A program made the translations under genes and the position numbers. This document shows, piece by piece, positions 1 to 64,000 of a stretch of 64,000 nucleotides of DNA (positions are counted from its first letter, which is position 1; every line of letters starts with the position of its first letter). The stretch comes from Obrimoposthia wandeli (taxonomy: Eukaryota). Where the stretch lies: assembly GCA_977020255.1 (NCBI GenBank), contig CDROCS010005135.1, positions 62,001 through 126,000 of the forward strand, in the 5' to 3' direction. The notes under the pieces are model-generated. The model worked only from the letters and a program-made list of their open reading frames with translations. It did not search any database and had not been told where the DNA came from.

Positions 1-612
1 AATTCTAAATTTGGTCAAGGTGTGCGTGAAGAAATGCTAACCAACTTTAATTGGCGAGCATTAGATACTTGGTATAACGGAACGCGCCAAACGTCTTCAA
101 ATCGCCCTTTAAACACTATTTCTGATTTTGAGGGATTAAAGCTACGAGTGCCAAATGCGAAAGCAAACTTGGCATTTGCGAAATATGCAGGTGCATCACC
201 GACACCAATGGCATTTTCAGAAGTTTACTTAGCGTTGCAAACCAATGCCGTTGATGGTCAGGAAAATCCGCTACCTACATTTAATACCATGAAGTTTTAT
301 GAGGTGCAGCCAAACTTGGCAATGACCAATCATATTGTAAATGATCAAATGGTACTAATTAGTGAAGGCCGTTGGCAGAGTTTAAATAAAGATCAGCAAG
401 CGATTATCACTGAAGCGGTCAGTGTTGCAGGTAAACGACATACGAACTTTGTAAACAATCAAGAGAAAGAACTGATTACATTCTTTAAAGCGGAGGGGGT
501 CAATATTACATACCCTGATCTAGCACCTTTCCGAGAAGCAATGCTGCCAATTTATAAAGACTTTGATAAGAAAATAGGCAAGCAGCTAGTTGAAGAGCTA
601 AGCGATATTTAA
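1..612 (+). CDS. siaP: Sialic acid TRAP transporter substrate-binding protein (5'-truncated by window edge)
   Basis: DctP-family C-terminal half (GLKLRVP, PTPMAFSEVYLALQTNAVDGQENPL); closely resembles Vibrio SiaP; frame is open from base 1. Confidence 0.85.
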   Translation, partial: NSKFGQGVREEMLTNFNWRALDTWYNGTRQTSSNRPLNTISDFEGLKLRVPNAKANLAFAKYAGASPTPMAFSEVYLALQTNAVDGQENPLPTFNTMKFYEVQPNLAMTNHIVNDQMVLISEGRWQSLNKDQQAIITEAVSVAGKRHTNFVNNQEKELITFFKAEGVNITYPDLAPFREAMLPIYKDFDKKIGKQLVEELSDI

Positions 613-706
613 TACCAACATAACCTGATATCTGAACGCTTATTTATTCAGGTTGGTATAACTACCGTCTGGTCGGTGCTAAGCCGACCAAGACTAGGAG
701 TCTGTA

Positions 707-1219
707 ATGTTTCGTAAGATCATTGATAATATTGAAGAAATAATCACTGTTCCTCTTATGATTGCTCTACTGTGTATTCTAACTTGGCAAATATCCTCGC
801 GTTGGTTGTTTGACTCTCCGTCATTGTGGAGTGAGGAGCTTGCACGAGTTCTTTTTTTGCATATGGCAATCATTGGGGGAGCAATAGCCATTAAGAAAGA
901 TGACCATGTAAAAATCACTTTTTTTTCTGACAAACTGCCGCGGAATTTTCGTTATAGCCTGCTATTTGCTTTAGAGTTATTAGTGCTGATTACGATTGTT
1001 GCGATGATCTATTATGGATACGCACATGTTCAACGTACCGCTTTTTTCGAATTAATTACGCTTGGTATCTCTAGCTCTTGGATGACTTATGCATTGCCTG
1101 TTGGCGGATGCTTTATGTTAGTGAGGCAATGCCAAAAACTGTATTTTGTATTAATTGATTGGCGTATTAATGAAAATAAAAATACATCCCATCTTACTGC
1201 CTGTGACATTAATGAATAA
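707..1219 (+). CDS. siaQ: TRAP transporter small permease
   Basis: 170 aa, 4 TM segments, WSEELAR and DDHVKITF DctQ motifs, lies between dctP and dctM homologs. Confidence 0.85.
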   Translation: MFRKIIDNIEEIITVPLMIALLCILTWQISSRWLFDSPSLWSEELARVLFLHMAIIGGAIAIKKDDHVKITFFSDKLPRNFRYSLLFALELLVLITIVAMIYYGYAHVQRTAFFELITLGISSSWMTYALPVGGCFMLVRQCQKLYFVLIDWRINENKNTSHLTACDINE

Positions 1220-1228
1220 GGATTTTTC

Positions 1229-2512
1229 ATGTTTACATCCATAGTGGGCTGGCTAGGGCTTCTTTTTGCAGGTATGCCAGTAGGGTTCTCTTTAATATTT
1301 ATTGGTCTTGCTTTTTTAGTCTTAACAGAAAGTACTGGAATAAATTTTGCCGCTCAGCAAATGATTGGAGGCTTGGATAATTTCACATTGCTTGCTGTAC
1401 CTTTTTTTGTATTAACTGGGCACCTAATGAATAGTGCTGGTATTACAGAACGTATATTTAATTTTGCTAAAGCAATGGTAGGACATATAACGGGTAGTTT
1501 AGGCCATGTAAATATTTTGGCGAGTTTGTTGTTTTCTGGTATGTCGGGATCGGCATTGGCTGATGCTGGTGGTCTTGGTCAGCTTGAAATCAAATCGATG
1601 AGAGATGCGAAATACGATGATGACTTTGCCGGTGGCTTAACTGCGGCATCCTGTATTATTGGCCCTTTAGTACCACCATCGATTCCTCTTGTTATTTATG
1701 GTGTTGTGTCTAACACCTCAATTGGTGCGTTATTTCTTGCTGGTGCAATACCGGGATTATTATGTTGTATTGCCTTGTGTATCATGACGTATTTTATCGC
1801 GAAGAAACGTGGTTATATGACGTTACCTCGTGCATCGAGAAAAGAAAGATTAATCGCATTTAGAGATGCATTCTTATCTTTATTAACGCCGTTTATTATT
1901 ATCGGTGGTATTTTTTCTGGTAAATTCACCCCGACTGAAGCAGCTATTATTTCGTCGTTATATGCACTATTTCTAGGTACTGTTGTATATAAATCTTTAA
2001 CAATGGACAAGTTTATTAAACTTGTTCAAGAAACGGTAACAACGACATCTGTTGTCGCTTTAATGGTGATGGGGGTTACTGTATTCGGCTGGATAGTTGC
2101 TCGTGAACAATTACCACAGCAGTTAGCAGAGTTATTTTTATCGATCAGTGATAATCCTTTGATTTTATTGTTACTCATTAATCTACTGTTACTTTTTTTG
2201 GGCACCTTTATTGAATCGCTAGCGTTGTTATTATTACTTGTACCGTTTTTAGTACCCGTTGCTACATCCGTTGGTATTGACCCTGTACATTTTGGTGTTA
2301 TGGCTATTCTTAACTTAATGATCGGTATATTAACGCCACCAATGGGAATGGCTCTATACGTTGTATCAAAGGTCGGTAATATTCCATTTCATGTATTAAC
2401 GCGTGGTGTTTTACCATTACTCGTACCTTTATTTGTTGTACTTGGTTTAATTATCGTCTTCCCTCAAATTACACTGTTTTTACCACAACTTGTACTTGGA
2501 TATGGGCTTTAA
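1229..2512 (+). CDS. siaM: TRAP transporter large permease
   Basis: 427 aa hydrophobic DctM motifs (FSGMSGSALADA, GPLVPPSIP, GILTPPMG). Confidence 0.9.
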   Translation: MFTSIVGWLGLLFAGMPVGFSLIFIGLAFLVLTESTGINFAAQQMIGGLDNFTLLAVPFFVLTGHLMNSAGITERIFNFAKAMVGHITGSLGHVNILASLLFSGMSGSALADAGGLGQLEIKSMRDAKYDDDFAGGLTAASCIIGPLVPPSIPLVIYGVVSNTSIGALFLAGAIPGLLCCIALCIMTYFIAKKRGYMTLPRASRKERLIAFRDAFLSLLTPFIIIGGIFSGKFTPTEAAIISSLYALFLGTVVYKSLTMDKFIKLVQETVTTTSVVALMVMGVTVFGWIVAREQLPQQLAELFLSISDNPLILLLLINLLLLFLGTFIESLALLLLLVPFLVPVATSVGIDPVHFGVMAILNLMIGILTPPMGMALYVVSKVGNIPFHVLTRGVLPLLVPLFVVLGLIIVFPQITLFLPQLVLGYGL

Positions 2513-2554
2513 GCTGTAACCATTAAATAGAGGTAACCGACTGATTATAAATCT

Positions 2555-2583
2555 ATTCCAGTAGCAAGAATAGCTACTGGAAT
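2555..2583. terminator. Hairpin between convergent genes, probable terminator
   Basis: ATTCCAGTAGC-7 nt-GCTACTGGAAT perfect 11-bp stem. Confidence 0.6.
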
Positions 2584-2700
2584 CTCTTCATTTCTAAAAT
2601 CGGTATTTATTGTTTAATTTTTTAAAATTACACTTAAAAAGTGACATTGCACGCATTAAAAACTGAGTAGGTAGCTTTATTTTATAAATATTGAATGGAT

Positions 2701-2991
2701 TTAATACTTGTTACGAACATCTGCCAATGTTTCACCTTTTGGTTTGTTATCATAGAAATCATCGTAATTAATACGATCAATAATTGTTACCCAAGTGATG
2801 GAGCATTGTCGGTTAAGCTTCATACTTTCTGTATGACGAATAGTATCACCTCTTTTGTTTAGGCAAACAGGTGTATCGATGCTGCTGCCACCCGTAAGAA
2901 CAGCTGGGTTACCACCAAGACCGCCACCGCTGCCGAAGGCTAAAACGAAGCCAGAAGCTGTTAATAAGAACAATGCGAGTAGAATTTTCAT
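2701..2991 (-). CDS. Small hypothetical secreted protein
   Basis: 96 aa, signal peptide MKILLALFLLTASGFVLA, Gly-rich segment, 2 Cys; upstream AGAGG RBS. Confidence 0.65.
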   Translation of the reverse strand: MKILLALFLLTASGFVLAFGSGGGLGGNPAVLTGGSSIDTPVCLNKRGDTIRHTESMKLNRQCSITWVTIIDRINYDDFYDNKPKGETLADVRNKY

Positions 2992-3186
2992 TATAGATCC
3001 TCTGATTAAATAAGGGGAATGTACTGTTGTTTGTGATCTTTCCCCCTCAATACATAATATAGACCTGTTTGGGCGTTATTTATTACTATAAAAAAAGCCC
3101 TTGAAGTCAGAATATTCAAGGGCATGTTAATTATCGTTTTTTTACCGTAATCAGTGAGTTTGCTTAACGATGATTTATCGGCAGGT

Positions 3187-3222
3187 AAAAAACCCTCTTG
3201 GATATGTAACTTATCCAAGAGG
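3187..3222 (-). terminator. Rho-independent terminator of aceB-glcG
   Basis: CCTCTTGGATA/TATCCAAGAGG stem followed by a U-tract on the minus strand. Confidence 0.8.
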
Positions 3223-3286
3223 ATTATGGTGGTGATCTCTTACAAACAAATTGTATCTATTAGAACCTGTTGAAGGGTTAACGGGG

Positions 3287-3718
3287 TTAGTATTCATCAG
3301 AATATAGTTCTGCAAACTGAATACCTTTGATGGCACAGTTTTCGTCGAGGTCTGAATGATCACCACTGACGCCTACGGCGCCCATTACATAGTTGGTATC
3401 ATCTTTAATAAGCAGACCACCAGGAACAGGCACCATATTACCGTTAGCAAGAACATTGATAGCAGATATAAATGCGGGTCTGTTATCGGCATCTTGCGCT
3501 AATTTTCGGGATGAACAGCCAAGGGCTAATGCTCCCCAAGCTTTGGCAATAGCGATGTCTGGTCTCATCATACTTGAGCCGTCTTGACGCTGGAGTGAAA
3601 TAAGTTTTCCGCCACTGTCTAAAATTGCGACAGTTAATGGCTCGCTTTGCTGAGAAATACCGGCACCAAAAGTACCTTCAGTTATTTTCAGTGCTTGCTG
3701 AAGTGTCAAACTAATCAT
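3287..3718 (-). CDS. glcG: GlcG/HbpS family heme-binding protein
   Basis: LTVAILDSGGKL, IAIAKAWGA, GAVGVSG motifs; start chosen at ATG 3718 after CAGGAG. Confidence 0.8.
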   Translation of the reverse strand: MISLTLQQALKITEGTFGAGISQQSEPLTVAILDSGGKLISLQRQDGSSMMRPDIAIAKAWGALALGCSSRKLAQDADNRPAFISAINVLANGNMVPVPGGLLIKDDTNYVMGAVGVSGDHSDLDENCAIKGIQFAELYSDEY

Positions 3719-3761
3719 CTTATCTCCTGACTGTGCCACCTGCCGAATTAGCGAGATGGCG

Positions 3762-5408
3762 TTAGGTTAATGTTTGAATTCGTTGTCCTGTTAGTAGGGA
3801 ATAACTCGGTAAAGTTAAGAACGCCGCAAATTCTTCAGCGGTCGAAATTTGGTCAAATAGTGCAGCAGTTTCTTCGAAGCGACCCTTGCTATAGCGGGTT
3901 TGCCCCACTTCCATTTTAATCGTGTCGAGTTCTTCGTTTAGCCACTTACGAAAAAGAGAAGCGGTGAATATCTGACCGTCATCAAGTGATACACCGTGGT
4001 GAATCCATTGCCAGATACTGGCACGTGAAATCTCGGCAGTCGCTGCATCTTCCATCAACCCATAAATAGGCACGCAGCCAACTCCCTGAATCCATGACTC
4101 GATGTAATAAAGGGCAATACGAATATTTTTACGGACACCTTCTTCATTACGCACGCCTTCACAAGGTTCAAGCAATGTGTTGGCTGTAATATCGCCGACA
4201 TAGCTTGAATCGAAATCGAGTTGGTTTGTTTTACCCGCAAGGTGCTTATCAAAGATATCCATAGCGGTTGAAACAAGGTGAGGGTGGGCAACCCAAGTGC
4301 CGTCGTGACCGTTATTGGATTCACGGCTTTTATCTTCAACAACTTTTGCTAATACTTGATCCATAACTTTAGGATCTTTATGAGGGATAAAGGCCGACAT
4401 GCCGCCCATGGCGAGAGCACCACGTTGATGGCAAGTACGCACAAGTAACTGGCTGTACGCATTTAAGAAGGTTTTATCCATACCGACACCATGGCGATCA
4501 GGCAGAATACGATCTTCATGGTTTTTGAGGGTTTTGATGTAGCTAAAGATATAGTCCCAACGGCCACAGTTCATCGCCACAATGTGATTACGCATTACGT
4601 ACAGTATTTCATCCATTTGAAATACTGCGGGCAAGGTTTCGATTAATACCGTGGCGCGAATTGTGCCAGTTTCAACCTTGAAATAGTTTTCGGTAAAGTT
4701 GAATACATCATCCCACCACTGGGCCTCTTCCATGTTTTCTAGCTTAGGAATGTAGTAATACACCCCAAGCCCTTGTGCTGCGCGTGTTTGATAGTTGTGG
4801 AAGAAGTACAGTGCGAAATCCATCAAGCTACCGGGAATGGGTTGACCGTTATATTGAATATGATCTTCAGGCAAGTGCAAACCACGCGGGCGAGCAATAA
4901 TTAATGCTGGATTATCGTTTAACTCATAATGTTTGTTCTTTGCTTCATCGGTATAACTGATTGTGCCAGCATTGGCATCGCGTAAATTGATCTGACCATT
5001 GATCATATTTTCCCACGAAGGTGCTGATGCATCTTCAAAGCAGCACATAAAGACTTTTGCACCAGAATTCAGGGCGTTGATCACCATCTTACGATCGATA
5101 GGACCAGTAATTTCTACGCGACGATCTTGAAGTGCAGTAGGGATCGGTGCCACTTTCCAGCTCTTATCATCGCGAATATCTTTAGTATCTTGACGAAAAT
5201 CAGGTAACTCGCCGTTATCAAACGCGAGTTGGCGTTTATCACGTAACGCCAATAATGCATTACGGCGTGCAGCAAATTTCTTTACTACCGCATCAAGGAA
5301 AAGCAGTGCTTCCGTTGATAACACTTGTTTGTACTCTGCATTATCCGTTGTGCCGAGTACATCAATACACATTGATTGTCGTTCAATCACCCTATCTTCT
5401 GAAATCAT
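3762..5408 (-). CDS. aceB: Malate synthase A
   Basis: 548 aa; DRRVEITGP, ATVLIET, NCGRWDYIFS, GHDGTWVAHP, GLMEDAATAEISR motifs. Confidence 0.93.
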   Translation of the reverse strand: MISEDRVIERQSMCIDVLGTTDNAEYKQVLSTEALLFLDAVVKKFAARRNALLALRDKRQLAFDNGELPDFRQDTKDIRDDKSWKVAPIPTALQDRRVEITGPIDRKMVINALNSGAKVFMCCFEDASAPSWENMINGQINLRDANAGTISYTDEAKNKHYELNDNPALIIARPRGLHLPEDHIQYNGQPIPGSLMDFALYFFHNYQTRAAQGLGVYYYIPKLENMEEAQWWDDVFNFTENYFKVETGTIRATVLIETLPAVFQMDEILYVMRNHIVAMNCGRWDYIFSYIKTLKNHEDRILPDRHGVGMDKTFLNAYSQLLVRTCHQRGALAMGGMSAFIPHKDPKVMDQVLAKVVEDKSRESNNGHDGTWVAHPHLVSTAMDIFDKHLAGKTNQLDFDSSYVGDITANTLLEPCEGVRNEEGVRKNIRIALYYIESWIQGVGCVPIYGLMEDAATAEISRASIWQWIHHGVSLDDGQIFTASLFRKWLNEELDTIKMEVGQTRYSKGRFEETAALFDQISTAEEFAAFLTLPSYSLLTGQRIQTLT

Positions 5409-5444
5409 TATTGCCGTCTCCTTTGAAACAATATCTACATATTG

Positions 5445-5454
5445 TTGTATACAT
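5445..5454. promoter_or_regulatory. Candidate GntR operator TTGTATACAT upstream of aceB
   Basis: 9/10 match to the TTGTATACAA palindrome that recurs in the purine cluster. Confidence 0.5.
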
Positions 5455-5696
5455 AAATCTTCTTATTTAAGTCTAGATATATCGTGTTTTTAAGATTCAA
5501 GCAAAGGTAATTTAACATTACATTTTCATTTACTTGGGTTTTTAAATATTAACATCACATCGGACCTGTTTTTATTTTATTGATTTATATAAGTTATATT
5601 TATGATTAGGGCTGCCTGTTGATGTGAGATGTTATTTATTTGTATCACATGACTTGCTTAAACTTTGAACTGGTGTTTAGAATACAATTGTTCCTT

Positions 5697-5710
5697 AAAT
5701 TGTATACAAT
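5697..5710. promoter_or_regulatory. Candidate GntR operator AAATTGTATACAAT upstream of gcl
   Basis: Perfect TTGTATACAA palindrome at 5700-5709. Confidence 0.65.
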
Positions 5711-5716
5711 CATGAT

Positions 5717-7504
5717 ATGGAGTTCAGTATGGCGAGAATGACAGCAATAGAAGCAGCAGTAGAAGTATTAAAGCGTGAAGGGGTAGACATTGCTTTTGGT
5801 GTACCTGGCGCAGCAATTAACCCTATGTATGCAGCGATGAAAAAATTGGGTGGAATTGATCACGTATTGGCTCGACATGTCGAGGGTGCTTCTCATATGG
5901 CTGAAGGCTATACGAGAACCAGCCAAGGCAATATTGGTGTCTGTATTGGTACATCAGGCCCAGCAGGAACCGATATGATCACAGGGTTGTATTCTGCCTC
6001 TGCTGATTCGATTCCAATTCTTTGTATAACAGGGCAAGCACCACGTGCTCGACTGCATAAAGAAGATTTTCAAGCGGTAGATATTGAAACAATTGCAAAG
6101 CCAGTCACTAAGTGGGCAACAACAGTATTAGAGCCAGCTCAAGTGCCTCGTGCATTTCAAAAAGCATTTCATTTAATGCGTTCAGGGCGACCTGGACCTG
6201 TTTTGATTGATTTACCGATTGATGTACAGCTAACAGAAATTGAATTCGATATTGATAGCTACGAGCCACTTGATGCCTACAAGCCAACCGCGAGTCGCGC
6301 TCAAGTTGAAAAAGCAATCACCATGCTGAACGATGCTAGCAACCCAGTGATTGTATCGGGTGGTGGTGTGATTAATGCGGGAGCATCTGCGCTGTTACAG
6401 CAATTTGCAGAAATTACCGGCATTCCGGTTATTCCTACGCTGATGGGCTGGGGTTCAATCCCTGATAATCATGAATTGATGGCGGGTATGGTAGGCCTAC
6501 AAACGGCTCATCGTTATGGTAATGCCACACTATTAGGTTCTGACTTTGTACTGGGCATTGGTAACCGCTGGGCAAACCGTCATACCGGCTCAGTCGATGT
6601 ATATACCGCAGGGCGTAAGTTCGTTCATATCGATATTGAACCGACTCAGATTGGTCGTGTTTTCTGCCCTGATCTTGGCATTGTTTCTGATGCTAAAGCC
6701 GCATTGGAGCTACTGGTAGAGGTTGCTCGCGAATGGAAGCAAGCTGGTAAATTAAAAGATCGCAGCGATTGGGCGGGTGAGTGCCAGCATCGTAAGTCGA
6801 CCATGTTACGTAAAACGCATTTCGATGAAGTACCCATGAAGCCAATGCGTGTTTATGAAGAAATGAACAAAGCATTTGATGAAGATACTTGCTACGTAAG
6901 TACTATCGGTTTGTCTCAGATTGCGGCTGCTCAGTTTCTACATGTTTATAAGCCTCGTCATTGGATCAACTGTGGTCAGGCTGGTCCATTAGGTTGGACG
7001 ATTTCTGCTGCGTTGGGTGTGCGTGCTGCCGATCCTGTTCGCCCTATTGTGGCGATATCGGGTGATTATGATTTCCAATTTATGATTGAAGAATTGGCTG
7101 TTGGGGCGCAATTTAATTTGCCTTACATCCATGTAGTCGTGAACAACTCGTACCTTGGTTTGATACGCCAAGCACAGCGTCAGTTTGATATTGATTACTG
7201 TGTTCAGCTGGCATTTGATAACCAAAATGCACCCGAACTTGAAGGGTATGGTGTCGACCATGTTGCGGTTGTTGAAGGTTTAGGGTGTAAAGCCATTCGA
7301 GTGCGTGATCCTGACCAAGTGGGCAATGCGTTTGCTCAAGCGAAAGAGCTGATGGCTAAGCACAAGGTACCTGTTGTCGTTGAAATCATGCTAGAGCGTG
7401 TTACCAATATTTCAATGGGCGTAGAAATAAACGGTATTAACGAATTTGAACCGCTAGCCGAAGGCAGTGCTGATGCACCGACTGCCATTACGTTTAATCA
7501 ATAA
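5717..7504 (+). CDS. gcl: Glyoxylate carboligase
   Basis: TPP enzyme; [42 protein letters not shown]; true start may be ATG 5729. Confidence 0.95.
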
Positions 7505-7586
7505 AGGTGAAAGATAAGTGCTTGTCGCTAAGGGCATGCGCTTATCTTCAATACTAGATACACAGATAAAGATGAAGGGTTCAACC

Positions 7587-8369
7587 ATGCCAAAGTTTGC
7601 TGCCAATTTATCCATGTTATTTACAGAATTTGATTTTCTCGAGCGTTTTGAAATGGCTGCTAATGCCGGATTTCAAGGGGTGGAATATTTATTTCCATAC
7701 GCCAATACGCCAGAAGAAATTAAACAGCGATTAGATGATTTTAATTTGAAACAAGTGCTGTTTAATTTACCCGCAGGTAATTGGGAAGCAGGGGATCGCG
7801 GAATTGCGGTTGACCCCACTCGTACCGATGAATTTCGTTTAGGCGTTCCACAAGCTATCGCGTATGCAAAAGCCTTAGGTTGTAATCAAGTAAATTGCTT
7901 GGCGGGTATTGTGCCAGCAGGCGTTAGCCAAGAACAAGCAACAGAAACGTTTGTGACGAATCTTCGTTTTGCAGCGAGTGAATTAGAGAAAGCGGGAATC
8001 AGTTTGGTGATTGAAGCCATTAATACCCGTGATATTCCGGGTTTTTACCTGACGAATACGTCTCAGGCGTTAGCTATTATTGAGCAGGTTGGCAGTAAGA
8101 ACCTCCGTTTCCAATATGACATTTACCATATGCAAATTATGGAAGGTGATCTCGCCCCAACGTTAAGCCAGCATATTGAGCACATTCAGCATATTCAATT
8201 AGCTGATAATCCTGGGCGACACGAGCCGGGTACTGGCGAAATTAACTACCCGTTTATTTTACAACATCTCGATAATATTGGTTATCAAGGGTGGGTTGGC
8301 TGCGAATATAAACCTAAAACCACCACGTTATCGGGTATCGGCTGGCTTAAAGCATTCAATCAAATCTAA
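7587..8369 (+). CDS. hyi: Hydroxypyruvate isomerase
   Basis: MPKFAANLSMLF, IEAINTRDIPGF, YDIYHMQIMEG, PGRHEPGTGEINY; start at ATG 7587. Confidence 0.93.
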   Translation: MPKFAANLSMLFTEFDFLERFEMAANAGFQGVEYLFPYANTPEEIKQRLDDFNLKQVLFNLPAGNWEAGDRGIAVDPTRTDEFRLGVPQAIAYAKALGCNQVNCLAGIVPAGVSQEQATETFVTNLRFAASELEKAGISLVIEAINTRDIPGFYLTNTSQALAIIEQVGSKNLRFQYDIYHMQIMEGDLAPTLSQHIEHIQHIQLADNPGRHEPGTGEINYPFILQHLDNIGYQGWVGCEYKPKTTTLSGIGWLKAFNQI

Positions 8370-8380
8370 GGAGAGACACA

Positions 8381-9268
8381 ATGAGTACAATTGCATTTAT
8401 TGGTACAGGGATTATGGGAAAACCAATGGCAGTGAACTTGCAAAAAGCAGGTCACCAGTTAGTTTTTTCTGAGCATTATAGTCGTGCCCCTGCTGATTTG
8501 ATTGTCGCTGGTGGCATTGCATTTCCAACGCCGAAAGCGGCGACAGAGCAAGCTGATTTCATTATTTTAATGTTACCGAATACACCGCAAGTAGAAGCCG
8601 TATTATTTGGCAAAGATGGTGTAGAAGAAGCGCTAACGGCCGGTAAAGTTGTTATCGATATGAGTTCGATTTCGCCGATTGAAACGAAGCAATTTGCCGC
8701 ACGAGTGAAAGAGTCGGGTGCAGAATATTTAGATGCCCCTGTTTCTGGTGGTGAAGTGGGCGCAATCAATGCGGCATTAACCATTATGGTGGGTGGCGAT
8801 GAATCAAGCTTCGACAAAGCCAAACCGCTATTTGAAGTGATGGGTAAAAATATCACGTTAGTTGGTGAAAGCGGCGCAGGGCAAATCTGTAAAGTGGCTA
8901 ACCAAATTATAGTGGCATTAAATATTGAAGCCGTATCAGAGGCATTAGTGTTTGCCTCTAAAGCAGGGGCCAATCCGGCGCGCGTACGCGAAGCACTGAT
9001 GGGGGGCTTTGCTAACTCGAAAATTCTAGAGGTACACGGCGAGCGTATGATTAAAGGTACGTTTGACCCTGGTTTTAAAATTGCATTGCACCAGAAAGAT
9101 CTGAATCTTGCTATTAGCGGTGCGAAAACGTTAGGGGTGAGTTTACCCAATACAGTGATGGCACAAGGCTTATTCGACCAATGTGTCGCAATGGGTGGTG
9201 AAGGGTGGGATCACTCAGCCATGATCCGTGCTATCGAGCAGCTAGCCGACCACGAAATACGTAAATAG
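8381..9268 (+). CDS. glxR: 2-hydroxy-3-oxopropionate (tartronate semialdehyde) reductase
   Basis: FIGTGIMGKPMA, DAPVSGGEVGA, CKVANQIIVA motifs; operon context. Confidence 0.92.
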   Translation: MSTIAFIGTGIMGKPMAVNLQKAGHQLVFSEHYSRAPADLIVAGGIAFPTPKAATEQADFIILMLPNTPQVEAVLFGKDGVEEALTAGKVVIDMSSISPIETKQFAARVKESGAEYLDAPVSGGEVGAINAALTIMVGGDESSFDKAKPLFEVMGKNITLVGESGAGQICKVANQIIVALNIEAVSEALVFASKAGANPARVREALMGGFANSKILEVHGERMIKGTFDPGFKIALHQKDLNLAISGAKTLGVSLPNTVMAQGLFDQCVAMGGEGWDHSAMIRAIEQLADHEIRK

Positions 9269-9557
9269 AGCGTTCTGAAGCAGACATATTAATAAAACGC
9301 GTATGTTACGTCTCCTTAGTACGCGTTCCCGAAGCAACATGGATTTACGGGCTATCAAGCCATGCTTTTAGACGCCAAGACCAAGGTAACTAAGAGCAGA
9401 TGGTTTAAAGGTTCAAACTCTGACAGGCAATCTGTGTATAGCTTCGGGATCCTTTCCTCTTTCTTTTTTGTATCTGATTTTTTGTTTTTATTATTGCTCG
9501 TTTCATCATCTGAATTTTAATTATTTATATTTAATAGACCGCGTAGGAAACCAATTT

Positions 9558-10859
9558 ATGAACTATATCAATGGCAATATCAACATCAATAGCAAAGCCT
9601 TTTTATTATCACTGTTTGAATGTGCCATTGATGAAGCCTTACCCTACGGGCATATTGCGAAATATTTACCTGATGATAAAACAGGGAAAGCCATCGTAAT
9701 TGGCGCGGGTAAAGCGGCTGCATCTATGGCAGCAGAATTAGAAGCCGTTTGGCAGGGTGAGTTACAAGGTGTTGTGGTAACGCGTTACGGTCATACGGTT
9801 GCTTCTACGTCGTCAAAAATAGAAGTGATTGAAGCGGCGCATCCCGTTCCTGATGCCGCAGGGCAAGCTGTTGGCGAGCGTATTCTCGCGTTAGTCTCTG
9901 ATCTTCGTGAAGATGATGTCGTGATATGTTTAATGTCGGGTGGTGGTTCTTCGTTATTGAGTTTACCCGCCGAAGGGCTGACCTTAAGCGATAAACAAAC
10001 GATTAATAAAGCGTTACTGAAATCGGGTGCTGCGATAGATGAAATGAACTGCGTGCGAAAACATTTATCAGCCATTAAAGGGGGGCGATTAGCCAAAGCG
10101 GTTCACCCTGCGAAATTGATTTCGTTAGCGATTTCAGATGTACCCGGAGATGATACCAGCGTGATAGCGTCTGGCCCTACGGTGGCAGATTCAACAACGC
10201 GTTTTGATGCACTTGCCATTTTAGAACGGTACGACATTGCGATTCCCACTGCTGTTTTTCAATGGTTGAATAATCCGAAGTCTGAAACAGTAAAGCCGAA
10301 TGACCCAAGTTTAGTGAACAGTGAGATTCATATTATTGCTACCCCGCAATCTGCGTTAGAGGCGGCAGCAGAGAAAGCAATACAACAAGGTATTCCTGCC
10401 TATATATTGAGTGATTGTATTGAAGGTGAAGCACGAGATGTCGCAAAAGTGCATGCCGCTATTGCTAAACAAATAGCTGAAAAAGGTCAGCCGTTTAAAA
10501 CGCCTTGCGTGTTGTTATCTGGCGGTGAAACAACTGTAACGGTAAAAGGAACGGGACGAGGTGGGCGTAATAGTGAGTTTTTACTTAGCTTATATAATGA
10601 GCTGCAAGGTCACTCTCAAATACACGCGCTAGCAGGTGATACCGATGGTATTGATGGCGTAGAAGACAATGCAGGGGCGTTTATCACACCAGATAGTTTT
10701 ACTCGCGGCCAGCGCTTGGGGCTAAATCCGCAGCATTATCTTGATAATAACGATGGCTATTATTTCTTCTCGGCATTGGAATCATTAGTGATTACGGGGC
10801 CAACGCTCACAAATGTAAATGACTTTCGAGCTTTGTTGGTTTTACCTTATAAAAAATAG
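9558..10859 (+). CDS. Glycerate 2-kinase (MOFRL/TtuD family)
   Basis: VIGAGKAA, EAAHPVPD, SGGGSSLL, SGGETTV, GRGGRNSE, TGPTLTNVND; start at ATG 9558 after GTAGGA. Confidence 0.9.
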   Translation: MNYINGNININSKAFLLSLFECAIDEALPYGHIAKYLPDDKTGKAIVIGAGKAAASMAAELEAVWQGELQGVVVTRYGHTVASTSSKIEVIEAAHPVPDAAGQAVGERILALVSDLREDDVVICLMSGGGSSLLSLPAEGLTLSDKQTINKALLKSGAAIDEMNCVRKHLSAIKGGRLAKAVHPAKLISLAISDVPGDDTSVIASGPTVADSTTRFDALAILERYDIAIPTAVFQWLNNPKSETVKPNDPSLVNSEIHIIATPQSALEAAAEKAIQQGIPAYILSDCIEGEARDVAKVHAAIAKQIAEKGQPFKTPCVLLSGGETTVTVKGTGRGGRNSEFLLSLYNELQGHSQIHALAGDTDGIDGVEDNAGAFITPDSFTRGQRLGLNPQHYLDNNDGYYFFSALESLVITGPTLTNVNDFRALLVLPYKK

Positions 10860-10966
10860 GCCAATGAGTTATCATTTGGTGTGTTATTTGAGCTATCGTT
10901 TACGTTACTGATTAAATAAACGTAACCCGTTGAAGGGTAAATATTGATTAGCAAGGAGGCTGTCTA

Positions 10967-11329
10967 GTGTCTAAGCATGCAGTGAAATATTGGAATGTAC
11001 TTTCAGAATCGAGTCGAAACCGGTGGAAAGCTCTCGAGCAAACCAATGGTATGATCGAGCAAGTGACCCTCAGTAAAGATGATGCAACAGGAGAATATAC
11101 CCGTTTAACTCGATTTAAGTCAGGGGCAGATACGAGCTCATTTGGTAGTGATCACCACCCATACCCTGAAGAAGTCTTTATTATTTCTGGTCGATTATAT
11201 GATCAAACAAATAGGGCGTGGCTTGAACAAGGGCATTATGCGAACCGTTTACCTAACGAAGTGCATGGTCCATTTTTGTGTGAACAAGAATGCATTGTAT
11301 TAGAGATATCGACATCAAATACACTTTGA
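10967..11329 (+). CDS. ChrR-like cupin protein
   Basis: YTRLTRF, HPYPEEVFIISGRLYD, HGPF cupin motifs; AAGGAGG RBS with GTG start. Confidence 0.75.
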   Translation: MSKHAVKYWNVLSESSRNRWKALEQTNGMIEQVTLSKDDATGEYTRLTRFKSGADTSSFGSDHHPYPEEVFIISGRLYDQTNRAWLEQGHYANRLPNEVHGPFLCEQECIVLEISTSNTL

Positions 11330-11452
11330 TTGTAAAACCGTTCTCTTATACCCAATAGAAAAACTATGATCTAAAATACAGTATTAGGGCTGGCAGTGAC
11401 CGGTCCTTTTTGTTTAGCTTTAGTTAACACCGAGCATTAACTTTTTTTTGGT

Positions 11453-12559
11453 TTATATATAGCCTAACGATTGTAAAAAGCGTTCGCCTACCATTTGCCC
11501 GTGTTCATAATCTTCCAGTAAATGATCTTTTTTACTTAACAAAGGACGACTGCTTAGTGACCTATCTGGTGCTATTTGAATTAAATTAACATCATCGGGG
11601 GGATTGGTTAAAAAGTCTTCGACAGCATTATGATTCTTATAATGTGCGATCATAATATCGAGCATTTCAGAGCTCATACCAAACTTAGAGACTTTGGCTT
11701 GCAAAGTGACTAAACGATATAAGTGGTCGTCATCCATCAACCAACGTTGGTTATTAAGCTTATACTTTGTATGTTCATGGTTTTGCTTCAACTCATTGAG
11801 TTTATCAGAGAGTTTTTGGTGAAAATGAATGAGATGATGCTTCTCTTTAAACATTCCAATACGTTTTAGGTAATGGTCCATATTTACTTCGAACTGTTTC
11901 CTTTTTTTCTCAACCTGACTAATGGAAAAGTTTTCACTATTGTTCGTATCTACTCCGTTAATAATCGGTGTAGTACGTATTACGACAATGTTTTTAAATC
12001 CTCTTCGGTGTGATTCGTGCACAGGAATTGCTGCTGAAACACTGCCATCGATCCATTGCTTATTATCAAAGGTGATGTCGTTGTAATACAGCATTGGAAT
12101 ACCACACGTTGCTTTAAGTGTGTTAAGCCATTGGTCGGTAAAAATAGGGTAGTAGTAATCTTGTAAGTCAGATTTATTAGTAAGACAAGCCAGCGCATGT
12201 TTACCATTTTGTAATACATTGGTGGCAGTCGTGAAATCAAGAGGAATAGCGCCATCTTGCTGCACCATATTTAATGCCCAATCTAAATCCATCGGTTGTT
12301 TTTTTCTGATGAATTTATTGAGATTAAAGAAGCGGTCGTGCGTGGTGTAATTCAGTACAAAATTAAAGCCTAGGCCTTGCTGACGAGCAACATACGTCGC
12401 GACGTTAAGTGCCCCTGCTGATGTACCAATATAGAGTGAAAAAGGGTCGAAGTTACGCTCTAGAAATTTATCTAATACACCTGATGCAAAGATCCCTCTT
12501 TGACCTCCACCTTGAACAATAAGTGAAAAGTTGTTCCCATCTAAAAAATTCTGATTCAA
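11453..12559 (-). CDS. Patatin-like phospholipase family protein
   Basis: GGGQRG, GTSAG and DGS motifs. Confidence 0.85.
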   Translation of the reverse strand: MNQNFLDGNNFSLIVQGGGQRGIFASGVLDKFLERNFDPFSLYIGTSAGALNVATYVARQQGLGFNFVLNYTTHDRFFNLNKFIRKKQPMDLDWALNMVQQDGAIPLDFTTATNVLQNGKHALACLTNKSDLQDYYYPIFTDQWLNTLKATCGIPMLYYNDITFDNKQWIDGSVSAAIPVHESHRRGFKNIVVIRTTPIINGVDTNNSENFSISQVEKKRKQFEVNMDHYLKRIGMFKEKHHLIHFHQKLSDKLNELKQNHEHTKYKLNNQRWLMDDDHLYRLVTLQAKVSKFGMSSEMLDIMIAHYKNHNAVEDFLTNPPDDVNLIQIAPDRSLSSRPLLSKKDHLLEDYEHGQMVGERFLQSLGYI

Positions 12560-12653
12560 TCAACTTACTCCATACTGCACGCCCACTTGTTACATCCCAT
12601 ACGCAAAACGTATGCTGTTTTGTTGTGGCATAGTAAAATAGCCCTGCTTGAAT

Positions 12654-12669
12654 ATGATTTAACGGTCAA
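12654..12669. promoter_or_regulatory. Weak RutR-type box upstream of the TetR regulator (possible autoregulation)
   Basis: ATGATTTAACGGTCAA, 7/8 match to TGAC-N6-GTCA. Confidence 0.35.
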
Positions 12670-12838
12670 TCTTAAGCAAGCTTTATTCGTTTGCTGTTTC
12701 TGTTTTTGCTTATCCCGCGAGATACATGTCGCGAGGTGAAAAAATTAGTATCTTGCCATAACTGAGGTATAACACCTTTACAAATCAAAGCGGTGCATTA
12801 ATATGAATTGGCTAATATAAAAATGGAAAGGTCGATAT

Positions 12839-13456
12839 ATGTCAAAAATAAGAGAAAAGAATCAAGATCTTATCATTGAGGTTGCCTGTCGACTATTTGC
12901 CTTGCAAGGATATGCAGCAACCAAAATGGCAGATATTGCAAAAGAAGCAAAGATGCCAAAGCCTAATGTTTATTATTACTTCAGTACTAAAGATAACTTG
13001 TACCGCGCCGTACTTGAAAGTGTTATTCAGCCGTTATTAGATGCCTCTAAACCGATAGAGCAGCTTGATGATCCTGCTGAAGCTTTGACTGAATATATTA
13101 AAACCAAACTGCGCATATCTCGCGACCACCCATATGCATCAAAAGTATTTGCGAACGAAGTTATGTCGGGGGCGAAGTATCTGCCTCAAGACATTGCTGA
13201 TGGTTTATTGGTGCAGTCTAAAATGATCATTGCCAAGTTTGAATCGTGGATAGCTGAAGGTGTAATGGCTCCGTTATCACCCCAGCATTTGATGTTTACG
13301 ATATGGGCTGCAACCCAAACCTATGCTGATTTCAGCTGGCAGATTTGCAATGTAATGGATAAAGCGGCATTGGATAATAATGACTACGCTGAAGCGGCCA
13401 CTTTTTTAACCCAATTTGTGATTAACGGCTGTCAGGTAAAAAGTACGGTGTCATAA
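12839..13456 (+). CDS. rutR: TetR-family regulator, RutR-like
   Basis: TetR HTH plus RutR-type C-terminus (SKVFANEVMSGA, PQHLMFTIWAATQTYADF). Confidence 0.8.
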   Translation: MSKIREKNQDLIIEVACRLFALQGYAATKMADIAKEAKMPKPNVYYYFSTKDNLYRAVLESVIQPLLDASKPIEQLDDPAEALTEYIKTKLRISRDHPYASKVFANEVMSGAKYLPQDIADGLLVQSKMIIAKFESWIAEGVMAPLSPQHLMFTIWAATQTYADFSWQICNVMDKAALDNNDYAEAATFLTQFVINGCQVKSTVS

Positions 13457-13680
13457 ATTGTCTATATGGCTGCATCAAAAAAAAGCTGTGGCCAGAGATG
13501 TCACTATAGCCACAGCAAATGGCTTTATAAAAAGAAGCCATGCCTAAACAAGTACGAATAAGCGGCGCTATCATAATTGATGCATTTTAATAAAAATAAT
13601 GGCAATAAAGTATCTGAGTGATGTCACCGACGACATCGATCTTGTCTATGCTTGATAAAAGCAATAGATAAGGAGTATCG

Positions 13681-14616
13681 ATGGATTTTAATAAGCTGGA
13701 TTTGAATCTATTGCGCATATTGGCAGTTCTATTGGAAGAAAAAAATACCTATAGAGCTGCTGAACGCTTGAATACAACTCAACCGACAATTAGCCGTAAC
13801 CTTGCTCGTTTGCGAGAGGCGTTTGGTGACCCGCTTTTAATTCGTCATAAGCGCGGATTGAAATTGTCTGGCCGCGCCGAGCAATTAGAAAAATCCCTAC
13901 CAAGTATGTTGTCACAGTTACAACTGACTATTGAGGGAGACGATTTTGTGCCCGAAAAACTCTCTGGTTTGTTTCGTATTGCGATGAATGGGTATTTAAT
14001 TGAGGTGTATGGTACTCAAATTTATCAAGCGCTAGCCCAAGCCTGTCCGAATATTGAGTTGGAAATGTTGGCTTACAGTAGCAAAACACATGAGCATTTA
14101 CTATCTGATTATATACAGCTTGGCATTACCTACCATTTGTCTACCGCATCTAAAGCCCTGTATCAAAAAGTGGTGGGTGCTAATGAATTTGGTTTGATTG
14201 CACGCCACGGCGTATTTTCTGAGCACCCTGTGTTGTCACTCGACGATTTTAAAAAACATGTATTTTGTGGTCTGATTATTCCAGGTATAACTGAGAGAAC
14301 CATGTTATTACGTGATATTGTTGGTCCTGAATTTCGGGTTGCGTTTCGCAGTCAGCAATTAAATCCGTTATTGGATGTATTGAAAACGTCTGACTATGTG
14401 CTGGCTGTGCCAGAGTTACTGGCTTTAAAACTCGACCCTTCCATTTTTCAGTTTGTACCTGTAGATTCGAGAATGGTGGCAGCGTATGCAAATGTTGCCC
14501 TGATTTATAATTCGCGTCATGCGTATTCGGATAAATACCTTTGGTTAGAGCAGGTTGTGTTGTCTGTGATGGCTGACGGTGATGCGGCGTTGCAGCAGTG
14601 GCGAACTGAGAAATAG
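13681..14616 (+). CDS. LysR-family transcriptional regulator
   Basis: LDLNLLRIL...TQPTISRNLARLREAFGDPL HTH, 311 aa. Confidence 0.9.
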   Translation: MDFNKLDLNLLRILAVLLEEKNTYRAAERLNTTQPTISRNLARLREAFGDPLLIRHKRGLKLSGRAEQLEKSLPSMLSQLQLTIEGDDFVPEKLSGLFRIAMNGYLIEVYGTQIYQALAQACPNIELEMLAYSSKTHEHLLSDYIQLGITYHLSTASKALYQKVVGANEFGLIARHGVFSEHPVLSLDDFKKHVFCGLIIPGITERTMLLRDIVGPEFRVAFRSQQLNPLLDVLKTSDYVLAVPELLALKLDPSIFQFVPVDSRMVAAYANVALIYNSRHAYSDKYLWLEQVVLSVMADGDAALQQWRTEK

Positions 14617-14623
14617 GAAATAC

Positions 14624-14657
14624 CCAAGGCAAGTCCATTCGTTATGGTTTGCCTTGG
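14624..14657. terminator. Hairpin between convergent lysR and deaminase genes
   Basis: CCAAGGCAA/TTGCCTTGG stem. Confidence 0.55.
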
Positions 14658-14684
14658 AAGGGTGTTATGCGATAAAACGAACGC

Positions 14685-16049
14685 TTAACGCATGGCTAAT
14701 GCTTTTTCAGCTAAGCGTTTCGCTGCATTGCGGTGTTTATACAATAGTTGTTCGAGATCCAAACCAATGACTTGCCCGTCGCTAACTCGCCACTTACCTG
14801 CAATCATCACTTTGTCTGCCTGATGTGCACCACATAAAATCAGTGCGGCTAGCGGGTCGTGTGAACCAGAGAAACGAATTTCATCCAGCTTAAACATCGC
14901 GATATCAGCTTGCTTGCCAACGGCTAATGTACCAATGTCTTGGCGTCCCATGGCTTGAGCTGAACCTTGTGTTGCCCAGCGCAGTGCATCGAAATGACTC
15001 ACGTTAGCCGAGCCATAACGTAAACGTTGTAAGTACAACGCCATACGTACTTCACCAATCATGTTTGAGCCGTCATTCGATGCTGAACCATCAACACCAA
15101 GTCCGACTTTTACGCCTGCCGCTTCAAGTTCGTTATTACGACAAATACCCGATGCCAACATCATATTTGAAGTAGGGCAATGGCTTATACCTATTTGGGC
15201 TTTACCGAGTCGTTTGATTTCTTCGTCATTAAAATGAATGCCATGGGCTAACCACGTTCGGTGGTTGAGCCAACCTACATCTTCAAGGTAATCGACAGGT
15301 CGTAGACCAAAGCGTTGTAAACAGAAGTCTTCTTCATCAATGGTTTCACATAAATGGGTGTGAACCATTACATCTTCATTTTTCGCGATACGGGCTGTTT
15401 CTTTCATCAACTCAGTAGTGACAGAGAACGGTGAGCAGGGTGCGAGGGCAATTTGAATCATCGCGCCGTCTTCACGCTGATGGTATTCACGGATTAAACG
15501 GTGACTGTCATCGACGATTGTTTGCTCGGTTTGAATGGTATTACGAGGGGGTAAACCACCGTCATCTTCACCTAAGCTCATAGAGCCTCGGGTAAAGATG
15601 GCGCGAATGCCTAGTTTGTTTGCCGCTTCGACTTGTATATCAATCGCGTTTTCTAACCCTGTAGGAATAAGGTAATGATGGTCTGATGCGGTTGTACAAC
15701 CTGACATCATCATTTCGACCAGTGCAACTTCTGTGGCAAAACGCATCATTTCTTCATCTAAACCAGACCAAACTGGGTAGAGCGTTTTAAGCCAATGAAA
15801 GAGTTCTTTATTGAGTGCGTCTGGGTAGGCGCGGGTGAGTGTTTGATAGAAATGATGGTGGGCATTAATCAATCCCGGTGTTACCACATGCTGGCTAGCA
15901 TCGACCACGACATTGACATTGTTTTTGGGCTCGCAGCCTAGAGCGACAAGCTCAATAATCGTTGTACCAGAAATGACTATACCACCTCGGGCATCCTCAT
16001 TTGTGCCGGTGTACACCGCTAAAGGGTTTTTAAGCCAGATTGTTTCCAT
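14685..16049 (-). CDS. 8-oxoguanine deaminase (amidohydrolase family)
   Basis: PGLINAHHHFYQTLTRA, LAPCSPFSV, HTHLCET, GLGVDGSASND; purine-cluster context. Confidence 0.8.
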   Translation of the reverse strand: METIWLKNPLAVYTGTNEDARGGIVISGTTIIELVALGCEPKNNVNVVVDASQHVVTPGLINAHHHFYQTLTRAYPDALNKELFHWLKTLYPVWSGLDEEMMRFATEVALVEMMMSGCTTASDHHYLIPTGLENAIDIQVEAANKLGIRAIFTRGSMSLGEDDGGLPPRNTIQTEQTIVDDSHRLIREYHQREDGAMIQIALAPCSPFSVTTELMKETARIAKNEDVMVHTHLCETIDEEDFCLQRFGLRPVDYLEDVGWLNHRTWLAHGIHFNDEEIKRLGKAQIGISHCPTSNMMLASGICRNNELEAAGVKVGLGVDGSASNDGSNMIGEVRMALYLQRLRYGSANVSHFDALRWATQGSAQAMGRQDIGTLAVGKQADIAMFKLDEIRFSGSHDPLAALILCGAHQADKVMIAGKWRVSDGQVIGLDLEQLLYKHRNAAKRLAEKALAMR

Positions 16050-16149
16050 TCATAGTTGTCCTTAGCCATCTCAGCCTTTTCAGGGAAGAGGGTCTTTTTT
16101 CATTATTGAGTGAGTAAACGTGCTTTTTATAACGTTATAAAAAGCACTG

Positions 16150-16159
16150 AGGTATACAA
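16150..16159. promoter_or_regulatory. Candidate GntR operator AGGTATACAA upstream of the deaminase
   Basis: 8/10 match to TTGTATACAA. Confidence 0.35.
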
Positions 16160-16226
16160 CAATTGCTTGCTCTATTTTGCTTAAGAAACAATCAAATTAC
16201 ATTTAATTATTTCACATTATTATACA

Positions 16227-17615
16227 TTAGCTGTTTTTATGTGTTGTTAGTGGCTCTGCTTCTTCATCGAGGTCTGAATCTGGGCTTAGGCTAACTTCTT
16301 CGTAGACTTCATTATCTTCCAGCTCTTCTTTCGTTGAAGATTCAGGCAATATTTGGTGAAGTAGCACTGTAATTATCGTACCCGTCGTGATACCAGAATG
16401 GAAAAAATTGGCGATTTCGTGTGGCAGGTGCTGAATAAGGCGAGGTTCAAAGGTTACCGCTAACCCTGAGGCTAAACCAACACAAATGACTAACGCATTG
16501 CGTTTTGTATCAGCCGCTTTGATCAGCATGCGAATACCGGCGTAAGCAATCATGCCGAACATAACAAAACCAACGCCGCCAAGAACGGGCTTAGGTATTG
16601 TGACGGCAAGTGCCGCTAGTTTGGGAAATAGACCACCAAGAATCAACAAAGCGCCTGTTCCTGCAACAACATAACGACTTGCTACACCCGTAATACCGAC
16701 TATGCCGACATTTTGGCTAAATGATGCTAATGGCATGGCCGTCAGTATTGCGGATAAGGTACTGCCGAGCCCATCGCCTAATAATCCTCGCTTTAAATCT
16801 CTTCCCGTGACTTTTGCATGACAGTTACTGCCCAGCGCCATAAAGTCGCCGGTTGCTTCTGCAATAACGACAATGTACACCAAGCTCATACTGATGATGG
16901 CACCCCACGAAAAGGTGAAGCCGTATTTAAATGGCTCTGGTCCACTGATCCATTTAGCGGAAGCAACTTGTTCTAGGTTAACCATACCCATTGATAATGC
17001 GACGATGTAACCGCCAGCAAGACCAATAACAATAGCTGAAGCAGCAATAGCCCCTTTACAATAAACCGATACGGCAATAACGATGCCCAGTGAGATCATT
17101 GCTAAAAAGAGCTTAGGCAGTGTGGCAAATTCTTCGCTGATGGCAGGTGCATCACCGACCCAATTCATCGCAACGGGTAGAATAGTTAAACCAATAAGGG
17201 TGACAACAACACCGCTTACGACGTTTGGAAATAGCTTCCTGATCTTATCCATATAGAAGCTGGCTATAATCACCACGAAAGAGCCAACTAACGACGCCCC
17301 CATAATGCTACTGACACCGCCTTCTTTACCAATGGATATCGCCACACCCAAAAAGGCAAAGCTGGAACCCATTACAACGGGTAACCGAATACCGACTGGG
17401 CCTATGCCAACACATTGGGCAATGGTCACAATACCTGATGCTAACAATGCAGCATTAATCAGTGTGACGACTTCATCAACGGGTAACCCAATTGAAGTAC
17501 CGACGATTAAAGGGACGGCAACAATGCCACCAATAGAAGCCAACATATGTTGGAGTGCCAGTAAAAATGTTAACCCATGTGGTGGGCGTTCATTAAGTGT
17601 ATAGAGAAGTTTCAT
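16227..17615 (-). CDS. NCS2 nucleobase:cation symporter (xanthine/uracil type)
   Basis: LALQHMLA, RLPVVMGSSF, SFSQNVGIVGITGVASR signature; start ATG 17615 after GAGGG. Confidence 0.88.
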   Translation of the reverse strand: MKLLYTLNERPPHGLTFLLALQHMLASIGGIVAVPLIVGTSIGLPVDEVVTLINAALLASGIVTIAQCVGIGPVGIRLPVVMGSSFAFLGVAISIGKEGGVSSIMGASLVGSFVVIIASFYMDKIRKLFPNVVSGVVVTLIGLTILPVAMNWVGDAPAISEEFATLPKLFLAMISLGIVIAVSVYCKGAIAASAIVIGLAGGYIVALSMGMVNLEQVASAKWISGPEPFKYGFTFSWGAIISMSLVYIVVIAEATGDFMALGSNCHAKVTGRDLKRGLLGDGLGSTLSAILTAMPLASFSQNVGIVGITGVASRYVVAGTGALLILGGLFPKLAALAVTIPKPVLGGVGFVMFGMIAYAGIRMLIKAADTKRNALVICVGLASGLAVTFEPRLIQHLPHEIANFFHSGITTGTIITVLLHQILPESSTKEELEDNEVYEEVSLSPDSDLDEEAEPLTTHKNS

Positions 17616-17814
17616 TGTTATTCCCTCTGTCAATTCAATCCATTTATTAGGAATTGACTGGTTTATGAACAAAGTTTGACCTTCTACAAACTGCGTAGCG
17701 TCAATAGAGTTTCTGATTAGGTTCGTATTTCTATTCTGAGTGATGCGGTTTAAGGTGTAATAACGTCGACAGCCCTTAAATAGGGTGTACCAATCTAAAT
17801 ATGTGTCTGATCAG

Positions 17815-19164
17815 TTAGCCGATATACACTAACTTAGCGACAAAAATAGCGGTTAACGCATACATGCTAATTGAGACTTCTTTGGTTTTACCTGTTGCCA
17901 GTTTTAGTACGGTGTAGGTAATGAAGCCCAGCGCAATACCATTTGCGATTGAAAAGGTAAGAGGCATCATGAGTGCCGTAATGGCAGCGGGTGCTGAATC
18001 GGTAAATTCTTTCCAGTTAATATGTTGCATGCTGCTCATCATCACGAAGGCAACGTAAATTAATGCCCCTGATGTTGCGTAGGCTGGAATCATGCTAGCT
18101 AAAGGTGATAAGAAAATAGCAGCGACAAACAGCAGTGAAATTACAACCGCAGATAAACCTGTTCGACCGCCTGCGGCAACACCCGCAGCACTTTCAACAT
18201 AGCTGGTAACGGGGGGGCAACCCACACATGCACCTGCAACACTTGCAATACTGTCGGCTTTCAGTGCTTTACTTAACCCTTCAATTTTACCTGTGTCTTT
18301 ATTGATTAAGTTGGCACGATCTGCCACGCCCATTAGTGTGCCTGCGGTATCGAACATGTTGACGAATAAGAAAGCTAAAATAACACTGACCATCGAAATA
18401 TTGAGCGCGCCCTGAATGTCCATTGCAAAGAGGGTGGGTGCAATACTTGGCGGAGCTGCAAAAACACCTTGGTACTGAACGATACCTAACATCATGCCAA
18501 CCAGTGTGACGCCAATAATACCGATAAGAACAGCACCAAACACTTTACGTTCACTCAGTACTGCAATAATAAGGAAACAAATTGCAGCTAATAGCGCATC
18601 GGGCTGGGTGAAGTCACCCAGTGATACTAATGTCGCAGGGTTATCGACGACAATACCCGCCGTTTTCAAGCCGATTAATCCAAGGAATAAACCAACACCA
18701 GCAGTCATCGAATAGCGTAGGCTCTCAGGTATACTCTCTATTATCCATTCACGAACTTTATAGAAGCTCATGCCAACAAAGAGTATGCCTGAAATAAAGA
18801 CCGCCCCCAGTGCAACTTCCCAGCTATAACCCATTTCGCCAACAACAGTAAAAGAGAAAAATGCATTTAAGCCCATGCCCGGTGCGAGACCGACAGGCCA
18901 ATTAGCAAATAATCCCATTAATAGTGTTCCAAATGCAGCACCTATACAGGTTGCAACAAATACAGCGCCGGGATCCATACCCGTCGCTGCCATAATGCTG
19001 GGGTTTACAAAAATAATATAAGCCATTGTTGCAAAAGTAGTAATGCCGCCTATTAATTCGTTTTTAACATTGGTTCCATGTTCTTTTAATTTAAAAAATT
19101 TTTCTAAAAAAGAGGACGATATACCTTCCTTACTGTGTAGCCCTTCTACTTTGGTATTGTTCAT
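17815..19164 (-). CDS. NCS2 family AzgA-type guanine/hypoxanthine permease
   Basis: TTFATMAYIIFVNP, LAPGMGLNAFF, FDTAGTL, SYVESAAGVAAGGRTG motifs. Confidence 0.9.
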   Translation of the reverse strand: MNNTKVEGLHSKEGISSSFLEKFFKLKEHGTNVKNELIGGITTFATMAYIIFVNPSIMAATGMDPGAVFVATCIGAAFGTLLMGLFANWPVGLAPGMGLNAFFSFTVVGEMGYSWEVALGAVFISGILFVGMSFYKVREWIIESIPESLRYSMTAGVGLFLGLIGLKTAGIVVDNPATLVSLGDFTQPDALLAAICFLIIAVLSERKVFGAVLIGIIGVTLVGMMLGIVQYQGVFAAPPSIAPTLFAMDIQGALNISMVSVILAFLFVNMFDTAGTLMGVADRANLINKDTGKIEGLSKALKADSIASVAGACVGCPPVTSYVESAAGVAAGGRTGLSAVVISLLFVAAIFLSPLASMIPAYATSGALIYVAFVMMSSMQHINWKEFTDSAPAAITALMMPLTFSIANGIALGFITYTVLKLATGKTKEVSISMYALTAIFVAKLVYIG

Positions 19165-19415
19165 TATGAATCTTCCTTTTCCATTTATTTTAGTTCATTG
19201 ATTTATCTAAATAACGATCGTTATTTTTTGATTTGTCAAGATTTATACCAGCTTGAGTTTATTAATTTCATAAATGTTATTTTTAATGGTAATAAAGATA
19301 AGTTAATTTATATAAGCTACTTATATTTTGGATTTTATTTCAATGTTAAAAATAAAGTGAGAGAAAGCGCAATGGAATATAAAGCAGAGCACCTTATGGC
19401 TTAAAGGCTACGTTA

Positions 19416-19769
19416 TTAACTGCCTCTATAAGTAGAGAAACTATAAGGCGAGACTAATAAAGGCACATGGTAATGTGCATGGGTATCTGCAATACCAAAA
19501 CGTATAACAACATCATCAAGAAAAGGCACATCAGGCAGCTCTACACCGCGTAACATAAAGTACGGTGCGGTATGGAACACTAATTGATATTTACCGATGG
19601 CAAATTCTTCCGTGTCGAGAATTGGACTATCTGTACGCCCATCGGTATTGGTAAATACGGTTTTTAACAGATCCAGTGAAGAACCGTTAACACGATACAG
19701 TTCTACTTTTATCTCTGCCCCTGGAACACCGTTTGCCGTGTCTAGAATGTGTGTTGTTAATCTGCCCAT
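19416..19769 (-). CDS. uraH: 5-hydroxyisourate hydrolase
   Basis: [31 protein letters not shown]-terminal signature. Confidence 0.95.
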
Positions 19770-19824
19770 TTTATATTTAGCGCTATGCGCTCTCCTAAAT
19801 GATTGTTTCTAAGTTTTACTAACT

Positions 19825-19834
19825 ATGTACACAA
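19825..19834. promoter_or_regulatory. Candidate GntR operator upstream of uraH
   Basis: ATGTACACAA (reverse complement TTGTGTACAT). Confidence 0.4.
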
Positions 19835-19991
19835 TTCTACTGATAGTAAAGTGCATTGTGATAAAAATGTTAATTGAATTCGTGTGGCCTTTATCGCTAT
19901 AGCCTGTCTGATGCGTGATGGATAAAGGCTTCTTAGCCTTTACCTGCGCTATAATTAACATTTGAAACATTTATTTTACATTTGACTTGTA

Positions 19992-20005
19992 GATTGTATA
20001 CAATC
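19992..20005. promoter_or_regulatory. Candidate GntR operator in the uraH/puuE divergent region
   Basis: Perfect 14-bp palindrome GATTGTATACAATC. Confidence 0.65.
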
Positions 20006-20140
20006 CATGGTACAAATTTAAACCATAAGATGTAAAAAGAAAAAACAGATTCAGAAACGTGCTCAAACTATTTACTCGAAATAGTGTTTGGCTACATGCA
20101 GCAGTGAGTTCACGTTGGTATTTTTTTAAGGAGTCTCTCG

Positions 20141-21064
20141 ATGAGTAATGACTATCCCCGTAATCTCGTTGGTTATGGTTCCATACCACCGCACCCACAT
20201 TGGCCAAATGACGCACGCATCGCTGTTTCATTTGTATTGAATTATGAAGAAGGTGGTGAGCGTTGTATTTTGCACGGTGATTCAGAGTCTGAAGCATTCT
20301 TATCAGAAATCCCTGCCGCTCAACCGTTTGCTGGCGAACGCCATATGAGCATGGAATCAATCTATGAATATGGTAGCCGTGCTGGAGTATGGCGAGTATT
20401 ACGACTGTTTAAGCAATACGATATTCCACTCACCGTATTTGCTGTCGCCATGGCATTAGAACGTCACCCTGATGTAGCTAAAGCGATGGTTGAAGCCAAA
20501 CATGAAATTTGCAGCCATGGCTATCGTTGGATTGATTATAAACATATGGATTACTCGGAAGAGCGTGATCATATGTATAAAGCCATCGAGATCATTCAAC
20601 GTATTACGGGTGAGCGCCCATTGGGTTGGTATACCGGTCGTACAGGGGTAAATACCCGAAAAATTGTGGCTGAAGAAGGTGGCTTCTTATATGACTCTGA
20701 TGCTTACGATGACGATCTACCGTATTGGCATGAAGAGGGCAGCAAACCGCAATTGGTTATTCCTTATACCCTTGATGTGAACGATATGCGTTTTGCCACC
20801 GTACAAGGTTTTAATTCTGGCGAACAGTTTTTCCAGTACCTAAAAGATACGTTCGATACCTTATATGAAGAAGGTGAAACAGCCCCAAAGATGATGTCGG
20901 TGGGATTACATTGCCGTCTGATTGGTCGCCCTGGTCGAATTGCTGCTCTTAAGCGTTTTCTCGAGTATGTACAACAACACGACAAAGTGTGGCTTTGTCG
21001 TCGTGTCGATATTGCGAAGCATTGGCATGAACATCATCCCCATCCAAGTATGAAGGAATGTTAA
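20141..21064 (+). CDS. puuE: Allantoinase PuuE (polysaccharide deacetylase fold)
   Basis: YPRNLVGYG, NYEEGGE, ESIYEYGSRAG, HGYRW, HCRLIGRPGR motifs. Confidence 0.93.
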   Translation: MSNDYPRNLVGYGSIPPHPHWPNDARIAVSFVLNYEEGGERCILHGDSESEAFLSEIPAAQPFAGERHMSMESIYEYGSRAGVWRVLRLFKQYDIPLTVFAVAMALERHPDVAKAMVEAKHEICSHGYRWIDYKHMDYSEERDHMYKAIEIIQRITGERPLGWYTGRTGVNTRKIVAEEGGFLYDSDAYDDDLPYWHEEGSKPQLVIPYTLDVNDMRFATVQGFNSGEQFFQYLKDTFDTLYEEGETAPKMMSVGLHCRLIGRPGRIAALKRFLEYVQQHDKVWLCRRVDIAKHWHEHHPHPSMKEC

Positions 21065-21066
21065 GC

Positions 21067-21582
21067 ATGGTAGGTTTTTCACATTGTCAGCCAACGACAA
21101 TGAATCGTAGTGATTTTGTCGCTCACTTCGCCGATGTTTATGAGCATAGCCCTTGGGTCGCTGAATCTGTTTTTGATGCAGTATTAACCAAGCAAGATGA
21201 TGACATTGAATCATTGCATCAACGTATGGCCGCTATTTTATTAGCAGCAAGCAAAGAGAAACAACTCGCGTTAATTAATGCTCACCCTGATTTAGCTGGC
21301 CGAGCAGCCGTGAATGGTGAATTGACCGAGGCGTCAACTTCTGAACAAGCTGGTGCCGGTATTGATAAATGCTCTGCTGAAGAGTTTGAGCGGTTCACGC
21401 ATTGTAATAACCGCTATAAAAGCCGTTTTAACTTCCCTTTCATCATGGCCGTTAAAGGTGCTAATCGTTATCAAATTCTTGAATCTTTCGAAGCACGGCT
21501 TGATAACGATACTGAAACTGAATTTGCCAAGGCGATAGAAGAGATCAATAAAATTGCTCTTTTTCGTCTGCGAGATATGTAA
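21067..21582 (+). CDS. uraD: OHCU decarboxylase
   Basis: VYEHSPWVA, INAHPDLAG, STSEQAGAG, FNFPFIMAVKG; start could be 21058. Confidence 0.92.
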   Translation: MVGFSHCQPTTMNRSDFVAHFADVYEHSPWVAESVFDAVLTKQDDDIESLHQRMAAILLAASKEKQLALINAHPDLAGRAAVNGELTEASTSEQAGAGIDKCSAEEFERFTHCNNRYKSRFNFPFIMAVKGANRYQILESFEARLDNDTETEFAKAIEEINKIALFRLRDM

Positions 21583-21676
21583 GTTAAGAAAACAACGACT
21601 TCGCATTTTTGTGTTACCGATGAAGAATCGAAGCAATGAATAGCACTCTTATTTTTTATGGACTTAATTAAACAGG

Positions 21677-22675
21677 ATGATTATGGAAAAGGCATTGAAT
21701 TTTGAACAATACGTAAACCTTGCAGACCCTAAATTAGGCGCTGAAGCAATCTTTGCCACTGATGATTTTTTTGCAGACAAAAGCCGTTTGATCCGTACCG
21801 AAGCAGCGGAATGGAAAGAGGATCTTTATGATGATAACGGCAAGTGGATGGATGGTTGGGAATCACGCCGTAAACGTAGTGAAGGCTATGACTTTTGTGT
21901 CGTTCGACTGGGTCTTGCGGGAACGATTGCGGGTTTAGATATTGATACTTCATTTTTCACTGGTAACTTTCCACCATCAGCATCGGTTGATGCTTGTTAT
22001 AGCCCTAACGGTGAACCGTCTGATAGCACTGAATGGCAAGAAATTCTGTCGTCACAAAGCCTTCAAGGTGACAGCCACCACTTACATGCATTAGATAGTG
22101 AGCAAGTTTTTACCCATGTCCGTTTAAATATTTACCCTGATGGTGGCGTAGCACGTTTACGTGTGTATGGTCGTCCGAGTGTTAACTGGGATCAAATTGG
22201 TACTGACCAAGAAATTGATTTAGCGGCTGTTGTTAATGGTGGTCGTGCACTGGCTTGTAGTGATGAACACTTTGGTAAGAAGTCTAATATATTAGGCCCT
22301 GGTCGTGGTGAAAATATGGGTGATGGTTGGGAAACCGCACGTCGTCGTACTCCGGGTAATGATTGGGTGATTGTTGCATTAGGTCGTCCAGGCAAAATTG
22401 GCAAAGTCGTGATTGATACCGCACACTTTAAAGGCAACTTTCCTGATAGCTGTTCAATTCAAGCCGCTTATGTGCAAGGTGGAACTGATGATCAGGTCGA
22501 GACGCAAAGCTTGTTCTGGCGTGAATTAATGCCTTCGCAAAAGTTATCTGCTCATAATATTCATGAGTTTGTTGAACAGGTGAATAATCTTGGGGCAGTC
22601 ACGCATGTGCGTCTAAATATTTTCCCTGATGGTGGCATTAGCCGTCTGCGTCTTTTCGGTTTGAAAAGCGAATAA
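21677..22675 (+). CDS. alc: Allantoicase
   Basis: Two repeats with DGWESRRKR / [26 protein letters not shown]. Confidence 0.95.
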
Positions 22676-22707
22676 TTGGCCGAATACAACCAAGAGGGGA
22701 GAGGATA

Positions 22708-23301
22708 ATGGAACTGCAAAATATCATTGACCAATCGATAGAGGCACCATCAACAGAAGCATCAGCGACTGAAACGTTATCGTTGAATAAAACATTGAAG
22801 GTTGAACCTTTAACACCAGAAGCCTTTAAGCCATTTGGTGATTTAATTGATAAAGATAACAGTGAGTTCTTTATGATTAATAATGGTTCAACACGACGCT
22901 ATCACCGCATGGCAGATGTCGATGTTGCAGATAATGGTGGCGAGCCGATTATCAGTATATTTCAAGCAACCCCATTGCAGTACCCGCTATCAATAAAGAT
23001 GATGGAACGTCATCCGCTGGGTTCTCAGGCGTTTGTTCCTCTTTTGGGTAACCCTTATTTGATCCTTGTCGCCCCGAAAGCTGATACGCCAGATCCTGAT
23101 GCAATACGTGCATTTATCAGCAATGGTAAACAAGGTGTGAATTATCACAAAGGTGTTTGGCATCACCCAGTTTTAGCCTTGAAAGAAGAAGATCAATTTT
23201 TGGTTGTTGATAGGGCTGGCCCCGGTAATAACTGTGATGAAGTGTATTTTTCAGACAAGGTACAGGTTGAATTAACATTGGATGATTTGGTGTCGGTTTA
23301 G
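22708..23301 (+). CDS. allA: Ureidoglycolate lyase
   Basis: EPLTPEAFKPFGD, MERHPLGSQAF, GVNYHKGVWHHP. Confidence 0.92.
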   Translation: MELQNIIDQSIEAPSTEASATETLSLNKTLKVEPLTPEAFKPFGDLIDKDNSEFFMINNGSTRRYHRMADVDVADNGGEPIISIFQATPLQYPLSIKMMERHPLGSQAFVPLLGNPYLILVAPKADTPDPDAIRAFISNGKQGVNYHKGVWHHPVLALKEEDQFLVVDRAGPGNNCDEVYFSDKVQVELTLDDLVSV

Positions 23302-23455
23302 TACCAAAGATAGCGTTACCTTTAGTGTAAATATCTTTCTTTCTTACTCCTCAGTTGAAGAAAGCGATATACCAAAAGGCAAGGAAGAGCAATTTAATTA
23401 AATATGTTGATAGGCCACAGGCGATGAACATAGCAATGTATTCGAGGAGTTTATT

Positions 23456-24664
23456 ATGGATCCACATATTACTGAATGGCTGAACTTAGCAATCCGCTGG
23501 GCTCATATGGTAGTAGGTGTCGCATGGATTGGCGCATCATTTTATTTTAACTGGTTAGAAAACAACCTGAACCGCGTGAACCCTAAAACAGGGCTTACCG
23601 GAGACTTATGGGCGATTCATGGGGGCGGTATTTATCACCTAGAAAAATACAAACTTGCCCCACCTAGCATGCCTGAAAATCTGCATTGGTTTAAGTGGGA
23701 AGCGTATTTCACATGGATCACCGGCATGTGCTTGTTGTTTGTCGTCTACTACCTAAATGCTGAAATTTATCTTATCGCACCAGGCTCAGGTTTAGATTCG
23801 ACCACCGCAATTGCGCTAGGCTTGGGTGTGTTAATCACGGGTTGGTTTGTTTATGACTTCTTGTGTGATTCTGCATTAGGTAAAAGGCCCGTATTGCTTG
23901 CGGCAATCCTATTCTTCCTTTTAGTCGGGGCAACATACGGTTTAACCCAAGTATTCAGTGGGCGTGGTGCTTACATTCATATCGGTGCGATCATCGGTAC
24001 GATTATGGTGGGTAACGTATTTCGCGTCATCATGCCTGCACAGCGTAACCTTGTAAAAGCGATTGAAGAAAACCGAGCGCCAGATCCAGCGTTACCAGCA
24101 AAAGGGCTTTTGCGTTCTCGTCATAATAACTACTTAACGCTACCTGTGCTGTTCATTATGATCAGTAATCACTTTCCTAGTACGTATGGTTCGCAGTACA
24201 ACTGGTTGATTTTAGCGGGTCTTGCTGTATTTAGTATCTTGGTTCGCCATTACTTTAATACGCGTCATGGTAGCCAGAAATACGCATGGACAGTGCCAAT
24301 TGCAGCATTAGGTATGATTGCCTTAGCGTTTGTGACATCACCTTATGGTTCAACGTCATCAACTGTTACGACGGCGTCAACGACAGAAGCAGCGTCTGCG
24401 GGAGTCAGTTTTAAGGCGGTAAATACCGTGATTCAAGCGCGTTGTAGTGTATGTCATTCCGCAACACCCACGCATGCTGCTTTTACAACAGCGCCAGCAG
24501 GGGTCATTTTAGATACCGCTGATGAAATTAAAATAAACATACCACGCATTATGGCTCAGGCGGTACAAACAAAAGTGATGCCTCTGGGTAACCTTACTCA
24601 AATGACCGATGATGAGCGCAACCTTATCGGGACTTGGGTCAAGCAGGGGGCTGTTATTCAATAA
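23456..24664 (+). CDS. puuD: Urate hydroxylase PuuD (membrane protein with C-terminal cytochrome c)
   Basis: RWAHMVVGVAWIGASFYF, LHWFKWEAY, RSRHNNYLTLP, C-terminal CSVCH heme motif. Confidence 0.9.
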   Translation: MDPHITEWLNLAIRWAHMVVGVAWIGASFYFNWLENNLNRVNPKTGLTGDLWAIHGGGIYHLEKYKLAPPSMPENLHWFKWEAYFTWITGMCLLFVVYYLNAEIYLIAPGSGLDSTTAIALGLGVLITGWFVYDFLCDSALGKRPVLLAAILFFLLVGATYGLTQVFSGRGAYIHIGAIIGTIMVGNVFRVIMPAQRNLVKAIEENRAPDPALPAKGLLRSRHNNYLTLPVLFIMISNHFPSTYGSQYNWLILAGLAVFSILVRHYFNTRHGSQKYAWTVPIAALGMIALAFVTSPYGSTSSTVTTASTTEAASAGVSFKAVNTVIQARCSVCHSATPTHAAFTTAPAGVILDTADEIKINIPRIMAQAVQTKVMPLGNLTQMTDDERNLIGTWVKQGAVIQ

Positions 24665-24740
24665 CTGCGCCATGCTAAATGTAAGCGCTAGATGTAAGCT
24701 TTACTATCCGTAAATACATTCGCATTTGATAATGTACTTC

Positions 24741-24790
24741 CCAGTGATACTCACTCTATTTATAAGTCGTGAGTATCGCTGGTTTTTTTT
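24741..24790 (+). terminator. Rho-independent terminator after puuD
   Basis: CCAGTGATACTCAC/GTGAGTATCGCTGG stem plus T8. Confidence 0.85.
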
Positions 24791-24909
24791 ATGTAATACC
24801 CGTCTGAATAAAAAATGTCCTTATCTTGATGTTTATTGTCTTAATGTTTGTAATGGTTCGTACCTATTGGCGCTAGAATTCTCCCTATCAATTTAGAGGA
24901 GAAACAAAC

Positions 24910-25476
24910 ATGAACCGAAAAAATATCAGTATTGAAATTTTAGACGATCACCCTGCCTATCAGTGGGCGAAACGACAGTCTGATTCTGTAAATGCAATGG
25001 GACATATAGGCACGCACATTGATTGTTATACAAAAATGCCGACAGAGACGGAATATACGACGCCAGTTCACATTATTGATTGTACAGAAGCAATGCCAAC
25101 GTTAGAGCAAGTTGAATCGCTTGAACTATCGGGTAAATCATTAATTTTATTTACAGGTAACGTAGAAGAAAATGACTACGGAAATCCTAATTATGGTGCG
25201 AAATCTACGGTACTAAATAGCGACGTACTGGATTCTATTCTAAAAAGTTCGCCAATGTTTATTGTGATAGATAGCTATGGCATTGGTGCGCATGGTGACG
25301 AACATATTTCGTTCGATAAGCGCTGTGAAGACAAGAATTGTTTCGTGATAGAAAACGTTCGCCTGACTAAAGTAATGCTGGGCACTTTAGATTCGCTAGA
25401 GATCAGTTTCGATTCATCCTCTGCCTCTACGGGTAAGCGCTGTGAGGTTATTGCGCTTAGCAGTAAGGCGGAATAA
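24910..25476 (+). CDS. Cyclase-family (kynurenine formamidase-like) metal hydrolase, short form
   Basis: GHIGTHIDC motif (HxGTHxD), FVIENV; 188 aa. Confidence 0.75.
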   Translation: MNRKNISIEILDDHPAYQWAKRQSDSVNAMGHIGTHIDCYTKMPTETEYTTPVHIIDCTEAMPTLEQVESLELSGKSLILFTGNVEENDYGNPNYGAKSTVLNSDVLDSILKSSPMFIVIDSYGIGAHGDEHISFDKRCEDKNCFVIENVRLTKVMLGTLDSLEISFDSSSASTGKRCEVIALSSKAE

Positions 25477-26180
25477 TGGCTGTAAACTGTAAGATCCTTG
25501 AATTAAGATACCTCAACCAAAAGACATTAAGCGTTTCTTTGGAATCCGAGAGCGACTTCGATTTTCTTGCGGGTCAATATGTAGTGCTTGAGTTGGGCAA
25601 GAGCGGGAAATTACCCTTTTCGATTGCCAGCTCGCCTAAGAGTAACCGCGAGTTTGAGCTGCATTTGGGTGGCATTTCAAAAGAGAGCTCTTTAGCAAAT
25701 GGCGTCATGTATTTGCAGCAGTGCTTTCAAAATGGTGAAACCGTGGTGGTTGAAAGAGCGAAGGGTAATGCTTGGTTGCGTTCTACTGATGGCAAGATTG
25801 TACTGGTCGCTGGAGGTTCAGGTTACACCTATACCCGCAGCCTGCTACATGAAGCCATAAAACAAAACCAAGAGAGTGAAATTACACTCTATTGGGGAGC
25901 ATATAGCGAGAATGACCTTTATGAGCATGATTACCTCGTTGAGCTAGAAGCGGCATACTCTGGTTTTACCTATATTCCTATAACTGAATCTATTTCGAAT
26001 AATATCGTTGCACATCACGGACGGTTGCTCGATATAGTGTATGAAGATTTCGACTTTAATACTCCGGCAGATCTTTATATCTGCGGGCGCTATGAAATGG
26101 TTCAGGCTGCATATTCACATCTTAATAATGTATATGAAGGCCAACTAAATATTTATTCAGATGCGTTACCCGCCGCCTAA
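25476..26180 (+). CDS. NAD(P)H-flavin reductase (Fre/LuxG family)
   Basis: FLAGQY, PFSIASSP, ELHLGG, VAGGSG, YICGRYEMV; TAATG overlap with the cyclase gene. Confidence 0.85.
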   Translation: MAVNCKILELRYLNQKTLSVSLESESDFDFLAGQYVVLELGKSGKLPFSIASSPKSNREFELHLGGISKESSLANGVMYLQQCFQNGETVVVERAKGNAWLRSTDGKIVLVAGGSGYTYTRSLLHEAIKQNQESEITLYWGAYSENDLYEHDYLVELEAAYSGFTYIPITESISNNIVAHHGRLLDIVYEDFDFNTPADLYICGRYEMVQAAYSHLNNVYEGQLNIYSDALPAA

Positions 26181-26447
26181 ATTATTCAGGTACTGTTTAG
26201 TGCCTGATTTTTTCAATTCCGAACAAAGTTCGTCACTATGGCTAACTCACTTCTGCCCCTTTGCGAGTTAGAGTAAAAGGTATTCATATTCTATTAGTTT
26301 TTATTTTATATACTTTTGATAATAGTAAAGCCGTATTATGCGGCTCTACGTTGTACTTAAATATGAAATCTACACTAACGGGCGTGATTATGTAGCAGCC
26401 AGATAAGATAAAATAAAGATCGCTTTTTAACGTTGATAGGAGCCCAC

Positions 26448-27527
26448 TCAATTACATTTTGTGTAGCCTGAACCGATGCAAATCATGGCCATTTTTTGAG
26501 CGTCCTCTACCTGGTTTTGTCGCATATCCTTTTTAATTGACTTCATAATCTGTTGAGACCTTTCAGAAAGTTCGTTCTTGTTAGCTAAAAGAATCCACAT
26601 ATATGATTTCATATTATTCTGAGTAACACCTTGCCCATTCATGTACATCAGGGCAAGATTATGTTGAGCCGATGCATACCCTTGCTCAGCGGCTTTGTGG
26701 TACCACTTTACCGCCTCACTATCATTCTGGGCAGCGCCTCGCCCATTCTCGTACATCAGCGCAAGATTATGTTGAGCCGATGCATACCCTTGCTCAGCGG
26801 CTTTGTGGTACCACTTGACCGCCTCACTATCATTTTGGGCAACGCCTCGACCATTCATGTACATCAGCGCAAGATTATACTGCCCCATGGCATATCCTTG
26901 GTCAGCAGCTTTGTAATACCACTTTACCGCCTCTTTATCATTCTGGGCAACTCCTTGCCCATGCATATACATCACCCCGAGATTATTTTTAGCAAAAGCA
27001 GTACCTTGCTCAGCGGCTTTGCGAAACCACCTGATCGCTTCTTTATCATTCTGGGCAACGCCTCGACCATTCATGTACATCAGCGCAAGATTATACTGCC
27101 CCATGGTATACCCTTGCTCAGCGGCTTTGTGGTACCACTTTACCGCCTCTTCATCATTCTGGGCAACGCCTTGCCCATGCATATACATCACACCAAGATT
27201 ATGCTGAGCCTTGGTATATCCTAGCTCAGCGGCTTTGCGGAACCACCTGATGGCCTCTTTATCATTTTGGCTAACACTTCTGCCCATCTTGTACATCACC
27301 CCAAGACCATTCTGCCCCAAGGCATCCCCTAGCTCAGCGGCTTTGCGGAACCACCTGACCGCCTCTTTATCATCTTGGATAACGCCTTTACCATTTACGT
27401 ACGCCAGTCCAAGATTATTTTGAGCTGATGCATTCCCCTGTTTGGCAGCTTGCTTAATTTTGCTGTTATTTTCATTAACAAAGGACTTTGGCGTAATGTT
27501 TTCACCATCGCCGCAGTATACTGTCAC
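26448..27527 (-). CDS. Sel1-like repeat protein (8 SLR units)
   Basis: 36-aa units AQxNLGxMYxxGxGVAQNDxEAVKWYxKAAEQG; start uncertain (GTG). Confidence 0.9.
   Translation of the reverse strand: MTVYCGDGENITPKSFVNENNSKIKQAAKQGNASAQNNLGLAYVNGKGVIQDDKEAVRWFRKAAELGDALGQNGLGVMYKMGRSVSQNDKEAIRWFRKAAELGYTKAQHNLGVMYMHGQGVAQNDEEAVKWYHKAAEQGYTMGQYNLALMYMNGRGVAQNDKEAIRWFRKAAEQGTAFAKNNLGVMYMHGQGVAQNDKEAVKWYYKAADQGYAMGQYNLALMYMNGRGVAQNDSEAVKWYHKAAEQGYASAQHNLALMYENGRGAAQNDSEAVKWYHKAAEQGYASAQHNLALMYMNGQGVTQNNMKSYMWILLANKNELSERSQQIMKSIKKDMRQNQVEDAQKMAMICIGSGYTKCN
26600..27440 (-). repeat. 108-bp tandem coding repeats with a 216-bp higher-order duplication
   Basis: Near-identical DNA in SLR units 3-4 versus 5-6 and in units 7 versus 8; boundaries approximate. 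Confidence 0.85.
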
Positions 27528-28027
27528 TGTTGCACACTCTGATGCTTTCCTCAGGCGCGGTCAGTACGCGTATTGAACAGTTGGTGAAAAGTGGTTTTGT
27601 CACTAAGTGAACAGGAGAGCTAAATAACCCAAAAGGGGATTGAGTTGGTGGACAGCAGCGGTTAATAATATCTTTCTCACTTTAACAATCCTAAATTTTA
27701 TTTTTATGAAAAACTAACTTAATCATACCTTTAGTTAGTTTCATACAATGTAACCAAATGCACAAATTAACTTGAATCAACGCTATTTTTTTAATCTCAT
27801 CAAATATAAAAGTTATCGAATCGAAACATGTCCGATAGAGTTTGAATTTTTCTGGCAGTTGTATCAATGATTTTAGATGACGAAGGTCAAATCGGGAGAG
27901 GGGGGTTAGTAATAATTTTTCCTATTATAGTTATAGATATTGGTTCAAATACTCTATCACGCTTCTGTCCAAAAGTTACTTAAGGGGAGGATGCGTAAGC
28001 GGATCTACCCTTAGTAACTATGGATAA

Positions 28028-28561
28028 TTAGAGTACTTGATTAGTCGTCACTAACGGTATACGAGTTGATACGGCATTCAGGGCGATTTTATGAATCATT
28101 TCATCTACTGTCGTACAGCAATCCATTAATATAGACACTGAGTATTTTTCAGCTGCTTTTGATATGGCGGTGTGTGTTACGCAGTTTTGCGTCATCATTC
28201 CACATATTAATAGTTCTTCAATACCTTGCTTTTGTAATACTTCTTCTAAATTGGTTTGCTCAAAGCTATCTGCGTAGGTTTTTACTACTACTTCACTATT
28301 TGGTGCGACAGCCATGATTTCTGGATGTATATTTACCCCTTCGCTGCCTTGGTTAAAGAATGGTGCGATGCCTTTTTCAGGGGCAGCTTCATGTTTGATA
28401 TGAATTACAGCAATGTTTTGTGCATTTGCTTTTTCAATCGCTGCTTTGATGTTGCTTAGTACCTGTACGGTATTCCAAAGTGGGAATTTCCCCTTTGGGA
28501 AATAGTCGTTTTGTAGATCGATAACAAGTAACGCTTTCTTGTTCATTTTCATTCTCCGCAA
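28028..28561 (-). CDS. Isochorismatase/cysteine hydrolase family protein
   Basis: ALLVIDLQNDY, VVKTYADSF, CGMMTQNCV. Confidence 0.88.
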   Translation of the reverse strand: MRRMKMNKKALLVIDLQNDYFPKGKFPLWNTVQVLSNIKAAIEKANAQNIAVIHIKHEAAPEKGIAPFFNQGSEGVNIHPEIMAVAPNSEVVVKTYADSFEQTNLEEVLQKQGIEELLICGMMTQNCVTHTAISKAAEKYSVSILMDCCTTVDEMIHKIALNAVSTRIPLVTTNQVL

Positions 28562-28667
28562 TTTGTATGTTGATATGCTAAGGGGATATTATCTTAGCTT
28601 GCAGGCTTTACATCAGAGTCTAAAATGACATAAAACAAGTTAAAAACGACAAAAAGTGGTTTAGTCA

Positions 28668-29588
28668 ATGAAACGAATATTAATAGGTATTTATCACTAT
28701 CCTAATGCTTTGAAATCGGCGGTTTATGGCTTGGAAGAAATGTTCCTAATGGCAAATAGCATCTGTAAAGAGCAAGGTGTTGATGTGATATTTGAGCCAA
28801 TTGTCTTTGAAGACACAAAACAGCTACCGCAGAATTTTGTCGTGATATTGTTACCTCCAAGCTTGCAGCGTAATGATTATGTCAACCCTAAAGCAGAGCT
28901 TATTGATTGGCTTAAAATACAGCATAGCCGAGGGGCTATCCTTGCTTCTGCCTGCGCTGGTGCTTTTATACTAGCAGCAACAAAGTTGGTAAAAACAAGG
29001 GCTGTTACTACGCATTGGGGCTTGTCCGATTTATTTCGTGCACAGTTTCCTCATATCGCGCTTAACAGCAATGAAATCTTAATTGATCATGGTGATGTAA
29101 TTACCGCAGGGGGCATGATGTCTTGGCTAGATCTAGGTTTTGAACTGGTCGCCAAATACTCCTCTGCAAGTGTAATGCGCAAATTGGGAAAACAGCTTGT
29201 TGTCGATACCGCGCCAAGGGAGCAGCGTTTTTATCAGCAATTCATACCCTCTTTTTTACATGGCGACCAAACTATAGTTAAGATTCAGCAAATAATGAAC
29301 TTGGACTATACGAAACCATTATTAATTCAAACCTTGGCTGAACAAGTTAACCTTACCGTACGCACCATGCAGCGTCGTTTCTTTAAGGCTACAGGTTATA
29401 ACCCCAACCGTTATTTACAGCGATTAAGAGTACAAAAGGCATGCGATTTACTTGAAAGTTCACAATACTCTTTTGAGTATATAGCCAATCAAGTGGGTTA
29501 TGAAGATACCAGTGCATGTCGAAAAATATTCATTAAAATTATAGGGCTAACACCGAGAGAGTTTCGTATGAGATTCACCCGAAACTAA
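28668..29588 (+). CDS. GlxA-family AraC regulator (DJ-1/PfpI plus HTH)
   Basis: SACAGAF, TTHW, ITAGG, C-terminal AraC HTH; divergent from the isochorismatase. Confidence 0.9.
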   Translation: MKRILIGIYHYPNALKSAVYGLEEMFLMANSICKEQGVDVIFEPIVFEDTKQLPQNFVVILLPPSLQRNDYVNPKAELIDWLKIQHSRGAILASACAGAFILAATKLVKTRAVTTHWGLSDLFRAQFPHIALNSNEILIDHGDVITAGGMMSWLDLGFELVAKYSSASVMRKLGKQLVVDTAPREQRFYQQFIPSFLHGDQTIVKIQQIMNLDYTKPLLIQTLAEQVNLTVRTMQRRFFKATGYNPNRYLQRLRVQKACDLLESSQYSFEYIANQVGYEDTSACRKIFIKIIGLTPREFRMRFTRN

Positions 29589-29725
29589 GTGTTTTACTGG
29601 GGGAGGGCTCGGTGTTGGATTTATCAACGTGAGGTAATTCCTGACAGAGCTCGTCATTGTAGTTAACTTACTTTACCCCATTTTTAGTTAACATATAAAA
29701 GACTGCCAACGGTGACCTTTTACAT

Positions 29726-29848
29726 TCAGTTTACGGGCGTTAAATTACTCTTATATTGTTCAAGCATTATTCGTAAAAATTTATCACGCGTGCGATTCGA
29801 TGCTTCCTTGGCTAGTCGAATGGATACTAATTTTTTCTGCTTCATCAT
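29726..29848 (-). CDS. Putative 40-aa basic small protein (not in ORF track)
   Basis: GAGGT RBS; MMKQKKLVSIRLAKEASNRTRDKFLRIMLEQYKSNLTPVN; downstream of dinI. Confidence 0.35.
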   Translation of the reverse strand: MMKQKKLVSIRLAKEASNRTRDKFLRIMLEQYKSNLTPVN

Positions 29849-29941
29849 ACATACCTCAATTTGATTACTTTAATTTTATATTAATAATCCAAAATGAAAG
29901 CTGAATGGAAACTTATTATGTTTATCTAATTTGATATGACG

Positions 29942-30178
29942 TTAATGTTCATAAAGCCATTCGTCTGCTTCATCAAACATTTCTTCAAGTAGCTGACTGA
30001 CTAATTTTTTATCTGAACTTAATGTTCCGAGTACAGTTAACGCATTGCTGTTCCCTTTACGTACGCGAATTACCGCTTCCGGCCAACGTAACAAGATACG
30101 ACGAGTAAATTCGTTTTCGAGCTTTGGAAACCCGTTATCAGGAAGGTTATTTTTATTCACCATCAATTCAATTTTCAT
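29942..30178 (-). CDS. dinI: DinI-family protein
   Basis: MKIELMVNK...LEEMFDEADEW; start ATG 30178 after GAGGTG; SOS box upstream. Confidence 0.85.
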   Translation of the reverse strand: MKIELMVNKNNLPDNGFPKLENEFTRRILLRWPEAVIRVRKGNSNALTVLGTLSSDKKLVSQLLEEMFDEADEWLYEH

Positions 30179-30196
30179 ACAACACCTCAATAAATA

Positions 30197-30212
30197 CTGT
30201 ATATAACAACAG
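30197..30212. promoter_or_regulatory. LexA (SOS) box
   Basis: CTGT-ATATAACA-ACAG, 19 bp upstream of the dinI start. Confidence 0.85.
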
Positions 30213-30485
30213 TGATTATATAGACAGTATTATGAAAAGCAATGGCTTCATCTCGATTCAGTCGCAAGCTTACGTTGTGAGTTATGAACTCAATCAACAT
30301 TTATCACATCCAAATTCAGCTTTCGACAGAACAGAAATGTGAGTTAACTCATTAATTGTATAGCACTTCCTCTGTTACCGTACCTGAGCATTTCGAGCAT
30401 CAGACGTGTATTGGTTTTGCAGTTTAGTACACGGTTTTACATAGTGATTTTGAAAAATAGAAATAACAACAGATAGTGGTGGAAT

Positions 30486-31979
30486 ATGATTAATAAAACG
30501 AGAACGTTAAGGTGGTTTACTGGAGGTGTTAGCGCAACGTTACTTTTGGTGCTGATTGGCTGTAAAAGTAATATCGAACTGGATTCAACAGCATCAACTT
30601 GCTCTCTAGTAGGTGGTACCTGGGATTTAATAGCTGATACCGATTACTCACAATGTGGTGGTTCAGGAAAAAAAGAAAAAATGATTTTTACGGTTACTCA
30701 GCAGGGGTGCCAATTATCAAATGATTATGGGGTTACTGGTACGATTGATGGCACAGATGTTAAATGGAATGTCCCCCCTTGGCCTATTAATGGCGGCGAA
30801 GTCACTTATCTTGAAGCCACAGCTAACATTCAGGATAAGAAAATAGAAGGGGGCTATTACTGGAAATGGAGTGATGGCAATACTGAGTGTTCAGGCACTA
30901 CCAAAGTAAATGGCACTATTTTGGCGAAGGAAGATGCGATGAGTGTCCAATCGGAGGTGAAAGAAAAAAATCCGATGTTATCACCAAAAGAGGGAAATAT
31001 TGCCCACACTTTTACATTAAAAACGCCCAGTGCTAAAGCCGTTTACCTTGCTGGAGAGATGAGCGATTGGAAAGATAATGTATTTAAAATGCAGCAAGGA
31101 GAAAACGATAATTGGTCTTTAACGCTGTATTTACCACAAGGGGCTTGGCAGTATAAATTCGTTGTAGATGGGCAGTGGAAATATGATCAAAGCAATCCAA
31201 AAACAACAGATGATGGCTTTGACGGTTTAAATTCGGTTATTGTTTTAGGGAAAGAGATTGCAGAATTAAGCGTTAACCAGAATATTCCCCATGGCTCAGT
31301 CATCAACAGTGATTTTGACAGTAAAGCCCTTGGTGAAAATAGTCCTTTTACCGTGTATCTGCCCCCTACTTACTCTGCTGATAGCCAAAAAAGTTATCCC
31401 CTTTTACTGTTACTGCATGGTTATGGTAGCGATCAAGAACAATGGGTCAGAGATGGGAAAATACAAAATTTCATGGACAATCTTATCCATGGCGGATTAA
31501 TTGAACCATTTATTATAGTTATGCCCTATGGTGATAAAAGTCAGTATGTGAACAACACAGAAACCCATATTATGGACGAGTTGATCCCCTATGTAAGGGA
31601 ACAGTATCGTATAAAGTCGGGTAAAACGTTCACCGCTATTTCAGGGGGATCAATGGGAGGGTTTGGCGCACTCTATTTGGCGCATCGCCATCAGGATGTT
31701 TTTGGGTTGTCTGTGCCACTCAGTGGTTATTTTGATCTAAGCTATTATCCAGAATTCAATCCGAAAAAATTCACTATGGAGCCAGAGCTTTATATCTATT
31801 GCGGTACTGATGATCATATTAGTTTTGCTCGTAATGAAGACCTTGTTAAATTGCTAAAAAAGGAAGGGGTTGATTTCACATATAAGACTGCATCTGGTGG
31901 TCATACTTGGCGATATTGGAATGGTATCACCACCGATTTCCTGACGGTTATATCTGATTTCTTTAATAAACAAGCTTAA
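30486..31979 (+). CDS. Lipoprotein with CBM48-like domain and alpha/beta-hydrolase esterase
   Basis: Lipobox LIGC; VYLAGEMSDW...YKFVVDGQW; LLLLHGYG, GGSMGG nucleophile elbow, GGHTW. Confidence 0.8.
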   Translation: MINKTRTLRWFTGGVSATLLLVLIGCKSNIELDSTASTCSLVGGTWDLIADTDYSQCGGSGKKEKMIFTVTQQGCQLSNDYGVTGTIDGTDVKWNVPPWPINGGEVTYLEATANIQDKKIEGGYYWKWSDGNTECSGTTKVNGTILAKEDAMSVQSEVKEKNPMLSPKEGNIAHTFTLKTPSAKAVYLAGEMSDWKDNVFKMQQGENDNWSLTLYLPQGAWQYKFVVDGQWKYDQSNPKTTDDGFDGLNSVIVLGKEIAELSVNQNIPHGSVINSDFDSKALGENSPFTVYLPPTYSADSQKSYPLLLLLHGYGSDQEQWVRDGKIQNFMDNLIHGGLIEPFIIVMPYGDKSQYVNNTETHIMDELIPYVREQYRIKSGKTFTAISGGSMGGFGALYLAHRHQDVFGLSVPLSGYFDLSYYPEFNPKKFTMEPELYIYCGTDDHISFARNEDLVKLLKKEGVDFTYKTASGGHTWRYWNGITTDFLTVISDFFNKQA

Positions 31980-32086
31980 CTATCAATGGCTATTGGGTTG
32001 TTGGGTTTCATGGGACCATACTTTGTTTACGTTCGAATCATGTAGGATCTGACTATGTGCCAGCAATAAGCGCGGCTTGTTAGAAT

Positions 32087-32122
32087 ATCGCCTGTTTATA
32101 CTTTTTAGTGAAAACAGGCGAT
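32087..32122. terminator. Hairpin between convergent genes
   Basis: ATCGCCTGTTT/AAACAGGCGAT stem. Confidence 0.6.
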
Positions 32123-32174
32123 GGGACGTTTACTGCTAAATGTGGTGATATGAATTCGAGGCGAGAGGTGCAGT

Positions 32175-32501
32175 CTACTTAGGATAGACAGCCTGACGAC
32201 CACAACCCGCACAAACGCCATGTTGAATACGCAGCTCGCAGTCGTGGGTGGTAGGGTTACCATGTGGGCATGCATCATCAACACCTTCTACATGATTTAA
32301 CGAAAAGCTGCCTTGCGTTGCATTACCGCGAGGATCATATTCGCCTTTTTCACCAAACCCCTTATTTGCTTGAATCGTATCAAGCATGGTCGACAGGTCG
32401 TGAGCAAATAATTCTGCATAGCGTGCATCTTCTGCAACCATTTCACTCATTCGATGTAATACAGTGGCAACGCGTGTTTGAGCGCTTTTATTATCTGCCA
32501 T
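32175..32501 (-). CDS. Hypothetical protein with C-terminal Cys/His cluster
   Basis: AGGAG RBS; C-x9-C-x8-C-x2-C at the C-terminus; follows guaD on the same strand. Confidence 0.65.
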   Translation of the reverse strand: MADNKSAQTRVATVLHRMSEMVAEDARYAELFAHDLSTMLDTIQANKGFGEKGEYDPRGNATQGSFSLNHVEGVDDACPHGNPTTHDCELRIQHGVCAGCGRQAVYPK

Positions 32502-32570
32502 AGTCATTGGAGCTCCTATTTTGGGTAGAGGGTAGCCGTTCTTAATGTGGATCTGCGCTTTTTATTGCGT

Positions 32571-33917
32571 TTACACTGCACTTTGAGTTTTAGGCACTTC
32601 TTGATGAATATCGTAAGCCTTTTTGCCATAAATGTAGGTTTGAGAAACGGCTCTATCGTCTCCAAGGCTCATTAATACAAACAGCTTTTCTTCAAGGTTG
32701 GTGGTTTGCTTCATTCGAAAACGCATAAGCTGGGTTGCATGAAGATCGAGTACAACGAAATCGGCTTCTTTGCCTATCGCAAGGTTGCCAATTTTATCGT
32801 CTAGATGCAGGGCTTTTGCGCCGCCTAATGTGGCTAAAAATAGCGATTTGATGGGGTGAAGCTTCTCTTGCTGCAACTGCATGATTTTATACGCTTCACT
32901 CATGGTTTGTAGCAATGAAAAGCTTGTACCTGCACCCACATCTGTTCCCATGCCTACGCTGATATTAAACTTTTCCATTTTAGGCAGGTTGAACAAACCT
33001 GAGCCTAAGAAAAGGTTAGATGTAGGGCAAAAAGCAATGGATGAGTCAGTATCTGCAAGTCGTTGGCATTCACAATCAGAAAGATGAATACCATGGGCGA
33101 ACACCGAGCGTTTGTGTAGTAGACCGTAATGATCGTACACGTCTAAATAACTTTCACGTTCAGGGAAAAGATCTAACACCCATTCGATTTCTTTCTTATT
33201 TTCAGAAAGGTGGGTGTGCATGAAAACGTCTGGGTATTCTTTTAGTAACTGACCGACCGTGGCGAGTTGTTCATTGGTACTGGTGGGTGCAAAGCGCGGT
33301 GTGACTGCATAATGCAGACGCCCTTTATTGTGCCAACGTTCGATGAGCTCTTTAGATTCTTCGTAACCTGATTGTGGTGTATCGGTAAGGTAATCTGGCG
33401 CATTACGATCCATCAGCACTTTACCGGCGATCATGCGTAAATTACGTTTTTCGGCTTCTTCAAAAAAGACATTAACCGATTCTTTATGTACCGTACCAAA
33501 TACTAAAGCGGTTGTTGTACCGTTACTGGCGAGTTCATCAAGAAACAGTGTCGCGACCTGATGGGCATAGATTGGATTTTTGAAACGTAACTCTTCGGGG
33601 AACGTATAGTTTTCTAACCAATCTAAAAGCTGTTCACCATAAGAGGCAATCATGCCCGTTTGTGGGTAATGGATATGGGTATCGATAAAGCCCGATGTAA
33701 TGATTTTATGTTTAAAGACATTCACTGTGATGTGTTTAGGTTGTCTTGCTAATACATCTTCTGCTGGTCCAATATCAACAATATGACCATTTTCGACAAC
33801 CAAAATTCCATCTTCAAAATAGTGGTAAGAATCGTCGAGTCCGACATCTTTAGGGTCAGCCACGCTGTGTACAATGGCTGAGCGGTATGCGATTTTTGGT
33901 GATGCCATTTCTTTCAA
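32571..33917 (-). CDS. guaD: Guanine deaminase
   Basis: GFIDTHIHYPQ, YAVTPRFAPTS, HTHLSEN, GTDVGAG. Confidence 0.95.
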   Translation of the reverse strand: MKEMASPKIAYRSAIVHSVADPKDVGLDDSYHYFEDGILVVENGHIVDIGPAEDVLARQPKHITVNVFKHKIITSGFIDTHIHYPQTGMIASYGEQLLDWLENYTFPEELRFKNPIYAHQVATLFLDELASNGTTTALVFGTVHKESVNVFFEEAEKRNLRMIAGKVLMDRNAPDYLTDTPQSGYEESKELIERWHNKGRLHYAVTPRFAPTSTNEQLATVGQLLKEYPDVFMHTHLSENKKEIEWVLDLFPERESYLDVYDHYGLLHKRSVFAHGIHLSDCECQRLADTDSSIAFCPTSNLFLGSGLFNLPKMEKFNISVGMGTDVGAGTSFSLLQTMSEAYKIMQLQQEKLHPIKSLFLATLGGAKALHLDDKIGNLAIGKEADFVVLDLHATQLMRFRMKQTTNLEEKLFVLMSLGDDRAVSQTYIYGKKAYDIHQEVPKTQSAV

Positions 33918-33935
33918 TCCTATTATCCGTTCAGA

Positions 33936-34769
33936 TTAAGCCAGCTTGTTCTGTCGAATGGCAGATGCTGTATCAACGGGGCGTTTTTGCTCCAGTTCCT
34001 CACCTTGATAGTGAGCGATCAGTTCGCCTGCGACAGAAACGGCTATTTCAGCAGGGTGTTTTCCTTTCACCGCTGCGATGCCGATAGGGCAGACCATGCG
34101 TTCTATTGTTGCTTGGTCGTAGCCGCGCTCTGTTAATCTGTAATCAAATTTCTTGCGCTTAGTTTCCGATCCAATCATGCCGAAATAAGTCACGTCTTCA
34201 CGCTTTAAAATGGCTTTTGCTAAATCGAAATCAAGCTGGTGGTTGTGTGTCATAACAAGGTAGTAGCTGTTGGGTGGCATATGTTTAACTTCAGCAACAG
34301 GATCGTCACTCACCAGTTTGTTGATGCCTGCTGGAAGATGTTCTGGAAATTCGTTTTCGCGTTCGTCAATCCAAGTTACTTTAAAGGGCAGCGTTGCCAC
34401 AATATGTAACAGCGCTTTCGCCACATGACCTGCACCGAATAACACTAAATGATTTTGCTGCTGACCAATGGGTTCAAAGCTCAGTGTTGCCATACCACCG
34501 CAGCATTGACCCAAGCGAGCACCAAGATTAAAGCGTTCTACTTTTAAGTGGTTATCGCCGATTAGCAGCATTTCACGTGCCATTTTTGTCGCCAAATGTT
34601 CAAGATGACCACCGCCAATAGTGGCGATGAGCCCGTCACGAGTCACTAGCATTTTTGTCCCTGCATCGCGGGGTACTGAGCCTTTGTCTTCTAAAACGGT
34701 GACCATTACGCAAGCTTCGCCTTTTTCTTCCAGTCTCGCTAGCTCATGAATCCAGTTATCATTGAACAT
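33936..34769 (-). CDS. xdhC: Xanthine dehydrogenase accessory protein
   Basis: GSVPRDAGTKM, TIGGGHLE, LGQCCGG, MTHNHQLD. Confidence 0.95.
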   Translation of the reverse strand: MFNDNWIHELARLEEKGEACVMVTVLEDKGSVPRDAGTKMLVTRDGLIATIGGGHLEHLATKMAREMLLIGDNHLKVERFNLGARLGQCCGGMATLSFEPIGQQQNHLVLFGAGHVAKALLHIVATLPFKVTWIDERENEFPEHLPAGINKLVSDDPVAEVKHMPPNSYYLVMTHNHQLDFDLAKAILKREDVTYFGMIGSETKRKKFDYRLTERGYDQATIERMVCPIGIAAVKGKHPAEIAVSVAGELIAHYQGEELEQKRPVDTASAIRQNKLA

Positions 34770-34792
34770 ATTGACGCTCCCAATCCGTTACA

Positions 34793-37189
34793 TTATTTTT
34801 CTGCTTCGTTGAGTTCTACTGCTAACGCTGGTTGATCTACGTGTTGTACATTTTTTACTGCCCATAGCACGCGTTCTGGTGTGGCTGGCGTATCCAGTTT
34901 TGGAATCGCATTGTTTACAGCAACAGAGGCGATGGCATCTTTTAATGCACTCCACACCGACATGCTAAGCATGAATGGGGGTTCACCGACCGCTTTCGAG
35001 TTAAAGACGGTATCTTCAGGGTTGCTGCGGTTTTCCAGTAAATGTGTGCGGAAATCGATAGGCATATCAGCAATCGCTGGGATCTTGTAGCTTGCCGGGC
35101 CATTAGTCGTGAGTTTGCCTTGTTCATTCCACACTAATTCTTCTGTTGTTAACCAACCGACGCCTTGAATGAAACCACCTTCAATCTGACCGATATCAAT
35201 GGCAGGGTTTAAGGATGCCCCTACATCATGTAATAAATCGGCACGCAGTATTTTGTATTCACCAGTTAAGGTATCAATAACCACTTCAGAGCAAGATGCG
35301 CCATAGGCGTAGTAGTAGAACGGGCGACCACGTGCTTTTTGGTGGTCGTAGAAAATCTTCGGTGTGCGATAAAAGCCAGTGCTTGAAAGTGAGATTTGAT
35401 TGAAATAAGCCAATTGAATCAGTTCTTCAAACGGCATGTATTTATCGCGAATTTTTACAATACCACTTTTGAATACCACTTCTTCTTCACTAACCTTGAA
35501 GTGTGAACTCGCAAATTCAACTAATCTGCGTTTAATCGTTTGCGCGGCATTTTGTGCTGCTTTACCGTTTAAATCGGTACCCGATGAGGCTGCCGTTGGT
35601 GAGGTGTTTGGCACTTTATCGGTATTGGTGGCTGTGATTTGAATGCGGTCGATATCGACTTGGAACTCTTGAGCCACAATTTGCGCCACTTTGGTGTTCA
35701 AACCTTGCCCCATTTCAGTACCACCGTGGTTTAGGTGAATACTGCCATCGGTATAAATATGAAGTAGGGCACCCGCTTGGTTCAAAAACGTTGCTGTGAA
35801 CGAAATACCAAATTTAACGGGCGTAATGGCTAAGCCCTTTTTAAGAATTGGGCTGGCTTTGTTAAAGGCTTCAATTTCTTTACGACGTTCGTGGTACTGG
35901 CTGGTGGTTTCAAGTTGTGCTGTTATGTCGTGTATGAAGTTATCTTCAACGGTTTGGTAGTAGTGCGTGATATTACGGTCTTTATCGTCGTAGTAGTTGT
36001 GTTTACGTACTTCTAACGGGTCTTTCTTTAGGTAGCAGGCGATTTCATCCATGATGTGTTCAATGGTCATCATGCCCTGTGGGCCACCAAATCCGCGATA
36101 TGCGGTGTTAGAGGCGGTATTGGTTTTACAGCGATGCCCCGTTACTGTTGCATCGCCCAAGTAATAAGCGTTATCTGAGTGGAACATGGCGCGATCGACA
36201 ATGGAGCTTGATAGATCTGGCGAATAACCACAGTTACCCGCAACCGTAATATCAATACCTTGGATACGGCCGTTGTCATCAAAGCCGACGGTGTATTGGT
36301 TATAAAACGGGTGGCGTTTGCCTGTCATTTGCATATCGTCACTACGCAGCAAGCGCATTTTTGTAGGGCGACCTGTTAAGTGAGCAACGACTGCCGCCAT
36401 ACAAGCAGGGCCAGCCGCTTGCGTTTCTTTACCGCCAAAACCACCGCCCATTCGGCGCATATCAATAACGATTTTGTGCATTGGCACACCCAGTACTTCA
36501 GCAACCAATTTTTGTACTTCAGTTGGGTTCTGCGTCGAGGTATAAACAATCATGCCGCCATCTTCAGTAGGCATTACGCTGCTGACTTGTGTTTCTAAAT
36601 AGAAGTGCTCTTGCCCCCCGATATGCAGATCACCTTCAAGCACATGCTTGGCTTTTTTCAGTGCTGCTGCCGAATCGCCGCGTTTTTGTTGATGGCTTTC
36701 AGTAACGAAATGCTTCTTTTCTAGTGCCTCTTTAACATCAAGAATCGCTGGAAGAGGGTCATATTCGATAATGGCTGCTTGAGCGGCTTTTCGTGCTGTT
36801 TCTAAATCATTGGCAGCGACGGCTAATATAGGTTGTCCGTAGTATTCCACTTTTCCATCAGCCAGTAGCGGATCGCCGGGTAAAATCGCACCAATATCCA
36901 GTTGCCCAGGTACATCTTTGCTGGTGATAACAATCTCGACACCTTCGAATTCGTAACACGGGCTAACGTCAATTTTTGTGATATTGGCGTGTGCTTGGGT
37001 GCTTAAACGTGCATACAAATGAAGTTGGTTAGGAAACTCTAAGCGGTCATCGATATAAACAGCTTCACCAGTTACTTGCTTACCTGCACTGTCGTGTTTA
37101 ACGCTTTTACCCACGCCAGTTGTTAAGTCTTGTTTTACAAGCGCCACCATCTCTTCGTGGCTCAATGTATTACCATGATGATTAGACAT
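34793..37189 (-). CDS. xdhB: Xanthine dehydrogenase molybdopterin subunit
   Basis: GGQEHFYLE, RRMGGGFGGKET, AYRGFGGPQG, SKAVGEPP. Confidence 0.96.
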   Translation of the reverse strand: MSNHHGNTLSHEEMVALVKQDLTTGVGKSVKHDSAGKQVTGEAVYIDDRLEFPNQLHLYARLSTQAHANITKIDVSPCYEFEGVEIVITSKDVPGQLDIGAILPGDPLLADGKVEYYGQPILAVAANDLETARKAAQAAIIEYDPLPAILDVKEALEKKHFVTESHQQKRGDSAAALKKAKHVLEGDLHIGGQEHFYLETQVSSVMPTEDGGMIVYTSTQNPTEVQKLVAEVLGVPMHKIVIDMRRMGGGFGGKETQAAGPACMAAVVAHLTGRPTKMRLLRSDDMQMTGKRHPFYNQYTVGFDDNGRIQGIDITVAGNCGYSPDLSSSIVDRAMFHSDNAYYLGDATVTGHRCKTNTASNTAYRGFGGPQGMMTIEHIMDEIACYLKKDPLEVRKHNYYDDKDRNITHYYQTVEDNFIHDITAQLETTSQYHERRKEIEAFNKASPILKKGLAITPVKFGISFTATFLNQAGALLHIYTDGSIHLNHGGTEMGQGLNTKVAQIVAQEFQVDIDRIQITATNTDKVPNTSPTAASSGTDLNGKAAQNAAQTIKRRLVEFASSHFKVSEEEVVFKSGIVKIRDKYMPFEELIQLAYFNQISLSSTGFYRTPKIFYDHQKARGRPFYYYAYGASCSEVVIDTLTGEYKILRADLLHDVGASLNPAIDIGQIEGGFIQGVGWLTTEELVWNEQGKLTTNGPASYKIPAIADMPIDFRTHLLENRSNPEDTVFNSKAVGEPPFMLSMSVWSALKDAIASVAVNNAIPKLDTPATPERVLWAVKNVQHVDQPALAVELNEAEK

Positions 37190-38630
37190 AAGAGGTCACC
37201 CTTGTTTCAATTTGATTATTCACGTTTTGCTGTTCGATAAAGAAGCGGTAAAGCATGTTGGCTGCGGTTTGGCTGCGGTACTCTTTGCTTGCTCGGAAAT
37301 CAGAAAGAGGTTCAAAATCGTTTTCTAATGTTGCCATGGCGGCTTTCACGGTGGCTACATTCCATGTCTTTCCGAGTAACGCTTGTTCACACGCCGCTGC
37401 ACGTTTGGGTGTTGCTGCCATGCCACCGAAGGCAATACGAATTGAGGAGACGACGTCGTTATCTAATTCGAGGTTAAATGCGCCGCATACCGCAGAAATA
37501 TCATCATCGAGACGTTTAGATAGCTTATACGCACGGAACTCTTTGTGGGTTTCAGGCTTAGGAATAATGATTTTCTCGATAAACTCTGAAGGTTGTTGCG
37601 CGGTCACTTTGTAGCTAATGAAGTAATCTTCAATTGGAATGGTACGAGACTCTTTACCACGACGAAGTGTAATGCTGGCATTGAGTGCAATCAGTAGAGG
37701 GGGCGCATCACCAATAGGGGAAGCATTCGCAACATTGCCACCCAGTGTGCCTTGGTTACGAACTTGCAGCGATGCAAAGCGGTGAAGCAACTCACCAAAA
37801 TCAGGATAGTATTTGCTGATTACATCGTAGCAATCGCTGATCGGTAAATTTGCACCAATGATAATGTCGTTATCGGTTTCCTCTAATACTTTCATATCAG
37901 CAACCAGATTGACGCTAATCATCTGTTCAATTTCACGGTGGAATTGTGTTACTTCAAGTGCCAAATCTGTACCGCCTGCCAGTAGGCGTGCTTCAGGGTA
38001 GGTCAGTAATAGTGCCGCGAGTTCATCTGTTGTTGTAGGTGAAAAGCTTGATAGGTTCTTATAGTTAAGTGTAGCGGGTTCATTACTGATACTTTTAAGT
38101 TTTTCGATGGTACGTAGTTCAAGTTCGGCAAACTGATCAAGAATGGGTTTATCGGTGCTCAGAGACATCGCCGCATCAATAATCGGGCGGTAGCCTGTGC
38201 ATCGGCAAAGGTTGCCAGCTAATGATTCTAAAATATCTTCTTTGTTGGCTTGAGGCCGATTCTTACTGAGTGCAAACATCGACATGATAAAACCGGGTGT
38301 ACAGTAGCCACACTGTGAACCATGAAACTCAACCAAGGCTTGCTGCACTGGGTGAAGAGATTTATCAGTATTCTGCAAATCTTCAACCGTAATTAATTGT
38401 TTGCCGTGTAGGGCAGAAACAAAGGTAAGGCATGAATTAACCGAGCGATATTGTAGTTGCCCATTTACTAACTCACCGAGCACAACCGTACATGCACCAC
38501 AGTCACCTGAACCACAACCTTCCTTGGTTCCTGTTTTGTTTACCTGAGTGCGCAGATAGTTGAGCACGGTCATATTAGGTGAAAGTTGAGCTTCTTCTCG
38601 TACTTTCTGGTTCAGTAAGAATTTAATCAA
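37182..38630 (-). CDS. xdhA: Xanthine dehydrogenase FeS/FAD subunit
   Basis: GTKEGCGSGDCGAC, QCGYCTPGF, GNLCRCTGY, AGGTD. Confidence 0.96.
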   Translation of the reverse strand: MIKFLLNQKVREEAQLSPNMTVLNYLRTQVNKTGTKEGCGSGDCGACTVVLGELVNGQLQYRSVNSCLTFVSALHGKQLITVEDLQNTDKSLHPVQQALVEFHGSQCGYCTPGFIMSMFALSKNRPQANKEDILESLAGNLCRCTGYRPIIDAAMSLSTDKPILDQFAELELRTIEKLKSISNEPATLNYKNLSSFSPTTTDELAALLLTYPEARLLAGGTDLALEVTQFHREIEQMISVNLVADMKVLEETDNDIIIGANLPISDCYDVISKYYPDFGELLHRFASLQVRNQGTLGGNVANASPIGDAPPLLIALNASITLRRGKESRTIPIEDYFISYKVTAQQPSEFIEKIIIPKPETHKEFRAYKLSKRLDDDISAVCGAFNLELDNDVVSSIRIAFGGMAATPKRAAACEQALLGKTWNVATVKAAMATLENDFEPLSDFRASKEYRSQTAANMLYRFFIEQQNVNNQIETRVTSYV

Positions 38631-38660
38631 GAGACCTCCTTGGGCTAGGTTGCGATTTTT

Positions 38661-38703
38661 CTGACCTTTGAGTCAATATTGTTCATGTTGACTTTTTAGT
38701 CAA
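38661..38703. promoter_or_regulatory. Tandem RutR-type boxes upstream of xdhA
   Basis: CTGACCTTTGAGTCAA (38661-38676) and TTGACTTTTTAGTCAA (38688-38703), both TGAC-N6-GTCA. Confidence 0.7.
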
Positions 38704-38860
38704 CTATTATTTTACAACTTTGCAACAATTTGGTTGATATTCAATTTTGACCATAATTCATTAATAATCATTGTTTTACCTTTGATTATTAACGTTTGGT
38801 GAATGTTGCCATAGCTTTATATGCGAAAAAACATTTTCAGAGAACATTTTGTTTTTCATA

Positions 38861-38870
38861 TTGCATACAC
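38861..38870. promoter_or_regulatory. Weak candidate GntR operator upstream of xdhA
   Basis: TTGCATACAC, 8/10 match. Confidence 0.25.
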
Positions 38871-39143
38871 TACTAAATACAATTATGGCAGAGATATTGA
38901 TGGCTATTGTGCGGATTATCAGAATAATTGATTGATACTTGGCATGATGTTTATTTAAGAGGATAGGATTATGTCAGGTGAGGTTTTTTAAACAAAAAAG
39001 GGCTGTAGGTACAAGAAAGTGAAATAGTTGTTTTGGGCTGATAAGCGTAGAGGATATTAAAAAAACAGGAAAAAGAGTGCAGGTTAAGGGGGGGCGTTGG
39101 CTCTGATTATGGCAACAGAGCCTACGTGAAATTAAGAGGTATA

Positions 39144-39890
39144 TTATGCTTTGTTTAATGCATTATTTTTAATGACGTTAGAGAAAACCACATGCAAATC
39201 ATTAGATGCTGATTCACCATCTAGGCTCAGTTTTGAGCGAATATGATTTAAGTGTTCCGTCATTAACGACAGGGCTTTTTCTTTATCACCAGCTTCAATG
39301 GCATCCAGTAAAATGGTGTGCTCGTCTAAAGAACAATTAGCATTGTTGCCCACTTCGTATTGCGCAATTAATAACGAAGTTTGAGAGACCAAGCTTCGCT
39401 GGAAATTGAGAAGAGGGGCATTGTTTGCCATCTCTGCCAGTTTTAGGTGAAATTCACCTGATAGACGAATACCGCTACCAAAATCCCCTTTTTCAAAGGC
39501 ACTTAATTCAGCAGAGACCAGCTTACGGATTTGTTTTATTTGCTCTTGAGTTGCATTTTCAACCGCTAATTCTGTAATAGCGAGTTCCATTACTTCCCGT
39601 GCTTTAAAGATTTGTTTGGCTTCTTCAATCGTGGGTGCAGCAACAATAGCCCCGCGATTAGGACGAATTACCACAACTTGTTCAAGAGAAAGGCGCAGCA
39701 GTGCTCGGCGAATAATGGTACGGCTAACACTGAATATTTCACTTAATGCTTCTTCATTCAGCTTGGTACCTGGCGGTAATCGTTGCTCTAAAATGGCATC
39801 AAAAATATGACAGTAAACAACATCATCCTGAGTCTGAGTTGGGGATTTAGTTTTTGATTTTTTCTGTACTGCTTTGCTGAGACTTGTCAT
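39144..39890 (-). CDS. GntR-family (FCD domain) regulator
   Basis: LPPGTKLNEEALSEIFSVSRTIIRRAL HTH; FHLKLAEMANN...EHTILLDAI FCD domain. Confidence 0.92.
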   Translation of the reverse strand: MTSLSKAVQKKSKTKSPTQTQDDVVYCHIFDAILEQRLPPGTKLNEEALSEIFSVSRTIIRRALLRLSLEQVVVIRPNRGAIVAAPTIEEAKQIFKAREVMELAITELAVENATQEQIKQIRKLVSAELSAFEKGDFGSGIRLSGEFHLKLAEMANNAPLLNFQRSLVSQTSLLIAQYEVGNNANCSLDEHTILLDAIEAGDKEKALSLMTEHLNHIRSKLSLDGESASNDLHVVFSNVIKNNALNKA

Positions 39891-39980
39891 TCGGATGATA
39901 AACCTTCTAATCCTGCATCTTGAGGTAACGAGGGTATAGGTATACTTTTTTATAATTAGTTACCTTTAATATTACTCGTT

Positions 39981-39990
39981 TTGTGTACAA
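39981..39990. promoter_or_regulatory. Candidate autoregulatory GntR operator
   Basis: TTGTGTACAA, 90 bp upstream of the gntR start. Confidence 0.55.
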
Positions 39991-40206
39991 TTTCTTAGCT
40001 TTATTGTCTTTTTTATTACAGCAATCGACTTAGTTATCAAAATTAAGCTTCAATATTGCGTTTTAGGTGAGATATGCACGATCTAGCTAAATGCTTTGGT
40101 TTGATTTGTTAGGTGAAGGCGGGGGGAAATAAGAAAGCCAGCGATAAGAACTGGCTTTCATGATGTTTGGCGATATTCAATCTAGGTTACGCTAGGTGAA
40201 TCATAC

Positions 40207-41046
40207 TCAGAATGGATACCAAAATAACTGTTCTGATTGATAACGTTTGATAAAGCCTAACGTCAGAACAGTCGCGATGACCAATAGAGTGAGGTAATCA
40301 TTTTTGGTCATTGGCTTTAGGCTGTACCAAGAGCGGCGCTTATTGCGACCAAAACCACGTAATGTCATGGCATTGGAAATAACGTCGGCGCGATCAAGGC
40401 TAGAGAAAATCAATGGGCCTAGAATTTTAGCAACATTTTTAATGCGCTTCATTACCGGAACATTACTAGAAATGTCGACACCACGGGCTTGCTGCGCATG
40501 CATAATATTCATGAAGTCTTTCATTACTTCGGGTAGATAGCGCAAGGTCAAACTGACGGCGTAAGCGATTTTGTAAGGCACGCCTAATTTGTTCAAGCTG
40601 GCTGAAAATTCAGTAGGGTGGGTCGTAAAGACAAAGACCAACGCAATAGGGAACATACTGAAATACTTAAGCGTGACAGTAAGCAGGTAGAATAATGTTT
40701 CAACCGTGATTTTATAATCACCAAATAGGGTAAACAATACTGTTTCACTACCCATGTATTCGACACCTTGTAATGGTGCAATCAGAAACATAAATAATGC
40801 GTTCATCAAAAGAACAACAGACGTACCAATTAAAAGAGGTTTATAAACAGAGAACGGTACTTTACTGATTTTTAACAGTGCTAAACCCACTAAAATCATT
40901 GCGCAAATAACGCGTAAATCAAAGGTGATCAGCACCATGGTTACCCAGCTCATGAATAACATGAACTTAGTAATACCATTTAACGCATGCAAGGCAGAGC
41001 CTGTATTGACATAGCTAATGCCAAATTTAATTTTATTTGTTTTCAT
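40207..41046 (-). CDS. ECF transporter transmembrane T component
   Basis: AQQARG and MTLRGF Arg motifs. Confidence 0.92.
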   Translation of the reverse strand: MKTNKIKFGISYVNTGSALHALNGITKFMLFMSWVTMVLITFDLRVICAMILVGLALLKISKVPFSVYKPLLIGTSVVLLMNALFMFLIAPLQGVEYMGSETVLFTLFGDYKITVETLFYLLTVTLKYFSMFPIALVFVFTTHPTEFSASLNKLGVPYKIAYAVSLTLRYLPEVMKDFMNIMHAQQARGVDISSNVPVMKRIKNVAKILGPLIFSSLDRADVISNAMTLRGFGRNKRRSWYSLKPMTKNDYLTLLVIATVLTLGFIKRYQSEQLFWYPF

Positions 41047-42740
41047 TATTTATTCTTTGCCTCATGTTCAATAAAGCAATGGATGAAGTTATCGATACGA
41101 TCAATCCCCATGGCATGTGCTAATGAATACAGGCTGGTTACGGTTAGGTTGGCTTTTTCTAGCAGAGTAGGTTGGCTAAAAAGGGTGTTTACAGGTGCAT
41201 CGGCTAATAATTGGCTATCGGCAATGACAATGGCACGTTGGGTGTATTCAAGAACAAGGTGCATATCATGCGAGATGATAAGAATGGTAATGCCCAGTTT
41301 ACGGTTAAGCTCTCGTACAAACTCCATCATTAATGTGTAGTGATGGTAGTCTTGGCCTGCTGTCGGTTCATCCAGAATTAAGAGCTCAGGCTCGAGCACT
41401 AAGATTGTAGCAATCGTCACGCGCTTTTTTTGACCATAACTTAAAGCATCAATTGGCCAATGGCGGTATTTTTTTAAACCGCATAGCTCAAGAATATCGA
41501 AAACTTTGCGTTCTACTGTTGCTTCATCGATTCCTCGGTTGCGTAAACCTGATGCAATCTCATCAAAAATCATATGGTGCGAAATCATATGATTAGGGTT
41601 TTGTAACACAATACCGATTTTTTGACTGCGTTCAAAAATAGAGCTCTGTGCTAAATCTTGACCGTTCATGAAAATAGACCCAGTATCTGGTTCTAACACC
41701 CCCATAATTAAACGGGTGATCGTTGATTTTCCTGAACCATTCTTACCTAAAATGGAAACAAATTCCCCTTTATTGATATGAAAGCTCACATCATCAAGCG
41801 TATTTTTAATACCATCGTATGAGTACGAAAGGTTATTGACAGTAAGCAAGCGCTCACTGTTTTCTGGAGTACATGCAACGGATGATTGGTGATACCAGTT
41901 TTCGAGCTGAGGCTTAAATTTATCAAGCTTCAACGTTGAAAAATAAGCCGGTTTATCTTCTTCTGTTATGTGGCATCCTGCCGCTTTTAACGCCGAGATG
42001 TAGAGGGGCTCACGTATTCCATGCTGTTCTAATAGATCACTGGCAATGAGTTGGTCAGGCGTCATGTTGGCAACAATTTCCCCTTGTTCCATCATGATAA
42101 TGCGATCAACGGGACGGTGAAGAACGTCTTCAAGGCGATGCTCAATAATAATAACCGTTTTGCCTGTATCACGATGAAGGTGATCAATTATGTCGATGGC
42201 GGCTTTGCCTGTTTTGGGATCTAAGCTTGCCAGGGGCTCATCAAACAGCAAAATATCAACATCATCAACCATAACGCCCGCAAGTGACACGCGTTGTTTT
42301 TGACCGCCACTAAGGTCAAAAGGAGAGGCATCTAAAATATCATCGAGATCGACCATTTTGGCCGTTTTTTTGACGATGGCATGCATGTCTTCCTGAATAA
42401 CCATTTGGTTTTCAAGTGCGAAGGCAATATCTTCACCCACACTTAGACCGACAAATTGCCCATCAGTATCTTGCAGTACAGTGCCGACGATATTGGTGCA
42501 TTGGTGAAGATCTAATGATTTGGTGTCTTTGCCGTTAATTTTAAGGCTACCAGAACAATCACCTTTAACGGCAAAGGGAATTAAGCCATTCAAGCATTGG
42601 CCTAGTGTTGATTTGCCACTACCGCTTGGACCAACAATGACAACTTTTTCGCCTTTCCCAATGGTTAGGTTGATATTTTTTAGGGTTGGCTTTTCTAACG
42701 CCCAATACTTGAACGTGAAATTAGTGAATTCAATAGTCAT
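41046..42740 (-). CDS. ECF transporter duplicated ATPase
   Basis: Two ABC domains (GPSGSGKST / GKNGSGKST; LSGGQKQR / LSYGQKKR). Confidence 0.95.
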   Translation of the reverse strand: MTIEFTNFTFKYWALEKPTLKNINLTIGKGEKVVIVGPSGSGKSTLGQCLNGLIPFAVKGDCSGSLKINGKDTKSLDLHQCTNIVGTVLQDTDGQFVGLSVGEDIAFALENQMVIQEDMHAIVKKTAKMVDLDDILDASPFDLSGGQKQRVSLAGVMVDDVDILLFDEPLASLDPKTGKAAIDIIDHLHRDTGKTVIIIEHRLEDVLHRPVDRIIMMEQGEIVANMTPDQLIASDLLEQHGIREPLYISALKAAGCHITEEDKPAYFSTLKLDKFKPQLENWYHQSSVACTPENSERLLTVNNLSYSYDGIKNTLDDVSFHINKGEFVSILGKNGSGKSTITRLIMGVLEPDTGSIFMNGQDLAQSSIFERSQKIGIVLQNPNHMISHHMIFDEIASGLRNRGIDEATVERKVFDILELCGLKKYRHWPIDALSYGQKKRVTIATILVLEPELLILDEPTAGQDYHHYTLMMEFVRELNRKLGITILIISHDMHLVLEYTQRAIVIADSQLLADAPVNTLFSQPTLLEKANLTVTSLYSLAHAMGIDRIDNFIHCFIEHEAKNK

Positions 42741-42743
42741 CAG

Positions 42744-43295
42744 TTAATCAGCTTCTTTAAGGTTGTAGCTTTGTTGTTTTCTTTTTGCCACAGCAGTCAA
42801 AATGTAGTGACCAACAATCGCAATTAATAGGGTGTTACCTGTGGCAATAATGGTGAGCTGCGCCATCACTTTGGTAAAGGGTTCGGCATAAAGCACAGAA
42901 TCTAAATAGGCAGAACAACCATAGCCAATAACATTGCCAAGAAAAGCAAGGAAGACAAACAAGGAGAAATCAAATTTAGTGAATTTCCCCATCTCTAAAC
43001 GGCCTCGGGTAATTTTGGGGTAAAGACCAATGATCAGTCCGACTAACCCCGAGCCAAGTACCCACGTTAGCCATACACCCCAGCCCGCAAACATATCGGT
43101 AACCCAATGGCCAATAAAGCCAACCAGAAAACCAACAAGGGGCCCAAATAAAACAGAAAACAATGCCAATACCGCCATTGCAGGCTTAAGCGTTGTGTTA
43201 GCAAATACGGGGATACCAAACATAGGTAAACCGCCAATGCCGTAAAGTGCAGCACCAATGGCGATTAAAACCACCGTTTTAGCAGAAAGATTCAT
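42744..43295 (-). CDS. ECF transporter S component (UPF0397/MtsT-like)
   Basis: [34 protein letters not shown]; start ATG 43295. Confidence 0.85.
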
Positions 43296-43621
43296 GATAT
43301 AACCTTCAGTCAACTCTTGGTGATTGTTCATATAGAGACATGCTTTGGATAGCCTCTTTGAATGGAACAATCTTCGTTATAATGGATGTCGCAAATACTG
43401 CTTTAATCTTACGGTTACTAACCACCGGTAAAGACATAAATCGTCAAAACTCTAATTTTGAATGCGAATAATCCATTATTGTGCAAGAGCGATGATGGTG
43501 TAGATGTAGCGTTGTAACCTTTTATACCTTTATAAAACTCGATGAGGACACTCTGAATCCTGAGGTTGCTAGGGTATAATGGGCGGCAATACTACATGAA
43601 GCAGTAGTAGAAATAAAAGCT

Positions 43622-43637
43622 TTCCATCTAGACGTCT
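43622..43637. promoter_or_regulatory. MetJ box (tandem)
   Basis: Perfect AGACGTCT at 43630-43637 next to a degenerate 8-mer (minus strand AGACGTCT-AGATGGAA). Confidence 0.65.
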
Positions 43638-44293
43638 AAGTATTGAGCAAAATACATAAACTCTACGTTTTTTGATCATAAATAGCACTTAACTACGATA
43701 TATAAACGTGAGATATGATTTCTAAAGAGCAGTGGTGAATATTTTACAGAATGTAATGATTTTTCTTGTCTAGATTCAGTGAAAATTAGGCAGGGTAAAC
43801 TAATCTTGTAGTAAGAGTTGGTCATACTTTAGCTGTCGTGCAGGAGTGCTCTATTTGTTGTTGTTTCGGTGTAACTTACTGTTTAGTTAATAGTTACTGG
43901 CAAAACTGTCATGAAGTATGGTGAGTAAGTATTCTTCAGGTGAATATTGTAATAATAACGTTGAAAATAGTGTTGATGTATTTCTAAACGTTACCTTGCT
44001 TGTTAGATAACTCACCTGTATGTAACGTAAACAATTGGATGTATTGAATTTTTTACTTTATTTTTTCTGATATATGGTAAATACTGCTGGTTGCCTTGTT
44101 TTATTTTGAAGCATGCATTAAAAACATTTTCGTTATATAGTGTGTTTGTTTGTATTTATTCGAAATTTAGCGCTATCACACAAAATCAGTATGTGTACTG
44201 ATTTTAAGTTAGAGTAGAATTAGGGTAAAATTAGTAATTGCAATCCCGCCAATTCCGGCAGGGTGCAGAGCCAAATCATATTGGAGATACAGC

Positions 44294-44938
44294 TTGATTA
44301 ATGTATTCCTTGTAGATGATCACGAACTGGTTCGCACAGGGATCCGACGTCTTCTTGAAGATGTCCGTGGAATAAAAGTGCTAGGAGAAGCCGACAGTGG
44401 TGAGGAAGCCGTAAAGTGGTGTCGTGGTCAACACGCCGATATCGTTCTTATGGATATGAATATGCCAGGTATCGGTGGTCTAGAAGCTACACGGAAGATT
44501 CTTCGTTTCAATCCCGACATCAAAATTATTGTATTAACGATTCATACAGAAAATCCTTTCCCAACGAAAGTGATGCAAGCAGGCGCGGCTGGATACCTTA
44601 CCAAAGGTGCTGGTCCTGATGAAATGGTTAATGCTATTCGTATGGTTAATAGTGGGCAACGTTATATTTCGCCTGAAATTGCGCAGCAGATGGCGTTAAG
44701 CCAATTTGCACCTGATTCTGAAAATCCGTTTAAAGACCTTTCAGAACGTGAACTTCAAATTATGATGATGATCACGAAGGGGCAAAAAGTCACTGACATT
44801 TCAGAGCAACTCAGTTTAAGCCCTAAAACAGTGAATAGTTACCGTTACCGTTTATTCAATAAATTGGATATAGGCGGTGATGTTGAGCTTACCCATCTAG
44901 CAATTCGTCACGGAATGTTGGACACAGAGACGTTGTAG
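44294..44938 (+). CDS. uvrY: UvrY/GacA/VarA response regulator
   Basis: [36 protein letters not shown]...[11 protein letters not shown]; TTG start. Confidence 0.96.
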
Positions 44939-46788
44939 TGTCAGAAGCATTAGATGAAATGAGCTTTGATGCAAAAAGCTTTCTAAAAACAGTTACTCAC
45001 CAACCAGGCGTCTACCGTATGTATGATGCCGTTGGTGAAGTAATTTATGTTGGAAAAGCGAAAGATCTTAAAAAGCGCCTATCGAGTTATTTTCGTACTA
45101 ATGTGGCTGGAGAGAAAACCAGAGCATTAGTGAAGAATATCTGCAAAGTGGATGTCACGGTAACCCATACCGAGACTGAGGCGCTGATCCTCGAGCACAA
45201 TTACATTAAATTGTACTTGCCTAAGTACAATGTATTACTGCGTGATGACAAATCTTATCCGTATATCTTTTTAAGTAACCATCATCACCCTCGTCTTTCG
45301 ATTCACCGAGGCACTAAAAAGCGCAAAGGTGAATACTTTGGTCCATACCCCGATGCGGGGGCGGTACGCGAAAGTTTGCATTTAATGCAAAAATTATTTC
45401 CTATTCGTCAATGCGAAGATTCTGTTTACGCTAATCGCAGCCGCCCGTGTTTGATGTATCAAATTGGTCGTTGTTTAGGTCCGTGTGTTAAAGGATTGAG
45501 TCCCGAGAAAGATTACGAAGACCAAGTTGGTTTTGCGCGCTTATTTTTACAAGGTAAAGATCGTCAAGTGATCACTTCTCTTGTGGAAAAAATGGAGCAA
45601 GCCAGCCAAAGTTTGAATTTTGAACAAGCCGCTACTTTCCGCGATCAAATTCAGGCTTTACGCCGCATTCAAGAACAACAATTTGTGAGTCACGACAGTG
45701 AAGATGATCTTGATGTTATTGGAATCGCACATCAAAACGGCATGGCATGTATTCATGCGCTTTATATTCGCCAAGGTAAAATTTTAGGCAGTCGTAGTTA
45801 CTTTCCCAAAATGCCAAGCGATGCTGAATTAACGGAAGTGCTATCGAGCTTTATTACTCAGTTTTATCTGAATCAAGCTGAGGGTCGGGTTATCCCGTCG
45901 GTTATTATCTTAGGTGAAAGTTTAGGTGATGATGTAACGGTTATTACCGAAACATTGTCTGACATTGCTGGTCGTAAAATTGAACTAAAGGTTAACCCTC
46001 GTGGTAATCGTGCGCGTTATTTAAAACTGGCACAAACCAATGCAATGACGGCCCTCACTAGCAAGCTTAGTCATAAGTTGACCATTCACGAGCGATTCTC
46101 TGAGCTGCGAAAGGCACTGAAGCTTGATACGATTACGCGTATGGAATGTTTTGATATTAGCCATACGATGGGTGAAAAAACGGTGGCTTCTTGCGTGGTG
46201 TTTAATCAAGAAGGTCCGTTTAAGCAAGATTATCGACGCTATAATATTACGGGTATCACGGGAGGTGATGATTATGCTGCTATGGGGCAAGTATTAGGCC
46301 GTCGTTATGGTAAGCAAATGGAACCCGAAAAAATTCCTGATATTATTTTCATTGATGGTGGACGTGGTCAGCTATCAAGAGCGTATAATGTCGTAAAACC
46401 ATTTATGGATGAATGGCCTAAGCAACCACTACTCATTGGTATTGCGAAAGGGGTAACACGTAAAGCGGGGCTTGAAACATTGATTTTTATCACGGGTGAA
46501 GAATTTTCTCTGCCGAGTGATTCTCCCGCATTGCATTTGATTCAGCATATACGTGATGAAAGTCATAATCATGCTATTAGTGGCCACCGTGCACAACGTG
46601 CCAAAGTGAGAAAACGAAGTGCGTTAGAAGATGTGGAAGGTATTGGCCCTAAACGCCGTCAAGCGTTGCTTAAATTTATGGGTGGTTTACACGAATTAAA
46701 ACGAGCAAGTAGAGAAGAGATCGCTAAAGTGCCCGGAATCAGTAAAGCTTTAGCAGAAAAGATATATGACGCATTGCAACACGGCTAG
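44938..46788 (+). CDS. uvrC: Excinuclease ABC subunit C
   Basis: GIY-YIG ([14 protein letters not shown]), ECFDISH, IDGG, HhH. Confidence 0.97.
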
Positions 46789-46846
46789 CTTTGCGGCACT
46801 CTTGTATCTGTAGTGATACTGTCGTTAATTATAAGAATTAAGAATT

Positions 46847-47404
46847 ATGCGTTTATCAATTCCGAACATATTAAGCTTCATTAGACTAATACTCATCCCT
46901 TTCTTTGTTATCACTTTTTACTTGCCTTATGAGTGGTCGGCGTTTGCAACTGCGTTAATATTTTTTATTGCAGGTGCTACTGATTGGTTTGATGGCTACC
47001 TTGCCCGTAAGCTGAATCAAACGACTCGTTTTGGCGCATTTATTGATCCCGTTGCTGATAAGCTAATGGTCATTACAGCGATGGTGTTGGTTGTTGAGGA
47101 TTACCATACTATTTGGGTAACCATTCCTGCTGTTACCATGATAGGTCGCGAAATCATTATTTCTGCATTACGTGAGTGGATGGCCGAACTCGGTAAGCGT
47201 GCAAGTGTTGCCGTTTCTTGGGTGGGTAAAGTGAAGACTGCATCTCAGATGTTTGCATTATTATTATTACTTTGGCACCCACACGAATGGGTAACATGGT
47301 TAGGTTATGCATCACTTTACGTGGCAATGGTATTGACCTACTGGTCTATGTACCAATACCTTAAAGCCGCAAAAGGTGACTTACTGAATGCTGAGCATCA
47401 TTAA
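46847..47404 (+). CDS. pgsA: CDP-diacylglycerol--glycerol-3-phosphate 3-phosphatidyltransferase
   Basis: [22 protein letters not shown]. Confidence 0.96.
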
Positions 47405-47441
47405 GTCGCAAGGTATTACCTTGTTCTAAAATAGATTTTGG

Positions 47442-47465
47442 AAGCGGCTAATTAGCCGCTTTTTT
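47442..47465 (+). terminator. Rho-independent terminator after pgsA
   Basis: AAGCGGCTA-AT-TAGCCGCTT plus T-run. Confidence 0.75.
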
Positions 47466-47580
47466 ATTACCTGATGAAAAGGTGAATTTTATTTCTTTGT
47501 CGATTAATTCATCTCTTTGATGCCGTTATAGTGTCTTTGGCTAAAAGGTAAGCGAACAAACGCTTTTGTTGCATTTTTTC

Positions 47581-47608
47581 GTGACAGCATCATTTGAATC
47601 TGTAAAAT
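47581..47608 (+). promoter_or_regulatory. Stable-RNA-type sigma70 promoter of tRNA locus 1
   Basis: GTGACA-16 nt-TAAAAT. Confidence 0.55.
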
Positions 47609-47688
47609 GACCGACATACCGCAGCAGGGCAACCTGCTACGGTTTGTATATCGAGTTAACCTCGAATGCATTATCTTTAAATAGATAT

Positions 47689-47762
47689 GGCGCGTTGGCA
47701 GAGTGGCTATGCATCGGATTGCAAATCCGCGTACCTCGGTTCGACTCCGGGACGCGCCTCCA
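47689..47762 (+). tRNA. tRNA-Cys(GCA), variant with a 27:43 mismatch
   Basis: 74-nt cloverleaf ending in CCA; 2 substitutions relative to the other Cys copies. Confidence 0.9.
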
Positions 47763-47870
47763 AATTTTGTACTAACGGTCATGTTACATTGGCAGACCGT
47801 TATTTAAGATGGTGTCTAACCGCTCTTTATAGAGCACATTGGTTAGGAGCATCGCAATCAAGAATTGCGT

Positions 47871-47957
47871 GCCCTGGTGGTGGAATTGGTAGACACAAGG
47901 GATTTAAAATCCCTCGGCGTTCGCGCTGTGCCGGTTCAAGTCCGGCCCGGGGCACCA
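47871..47957 (+). tRNA. tRNA-Leu(TAA)
   Basis: 87 nt, long variable arm, CCA end. Confidence 0.95.
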
Positions 47958-47999
47958 TCTATTAAAGCCTGAGATTCTCTGAAAAGGGGGTTTCAGCAT

Positions 48000-48053
48000 G
48001 CGGTCCTCGCTCTGCTGGTAGAGCGCAACCTTGCCAAGGTTGAGGTCGCTCCA
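48000..48053 (+). pseudogene. tRNA-Gly(GCC) relic lacking the T-arm
   Basis: GGTAGAGCGCAACCTTGCCAAGGTTGAGGTC joined directly to GCTCCA. Confidence 0.8.
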
Positions 48054-48059
48054 AATACG

Positions 48060-48089
48060 AAGCCCTGACAGAAATGTCAGGGCTTTTTA
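48060..48089 (+). terminator. Terminator of tRNA locus 1
   Basis: AGCCCTGACA-GAAA-TGTCAGGGCT plus T-run. Confidence 0.9.
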
Positions 48090-48113
48090 TTTATCTATAC
48101 TTTTTTACAGCAT

Positions 48114-48166
48114 ACGACAATGGTTCAGTGGGTAGAGCGCAATCTTACTGACGTTGAGGTGCCCCA
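48114..48166 (+). pseudogene. Second, more decayed tRNA-Gly relic
   Basis: ACGACAATGGTTCAGTGGGTAGAGCGCAATCTTACTGACGTTGAGGTGCCCCA, preceded by the same CAGCAT leader. Confidence 0.6.
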
Positions 48167-48169
48167 AAA

Positions 48170-49192
48170 TCATCCATTAGCAAACTGCTGTAAAGGTACA
48201 CGTTCTTGTAAAAACGTACGGTAAATCCTCACGCCAATTATACCACCCAATAAACCAGCAACAGCAGCAGCAGATGCAGCCATGAATAAGGTTGATGGTG
48301 GGTTGAAAGCAATTGAGGCTAATAAACCGGGAATAGGGGCAGCACTGCCTGGTGCATCATTGACGATACCGAAATACGCGGCGATTGTGCCAGCGAAGGC
48401 ACCACCAATGAAATTCGACATGAAAATCGGCACAGGATTACGGGTAACGATATGTGCCTGAGTTAAAGGCTCTAACATTACGCTCACTGTATTGCATGAT
48501 TTACCCAATTTCAGAGTATGGAAAACATAACCGTTAGTAAACGAACCACCGACACAGGCCATTGCTGCAATCCCCATCGGTAGCCCTGTTAACCCAAGCA
48601 TAGCGGTTAATGCCATTGAACTGAGTGGGGAAGTACATACCATTTTGATGAGCCCGCCCAATAAGAAGCCCATAATCAGCGGTGATAATGACGTTGCTTC
48701 AGTGATCATGTTAGCCAGCGTTCCCATCAGTAAATCAAGGGCAGGACTAATAAAAAAACCGACTAATCGTGCTAGTGGGGCAAGAATTAACACGCCTAAA
48801 ATAACGTCGATGCCTTCTGCTAAATATTTTTTAAATAAAGGGGCAATGAACGAGAAGAGATAGCCCACAATGAAGCCTTCTAGAATACCTAAATGTATCA
48901 TTGCCAAACCTGTAACCATCGCAAATACAGGTTGTACACCCACGCGTAGCATGACTAGTGTGGCGGCAGCCACACCACCCATCCCCCCTACAAGGTTACC
49001 AAATTCGGCTAAGTAACCAATCCCTAGTAAGTTACCCATTACGTATTTGTGAATAGCTTCGACAAGAAATGTCGCGATAGCGGCATCGGCTAATCCGCTC
49101 ATCGCTGCACTCCCGTGAGGGGCTTTAAAGCTAAAAAGTGAAAATAATGACAAAGCCATTAACAGCGCCGTAATTCCTAATAAAATTTCCAT
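48170..49192 (-). CDS. PfoR-like membrane protein (PTS EIIC_2 family)
   Basis: FKAPHGSAAMSGLADAAIATFLVEA, TSPLSSMALTAMLGLTG, EPLTQA; resembles Firmicute PfoR. Confidence 0.75.
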   Translation of the reverse strand: MEILLGITALLMALSLFSLFSFKAPHGSAAMSGLADAAIATFLVEAIHKYVMGNLLGIGYLAEFGNLVGGMGGVAAATLVMLRVGVQPVFAMVTGLAMIHLGILEGFIVGYLFSFIAPLFKKYLAEGIDVILGVLILAPLARLVGFFISPALDLLMGTLANMITEATSLSPLIMGFLLGGLIKMVCTSPLSSMALTAMLGLTGLPMGIAAMACVGGSFTNGYVFHTLKLGKSCNTVSVMLEPLTQAHIVTRNPVPIFMSNFIGGAFAGTIAAYFGIVNDAPGSAAPIPGLLASIAFNPPSTLFMAASAAAVAGLLGGIIGVRIYRTFLQERVPLQQFANG

Positions 49193-50342
49193 GGTCTTTC
49201 CTTACCATACAAGCGACTTCTGACATGAATAACACCATCTATAGGTGATATTCACCGAGCAACCTCGCTAAAAACAGCGCGTTGCTATATTGATATAGAT
49301 TCAGTAGAGAAGCTGAAAACGAGAAAGACGACCAGGGTCAGGACCCGACGGAATAAAACGAATAGGGTAGTGCAGAGGTGAAATAAAAAAGAGATAGCTG
49401 CGCAAACTGCTAGCATCAATATTGACTCAATATATGTTCATATGCGTCACCATGTTTGAATACATTACGTGAAGAACAAAAAGGTATTGTGTAATAGAGC
49501 TACCGTAGCACAAGCAAGATGGTTGATTTTTGAACTGGTTCATATTCCGTAAAAATCACAACTATAAGTGTTGTTTCATATGGTTAATTAAGCTGAGTCT
49601 CTTTAACTTGTTGGACAGTAATACTGAATTTTATGGGTAAATGCTGCTGAACTAGTCATCAGTGTACTATTTAGTAGTGTTTTGTATTAATGCGATTGAA
49701 ATATTGAGTTCTTATCTAAATAGCACTTGTTTTTTAAATCGAGATTGTGTTACTTTTTGCCCAATCTCGGGTGAATTGTACTGAGACACATGCGTTATGA
49801 CGATATCAAATAAGTTGTGTCGTAACGTGCCGTAGGTACTAACGAGCCAATCGTTAGTAGAAGGGCATTAATAGAGCAAACCTGCACACAATAAAGCAGG
49901 TGCATATTGAAGGAACCCAACAGTGAATATACTATTATTAACTATGCAACTTACATTCGTCTTGCCTAACTGCAGTATTATTACTGAGCCTTGATCTGTC
50001 CTTAAAAAACACGAGTAACTTACTCTTTTTGTTAATTCGCATATTGGCACAATTGAATATTGTCTTTTAAAAAGGCTGTTTCAATATTCCAATGATGAAT
50101 GCGGGTTAAGTGCATCAATAAATCAATACCTTATGAATTATTGATTGCTGTAGAAGAACTTTTCATCAGCTTTTTCTGGTGAAATTTATACGCATAAGTT
50201 CATTCGACCCTCTAGGAATACCTCTTTCGTTATGCCTGAACGTTCAGCATATCTATCGATTGTCTGTATCTCTATTTGTTATCGATAAGAACTCGAATAC
50301 ATATAAATATATGTTTCATTTTGTGCGTAACGTGATGATTTT

Positions 50343-53240
50343 ATGGAAATAAATATGAACAATGTGTTTGATTTAGACGAGCTAAAGCTTGCTTCTAATA
50401 TACCTGTGGTTAACGAGTTATATGACTTAACACCTGATGAACTTTTACTTAGCCAAGAGCATTATGAATCAGAGGTGCGCTCATACCCAAGACGTTTACC
50501 TCTAGCCATCGCTAAAGCGGCTGGTGTTATGGTTGAAGATACACGAGGTCAACTCTTTATAGATTGCCTTGCTGGCGCTGGCACACTTGCGCTTGGTTAT
50601 AATCATCCTGAAATTAACCAAGCAATTATTGACCAGCTACACGCGGGTTTGCCTTATCAGACGCTAGATTTAACAACACCAACAAAAGATAAATTTATCA
50701 AAGAAGTGATGAATTTCTTACCTGATGAATTGGCGAATAATGCGTGTATCCAATTCTGCGGCCCATCAGGTGCAGATGCCGTTGAAGCGGCAATTAAACT
50801 TGCGAAACAAACCACTGGTCGAAATACAATGGCTGCGTTCCATGGTGCCTACCATGGAATGACGAACGGCACGATGGCAATGATGGGTAATCTAAATACC
50901 AAATCGCGTCGTCAGGGGCTGATGTCAGATGTCCATTTTTTACCATTCCCATATAGCCTACGTTGCCCATTTGGTTTAAAAGGCGACGAAGGTGCAAAAC
51001 AGAGTATACGTTATATCGAGCGTATGCTGAGCGATGATGAAAGTGGTGTTCAAAAACCCGCAGCAATTATCGTTGAACCCGTGCAAGGCGAAGGTGGTGT
51101 TATTCCTGCCCCTGTATTCTGGTTACAAGAATTACGCCGTATTACCAAAGAGCAGGGTATTCTGCTTATTTTGGATGAAATTCAATGTGGTATTGGGAAA
51201 ACAGGCCATAACTTTGCCTTTGAAGAAGCAGGTATTACGCCTGATATTCTGTGTTTGTCTAAAGCCGTTGGTGGCGGACTGCCGATGTCGTTGCTTATTT
51301 TTAATAAGTCGATCGATACTTGGCTACCCGGTGAACATACAGGCACATTTCGCGGTAACCAACTTGCGATGGCAACAGGTGCGACAGCATTACAAATTAT
51401 TCGTCGTGATAATTTGGTCGATCATGCTCAAAAAGCCGGACAGTACTTACGCGAAGGCATTGAACGCATAGCCCAATACACGGATTGTATTGCTGAAGTG
51501 CGTGGTAAAGGTTTGATGTTAGGTGTTGAAATTGTAAAACCTAACGGTGCTAAAAATAAATTTGGTGAACCTGAAGCTGATCCAGAATTAACGGTTAACA
51601 TTCAACGTGCAGCTCTTGAGCGTGGATTGATTGTTGAAAAAGGTGGTCGTCAGGGCTCTGTACTGCGTTTCCTTCCTCCTCTGATTATTACTTTCGAGCA
51701 AATTGACTTTGTGCTTGATGCGTTAAGCAAAGCGATTATTGCAACGGCTGGTCCTGCTAAAATTGTTGAGCCTGTAACGGCTAATGATCAAGACGATTGG
51801 CGTTCATATTTCATCCATACCGGTGACGGTGGGGCTGACCAGTTTGAAAAAGTACTGAATAAGACGACCCAAGTGCTGAAAAATGTATTTGAAGGAACAA
51901 TGGCACCCTATTCAGGGTTAGATCCTGAAGTCTTGAAATCGATGATTTATAACATCGACCTTGATCACCAGCAGCTTCCGATTGAAACCGTTATTGAGCA
52001 AACCGGCGAGCTTATCGCTAAAAACTCAATCATGGTTCAACATCCACATTGTATCGCTCATCTACATACGCCGCCTTTGTTGCCTGCAATTGCCGCTGAA
52101 GCCTTTATTGCGTCGTTAAATCAATCGATGGATTCATGGGATCAGGCGAGTTCAGCAACTTTTGTAGAACAAAAAGTTGTTGATTGGCTATGTGGTGTTT
52201 ATGCGCTAGGCGAACAAGCGGACGGCGTATTCACCAGTGGCGGAACTCAAAGTAATTTGATGGGGCTGCTATTAGCCCGTGATTGGGCGGCAGATACCAT
52301 TTCGGGTCACAATATCCAGAAAAATGGCTTGCCAGAGTATGCGTCGAAAATGCGCATATTGTGCTCGAAAAAATCACATTTCACGGTGCAAAAATCAGCG
52401 TCATTAATGGGGTTAGGTGAACACGCAGTAGAGTGTATTGATACCAACCCTGATGGCACCATTAAGATTGCAGCATTGGTAAAAACGATAGAGACATTAA
52501 AGAGTGAAGGCTTATTGCCATTTGCTTTAGTCGGTACAGCAGGTACAACCGATCACGGTGCCATTGATGATTTAGCCAATATGGCTGATATTGCAGAGCA
52601 ACATAACCTGTGGTTGCATGTTGATGCGGCTTACGGTGGTGCACTTATTCTAAGTCGTCACAAAACACGTTTGTACGGTATTGAAAAAGCAGATTCTGTG
52701 AGTGTAGACTTCCACAAGTTATTCTTCCAACCAATCAGCTGTGGTGCGGTATTACTGAAAGACAAAGAGAACTTTAAGTACCTATTACACCATGCCGATT
52801 ACCTGAATCGTGAAGATGATTTACTGCCAAATCTTGTTGATAAATCGATTGCAACAACGAAGCGCTTTGATGCATTAAAAGTATTGATGACAATGCAGTG
52901 TGTGGGTACGCAAGCCCTTGGTGGTATGTATGACCATCTGTTAGGGCAAACACAGCAAGTTGCCGATTTGATCAACAATCGCAATGAATTCGAATTACTG
53001 GCAGACCCTGCATTATCAACGGTGTTATTCCGTTATGTGGGTGAAAAGTCAGATGCCGATATCGACTTACTGAATAAAAAAATCCGCGTGGAAGCACTCG
53101 TTAAAGGTGTTGCGGTACTGGGCGAAACGGTTGTCGACGGTAAGATCGCGTTAAAGTTCACGATTCTAAATCCTTGTTTAACAATGGCTGATTTTGAACT
53201 ATTGCTAAATAATATCAATCAGTTGGCTTTAACGTTGTAA
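50343..53240 (+). CDS. Fused diaminobutyrate aminotransferase / diaminobutyrate decarboxylase (DABA AT/DC)
   Basis: Class III aminotransferase (DEIQCG, LSKAVGGG, GTFRGNQ) fused to group II decarboxylase (FTSGGTQSN, HVDAAYGG, DFHK). Confidence 0.93.
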   Translation: MEINMNNVFDLDELKLASNIPVVNELYDLTPDELLLSQEHYESEVRSYPRRLPLAIAKAAGVMVEDTRGQLFIDCLAGAGTLALGYNHPEINQAIIDQLHAGLPYQTLDLTTPTKDKFIKEVMNFLPDELANNACIQFCGPSGADAVEAAIKLAKQTTGRNTMAAFHGAYHGMTNGTMAMMGNLNTKSRRQGLMSDVHFLPFPYSLRCPFGLKGDEGAKQSIRYIERMLSDDESGVQKPAAIIVEPVQGEGGVIPAPVFWLQELRRITKEQGILLILDEIQCGIGKTGHNFAFEEAGITPDILCLSKAVGGGLPMSLLIFNKSIDTWLPGEHTGTFRGNQLAMATGATALQIIRRDNLVDHAQKAGQYLREGIERIAQYTDCIAEVRGKGLMLGVEIVKPNGAKNKFGEPEADPELTVNIQRAALERGLIVEKGGRQGSVLRFLPPLIITFEQIDFVLDALSKAIIATAGPAKIVEPVTANDQDDWRSYFIHTGDGGADQFEKVLNKTTQVLKNVFEGTMAPYSGLDPEVLKSMIYNIDLDHQQLPIETVIEQTGELIAKNSIMVQHPHCIAHLHTPPLLPAIAAEAFIASLNQSMDSWDQASSATFVEQKVVDWLCGVYALGEQADGVFTSGGTQSNLMGLLLARDWAADTISGHNIQKNGLPEYASKMRILCSKKSHFTVQKSASLMGLGEHAVECIDTNPDGTIKIAALVKTIETLKSEGLLPFALVGTAGTTDHGAIDDLANMADIAEQHNLWLHVDAAYGGALILSRHKTRLYGIEKADSVSVDFHKLFFQPISCGAVLLKDKENFKYLLHHADYLNREDDLLPNLVDKSIATTKRFDALKVLMTMQCVGTQALGGMYDHLLGQTQQVADLINNRNEFELLADPALSTVLFRYVGEKSDADIDLLNKKIRVEALVKGVAVLGETVVDGKIALKFTILNPCLTMADFELLLNNINQLALTL

Positions 53241-53314
53241 CGCAAAAAAGATAAATAATTTCCCTTCTTTTTAGAAGAGGGGAAATATTCTGATTTCAGG
53301 CAATTCTCAAGAAG

Positions 53315-53406
53315 TTGTCGAATATATTTCAAAGTAACGATTTTAACCAGCAAGAATGATCAGGTACTTATTTAGGTTGGTATAAATTGTCGAATATATT
53401 TCAAAG
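53315..53406. repeat. Perfect 20-bp direct repeat TTGTCGAATATATTTCAAAG, 72-bp period
   Basis: Copies at 53315-53334 and 53387-53406. Confidence 0.9.
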
Positions 53407-53432
53407 AACACATAGACGGAATACAAAAAAAT

Positions 53433-54677
53433 ATGGCTATTTTACAAATTGGTGCAGGTGGTGTTGGTTGGGTTATCGCGCATAAAGCGGCTCAGAATAA
53501 TGACGTTTTAGGTGATATCACCATTGCATCTCGTACAGTTAGCAAGTGTGAAAAAATCATCGAGTCAATTAAAGGGCGTAATAACCTAAAAGACACGACT
53601 AAAAAACTAGAATCACGTGCAGTCAATGCAGATGACGTTGATGCACTAGTTGCACTGATCAAAGAAGTTCAGCCTGATTTAGTGGTTAATGCGGGCCCTC
53701 CTTGGGTTAACGTTGCCATTATGGAAGCGTGTTACCAAGCTAAAGTATCGTATCTTGATACATCTGTAGCGGTAGACTTGTGCAGTGAAGGTCAGCAAGT
53801 ACCTGAAGCTTATGACCCACAGTGGGCATTCCGTGAGAAATTCGCAGAGGCGGGTATCACTGGTATTCTTGGTGCTGGTTTTGATCCAGGTGTTGTCAGT
53901 GTATTTGCAGCTTATGCGGTTAAGCACTTATTCGATGAAATCGATACAATCGACGTAATGGACGTGAACGCAGGTGATCACGGTAAGAAGTTCGCAACGA
54001 ACTTTGACCCTGAAACAAACATGCTAGAAATTCAAGGTGATTCTTTCTACTGGGAAAACCAAGAGTGGAAACAAGTACCTTGCCATACTCGTATGCTTGA
54101 GTTTGATTTCCCTAATTGTGGCAGCCATAAAGTGTACTCAATGGCGCACGATGAAGTCCGTTCAATGAAGGAGTTTATTCCTGCGAATCGTATCGAATTC
54201 TGGATGGGCTTTGGTGATACTTACCTGACTTACTTTAACTGTATGCGTGATATTGGTCTATTAAGTCCAAATCCAGTAACGCTTCAAGATGGTACTGTTG
54301 TAGAGCCGCTTAAAGTGCTGAAAGCTATTTTGCCTGATCCAACATCATTAGCACCGGGTTACACGGGATTAACGTGTATCGGTACTTGGGTTCAAGGTAT
54401 TAAAGACGGTGAGCCACGTAGTGTCTTCATCTACAATAATGCCGATCATGAAGTCGCTTATAAAGATGTTGAACACCAAGCGATCTCTTACACTACGGGT
54501 GTACCAGCCATTACAGCTGCACTTATGTACTTCCGTAACGAGTGGAGCGGTAAAGGTGTATTCAACATGGAACAGTTGAATCCTGACCCATTCCTAGAAC
54601 TAATGCCAACAATTGGTCTTGATTGGCATGTACAGGAATTGCCAGTAGCACAGCCTGAGATTAAGATTCTAAAATAA
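53433..54677 (+). CDS. Carboxynorspermidine dehydrogenase
   Basis: Saccharopine dehydrogenase family (IGAGGVG, GFDPGV, NFDPETN); between DABA AT/DC and nspC. Confidence 0.92.
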   Translation: MAILQIGAGGVGWVIAHKAAQNNDVLGDITIASRTVSKCEKIIESIKGRNNLKDTTKKLESRAVNADDVDALVALIKEVQPDLVVNAGPPWVNVAIMEACYQAKVSYLDTSVAVDLCSEGQQVPEAYDPQWAFREKFAEAGITGILGAGFDPGVVSVFAAYAVKHLFDEIDTIDVMDVNAGDHGKKFATNFDPETNMLEIQGDSFYWENQEWKQVPCHTRMLEFDFPNCGSHKVYSMAHDEVRSMKEFIPANRIEFWMGFGDTYLTYFNCMRDIGLLSPNPVTLQDGTVVEPLKVLKAILPDPTSLAPGYTGLTCIGTWVQGIKDGEPRSVFIYNNADHEVAYKDVEHQAISYTTGVPAITAALMYFRNEWSGKGVFNMEQLNPDPFLELMPTIGLDWHVQELPVAQPEIKILK

Positions 54678-54759
54678 CGACTTATAGTTGTTATATCGAA
54701 TTAATCATTAGAGCCGGTGTGTAAACATCGGCTTTATTCCGTCTACGCGGGTAGTAAAA

Positions 54760-55893
54760 ATGCAGAAGAATGATTTAAAGACGCCTTACTTCATGATTGA
54801 TGAAAGTAAGCTGGTAGCAAATTTAGAAAAAGCAAAACTGTTAAAAGATCTTTCTGGTGTGAAGTTGGTCTTGGCACTGAAATGTTTTTCTACATGGGGT
54901 GTGTTTGACCTTATTAAGCCGTACCTTGATGGTACGACAAGCAGTGGCCCTTATGAAGTGAAGCTGGGCTATGAAACGTTTGGCGGTGAAACACATGCTT
55001 ACAGCGTGGGTTACAGTGAAGATGATGTGAAAGATGTCGCTGAAATCTGCGATAAGATGATTTTCAACTCGCAAAATCAGTTAGCAGCTTATCGTCATTT
55101 GGTTGAAGGTAAAGCGTCTCTTGGTTTACGTCTAAATCCTGGTGTTAGCTATGCTGGGCAAGATTTAGCTAATCCGGCACGAAAATATTCACGTCTTGGT
55201 GTTCAGTGGGATCATATTGATGCCGTAGTCTTTGATAATCTTGACGGCGTCATGTTCCATATGAACTGTGAGAACAAAGATGAAGATGCATTCATCAGAT
55301 TATTGAATGACATCTCAGATAAGTTTGGTGAGCATCTAGATACCCTGGATTGGGTAAGCCTTGGTGGTGGGGTATTCTTCACTTGGCCGGGTTACAACAT
55401 CGAAAAGCTTGCGGCTGCCTTGAAAATGTTTTCTGAAAAGCATGATGTTCAGCTATACCTTGAGCCTGGTGAAGCGATTATTACTAAAACTGCTGATCTG
55501 GTCGTGACAGTAGTCGATATTGTCGAAAATGAGATAAAAACGGCAATCGTAGATAGTGCAACAGAAGCACACCGTTTAGATACGCTAATTTATGATGAGC
55601 CAGCCTCGATTGCTGAAGCAAGCGAGCAGGGTGAGCATCAGTACGTTATTGGTAGTTGTTCTTGTTTAGCGGGTGATCAGTTTTGTGTAACCCAGTTTGA
55701 TGAGCCATTGAAGGTTGGTCAGCGTTTACATATCACAGATAGTGCAGGTTATACGATGGTGAAATTAAACTGGTTTAATGGTTTGAAGATGCCATCTATT
55801 TACTGTGAACGTGCAAATGGTGAAATAGAGAAGTTGAATGAATTCGGTTACGACGATTTTAAACGATCTTTGTCACAATGGTCGGTGTCATAA
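54760..55893 (+). CDS. nspC: Carboxynorspermidine decarboxylase
   Basis: LALKCFS, MFHMNCE, YLEPGEA, SCLAGD. Confidence 0.93.
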
Positions 55894-55948
55894 ACGTTTA
55901 AGTACTAACGTTTAAGTGCAAGCGTTTAAGTACAAGCGTATAAGCCCA
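55893..55948. repeat. 4 x 14-bp imperfect tandem repeat
   Basis: AACGTTTAAGTACT / AACGTTTAAGTGCA / AGCGTTTAAGTACA / AGCGTATAAGCCCA. Confidence 0.8.
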
Positions 55949-55959
55949 TTATTATAAAG

Positions 55960-55983
55960 AAGATCGGTGAACGGTCTTTTTTA
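55960..55983 (+). terminator. Terminator of the norspermidine operon
   Basis: AAGATCG-GTGAA-CGGTCTT plus T-run. Confidence 0.65.
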
Positions 55984-56129
55984 TGTTTTTGAAAATGTTA
56001 TTTTTTGGCTGTAACAAAGGCTTTATTTTAATTTTCTCCATGGAGGTGTTAATTTGAGCGAATTTTGCGTTGTTTTTAGCAGGTTTAGATAAAAAATAAT
56101 CATTTGAATTAAAACAATAAAATTTCCTA

Positions 56130-56157
56130 TTGACTCATTTTCTGAATCAAGTAAAGT
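56130..56157 (+). promoter_or_regulatory. Stable-RNA promoter of tRNA locus 2
   Basis: TTGACT-16 nt-TAAAGT with an AT-rich UP element. Confidence 0.8.
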
Positions 56158-56231
56158 ACGTGCCATACCGCAGCGGGGTTACCCACTACGGTTCGTATAT
56201 TGAGTTTATCTCGAAAACTTAAAATACATAT

Positions 56232-56305
56232 GGCGCGTTGGCAGAGTGGCTATGCAGCGGATTGCAAATCCGTGTACCTCGGTTCGACTCCGGGACGCGC
56301 CTCCA
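56232..56305 (+). tRNA. tRNA-Cys(GCA)
   Basis: 74-nt cloverleaf, CCA end. Confidence 0.96.
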
Positions 56306-56412
56306 AATTTTGTACTAACGGTCATGTTACATTGGCAGACCGTTATAAAGATGGTGTCTAACCGCTTTTTATAAAGCACATTGGTTAGGAGCATCGCAAT
56401 AAAGAATTGCGT

Positions 56413-56499
56413 GCCCTGGTGGTGGAATTGGTAGACACAAGGGATTTAAAATCCCTCGGCGTTCGCGCTGTGCCGGTTCAAGTCCGGCCCGGGGCACCA
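56413..56499 (+). tRNA. tRNA-Leu(TAA)
   Basis: Identical to the 47871 copy. Confidence 0.96.
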
Positions 56500-56541
56500 T
56501 CTATTAAAGCCTGAGATTCTCTGAAAAGAAGGTTTCAGCAT

Positions 56542-56632
56542 GCGACACTAGGTCAGCTGATAGAACGCAACCTTGCCAAGGTTTAGGTTACGGATAGCTT
56601 CTCGAAGATCGAGAGCCTCGTGTGTCGCTCCA
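56542..56632 (+). pseudogene. tRNA-Gly(GCC)-like element with ~15 extra nt in the T-arm
   Basis: 91 nt; acceptor GCGACAC/GTGTCGC-TCCA intact; hairpin TCTCGA-AGA-TCGAGA replaces the T-loop. Confidence 0.8.
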
Positions 56633-56738
56633 AATTTTGTACTAACGGTCACGTTACATTGGCAGACCGTTATAAAGATGGTGTCTAACCGCTTTTATAA
56701 AGCACATTGGTTAGGAGCATCGCAATAAAGAATTGCGT

Positions 56739-56825
56739 GCCCTGGTGGTGGAATTGGTAGACACAAGGGATTTAAAATCCCTCGGCGTTCGCGCTGTGCC
56801 GGTTCAAGTCCGGCCCGGGGCACCA
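56739..56825 (+). tRNA. tRNA-Leu(TAA)
   Basis: Identical copy in the tandemly duplicated unit. Confidence 0.96.
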
Positions 56826-56867
56826 TCTATTAAAGCCTGAGATTCTCTGAAAAGAGAGTATCAGCAT

Positions 56868-56958
56868 GCGACACTGGTTTAGCGGGTAGAACGCAACCTT
56901 GCCAAGGTTGAGGTTAAGGCTAGCTTCTCGAAGATCGAGAGCCTCGTGTGTCGCTCCA
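56868..56958 (+). pseudogene. Second tRNA-Gly(GCC)-like element with the same T-arm insertion
   Basis: 91 nt; D-stem GTTT/GAAC and anticodon stem CAACC/GGTTG pair; 3' portion identical to the 56542 copy. Confidence 0.8.
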
Positions 56959-56964
56959 AATACG

Positions 56965-56993
56965 AAGCCCTGACAGAAATGTCGGGGCTTTTT
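56965..56993 (+). terminator. Terminator of tRNA locus 2
   Basis: AAGCCCTGACAGAAATGTCGGGGCTTTTT, homologous to the locus-1 terminator. Confidence 0.88.
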
Positions 56994-57356
56994 ATTGTCC
57001 AAAATTTGAGCCGCGTCAATATCATCTTCAATGTGTCACTTGCACAGCGGTACGCACAGCAGTTTGTTGTTGCCATAAATTAGAATACTCCCACATCAAA
57101 TTGTCTATATTTATGAATAGAATATACAGGGTGATATAAAGAAGGTTATGAAAGTGAGACTGGCTTATTGGTCGAATTTACCATTCTGTCTACCTCCTGT
57201 TCCCAGTGCGAGGTCATGGGTAGAAAATTTGCAGTATAAGCTTGCTTGAAAGTAGGTGCATTAATTGCCAGTGCAGTCACTGAGGGGTGGACAAGAGATC
57301 TCGTTGCCCATAACGGGCATGGCCCGTTTCATGGAATGGGACGATTCAAACAAGGT

Positions 57357-57381
57357 CACCCCAATAGTCGATATTGGGGTG
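57357..57381 (-). terminator. Hairpin after dsbA
   Basis: CACCCCAATA-GTCGA-TATTGGGGTG 10-bp stem; weak U-tract. Confidence 0.6.
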
Positions 57382-57391
57382 ATTTGTAAAA

Positions 57392-57994
57392 CTACTTCTT
57401 AAGCAGATAATTTACTAGCGAAAAATACTCTTCGTAGCTTTTAATTTTGTCCGGTTTAACAACGTATTTGTTATTCACAATCACACCGGGGACGCCCGTT
57501 AATGTACTTGACTTAAATTGCTTATCGAAGCGTTTTTGCATTGAATCAACGGCGAAGCCATTGTACGCCGCATCGAAATCCTTCGCATCAATACCATTAT
57601 CTAGGAAGACCTGACGCAATTCCGCTTCGTCTTTAGGTGTTTGTTTAAGATCATGTATTTGTCTAAACATCATCGGAATCATTTTTTCATCAACGCCTAG
57701 TGTAACCATAGTGGCATAAGCTTTTGCCATTGGCACCGCCATATCATTTCCCATAAAGGCAACGTGAATTTTCTGGAAATTGGCGGTGTCCGGAATGTTA
57801 TTTTTAAGCGCACCGATAACATTCTCGAACTTGTAGCAATGTGGGCAGTAAAAAGAAAAATATTCTGTCACTGTTGGCTTAGATGATTTTTCTAAATCTA
57901 ATGTTGTGTAGTAATCACCATCTGTAAATTGAACTGCTTGTGCAGAAACACTGAGCACTAGAGTTGCAAACAGCGCAAATAATTTTTTCATCAA
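57392..57994 (-). CDS. dsbA: Thiol:disulfide interchange protein DsbA
   Basis: Signal peptide, [11 protein letters not shown] active site, [11 protein letters not shown] cis-Pro motif. Confidence 0.93.
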
Positions 57995-58125
57995 TTCTTC
58001 TCCAATTAAGACAGGTAATCGTGTAAACGTAATTCATTCAATACAATGAATGAGGCACACAAAAAACGCGTCTTTTTAAAACGTAAAATAGGGTTAAAGT
58101 TTGGTTTGGTAAAAGTAAACGGAGG

Positions 58126-58488
58126 CTAAACGATTGGAGGTTTATATAGCGCTCTTGCAAATGCACTGGTAGTCATGTCTGCTTCGGTACGTATTAAAGC
58201 GAAGCTATAAGGCTGCAATAGGATTTTGGTCGCGGATTCAGTGACAGGAAAACTGAGTAGGCACATCGCACTACAGCAGTGATGAATGGATCCTATCTCT
58301 TCAGGCGGTTGGTTTTTATCGTAATTTGCACTGGTGAAATGGACGGTGGCAACCGTTGTGTGTTCTGCGGTAGCCGAGATAGATGTCTCTTGAATTGGTA
58401 TCAGCGGTGCACAGTTTGCAACACTAGCTAGCATTAAAGCTATTAGTGTGACGCACGTAATCCAAATTGTCCGAGTCATCTTCAACAT
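58126..58488 (-). CDS. Secreted His/Cys-motif protein with C-terminal KPP (DUF2946-like upstream ORF)
   Basis: Signal-like N-terminus, HHCCSAMC, ends RALYKPPIV; start ATG 58488 or 58479. Confidence 0.75.
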   Translation of the reverse strand: MLKMTRTIWITCVTLIALMLASVANCAPLIPIQETSISATAEHTTVATVHFTSANYDKNQPPEEIGSIHHCCSAMCLLSFPVTESATKILLQPYSFALIRTEADMTTSAFARALYKPPIV

Positions 58489-58825
58489 CAAATCTTCATC
58501 ACGGGAGTGAAGGAGGCCCAATAATAACCGACAAGTGGGCGTTAGTGTCAAGATCATTTATAAAACAGTTCGATTCAGGTAGAACATTTAAAATATCACA
58601 CACTGAATAGCCACCTGATTAAAGAAATATTTTGTTGTTAACTCATAATCTCAATCCGTTGACTTCGGGACGCGCCTTCATACAATTGTGATATGGAACA
58701 TTTCAATCTATTCTGTTTTATTCTATGCGGCTTGGAAGGCTAATGGTTTATTGTGCGATATGTGGCCAGAGTAATCGTCTACGTACGCTTTTAAAGCACT
58801 TGAATCAAAACAATAAAATTTTTTA

Positions 58826-58853
58826 TTGACTCATTTTGTTAATCAGTTAAAGT
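58826..58853 (+). promoter_or_regulatory. Stable-RNA promoter of tRNA locus 3
   Basis: TTGACT-16 nt-TAAAGT; UP element homologous to that of locus 2. Confidence 0.8.
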
Positions 58854-58994
58854 ACGTCTCGTTCTCAGGGATGCTTCCCTAGAAAAAGAATTTTGTAGTA
58901 TTGAAACTTCTAATGTTGAAGATTGATGCTAAAGATGGTGTCTGACCGCTTTTATAAAGCACATGGTTAGGAGCATCGCAATAAAGAATTGCGT

Positions 58995-59081
58995 GCCCTG
59001 GTGGTGGAATTGGTAGACACAAGGGATTTAAAATCCCTCGGCGTTCGCGCTGTGCCGGTTCAAGTCCGGCCCGGGGCACCA
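58995..59081 (+). tRNA. tRNA-Leu(TAA)
   Basis: Identical copy. Confidence 0.96.
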
Positions 59082-59141
59082 TCTATTATTTATCGTTACC
59101 AATAAGCGATAAAGTTAAGTTAATGACTTAGCCATAAATAT

Positions 59142-59215
59142 GGCGCGTTGGCAGAGTGGCTATGCAGCGGATTGCAAATCCGTGTACCTCGGTTCGACTC
59201 CGGGACGCGCCTCCA
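59142..59215 (+). tRNA. tRNA-Cys(GCA)
   Basis: Identical to the 56232 copy. Confidence 0.96.
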
Positions 59216-59220
59216 TATAA

Positions 59221-59252
59221 AAAAGCCCGATACGATTGTATCGGGCTTTTTT
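59221..59252. terminator. Bidirectional terminator after tRNA locus 3
   Basis: AAAAGCCCGATAC-GATT-GTATCGGGCTTTT. Confidence 0.9.
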
Positions 59253-59421
59253 ATTTTCAGTGTGAAATTATAGCCTCCCTCTGTCGTGCATTTTTTACCG
59301 CGTTTTTCGCCACTGTCCTATATTTCGCCACTATCCTATATGTAGCAGAACAACATAAACATTCTGTTCCCAATATCGGGCAATTTCATGGCTATTGTTA
59401 CTTGCTGTATTAGATGTTTTA

Positions 59422-59946
59422 TCACTCAACGAGTTCTTTAATGGTTTCCCAGCGATAAACAAATTCTTGAACATAGCTACCATCAGGCGCTTGCCATGTT
59501 TGAGTTTTCTCATTGAATGCACCTAGCTTTTGATAAAATTTCTGAGCATCTACATTACCCGTTAATACTTCAAGGTAAAGTCCATTATCTGGTGCGTGTT
59601 GGTAAGCTATTTGTGTTGCAGCGGTGAGTAACTTTTTACCCACACCTTGTCCTTTATAGTGTTTACTGATGTGTAGGTTTTCGATTAATGTTCCCCATTG
59701 ATTATGGTTATCGATATAAATACAAATAAAACCACAAACGATGTTATTTTCGCACGCCACTAAAATACGTTGGTGGCTCTTTGGGGTATCAAATCGTTGC
59801 TGCCACACTGTTTTACGATCTTCAAATATGTCGTTATCTAGATACTTATCTGACAACATGCCGCGATATATACCTTGCCAGTTCGTTGAATGTAAATGTG
59901 AAATTTGGCTAATATCTTCTTGTGTTGCCATTCTTAGGTTTATCAT
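59422..59946 (-). CDS. GNAT family N-acetyltransferase
   Basis: IENLHISKHYKGQGVGKKLL, LEVLTGNVDAQKFYQKLG. Confidence 0.9.
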   Translation of the reverse strand: MINLRMATQEDISQISHLHSTNWQGIYRGMLSDKYLDNDIFEDRKTVWQQRFDTPKSHQRILVACENNIVCGFICIYIDNHNQWGTLIENLHISKHYKGQGVGKKLLTAATQIAYQHAPDNGLYLEVLTGNVDAQKFYQKLGAFNEKTQTWQAPDGSYVQEFVYRWETIKELVE

Positions 59947-60231
59947 AAATGTCGCTTACTGCCCATTCAGTGAAGTAGCTTGGGTACTTATTTATTATTT
60001 ATAGCATGTGATTAGCCTCTGAAACACTGATATAAAAAGATAATATGTTTGAAAATGATAACGGTTGGCTGATTTTACAGGAATGTTAGCAAGTATCAGT
60101 CGTGGTGCTGATATTGGTTTAGACAGTAATCTTGTATAAGAAAAGGAATATTGGTGAGCGATGGTGTATTTGTCTAAAAAAGAAAAACAGGCCACTAGCT
60201 AGGAATAGTAACCCGTTTTATTTCAAATTAA

Positions 60232-60375
60232 TTAACCTTTCGGTTTATCTTTGGGCTTGATTGGCTGATCTCCAATCGTTGTTTTACCCGGACATATCCG
60301 TTTAACTGGACATTTAGGGCATCCCCATACGGCAGCATAGGGGCATAATGCCATTTCTTTACTTTTTGTTGCCAT
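60232..60375 (-). CDS. 47-aa four-Cys small protein (not in ORF track)
   Basis: GAGGT RBS; MATKSKEMALCPYAAVWGCPKCPVKRICPGKTTIGDQPIKPKDKPKG. Confidence 0.7.
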   Translation of the reverse strand: MATKSKEMALCPYAAVWGCPKCPVKRICPGKTTIGDQPIKPKDKPKG

Positions 60376-60416
60376 CCACTTATACCTCGTTCAATGATTG
60401 CTCACAGATATTTTAA

Positions 60417-62687
60417 TTACTTACTTAATTCTGCTGTTAATAGGCGTTTAGTTATACGGTCTTGCAAGTTATTTGGCTCATTCATACCAATACGTTTTAA
60501 TAGTGGTTCAATAGCGGCTGTTGGCTTTGGAGCCGATAGTGCCTGCCATAAACACTGTACTTTGCCTTTTCTTGTTGCTGTTTTATTTTTGAGTGACTTT
60601 AATGCTTTACCTAATTTGAGCTCTTCTTCAGTAAAGCTACAACCGAAGGGGAAAGGGCCGAAGAAATCTTGTGCTGTATATTTGTTATATATCTGTGCAA
60701 TGGCTTCAGGGGTGTTATTACAGAATTCTGCGGGAATTTGGTAATCTTTTGCCACTTTTCCTGCTGCTTTGGCTTTTGCTAGTAATTCTTGCTGGAAGCG
60801 TGAGTCGGCAATTTTAATCAGTTCTGTATATACAACGTGATCTGACTTACTGCGAAGATCTGCAATCCCATATTCAGTAATAACTGTATCGCGAAGATGG
60901 CGAGGTATTGTCGTGTGGCCGTAATTGAATAAAATATTTGATTGAAGCTTACCACCACGTACGCAACAGCTACGTAATTTTAGAATAGAGCGTGCCCCGG
61001 GTAGTTGATGAGCTTGTGCGACAAAGTTATATTGACCGCCTACACCACTAACGACTTGCCCATTTTCTAAGGCATCTGAAATAACAGACCCATTTAACGT
61101 CACCATCATGGCTGAGTTAATAAAACGTGCATGCTTACGTTGTGCTTGCTTGAGTTGCTGGCTACCAAGGAAATGATCATAAAGCTCATTCACGTAGTTC
61201 ACACTCGTCATACAGAATTGATCATGCTCAGCATCTGTCAAAGAATTAAGCGCGTCGTAAAAATCTTTAGGCCCGATGAAGAATGCACCGTGCATAACTA
61301 CACCGCCGCATAATGCTGAATTCAAACAATGTTTGGTTATCCATTGTAAGGCTTCTTCATTTTTTAAATGGCCTAAATAGCTGCTATCAGTAATGTTAAG
61401 TAGACCATCGTGGTATTGCACTGATGACTTAAACACACCAATGCGTTTTAAATAAGCGACATCATCACTGTTTAATACTGAAGATATTGCGTTATGTTCA
61501 AGCAAGGTGAGTAATGTTGAAATAGTGACTTTTGGCGTGATTTTCTTTTCGTTTAGTAGGGTTTGTATTGTTAAATCTTCGAATACCTCACGCTTGAGAA
61601 TACCGGCTTTAAATAAGTGCATGAAGCCATCGACCATCAGCTCACTACAGCCGTACAAGCCTTCTTCGAATGTGCCCGTTTCACCAATAACACGACTAAG
61701 AGGGAATTTTTCAGCAACTTGTAGATCGTGAAGTACTTGTTGGTAAATCGGGTTATTCTGATGACGTAGCATAGTACTGTACGTTAATGCGCTACTGAGT
61801 GAACCAATACCAACTTGTAATGTGCCGCCATCTTTAATGAGCGCACTCGAATATAGCCCAATCATATGATCTTCTTGGGAAATACTGGCATTTGGTGCTG
61901 CAAATAGTGCGTAATCTTCATGTTTTTCGTTCAGGTTGCCATCAAGAATGAAATCGAATTCGGAGTCTGCGACTTCTGCATGGTTACGCATGAATGGCAT
62001 GTTGTTGTTAACTTCACCAACAATTGCCATAGGAACGCCTTCTGCTTTCAATCGATCCATTTCAGGAATGAAATCTAACGCTAAATCAGAGTTACTGCAC
62101 AAGCTGTACGTTGTTACGCCATTAATGACACGTTTGGCAACGATTTGGGCGACAACATTCACCCCTTTATCTAACAGATCTCGAACGGCATGCGTATAGT
62201 TTGTACTGGTGTAATTTAATTGCTGTGTGCTATTTAAAAAGCTGCCTGCTTTGAAGAAAAATTCATTCACGCAGATATTGCTAGGCATATCGCCTTTACG
62301 AAGACCACAGATATAATCAATATCGGGTACATTCGCAAATTCGCGTTTGACGAATGGCCCTAAAAAATTTTTCTCTAACGTACTTTTACCAATAGGTTTT
62401 TCGAGTGTAATACCCGTTTCTATACGAAGTGAAATAGAAGGATCGGCTTTAGCTCGTTGATAAAGCGCATTGATAAAAGCAATGGGTTTTCCGATAGCAA
62501 GAGGTACGCCGATAACGATTTTCTTTCCAACTTGCGCAATTATTTGATCAACAAGTTCATCTGGTGTTGCTAATGTTTGCGCAGCAGATTTTGTTTCGTT
62601 TTCTGTATGTAATGTTTGGTCATCGGAATGACTAGGAGAAAGAGCAGAAGGGTAAATAGGTGTATCTATAAATTCAAGTACAGACAT
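60417..62687 (-). CDS. Acetyl-CoA hydrolase/acyl-CoA transferase family protein (long form)
   Basis: TLQVGIG, SGVGGQYNFVAQAH, IPRHLRDTVITEYGIADLR; start ATG 62687 after AAGGA. Confidence 0.85.
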   Translation of the reverse strand: MSVLEFIDTPIYPSALSPSHSDDQTLHTENETKSAAQTLATPDELVDQIIAQVGKKIVIGVPLAIGKPIAFINALYQRAKADPSISLRIETGITLEKPIGKSTLEKNFLGPFVKREFANVPDIDYICGLRKGDMPSNICVNEFFFKAGSFLNSTQQLNYTSTNYTHAVRDLLDKGVNVVAQIVAKRVINGVTTYSLCSNSDLALDFIPEMDRLKAEGVPMAIVGEVNNNMPFMRNHAEVADSEFDFILDGNLNEKHEDYALFAAPNASISQEDHMIGLYSSALIKDGGTLQVGIGSLSSALTYSTMLRHQNNPIYQQVLHDLQVAEKFPLSRVIGETGTFEEGLYGCSELMVDGFMHLFKAGILKREVFEDLTIQTLLNEKKITPKVTISTLLTLLEHNAISSVLNSDDVAYLKRIGVFKSSVQYHDGLLNITDSSYLGHLKNEEALQWITKHCLNSALCGGVVMHGAFFIGPKDFYDALNSLTDAEHDQFCMTSVNYVNELYDHFLGSQQLKQAQRKHARFINSAMMVTLNGSVISDALENGQVVSGVGGQYNFVAQAHQLPGARSILKLRSCCVRGGKLQSNILFNYGHTTIPRHLRDTVITEYGIADLRSKSDHVVYTELIKIADSRFQQELLAKAKAAGKVAKDYQIPAEFCNNTPEAIAQIYNKYTAQDFFGPFPFGCSFTEEELKLGKALKSLKNKTATRKGKVQCLWQALSAPKPTAAIEPLLKRIGMNEPNNLQDRITKRLLTAELSK

Positions 62688-63096
62688 GACAAATTCCTTT
62701 TTCACTATATTTACTATTGGTGGCGAGTGTTTGCTAAGTTGTTTTATTATTATCTTTATACTTTTTAAGGATAGAGTTATGACTCTAGTTGTCTATTGAA
62801 AATTGAACTTTATTTCAATATGTTGAACCCAATCACAGATAGTTAGGTGAAATAAATAACGATAATTAGGTTGAGGATTCTAAAATAAACAAATAAAGCC
62901 GGATGTTCACATAAGTATTTGATTTATTTCTTGTTTTTGGTTTTTGGTTTTTTGTGAGCTCAGCGGTGTTCTAATTATAAAATTAGAAAGAATGATCTAA
63001 TTTTAATTGCTAACCTTATTTTAATGATAGATGCCATTGTTTCTTTATATTTCATTCGTAATAAGAAGCAGGCTGTAATAAATAAGGGAATTAATT

Positions 63097-63453
63097 ATGA
63101 TGCTCAAAAATATAATCGGAAGTGTTAAATCTGTTACTTCTGTTGGTGAAGAGACTGCTCGCACTGTTTATTTAGCGGGTCTAGGTGCTTATAGCAAAGG
63201 CATGGAACAAAAACAGCAAACTCAAGGCTTGTTAAATAGCCAATTCCGCGCTTTAGTTGATAAAGGTGAATATGTTGAAGCCGAGAGTAAACAGCGTATT
63301 TATTCAACCAAAAAAGTTGTTTTAGGTAACGTTGAAAAGCAGGTTAATTATGTTATTCGCCGTACAAGCGGTATCGACCGTACTAAATTATCAGGCCTTG
63401 AAGAGCGTATTGATACGTTAACGGCAGCTGTTGATAAGCTTTTGCAAAAATAA
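63097..63453 (+). CDS. Phasin-family (PhaI/PhaF-like) granule-associated protein
   Basis: VYLAGLGAYSK, FRALVDKGE, LEERIDTLTAAVDKL. Confidence 0.75.
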   Translation: MMLKNIIGSVKSVTSVGEETARTVYLAGLGAYSKGMEQKQQTQGLLNSQFRALVDKGEYVEAESKQRIYSTKKVVLGNVEKQVNYVIRRTSGIDRTKLSGLEERIDTLTAAVDKLLQK

Positions 63454-63464
63454 GAGGAACATCT

Positions 63465-64000
63465 ATGCCTAGTTTGTCTCTTCTCGACTTAAGTTTCATT
63501 ATTTTTGAATCTGACAAAACACCAATGCATGTAACTGGTTTAGTTATATTAGAACCGCCTAAAGAGCATGCGGATACGTATGCGCAAGATCTCTATGGTG
63601 AATTTTTACAGCAAACTGACGTGACAGCACCTTTTAATTGGAAGCTTCAGTGGTCGTTTACGGGCAAACCAAGCTGGCAAACACTTCCGAGAGTGAATTT
63701 AGACGATCATTTACGTATCACTATGCTTCCATCACCAGGAAATGACCAACAGTTACAACAAGTTGTTGGTCGTTTACATGGTCAAGTATTGGATCGAAGT
63801 CGACCAATGTGGGAAGTATGGGTGATTGGTGGTCTTGAAAATAATCGTGTGGCTATTGTATTTAAAGTTCACCATTCAATGGCGGATGGTGTTCGTGCCA
63901 GCAGTTTATTTACCCGAAGTTGTGCCACAAACCCTGAAGACTCATTTAGCCAGCCTATTTGGCAGTGTGATTTACGTAAAACGGCATCAGAGCGTCGTGC
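63465..64000 (+). CDS. Wax ester synthase/diacylglycerol acyltransferase (3'-truncated by window edge; absent from ORF track)
   Basis: AGAGG RBS; LSLLDLSFIIFESDKTPMHV, LDRSRPMWE, catalytic HHSMADG at 63870-63890. Confidence 0.9.
   Translation, partial: MPSLSLLDLSFIIFESDKTPMHVTGLVILEPPKEHADTYAQDLYGEFLQQTDVTAPFNWKLQWSFTGKPSWQTLPRVNLDDHLRITMLPSPGNDQQLQQVVGRLHGQVLDRSRPMWEVWVIGGLENNRVAIVFKVHHSMADGVRASSLFTRSCATNPEDSFSQPIWQCDLRKTASERR

Follow-up and report, generated by a model that had tools for sequence, protein, structure and literature searches.

Exported leader peptides that sense conditions outside the cytoplasm

Nascent-chain sensors of extracytoplasmic conditions respond to protein export (SecM, VemP and MifM) and, as recognised more recently, to copper (CutF and CruR). 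In the pairs SecM-SecA, VemP-SecDF2 and MifM-YidC2, a pause of the exported chain exposes a downstream ribosome-binding site and is released by the activity of the downstream gene itself. The window analysed here, a stretch of DNA of 64,000 nucleotides, carries a leader ORF upstream of dsbA that the first-pass annotation had put forward as a ribosome-arrest sensor controlling DsbA translation. This leader has no sequence relationship to SecM, VemP or MifM, and release of its putative pause by DsbA activity is proposed here hypothetically.

Closer in design is CutF of Rhodobacter capsulatus, encoded in cutFOG (PMC9973294; bioRxiv 10.1101/2025.02.05.636593), a small Sec-exported leader whose CxxxC motif and proline-rich C-terminal pause site have candidate counterparts in the window leader, and which is likewise encoded by the first gene of its operon. 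In CutF a paused ribosome opens an mRNA helix that hides the Shine-Dalgarno sequence of the next gene, and an analogous helix is predicted for the window leader; the CutF authors further suggest that the pause ends once a disulfide forms in the exported nascent chain (PMC9973294; bioRxiv 10.1101/2025.02.05.636593). By the operational criteria that Ozturk et al. (2023; PMC9973294) set for CutF-like proteins, which include a length below 150 aa, a Pro-Pro within the last 15 residues and an N-terminal signal peptide, the window leader would count as one of them: it has 120 aa, Pro-Pro at residues 117-118, a CxxxC motif and a same-strand dsbA 134 nt downstream, and its N-terminus combines a charged start with a hydrophobic core when read from the sequence and forms a helix at residues 2-24 when modelled. 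The two systems differ in their pause motif, which is (Y/F)(R/K)PPI-x-stop in the present family and PPP in CutF, in the gap of 71-134 nt and in the helix, whose 5' arm lies at the stop codon in the family, and in the target, which is a DsbA oxidoreductase here and a multicopper oxidase in the case of CutF.

CruR (Bp2923) of Bordetella pertussis (PMC9426467) resembles the window leader in its predicted export, its Cys motif, its fixed ruler and its C-terminal Pro-Pro near the stop, and also in heading an operon across a long gap. Its ruler is longer, however, with 45 ± 2 residues between CXXC and RAPP in CruR/DUF2946 proteins (PMC9426467) as against 40 in the Vibrionaceae family, and the window leader, with CCxxxC (its CxxxC as in CutF) and LYKPPIV, has neither the CXXC nor the RAPP of CruR. 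For CruR the read-out is termination by Rho, which copper relieves or triggers (PMC9426467). The first-pass annotation had likened the ORF to the DUF2946 leaders, yet the window leader gave no match to Pfam DUF2946 (PF11162) at E <= 1. Five of 44 relatives matched weakly (best score 15.3 bits, best E 0.0022) and none reached the gathering score of 23.7, so that membership of DUF2946 did not hold. The top-scoring Atlas look-alike was a cluster named DUF2946.

The closest curated model is the CopL family (NCBIfam CopL_fam, NF033807), in which Xanthomonas CopL lies upstream of copAB; CopL operons as described encode copper oxidase or resistance genes, not DsbA. The window leader gave no match to this model. 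Its relatives scored 18.6-30.5 bits (E = 5e-7 to 2e-3) over most or all of their length, which leaves the window protein and all DsbA-linked relatives below the cutoff (<=30.5 bits against 40). When the family profile was compared with P0146 of P. sagamiensis, a CopL-family protein that passes the threshold, hhalign returned a probability of 96.3% (E = 1.6e-9), and this true member ends in SLFRPPIA, like the (Y/F)(R/K)PPI end of the family. The below-cutoff scores and the hhalign match together indicate a remote homologue of CopL_fam and not a threshold member.

A link between leaders of this general kind and DsbA has been listed once. Fujiwara et al. (2025; PMC12992588) list DsbA-family genes downstream of uORFs ending in RAPP or RGPP, and report an enrichment of secreted or membrane xxPP uORFs in front of oxidative protein folding genes. 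Like the present leaders, these uORFs before DsbA-family or thioredoxin genes are small, encode secreted or membrane products and carry a C-terminal xxPP. Their DsbA class is listed there without further analysis, and since RAPP or RGPP was a strict requirement for selection, the YKPP/YRPP family described here would have escaped that survey. In the literature we found no paper in which DsbA of Vibrio is tied to a leader of the CutF, CopL or DUF2946 kind, the survey of RAPP/RGPP uORFs (PMC12992588) being the nearest. In view of that listing, the statement of the first-pass annotation that no such system had been described for dsbA is true only in part.

Taken at the level of sequence, the leader family looks like a new branch of the copper-sensing, ribosome-pausing CutF/CopL/CruR leaders that has become attached to a disulfide-bond enzyme. 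Such a family would extend the nascent-chain sensor design to a disulfide-bond catalyst.

A Vibrionaceae leader family with a fixed Cys-to-Pro-Pro spacing

All features described here lie on the minus strand. The leader gene occupies 58488-58126 (120 aa and stop), as given by the ORF list and by a family of about 45 relatives, and its first ATG (58488) agrees with the family N-terminus M-x-K-x-x-R/H-T/K-I-W. The N-terminal sequence, MLKMTRTIWITCVTLIALMLASVANC, when read by eye shows a positive start (K3, R6) followed by a 17-residue hydrophobic core. Together with the structural model and the family conservation, it points to a putative Sec signal peptide at approximately residues 1-25 (58414-58488). 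In the AlphaFold model this region is a helix with pLDDT 88-94 and is the sole confident part; the model of the whole leader has a pTM of 0.29 and shows no fold for the mature part, which fits the expectation for a leader peptide. Residues 69-76, HHCCSAMC (58284-58261), form a candidate metal- or thiol-sensing motif, of which the family form is (H)xCCxxxC. The C-terminus reads RALYKPPIV, and the candidate pause site Y-K-P-P-I-V-stop spans 58146-58126, with Pro117-Pro118 at 58140-58135 and the stop codon at 58128-58126. Between Cys76 and Pro117 there are exactly 40 residues. The ORF, its signal peptide (from sequence reading), both motifs and the 40-residue distance were thus found as the first-pass annotation had stated them.

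The window leader had no Pfam or NCBIfam match in the family scans, and no further leader of the same type was found within the window. An index search by words (2 relatives) and a GTDB scan (2 species) had suggested an orphan ORF, a view overturned by an exhaustive profile (HMM) search, which returned 46 matches, nearly all of 100-155 aa and aligned over most of their length. The resulting relatives, about 45 in number, all come from Vibrionaceae, and a metagenome scan with a subset alignment added just one more contig of a single relative already known. Common to the family are the export signal, conserved throughout as (R/K)T(I/V)WIT...L.AL.LSS, the (H)xCCxxxC motif and the end (L)(Y/F)(R/K)PPI-x-stop. 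Of 44 relatives, 37 have the CxxxC motif, and in 34 of these 37 it stands exactly 40 residues from the Pro-Pro (range 39-42), while the sequence in between is poorly conserved. C72 is near-invariant in the alignment; at a semi-conserved Cys of the family further upstream, the window leader has Tyr. The Pro-Pro is the sole invariant column pair (44/44), and in 40 of the 44 relatives exactly two residues separate it from the stop.

Judged by this conservation, the 120-aa ORF is a real gene. It carries the hallmarks of the CutF/CruR class, namely an export signal, a Cys motif, a fixed spacer and an invariant Pro-Pro near the stop, and this assignment is supported by the alignment; Y-K/R-P-P-I, which is neither RAPP nor PPP, is a candidate arrest motif. 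The family signature is unusually clean, with a 40-residue ruler, an invariant Pro-Pro two codons before the stop and a predicted anti-Shine-Dalgarno sequence at the stop codon. Since the family occurs in cultivable species, among them V. alginolyticus, V. campbellii and V. diabolicus, in which its annotation is just 'hypothetical protein', the leader-dsbA system is directly testable.

Linkage to a probable second-copy dsbA and likely transcription of the unit

The gene downstream of the leader, at 57991-57392, encodes a Vibrio-type DsbA of 199 aa with the active site CPHC within FYCPHCY and a thioredoxin-fold DSBA domain (Pfam DSBA, E = 7e-24). It shares about 61% identity with DsbA of V. cholerae (structure 1BED; E = 7e-73), and its score against the NCBIfam DsbA equivalog model, 167 bits, lies under the cutoff of 279. 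It is probably an extra copy; in Vibrio sp. MACH09, the DsbA of the module is accompanied by a second DsbA (68% identical), apparently on the same 3.34-Mb contig.

The distance from the leader stop to the dsbA ATG (57991) is 134 nt, and that to an in-frame TTG (57994) is 131 nt, the latter being the gap given by the first-pass annotation. Across lineages the gap ranges over 71-134 nt, and in half of them it is 71-88 nt. A Vibrio-type DsbA of about 199 aa lies directly downstream of the leader in 10 of 13 sampled lineages, in which the flanking genes are unrelated, so that the linkage suspected across Vibrionaceae was borne out; in the other three, the leader heads a cusC/cusB or a DUF411 (CopG-type) operon. 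Mean identity is 69% among the module DsbAs and 30% among the leaders, and the two divergences correlate (r = 0.80). By these comparisons, the leader and the gene for the probable second DsbA are a unit conserved across Vibrionaceae.

One way to read this linkage is that the leader is a free-standing periplasmic protein, for instance a partner of the DsbA paralog that binds copper, or its dedicated substrate, in which RPPI serves as an interaction motif without any role in cis. A signal peptide, conserved Cys and His residues and a constant position beside a periplasmic oxidoreductase would suit such a protein, and CutF was itself first proposed as a copper-binding component (PMC8456105). We nevertheless consider it distinctly improbable, given that the sequence between the motifs varies while its length is held at 40 residues, that the mature part has no predicted fold and that leaders of the same type head the unrelated cusCB and DUF411/CopG operons. 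The fixed distance from Pro-Pro to stop, where the mRNA is predicted to pair with the ribosome-binding site of the next gene, argues in the same direction.

The likely promoter of the leader-dsbA operon, read from the sequence, consists of TTGACA (58551-58546), a 19-nt spacer and TATTAT (58526-58521). Its hexamers and its 19-nt spacing are kept in five lineages despite differing spacer sequences; the consensus promoter scan missed it because it allows spacers of 16-18 nt only. In the 19-nt spacer we saw no convincing dyad of a MerR/CueR-type operator. An intrinsic terminator with an 11-bp stem, five G-C pairs and a T-rich tail follows dsbA at 57382-57356, and the terminator scan found no intrinsic terminator or attenuator between leader and dsbA in the window.

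The gap itself contains a weak candidate promoter, TTTACC, 17 nt, TATTTT (58113-58085), from which dsbA might mainly be transcribed, leaving the leader irrelevant to DsbA levels. Vibrio sp. UBA2441 (lineage L001) shares both hexamers with the window, separated by a different spacer sequence. Against this stand a match at only 8 of 12 consensus positions, absence from the scan output, gaps of 71-88 nt in several lineages, the failure to recognise the element in lineages other than these two and the conservation of the two-gene unit as a whole. The gap promoter was rejected on the grounds that it is weak and conserved in two lineages only, and the reading built on it is extremely unlikely.

Also in the gap, the nested AU-rich hairpin UCAUUCA-UUGUAU-UGAAUGA (58053-58034) reported by the first-pass annotation is present in sequence and fold, with arms TCATTCA at 58053-58047 and TGAATGA at 58040-58034. 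Every lineage has some gap hairpin, of unrelated sequence.

Predicted pairing of the leader end with the dsbA translation start

The dsbA Shine-Dalgarno region, AUUGGAG (58006-58000), has its core GGAG at 58003-58000, 8 nt before the ATG, and in the free mRNA the predicted probability that this core is unpaired is 0.0-0.01. The partner named by the first-pass annotation was CUCCAAU in the Pro-Pro-Ile codons (58139-58133). This is indeed the exact complement, and a match that is somewhat unlikely by chance, since a 7-mer complementary to a GGAG-containing window arose in 0.9% of dinucleotide shuffles of the surrounding 142 nt and in 6% of shuffles when the same test covered the whole uORF and gap. 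It is, however, a minor predicted partner, with a pair probability of 0.11 in the window ensemble as against 0.43 for the region from the stop to +17, and in L001, the nearest relative outside the genus, only four of the seven positions pair, without a compensating change. The Pro-Pro-Ile codon pairing was therefore rejected as a conserved element, though the 7-bp match as such exists.

The favoured partner, in both the minimum free energy (MFE) structure and the ensemble, is CCUCC directly after the stop (58125-58121). In both, CUCC (58124-58121) lies opposite GGAG (58003-58000), while UGAU over the start codon is paired to AUCG (58134-58131). A stop-proximal partner of the Shine-Dalgarno sequence, at or just after the leader stop, was predicted in eight of ten lineages and was not seen in L001 and L014. 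When the region from stop-6 to stop+17 was set against the dsbA translation start with RNAduplex, the combined p-values were 4e-4 (shuffles) and 3e-6 (other positions), figures that overstate independence because the lineages are related; the duplex of the window is modest, at -9.2 kcal/mol with p = 0.18 (shuffles) and 0.03 (other positions). Between L010 and L015 there are compensating changes, with UAA/UAAAC replaced by UGA/UCAAAC and UUCCU/AGGAA by CCUUC/GAAGG. Folds of the whole region were not stabler than shuffles (z = -1.0 and 0.0).

When a ribosome footprint was masked at the Pro-Pro or at the stop, the mean predicted accessibility of the Shine-Dalgarno sequence rose from 0.12 to 0.31, while control masks gave 0.11-0.13. 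At the window locus the same masks left it paired (0.00 to 0.02-0.05). A third possible partner found in the MFE structure, CUUUU-A-CCAA (58115-58106), lies beyond the footprint of a paused ribosome and would account for this failure. The proposal that a stalled ribosome unmasks the dsbA ribosome-binding site was thus supported in so far as the Shine-Dalgarno sequence is predicted to pair with the ribosome-covered end of the leader, whereas the predicted unmasking is weak in the window.

On this evidence we favour, with a probability of about 0.58, a reading in which the 120-aa ORF acts in cis as a CutF/CopL/CruR-type leader and shares one transcript with a second-copy Vibrio-type dsbA, made from the promoter at 58551-58521. 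The pause is what we infer, as are its signal (copper, thiol redox state or both) and the direction in which it would regulate. In the mechanism envisaged, the leader would be exported co-translationally, and with CCxxxC, 40 residues upstream, already outside the ribosome, a ribosome at K-P-P, two codons before the stop, would pause. The length of the pause would be set by the fate of the exported Cys residues, that is, by Cu(I) binding or by a failure to become oxidised. A ribosome held at the leader end would cover the stop region, including CUCCAAU (58139-58133) and CCUCC (58125-58121), which would otherwise pair with the dsbA Shine-Dalgarno sequence and start codon. A longer pause, by masking these pairing strands, is proposed to allow more dsbA translation.

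The same sensor could instead have a transcriptional read-out as in CruR, in which a ribosome paused at the Pro-Pro shields a Rho site in the gap and its release leads to termination before dsbA. In nine of ten lineages the gap opens with 60 nt that are rich in C and poor in G (27% C and 8% G in the window), the window gap of 134 nt is long, as is that of 162 nt between cruR and bfrG (PMC9426467), and weak unmasking at the window locus would be in keeping with it. Rho alone, however, hardly explains the complementarity between stop region and translation start or its compensating changes, and gaps of 71-88 nt in half of the lineages offer scant room for a Rho loading site; we therefore regard termination by Rho as unlikely. 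A plain translational coupling, with neither pause nor sensing, would also work in principle: in a helix that joins the stop region to the dsbA start, the 5' arm overlaps the stop codon, and any ribosome terminating there would open it. Such coupling would leave the invariant Pro-Pro, its two-codon distance, the 40-residue Cys ruler and the export signal unexplained, and on that account seems very improbable.

The favoured reading, that of a cis-acting sensor leader, could be taken further by supposing that the leader is a monitoring substrate of DsbA. DsbA would oxidise the Cys residues of the exported nascent chain, and this oxidation or folding would pull the chain and release the pause at the Pro-Pro. 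We hold this extension to be doubtful. If it were true, low disulfide capacity or thiol-blocking copper would lengthen the pause and yield more of the extra DsbA, forming a feedback loop of the SecM-SecA type for oxidative protein folding, conserved across Vibrionaceae. The family could reveal whether translation of DsbA is set by the thiol-redox capacity of the periplasm, by copper or by the two together, and it bears on the CutF-derived proposal that disulfide formation in a nascent chain is the force that releases a pause.

The pairing between stop region and translation start was also predicted beyond dsbA, in the cusC-linked family member L012, which clearly has the same design (p = 0.01). 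A similar but weaker pairing was found in L009 (p = 0.095).

The leader gene and its Vibrionaceae family

The leader ORF (58488-58126, minus strand of the window, 120 aa) is separated by a 134-nt gap from dsbA on the same strand (ATG at 57991, end at 57392, 199 aa), whose product was identified as DsbA by its Pfam match (E = 7e-24) and CPHC active site and shares ~61% identity with V. cholerae DsbA (structure 1BED). A strong terminator lies 3' of dsbA (57382-57356) and none was found in the leader-dsbA gap by a terminator scan. The sequence features from which the first-pass annotation had proposed a ribosome-arrest uORF were all present: an N-terminus that reads as signal-peptide-like, an HHCCSAMC motif at residues 69-76, a C-terminus reading RALYKPPIV, a stretch of exactly 40 residues separating Cys76 from Pro117, a CTCCAAT element (58139-58133) exactly complementary to ATTGGAG (58006-58000), and a TCATTCA/TGAATGA hairpin (58053-58034). 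The public gene call of the leader (P0001, 143 aa; window 58126-58557, minus strand) begins at ATG 58557, which lies 5' of the -10 box (58526-58521); as ATG 58488 is the start that fits the family, this call is probably over-extended.

A word-index search returned only two relatives of the window leader. An HMM search run exhaustively over 1.84 billion cluster representatives yielded 46 matches to the leader profile, nearly all of 100-155 aa and aligned over most of their length; the named relatives belong to the genera Vibrio, Photobacterium, Enterovibrio, Grimontia and Aliivibrio, most of them annotated as 'hypothetical protein'. The alignment conserves a signal peptide, a semi-conserved upstream Cys, (H)xCCxxxC, a LALI patch and an (L)(Y/F)(R/K)PPI-x-stop end, at an overall identity of only 20-55%, and its sole invariant columns are the two prolines. 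In 34 of 37 sequences the distance from the second Cys of CxxxC to PP is exactly 40 residues, the full range being 39-42, and exactly two residues follow PP in 40 of 44 relatives. Fixed length with free sequence between sensing motif and C-terminal PP was described for CruR, where the ruler is 45 residues rather than 40 (Roy et al., PMC9426467). Such a spacer is more in keeping with a nascent-chain device than with a folded protein; an AlphaFold model built from the alignment was confident only in the signal helix (pTM 0.29).

The window leader matched no Pfam or NCBIfam model and lacks the CXXC and RAPP of DUF2946. Only five of 44 relatives matched that family, all sub-threshold (the best scoring 15.3 bits, where 23.7 is required); some members are nevertheless labelled DUF2946 in UniProt. 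The closest curated model was CopL_fam (NCBIfam NF033807), which relatives matched over most or all of their length, again below cutoff (E = 5e-7 to 2e-3); the window leader is a threshold member of neither model. The family profile also matched P0146 (E = 7e-7; hhalign probability 96.3%), a true, threshold-passing CopL-family protein with a CCSQPLC motif and an SLFRPPIA end. In length, PP and downstream gene the window ORF agrees with the definition of 'CutF-like' proteins (Ozturk et al. 2023, PMC9973294), its signal peptide being read from the sequence only. Taken together, these matches and rules make the family a distant branch of the CutF/CopL/CruR class that is specific to Vibrionaceae. 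As P0146 is from P. sagamiensis, the closest sequenced species, these genomes carry several paralogous leaders of the class.

Gene neighbourhoods and the second DsbA

Gene neighbourhoods were looked up for 13 family members. The linkage to dsbA noted in the first-pass annotation held in 10 of these, where the leader is followed directly, after 71-134 nt, by a DsbA gene (complete copies ~199 aa) and the flanking genes are unrelated, but not in the other three, two of which head cusC/cusB-type operons and one a cytochrome-c-like gene followed by DUF411 (CopG-type domain). At locus L006 (2812-4539), the family member P0009, which ends in LFRPPIA, is separated by 278-308 nt from a downstream protein of 186-196 aa that carries a CSTCH haem-binding motif and matches no Pfam family; a DUF411 (CopG-type) gene comes next. 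The same leader type may here precede a further copper-related operon.

The DsbAs of the unit are mutually 63-87% identical and their leaders 25-54%; the two divergences correlate (r = 0.80), which indicates that leader and dsbA are inherited together. Vibrio sp. MACH09 encodes the unit's DsbA and a second DsbA, 68% identical, apparently on one 3.34-Mb contig (L014, P0227), so that the former is an extra copy there, as it probably is generally. Two Vibrio-type DsbA genes, 62-75% identical to that of the window, were seen both in MACH09 and in V. paucivorans (P0161, P0260).

In the window the unit lies within a tRNA array (56232-56958 and 58995-59215, both plus strand), with Cys, Leu, Leu and Gly on one side and Leu and Cys on the other. 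tRNAs of this set also adjoin it in Vibrio sp. UBA2441 (tRNA-Cys; L001 162-235) and MACH09 (Gly, Leu, Cys; L014 2354-2704) and are absent beside it in P. sagamiensis (L002), which suggests either an old position of the unit or repeated insertion beside this tRNA cluster.

Predicted pairing of the leader stop region with the dsbA translation start

The first-pass annotation had paired the Pro-Pro-Ile codons (CUCCAAU) with the dsbA Shine-Dalgarno region (AUUGGAG). The match is exact in the window, and an exact 7-mer complement to a GGAG-containing stretch occurred in 0.9% of local dinucleotide shuffles, but it is not conserved. In UBA2441 (leader 55% identical, DsbA 85%), where the Pro-Pro-Ile codons are CCCCCCAUC and the Shine-Dalgarno region is ACUGGAG, only four of seven positions pair, with no compensating change; this pairing was thus rejected as a conserved element, CCU-CCA-AU being simply common Pro-Pro-Ile coding in these loci.

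For each of 10 lineages, the RNA from the last 60 nt of the leader through the gap to nt 25 of dsbA was then folded. The Shine-Dalgarno was predicted to be paired in nearly all, and in 8 of 10 its main predicted partner lay within stop-12 to stop+17 nt of the leader stop; L001 and L014 had no stop-proximal partner. In the window, CUCC (58124-58121) pairs in the predicted fold with GGAG and AUCG (58134-58131) across the dsbA start codon, the stop-proximal region taking a 0.43 share of Shine-Dalgarno pairing and the Pro-Pro-Ile-Val codons, just 5' of the stop, 0.11. RNAduplex analysis of stop-6 to stop+17, PP codons excluded, against the dsbA start yielded combined p-values of 4e-4 relative to shuffles and 3e-6 relative to other positions, which are optimistic because the lineages are related. 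Short-gap lineages (L008, L010, L015 and L016) had the strongest duplexes, with compensating changes in both helix arms between L010 and L015; the cusC-linked L012 showed the same design clearly (p = 0.01) and L009 a similar but weaker pairing (p = 0.095). Whole-region folds were not unusually stable.

Masking a ribosome footprint at PP or stop in silico raised mean Shine-Dalgarno accessibility from 0.12 to 0.31, and control masks were without effect. At the window, where the stop-proximal duplex is modest (-9.2 kcal/mol), the mask left the Shine-Dalgarno paired in the prediction, a third partner (58115-58106) being out of reach of the footprint.

Proposed regulation of dsbA

Leaders of this class, namely CutF, CruR and CopL, are already published. 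The first-pass annotation's statement that no such system was described for dsbA needs narrowing, as DsbA-family genes are among those that a 2025 survey places downstream of RAPP/RGPP uORFs, though it does not analyse them further (PMC12992588); the literature searched contained no mention of the YK/RPPI leader family or its 40-residue ruler, of a conserved two-gene unit of leader and second Vibrio-type DsbA, or of the helix between stop region and dsbA translation start.

In the mechanism that we infer, including the pause, its signal and the direction of regulation, the operon would be transcribed from a putative promoter, TTGACA-N19-TATTAT (58551-58521, minus strand). This is kept, with its unusual 19-nt spacer length but varying spacer sequence, in five lineages (the window, L001, L002, L004 and L014), the remaining five having different regions upstream of the leader. 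A 19-nt spacer is characteristic of promoters activated by MerR/CueR, but no clear dyad was seen in this one. The leader would be exported co-translationally, so that with the ribosome at K-P-P the CCxxxC motif, 40 residues back, would sit immediately beyond the exit tunnel. Pause duration would be set by the state of the exported cysteines, whether copper-bound, reduced or oxidised, by analogy with CutF (bioRxiv 10.1101/2025.02.05.636593), and a ribosome held at the leader end would keep the stop-proximal anti-Shine-Dalgarno single-stranded, allowing translation of dsbA. The relatives heading cus and DUF411/CopG-type operons point to copper as the putative signal. DsbA activity itself might release the pause, as in a SecM-like feedback loop. 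A CruR-like, Rho-dependent read-out is a possible alternative, since in 9 of 10 lineages the gap opens with a C-rich, G-poor stretch.
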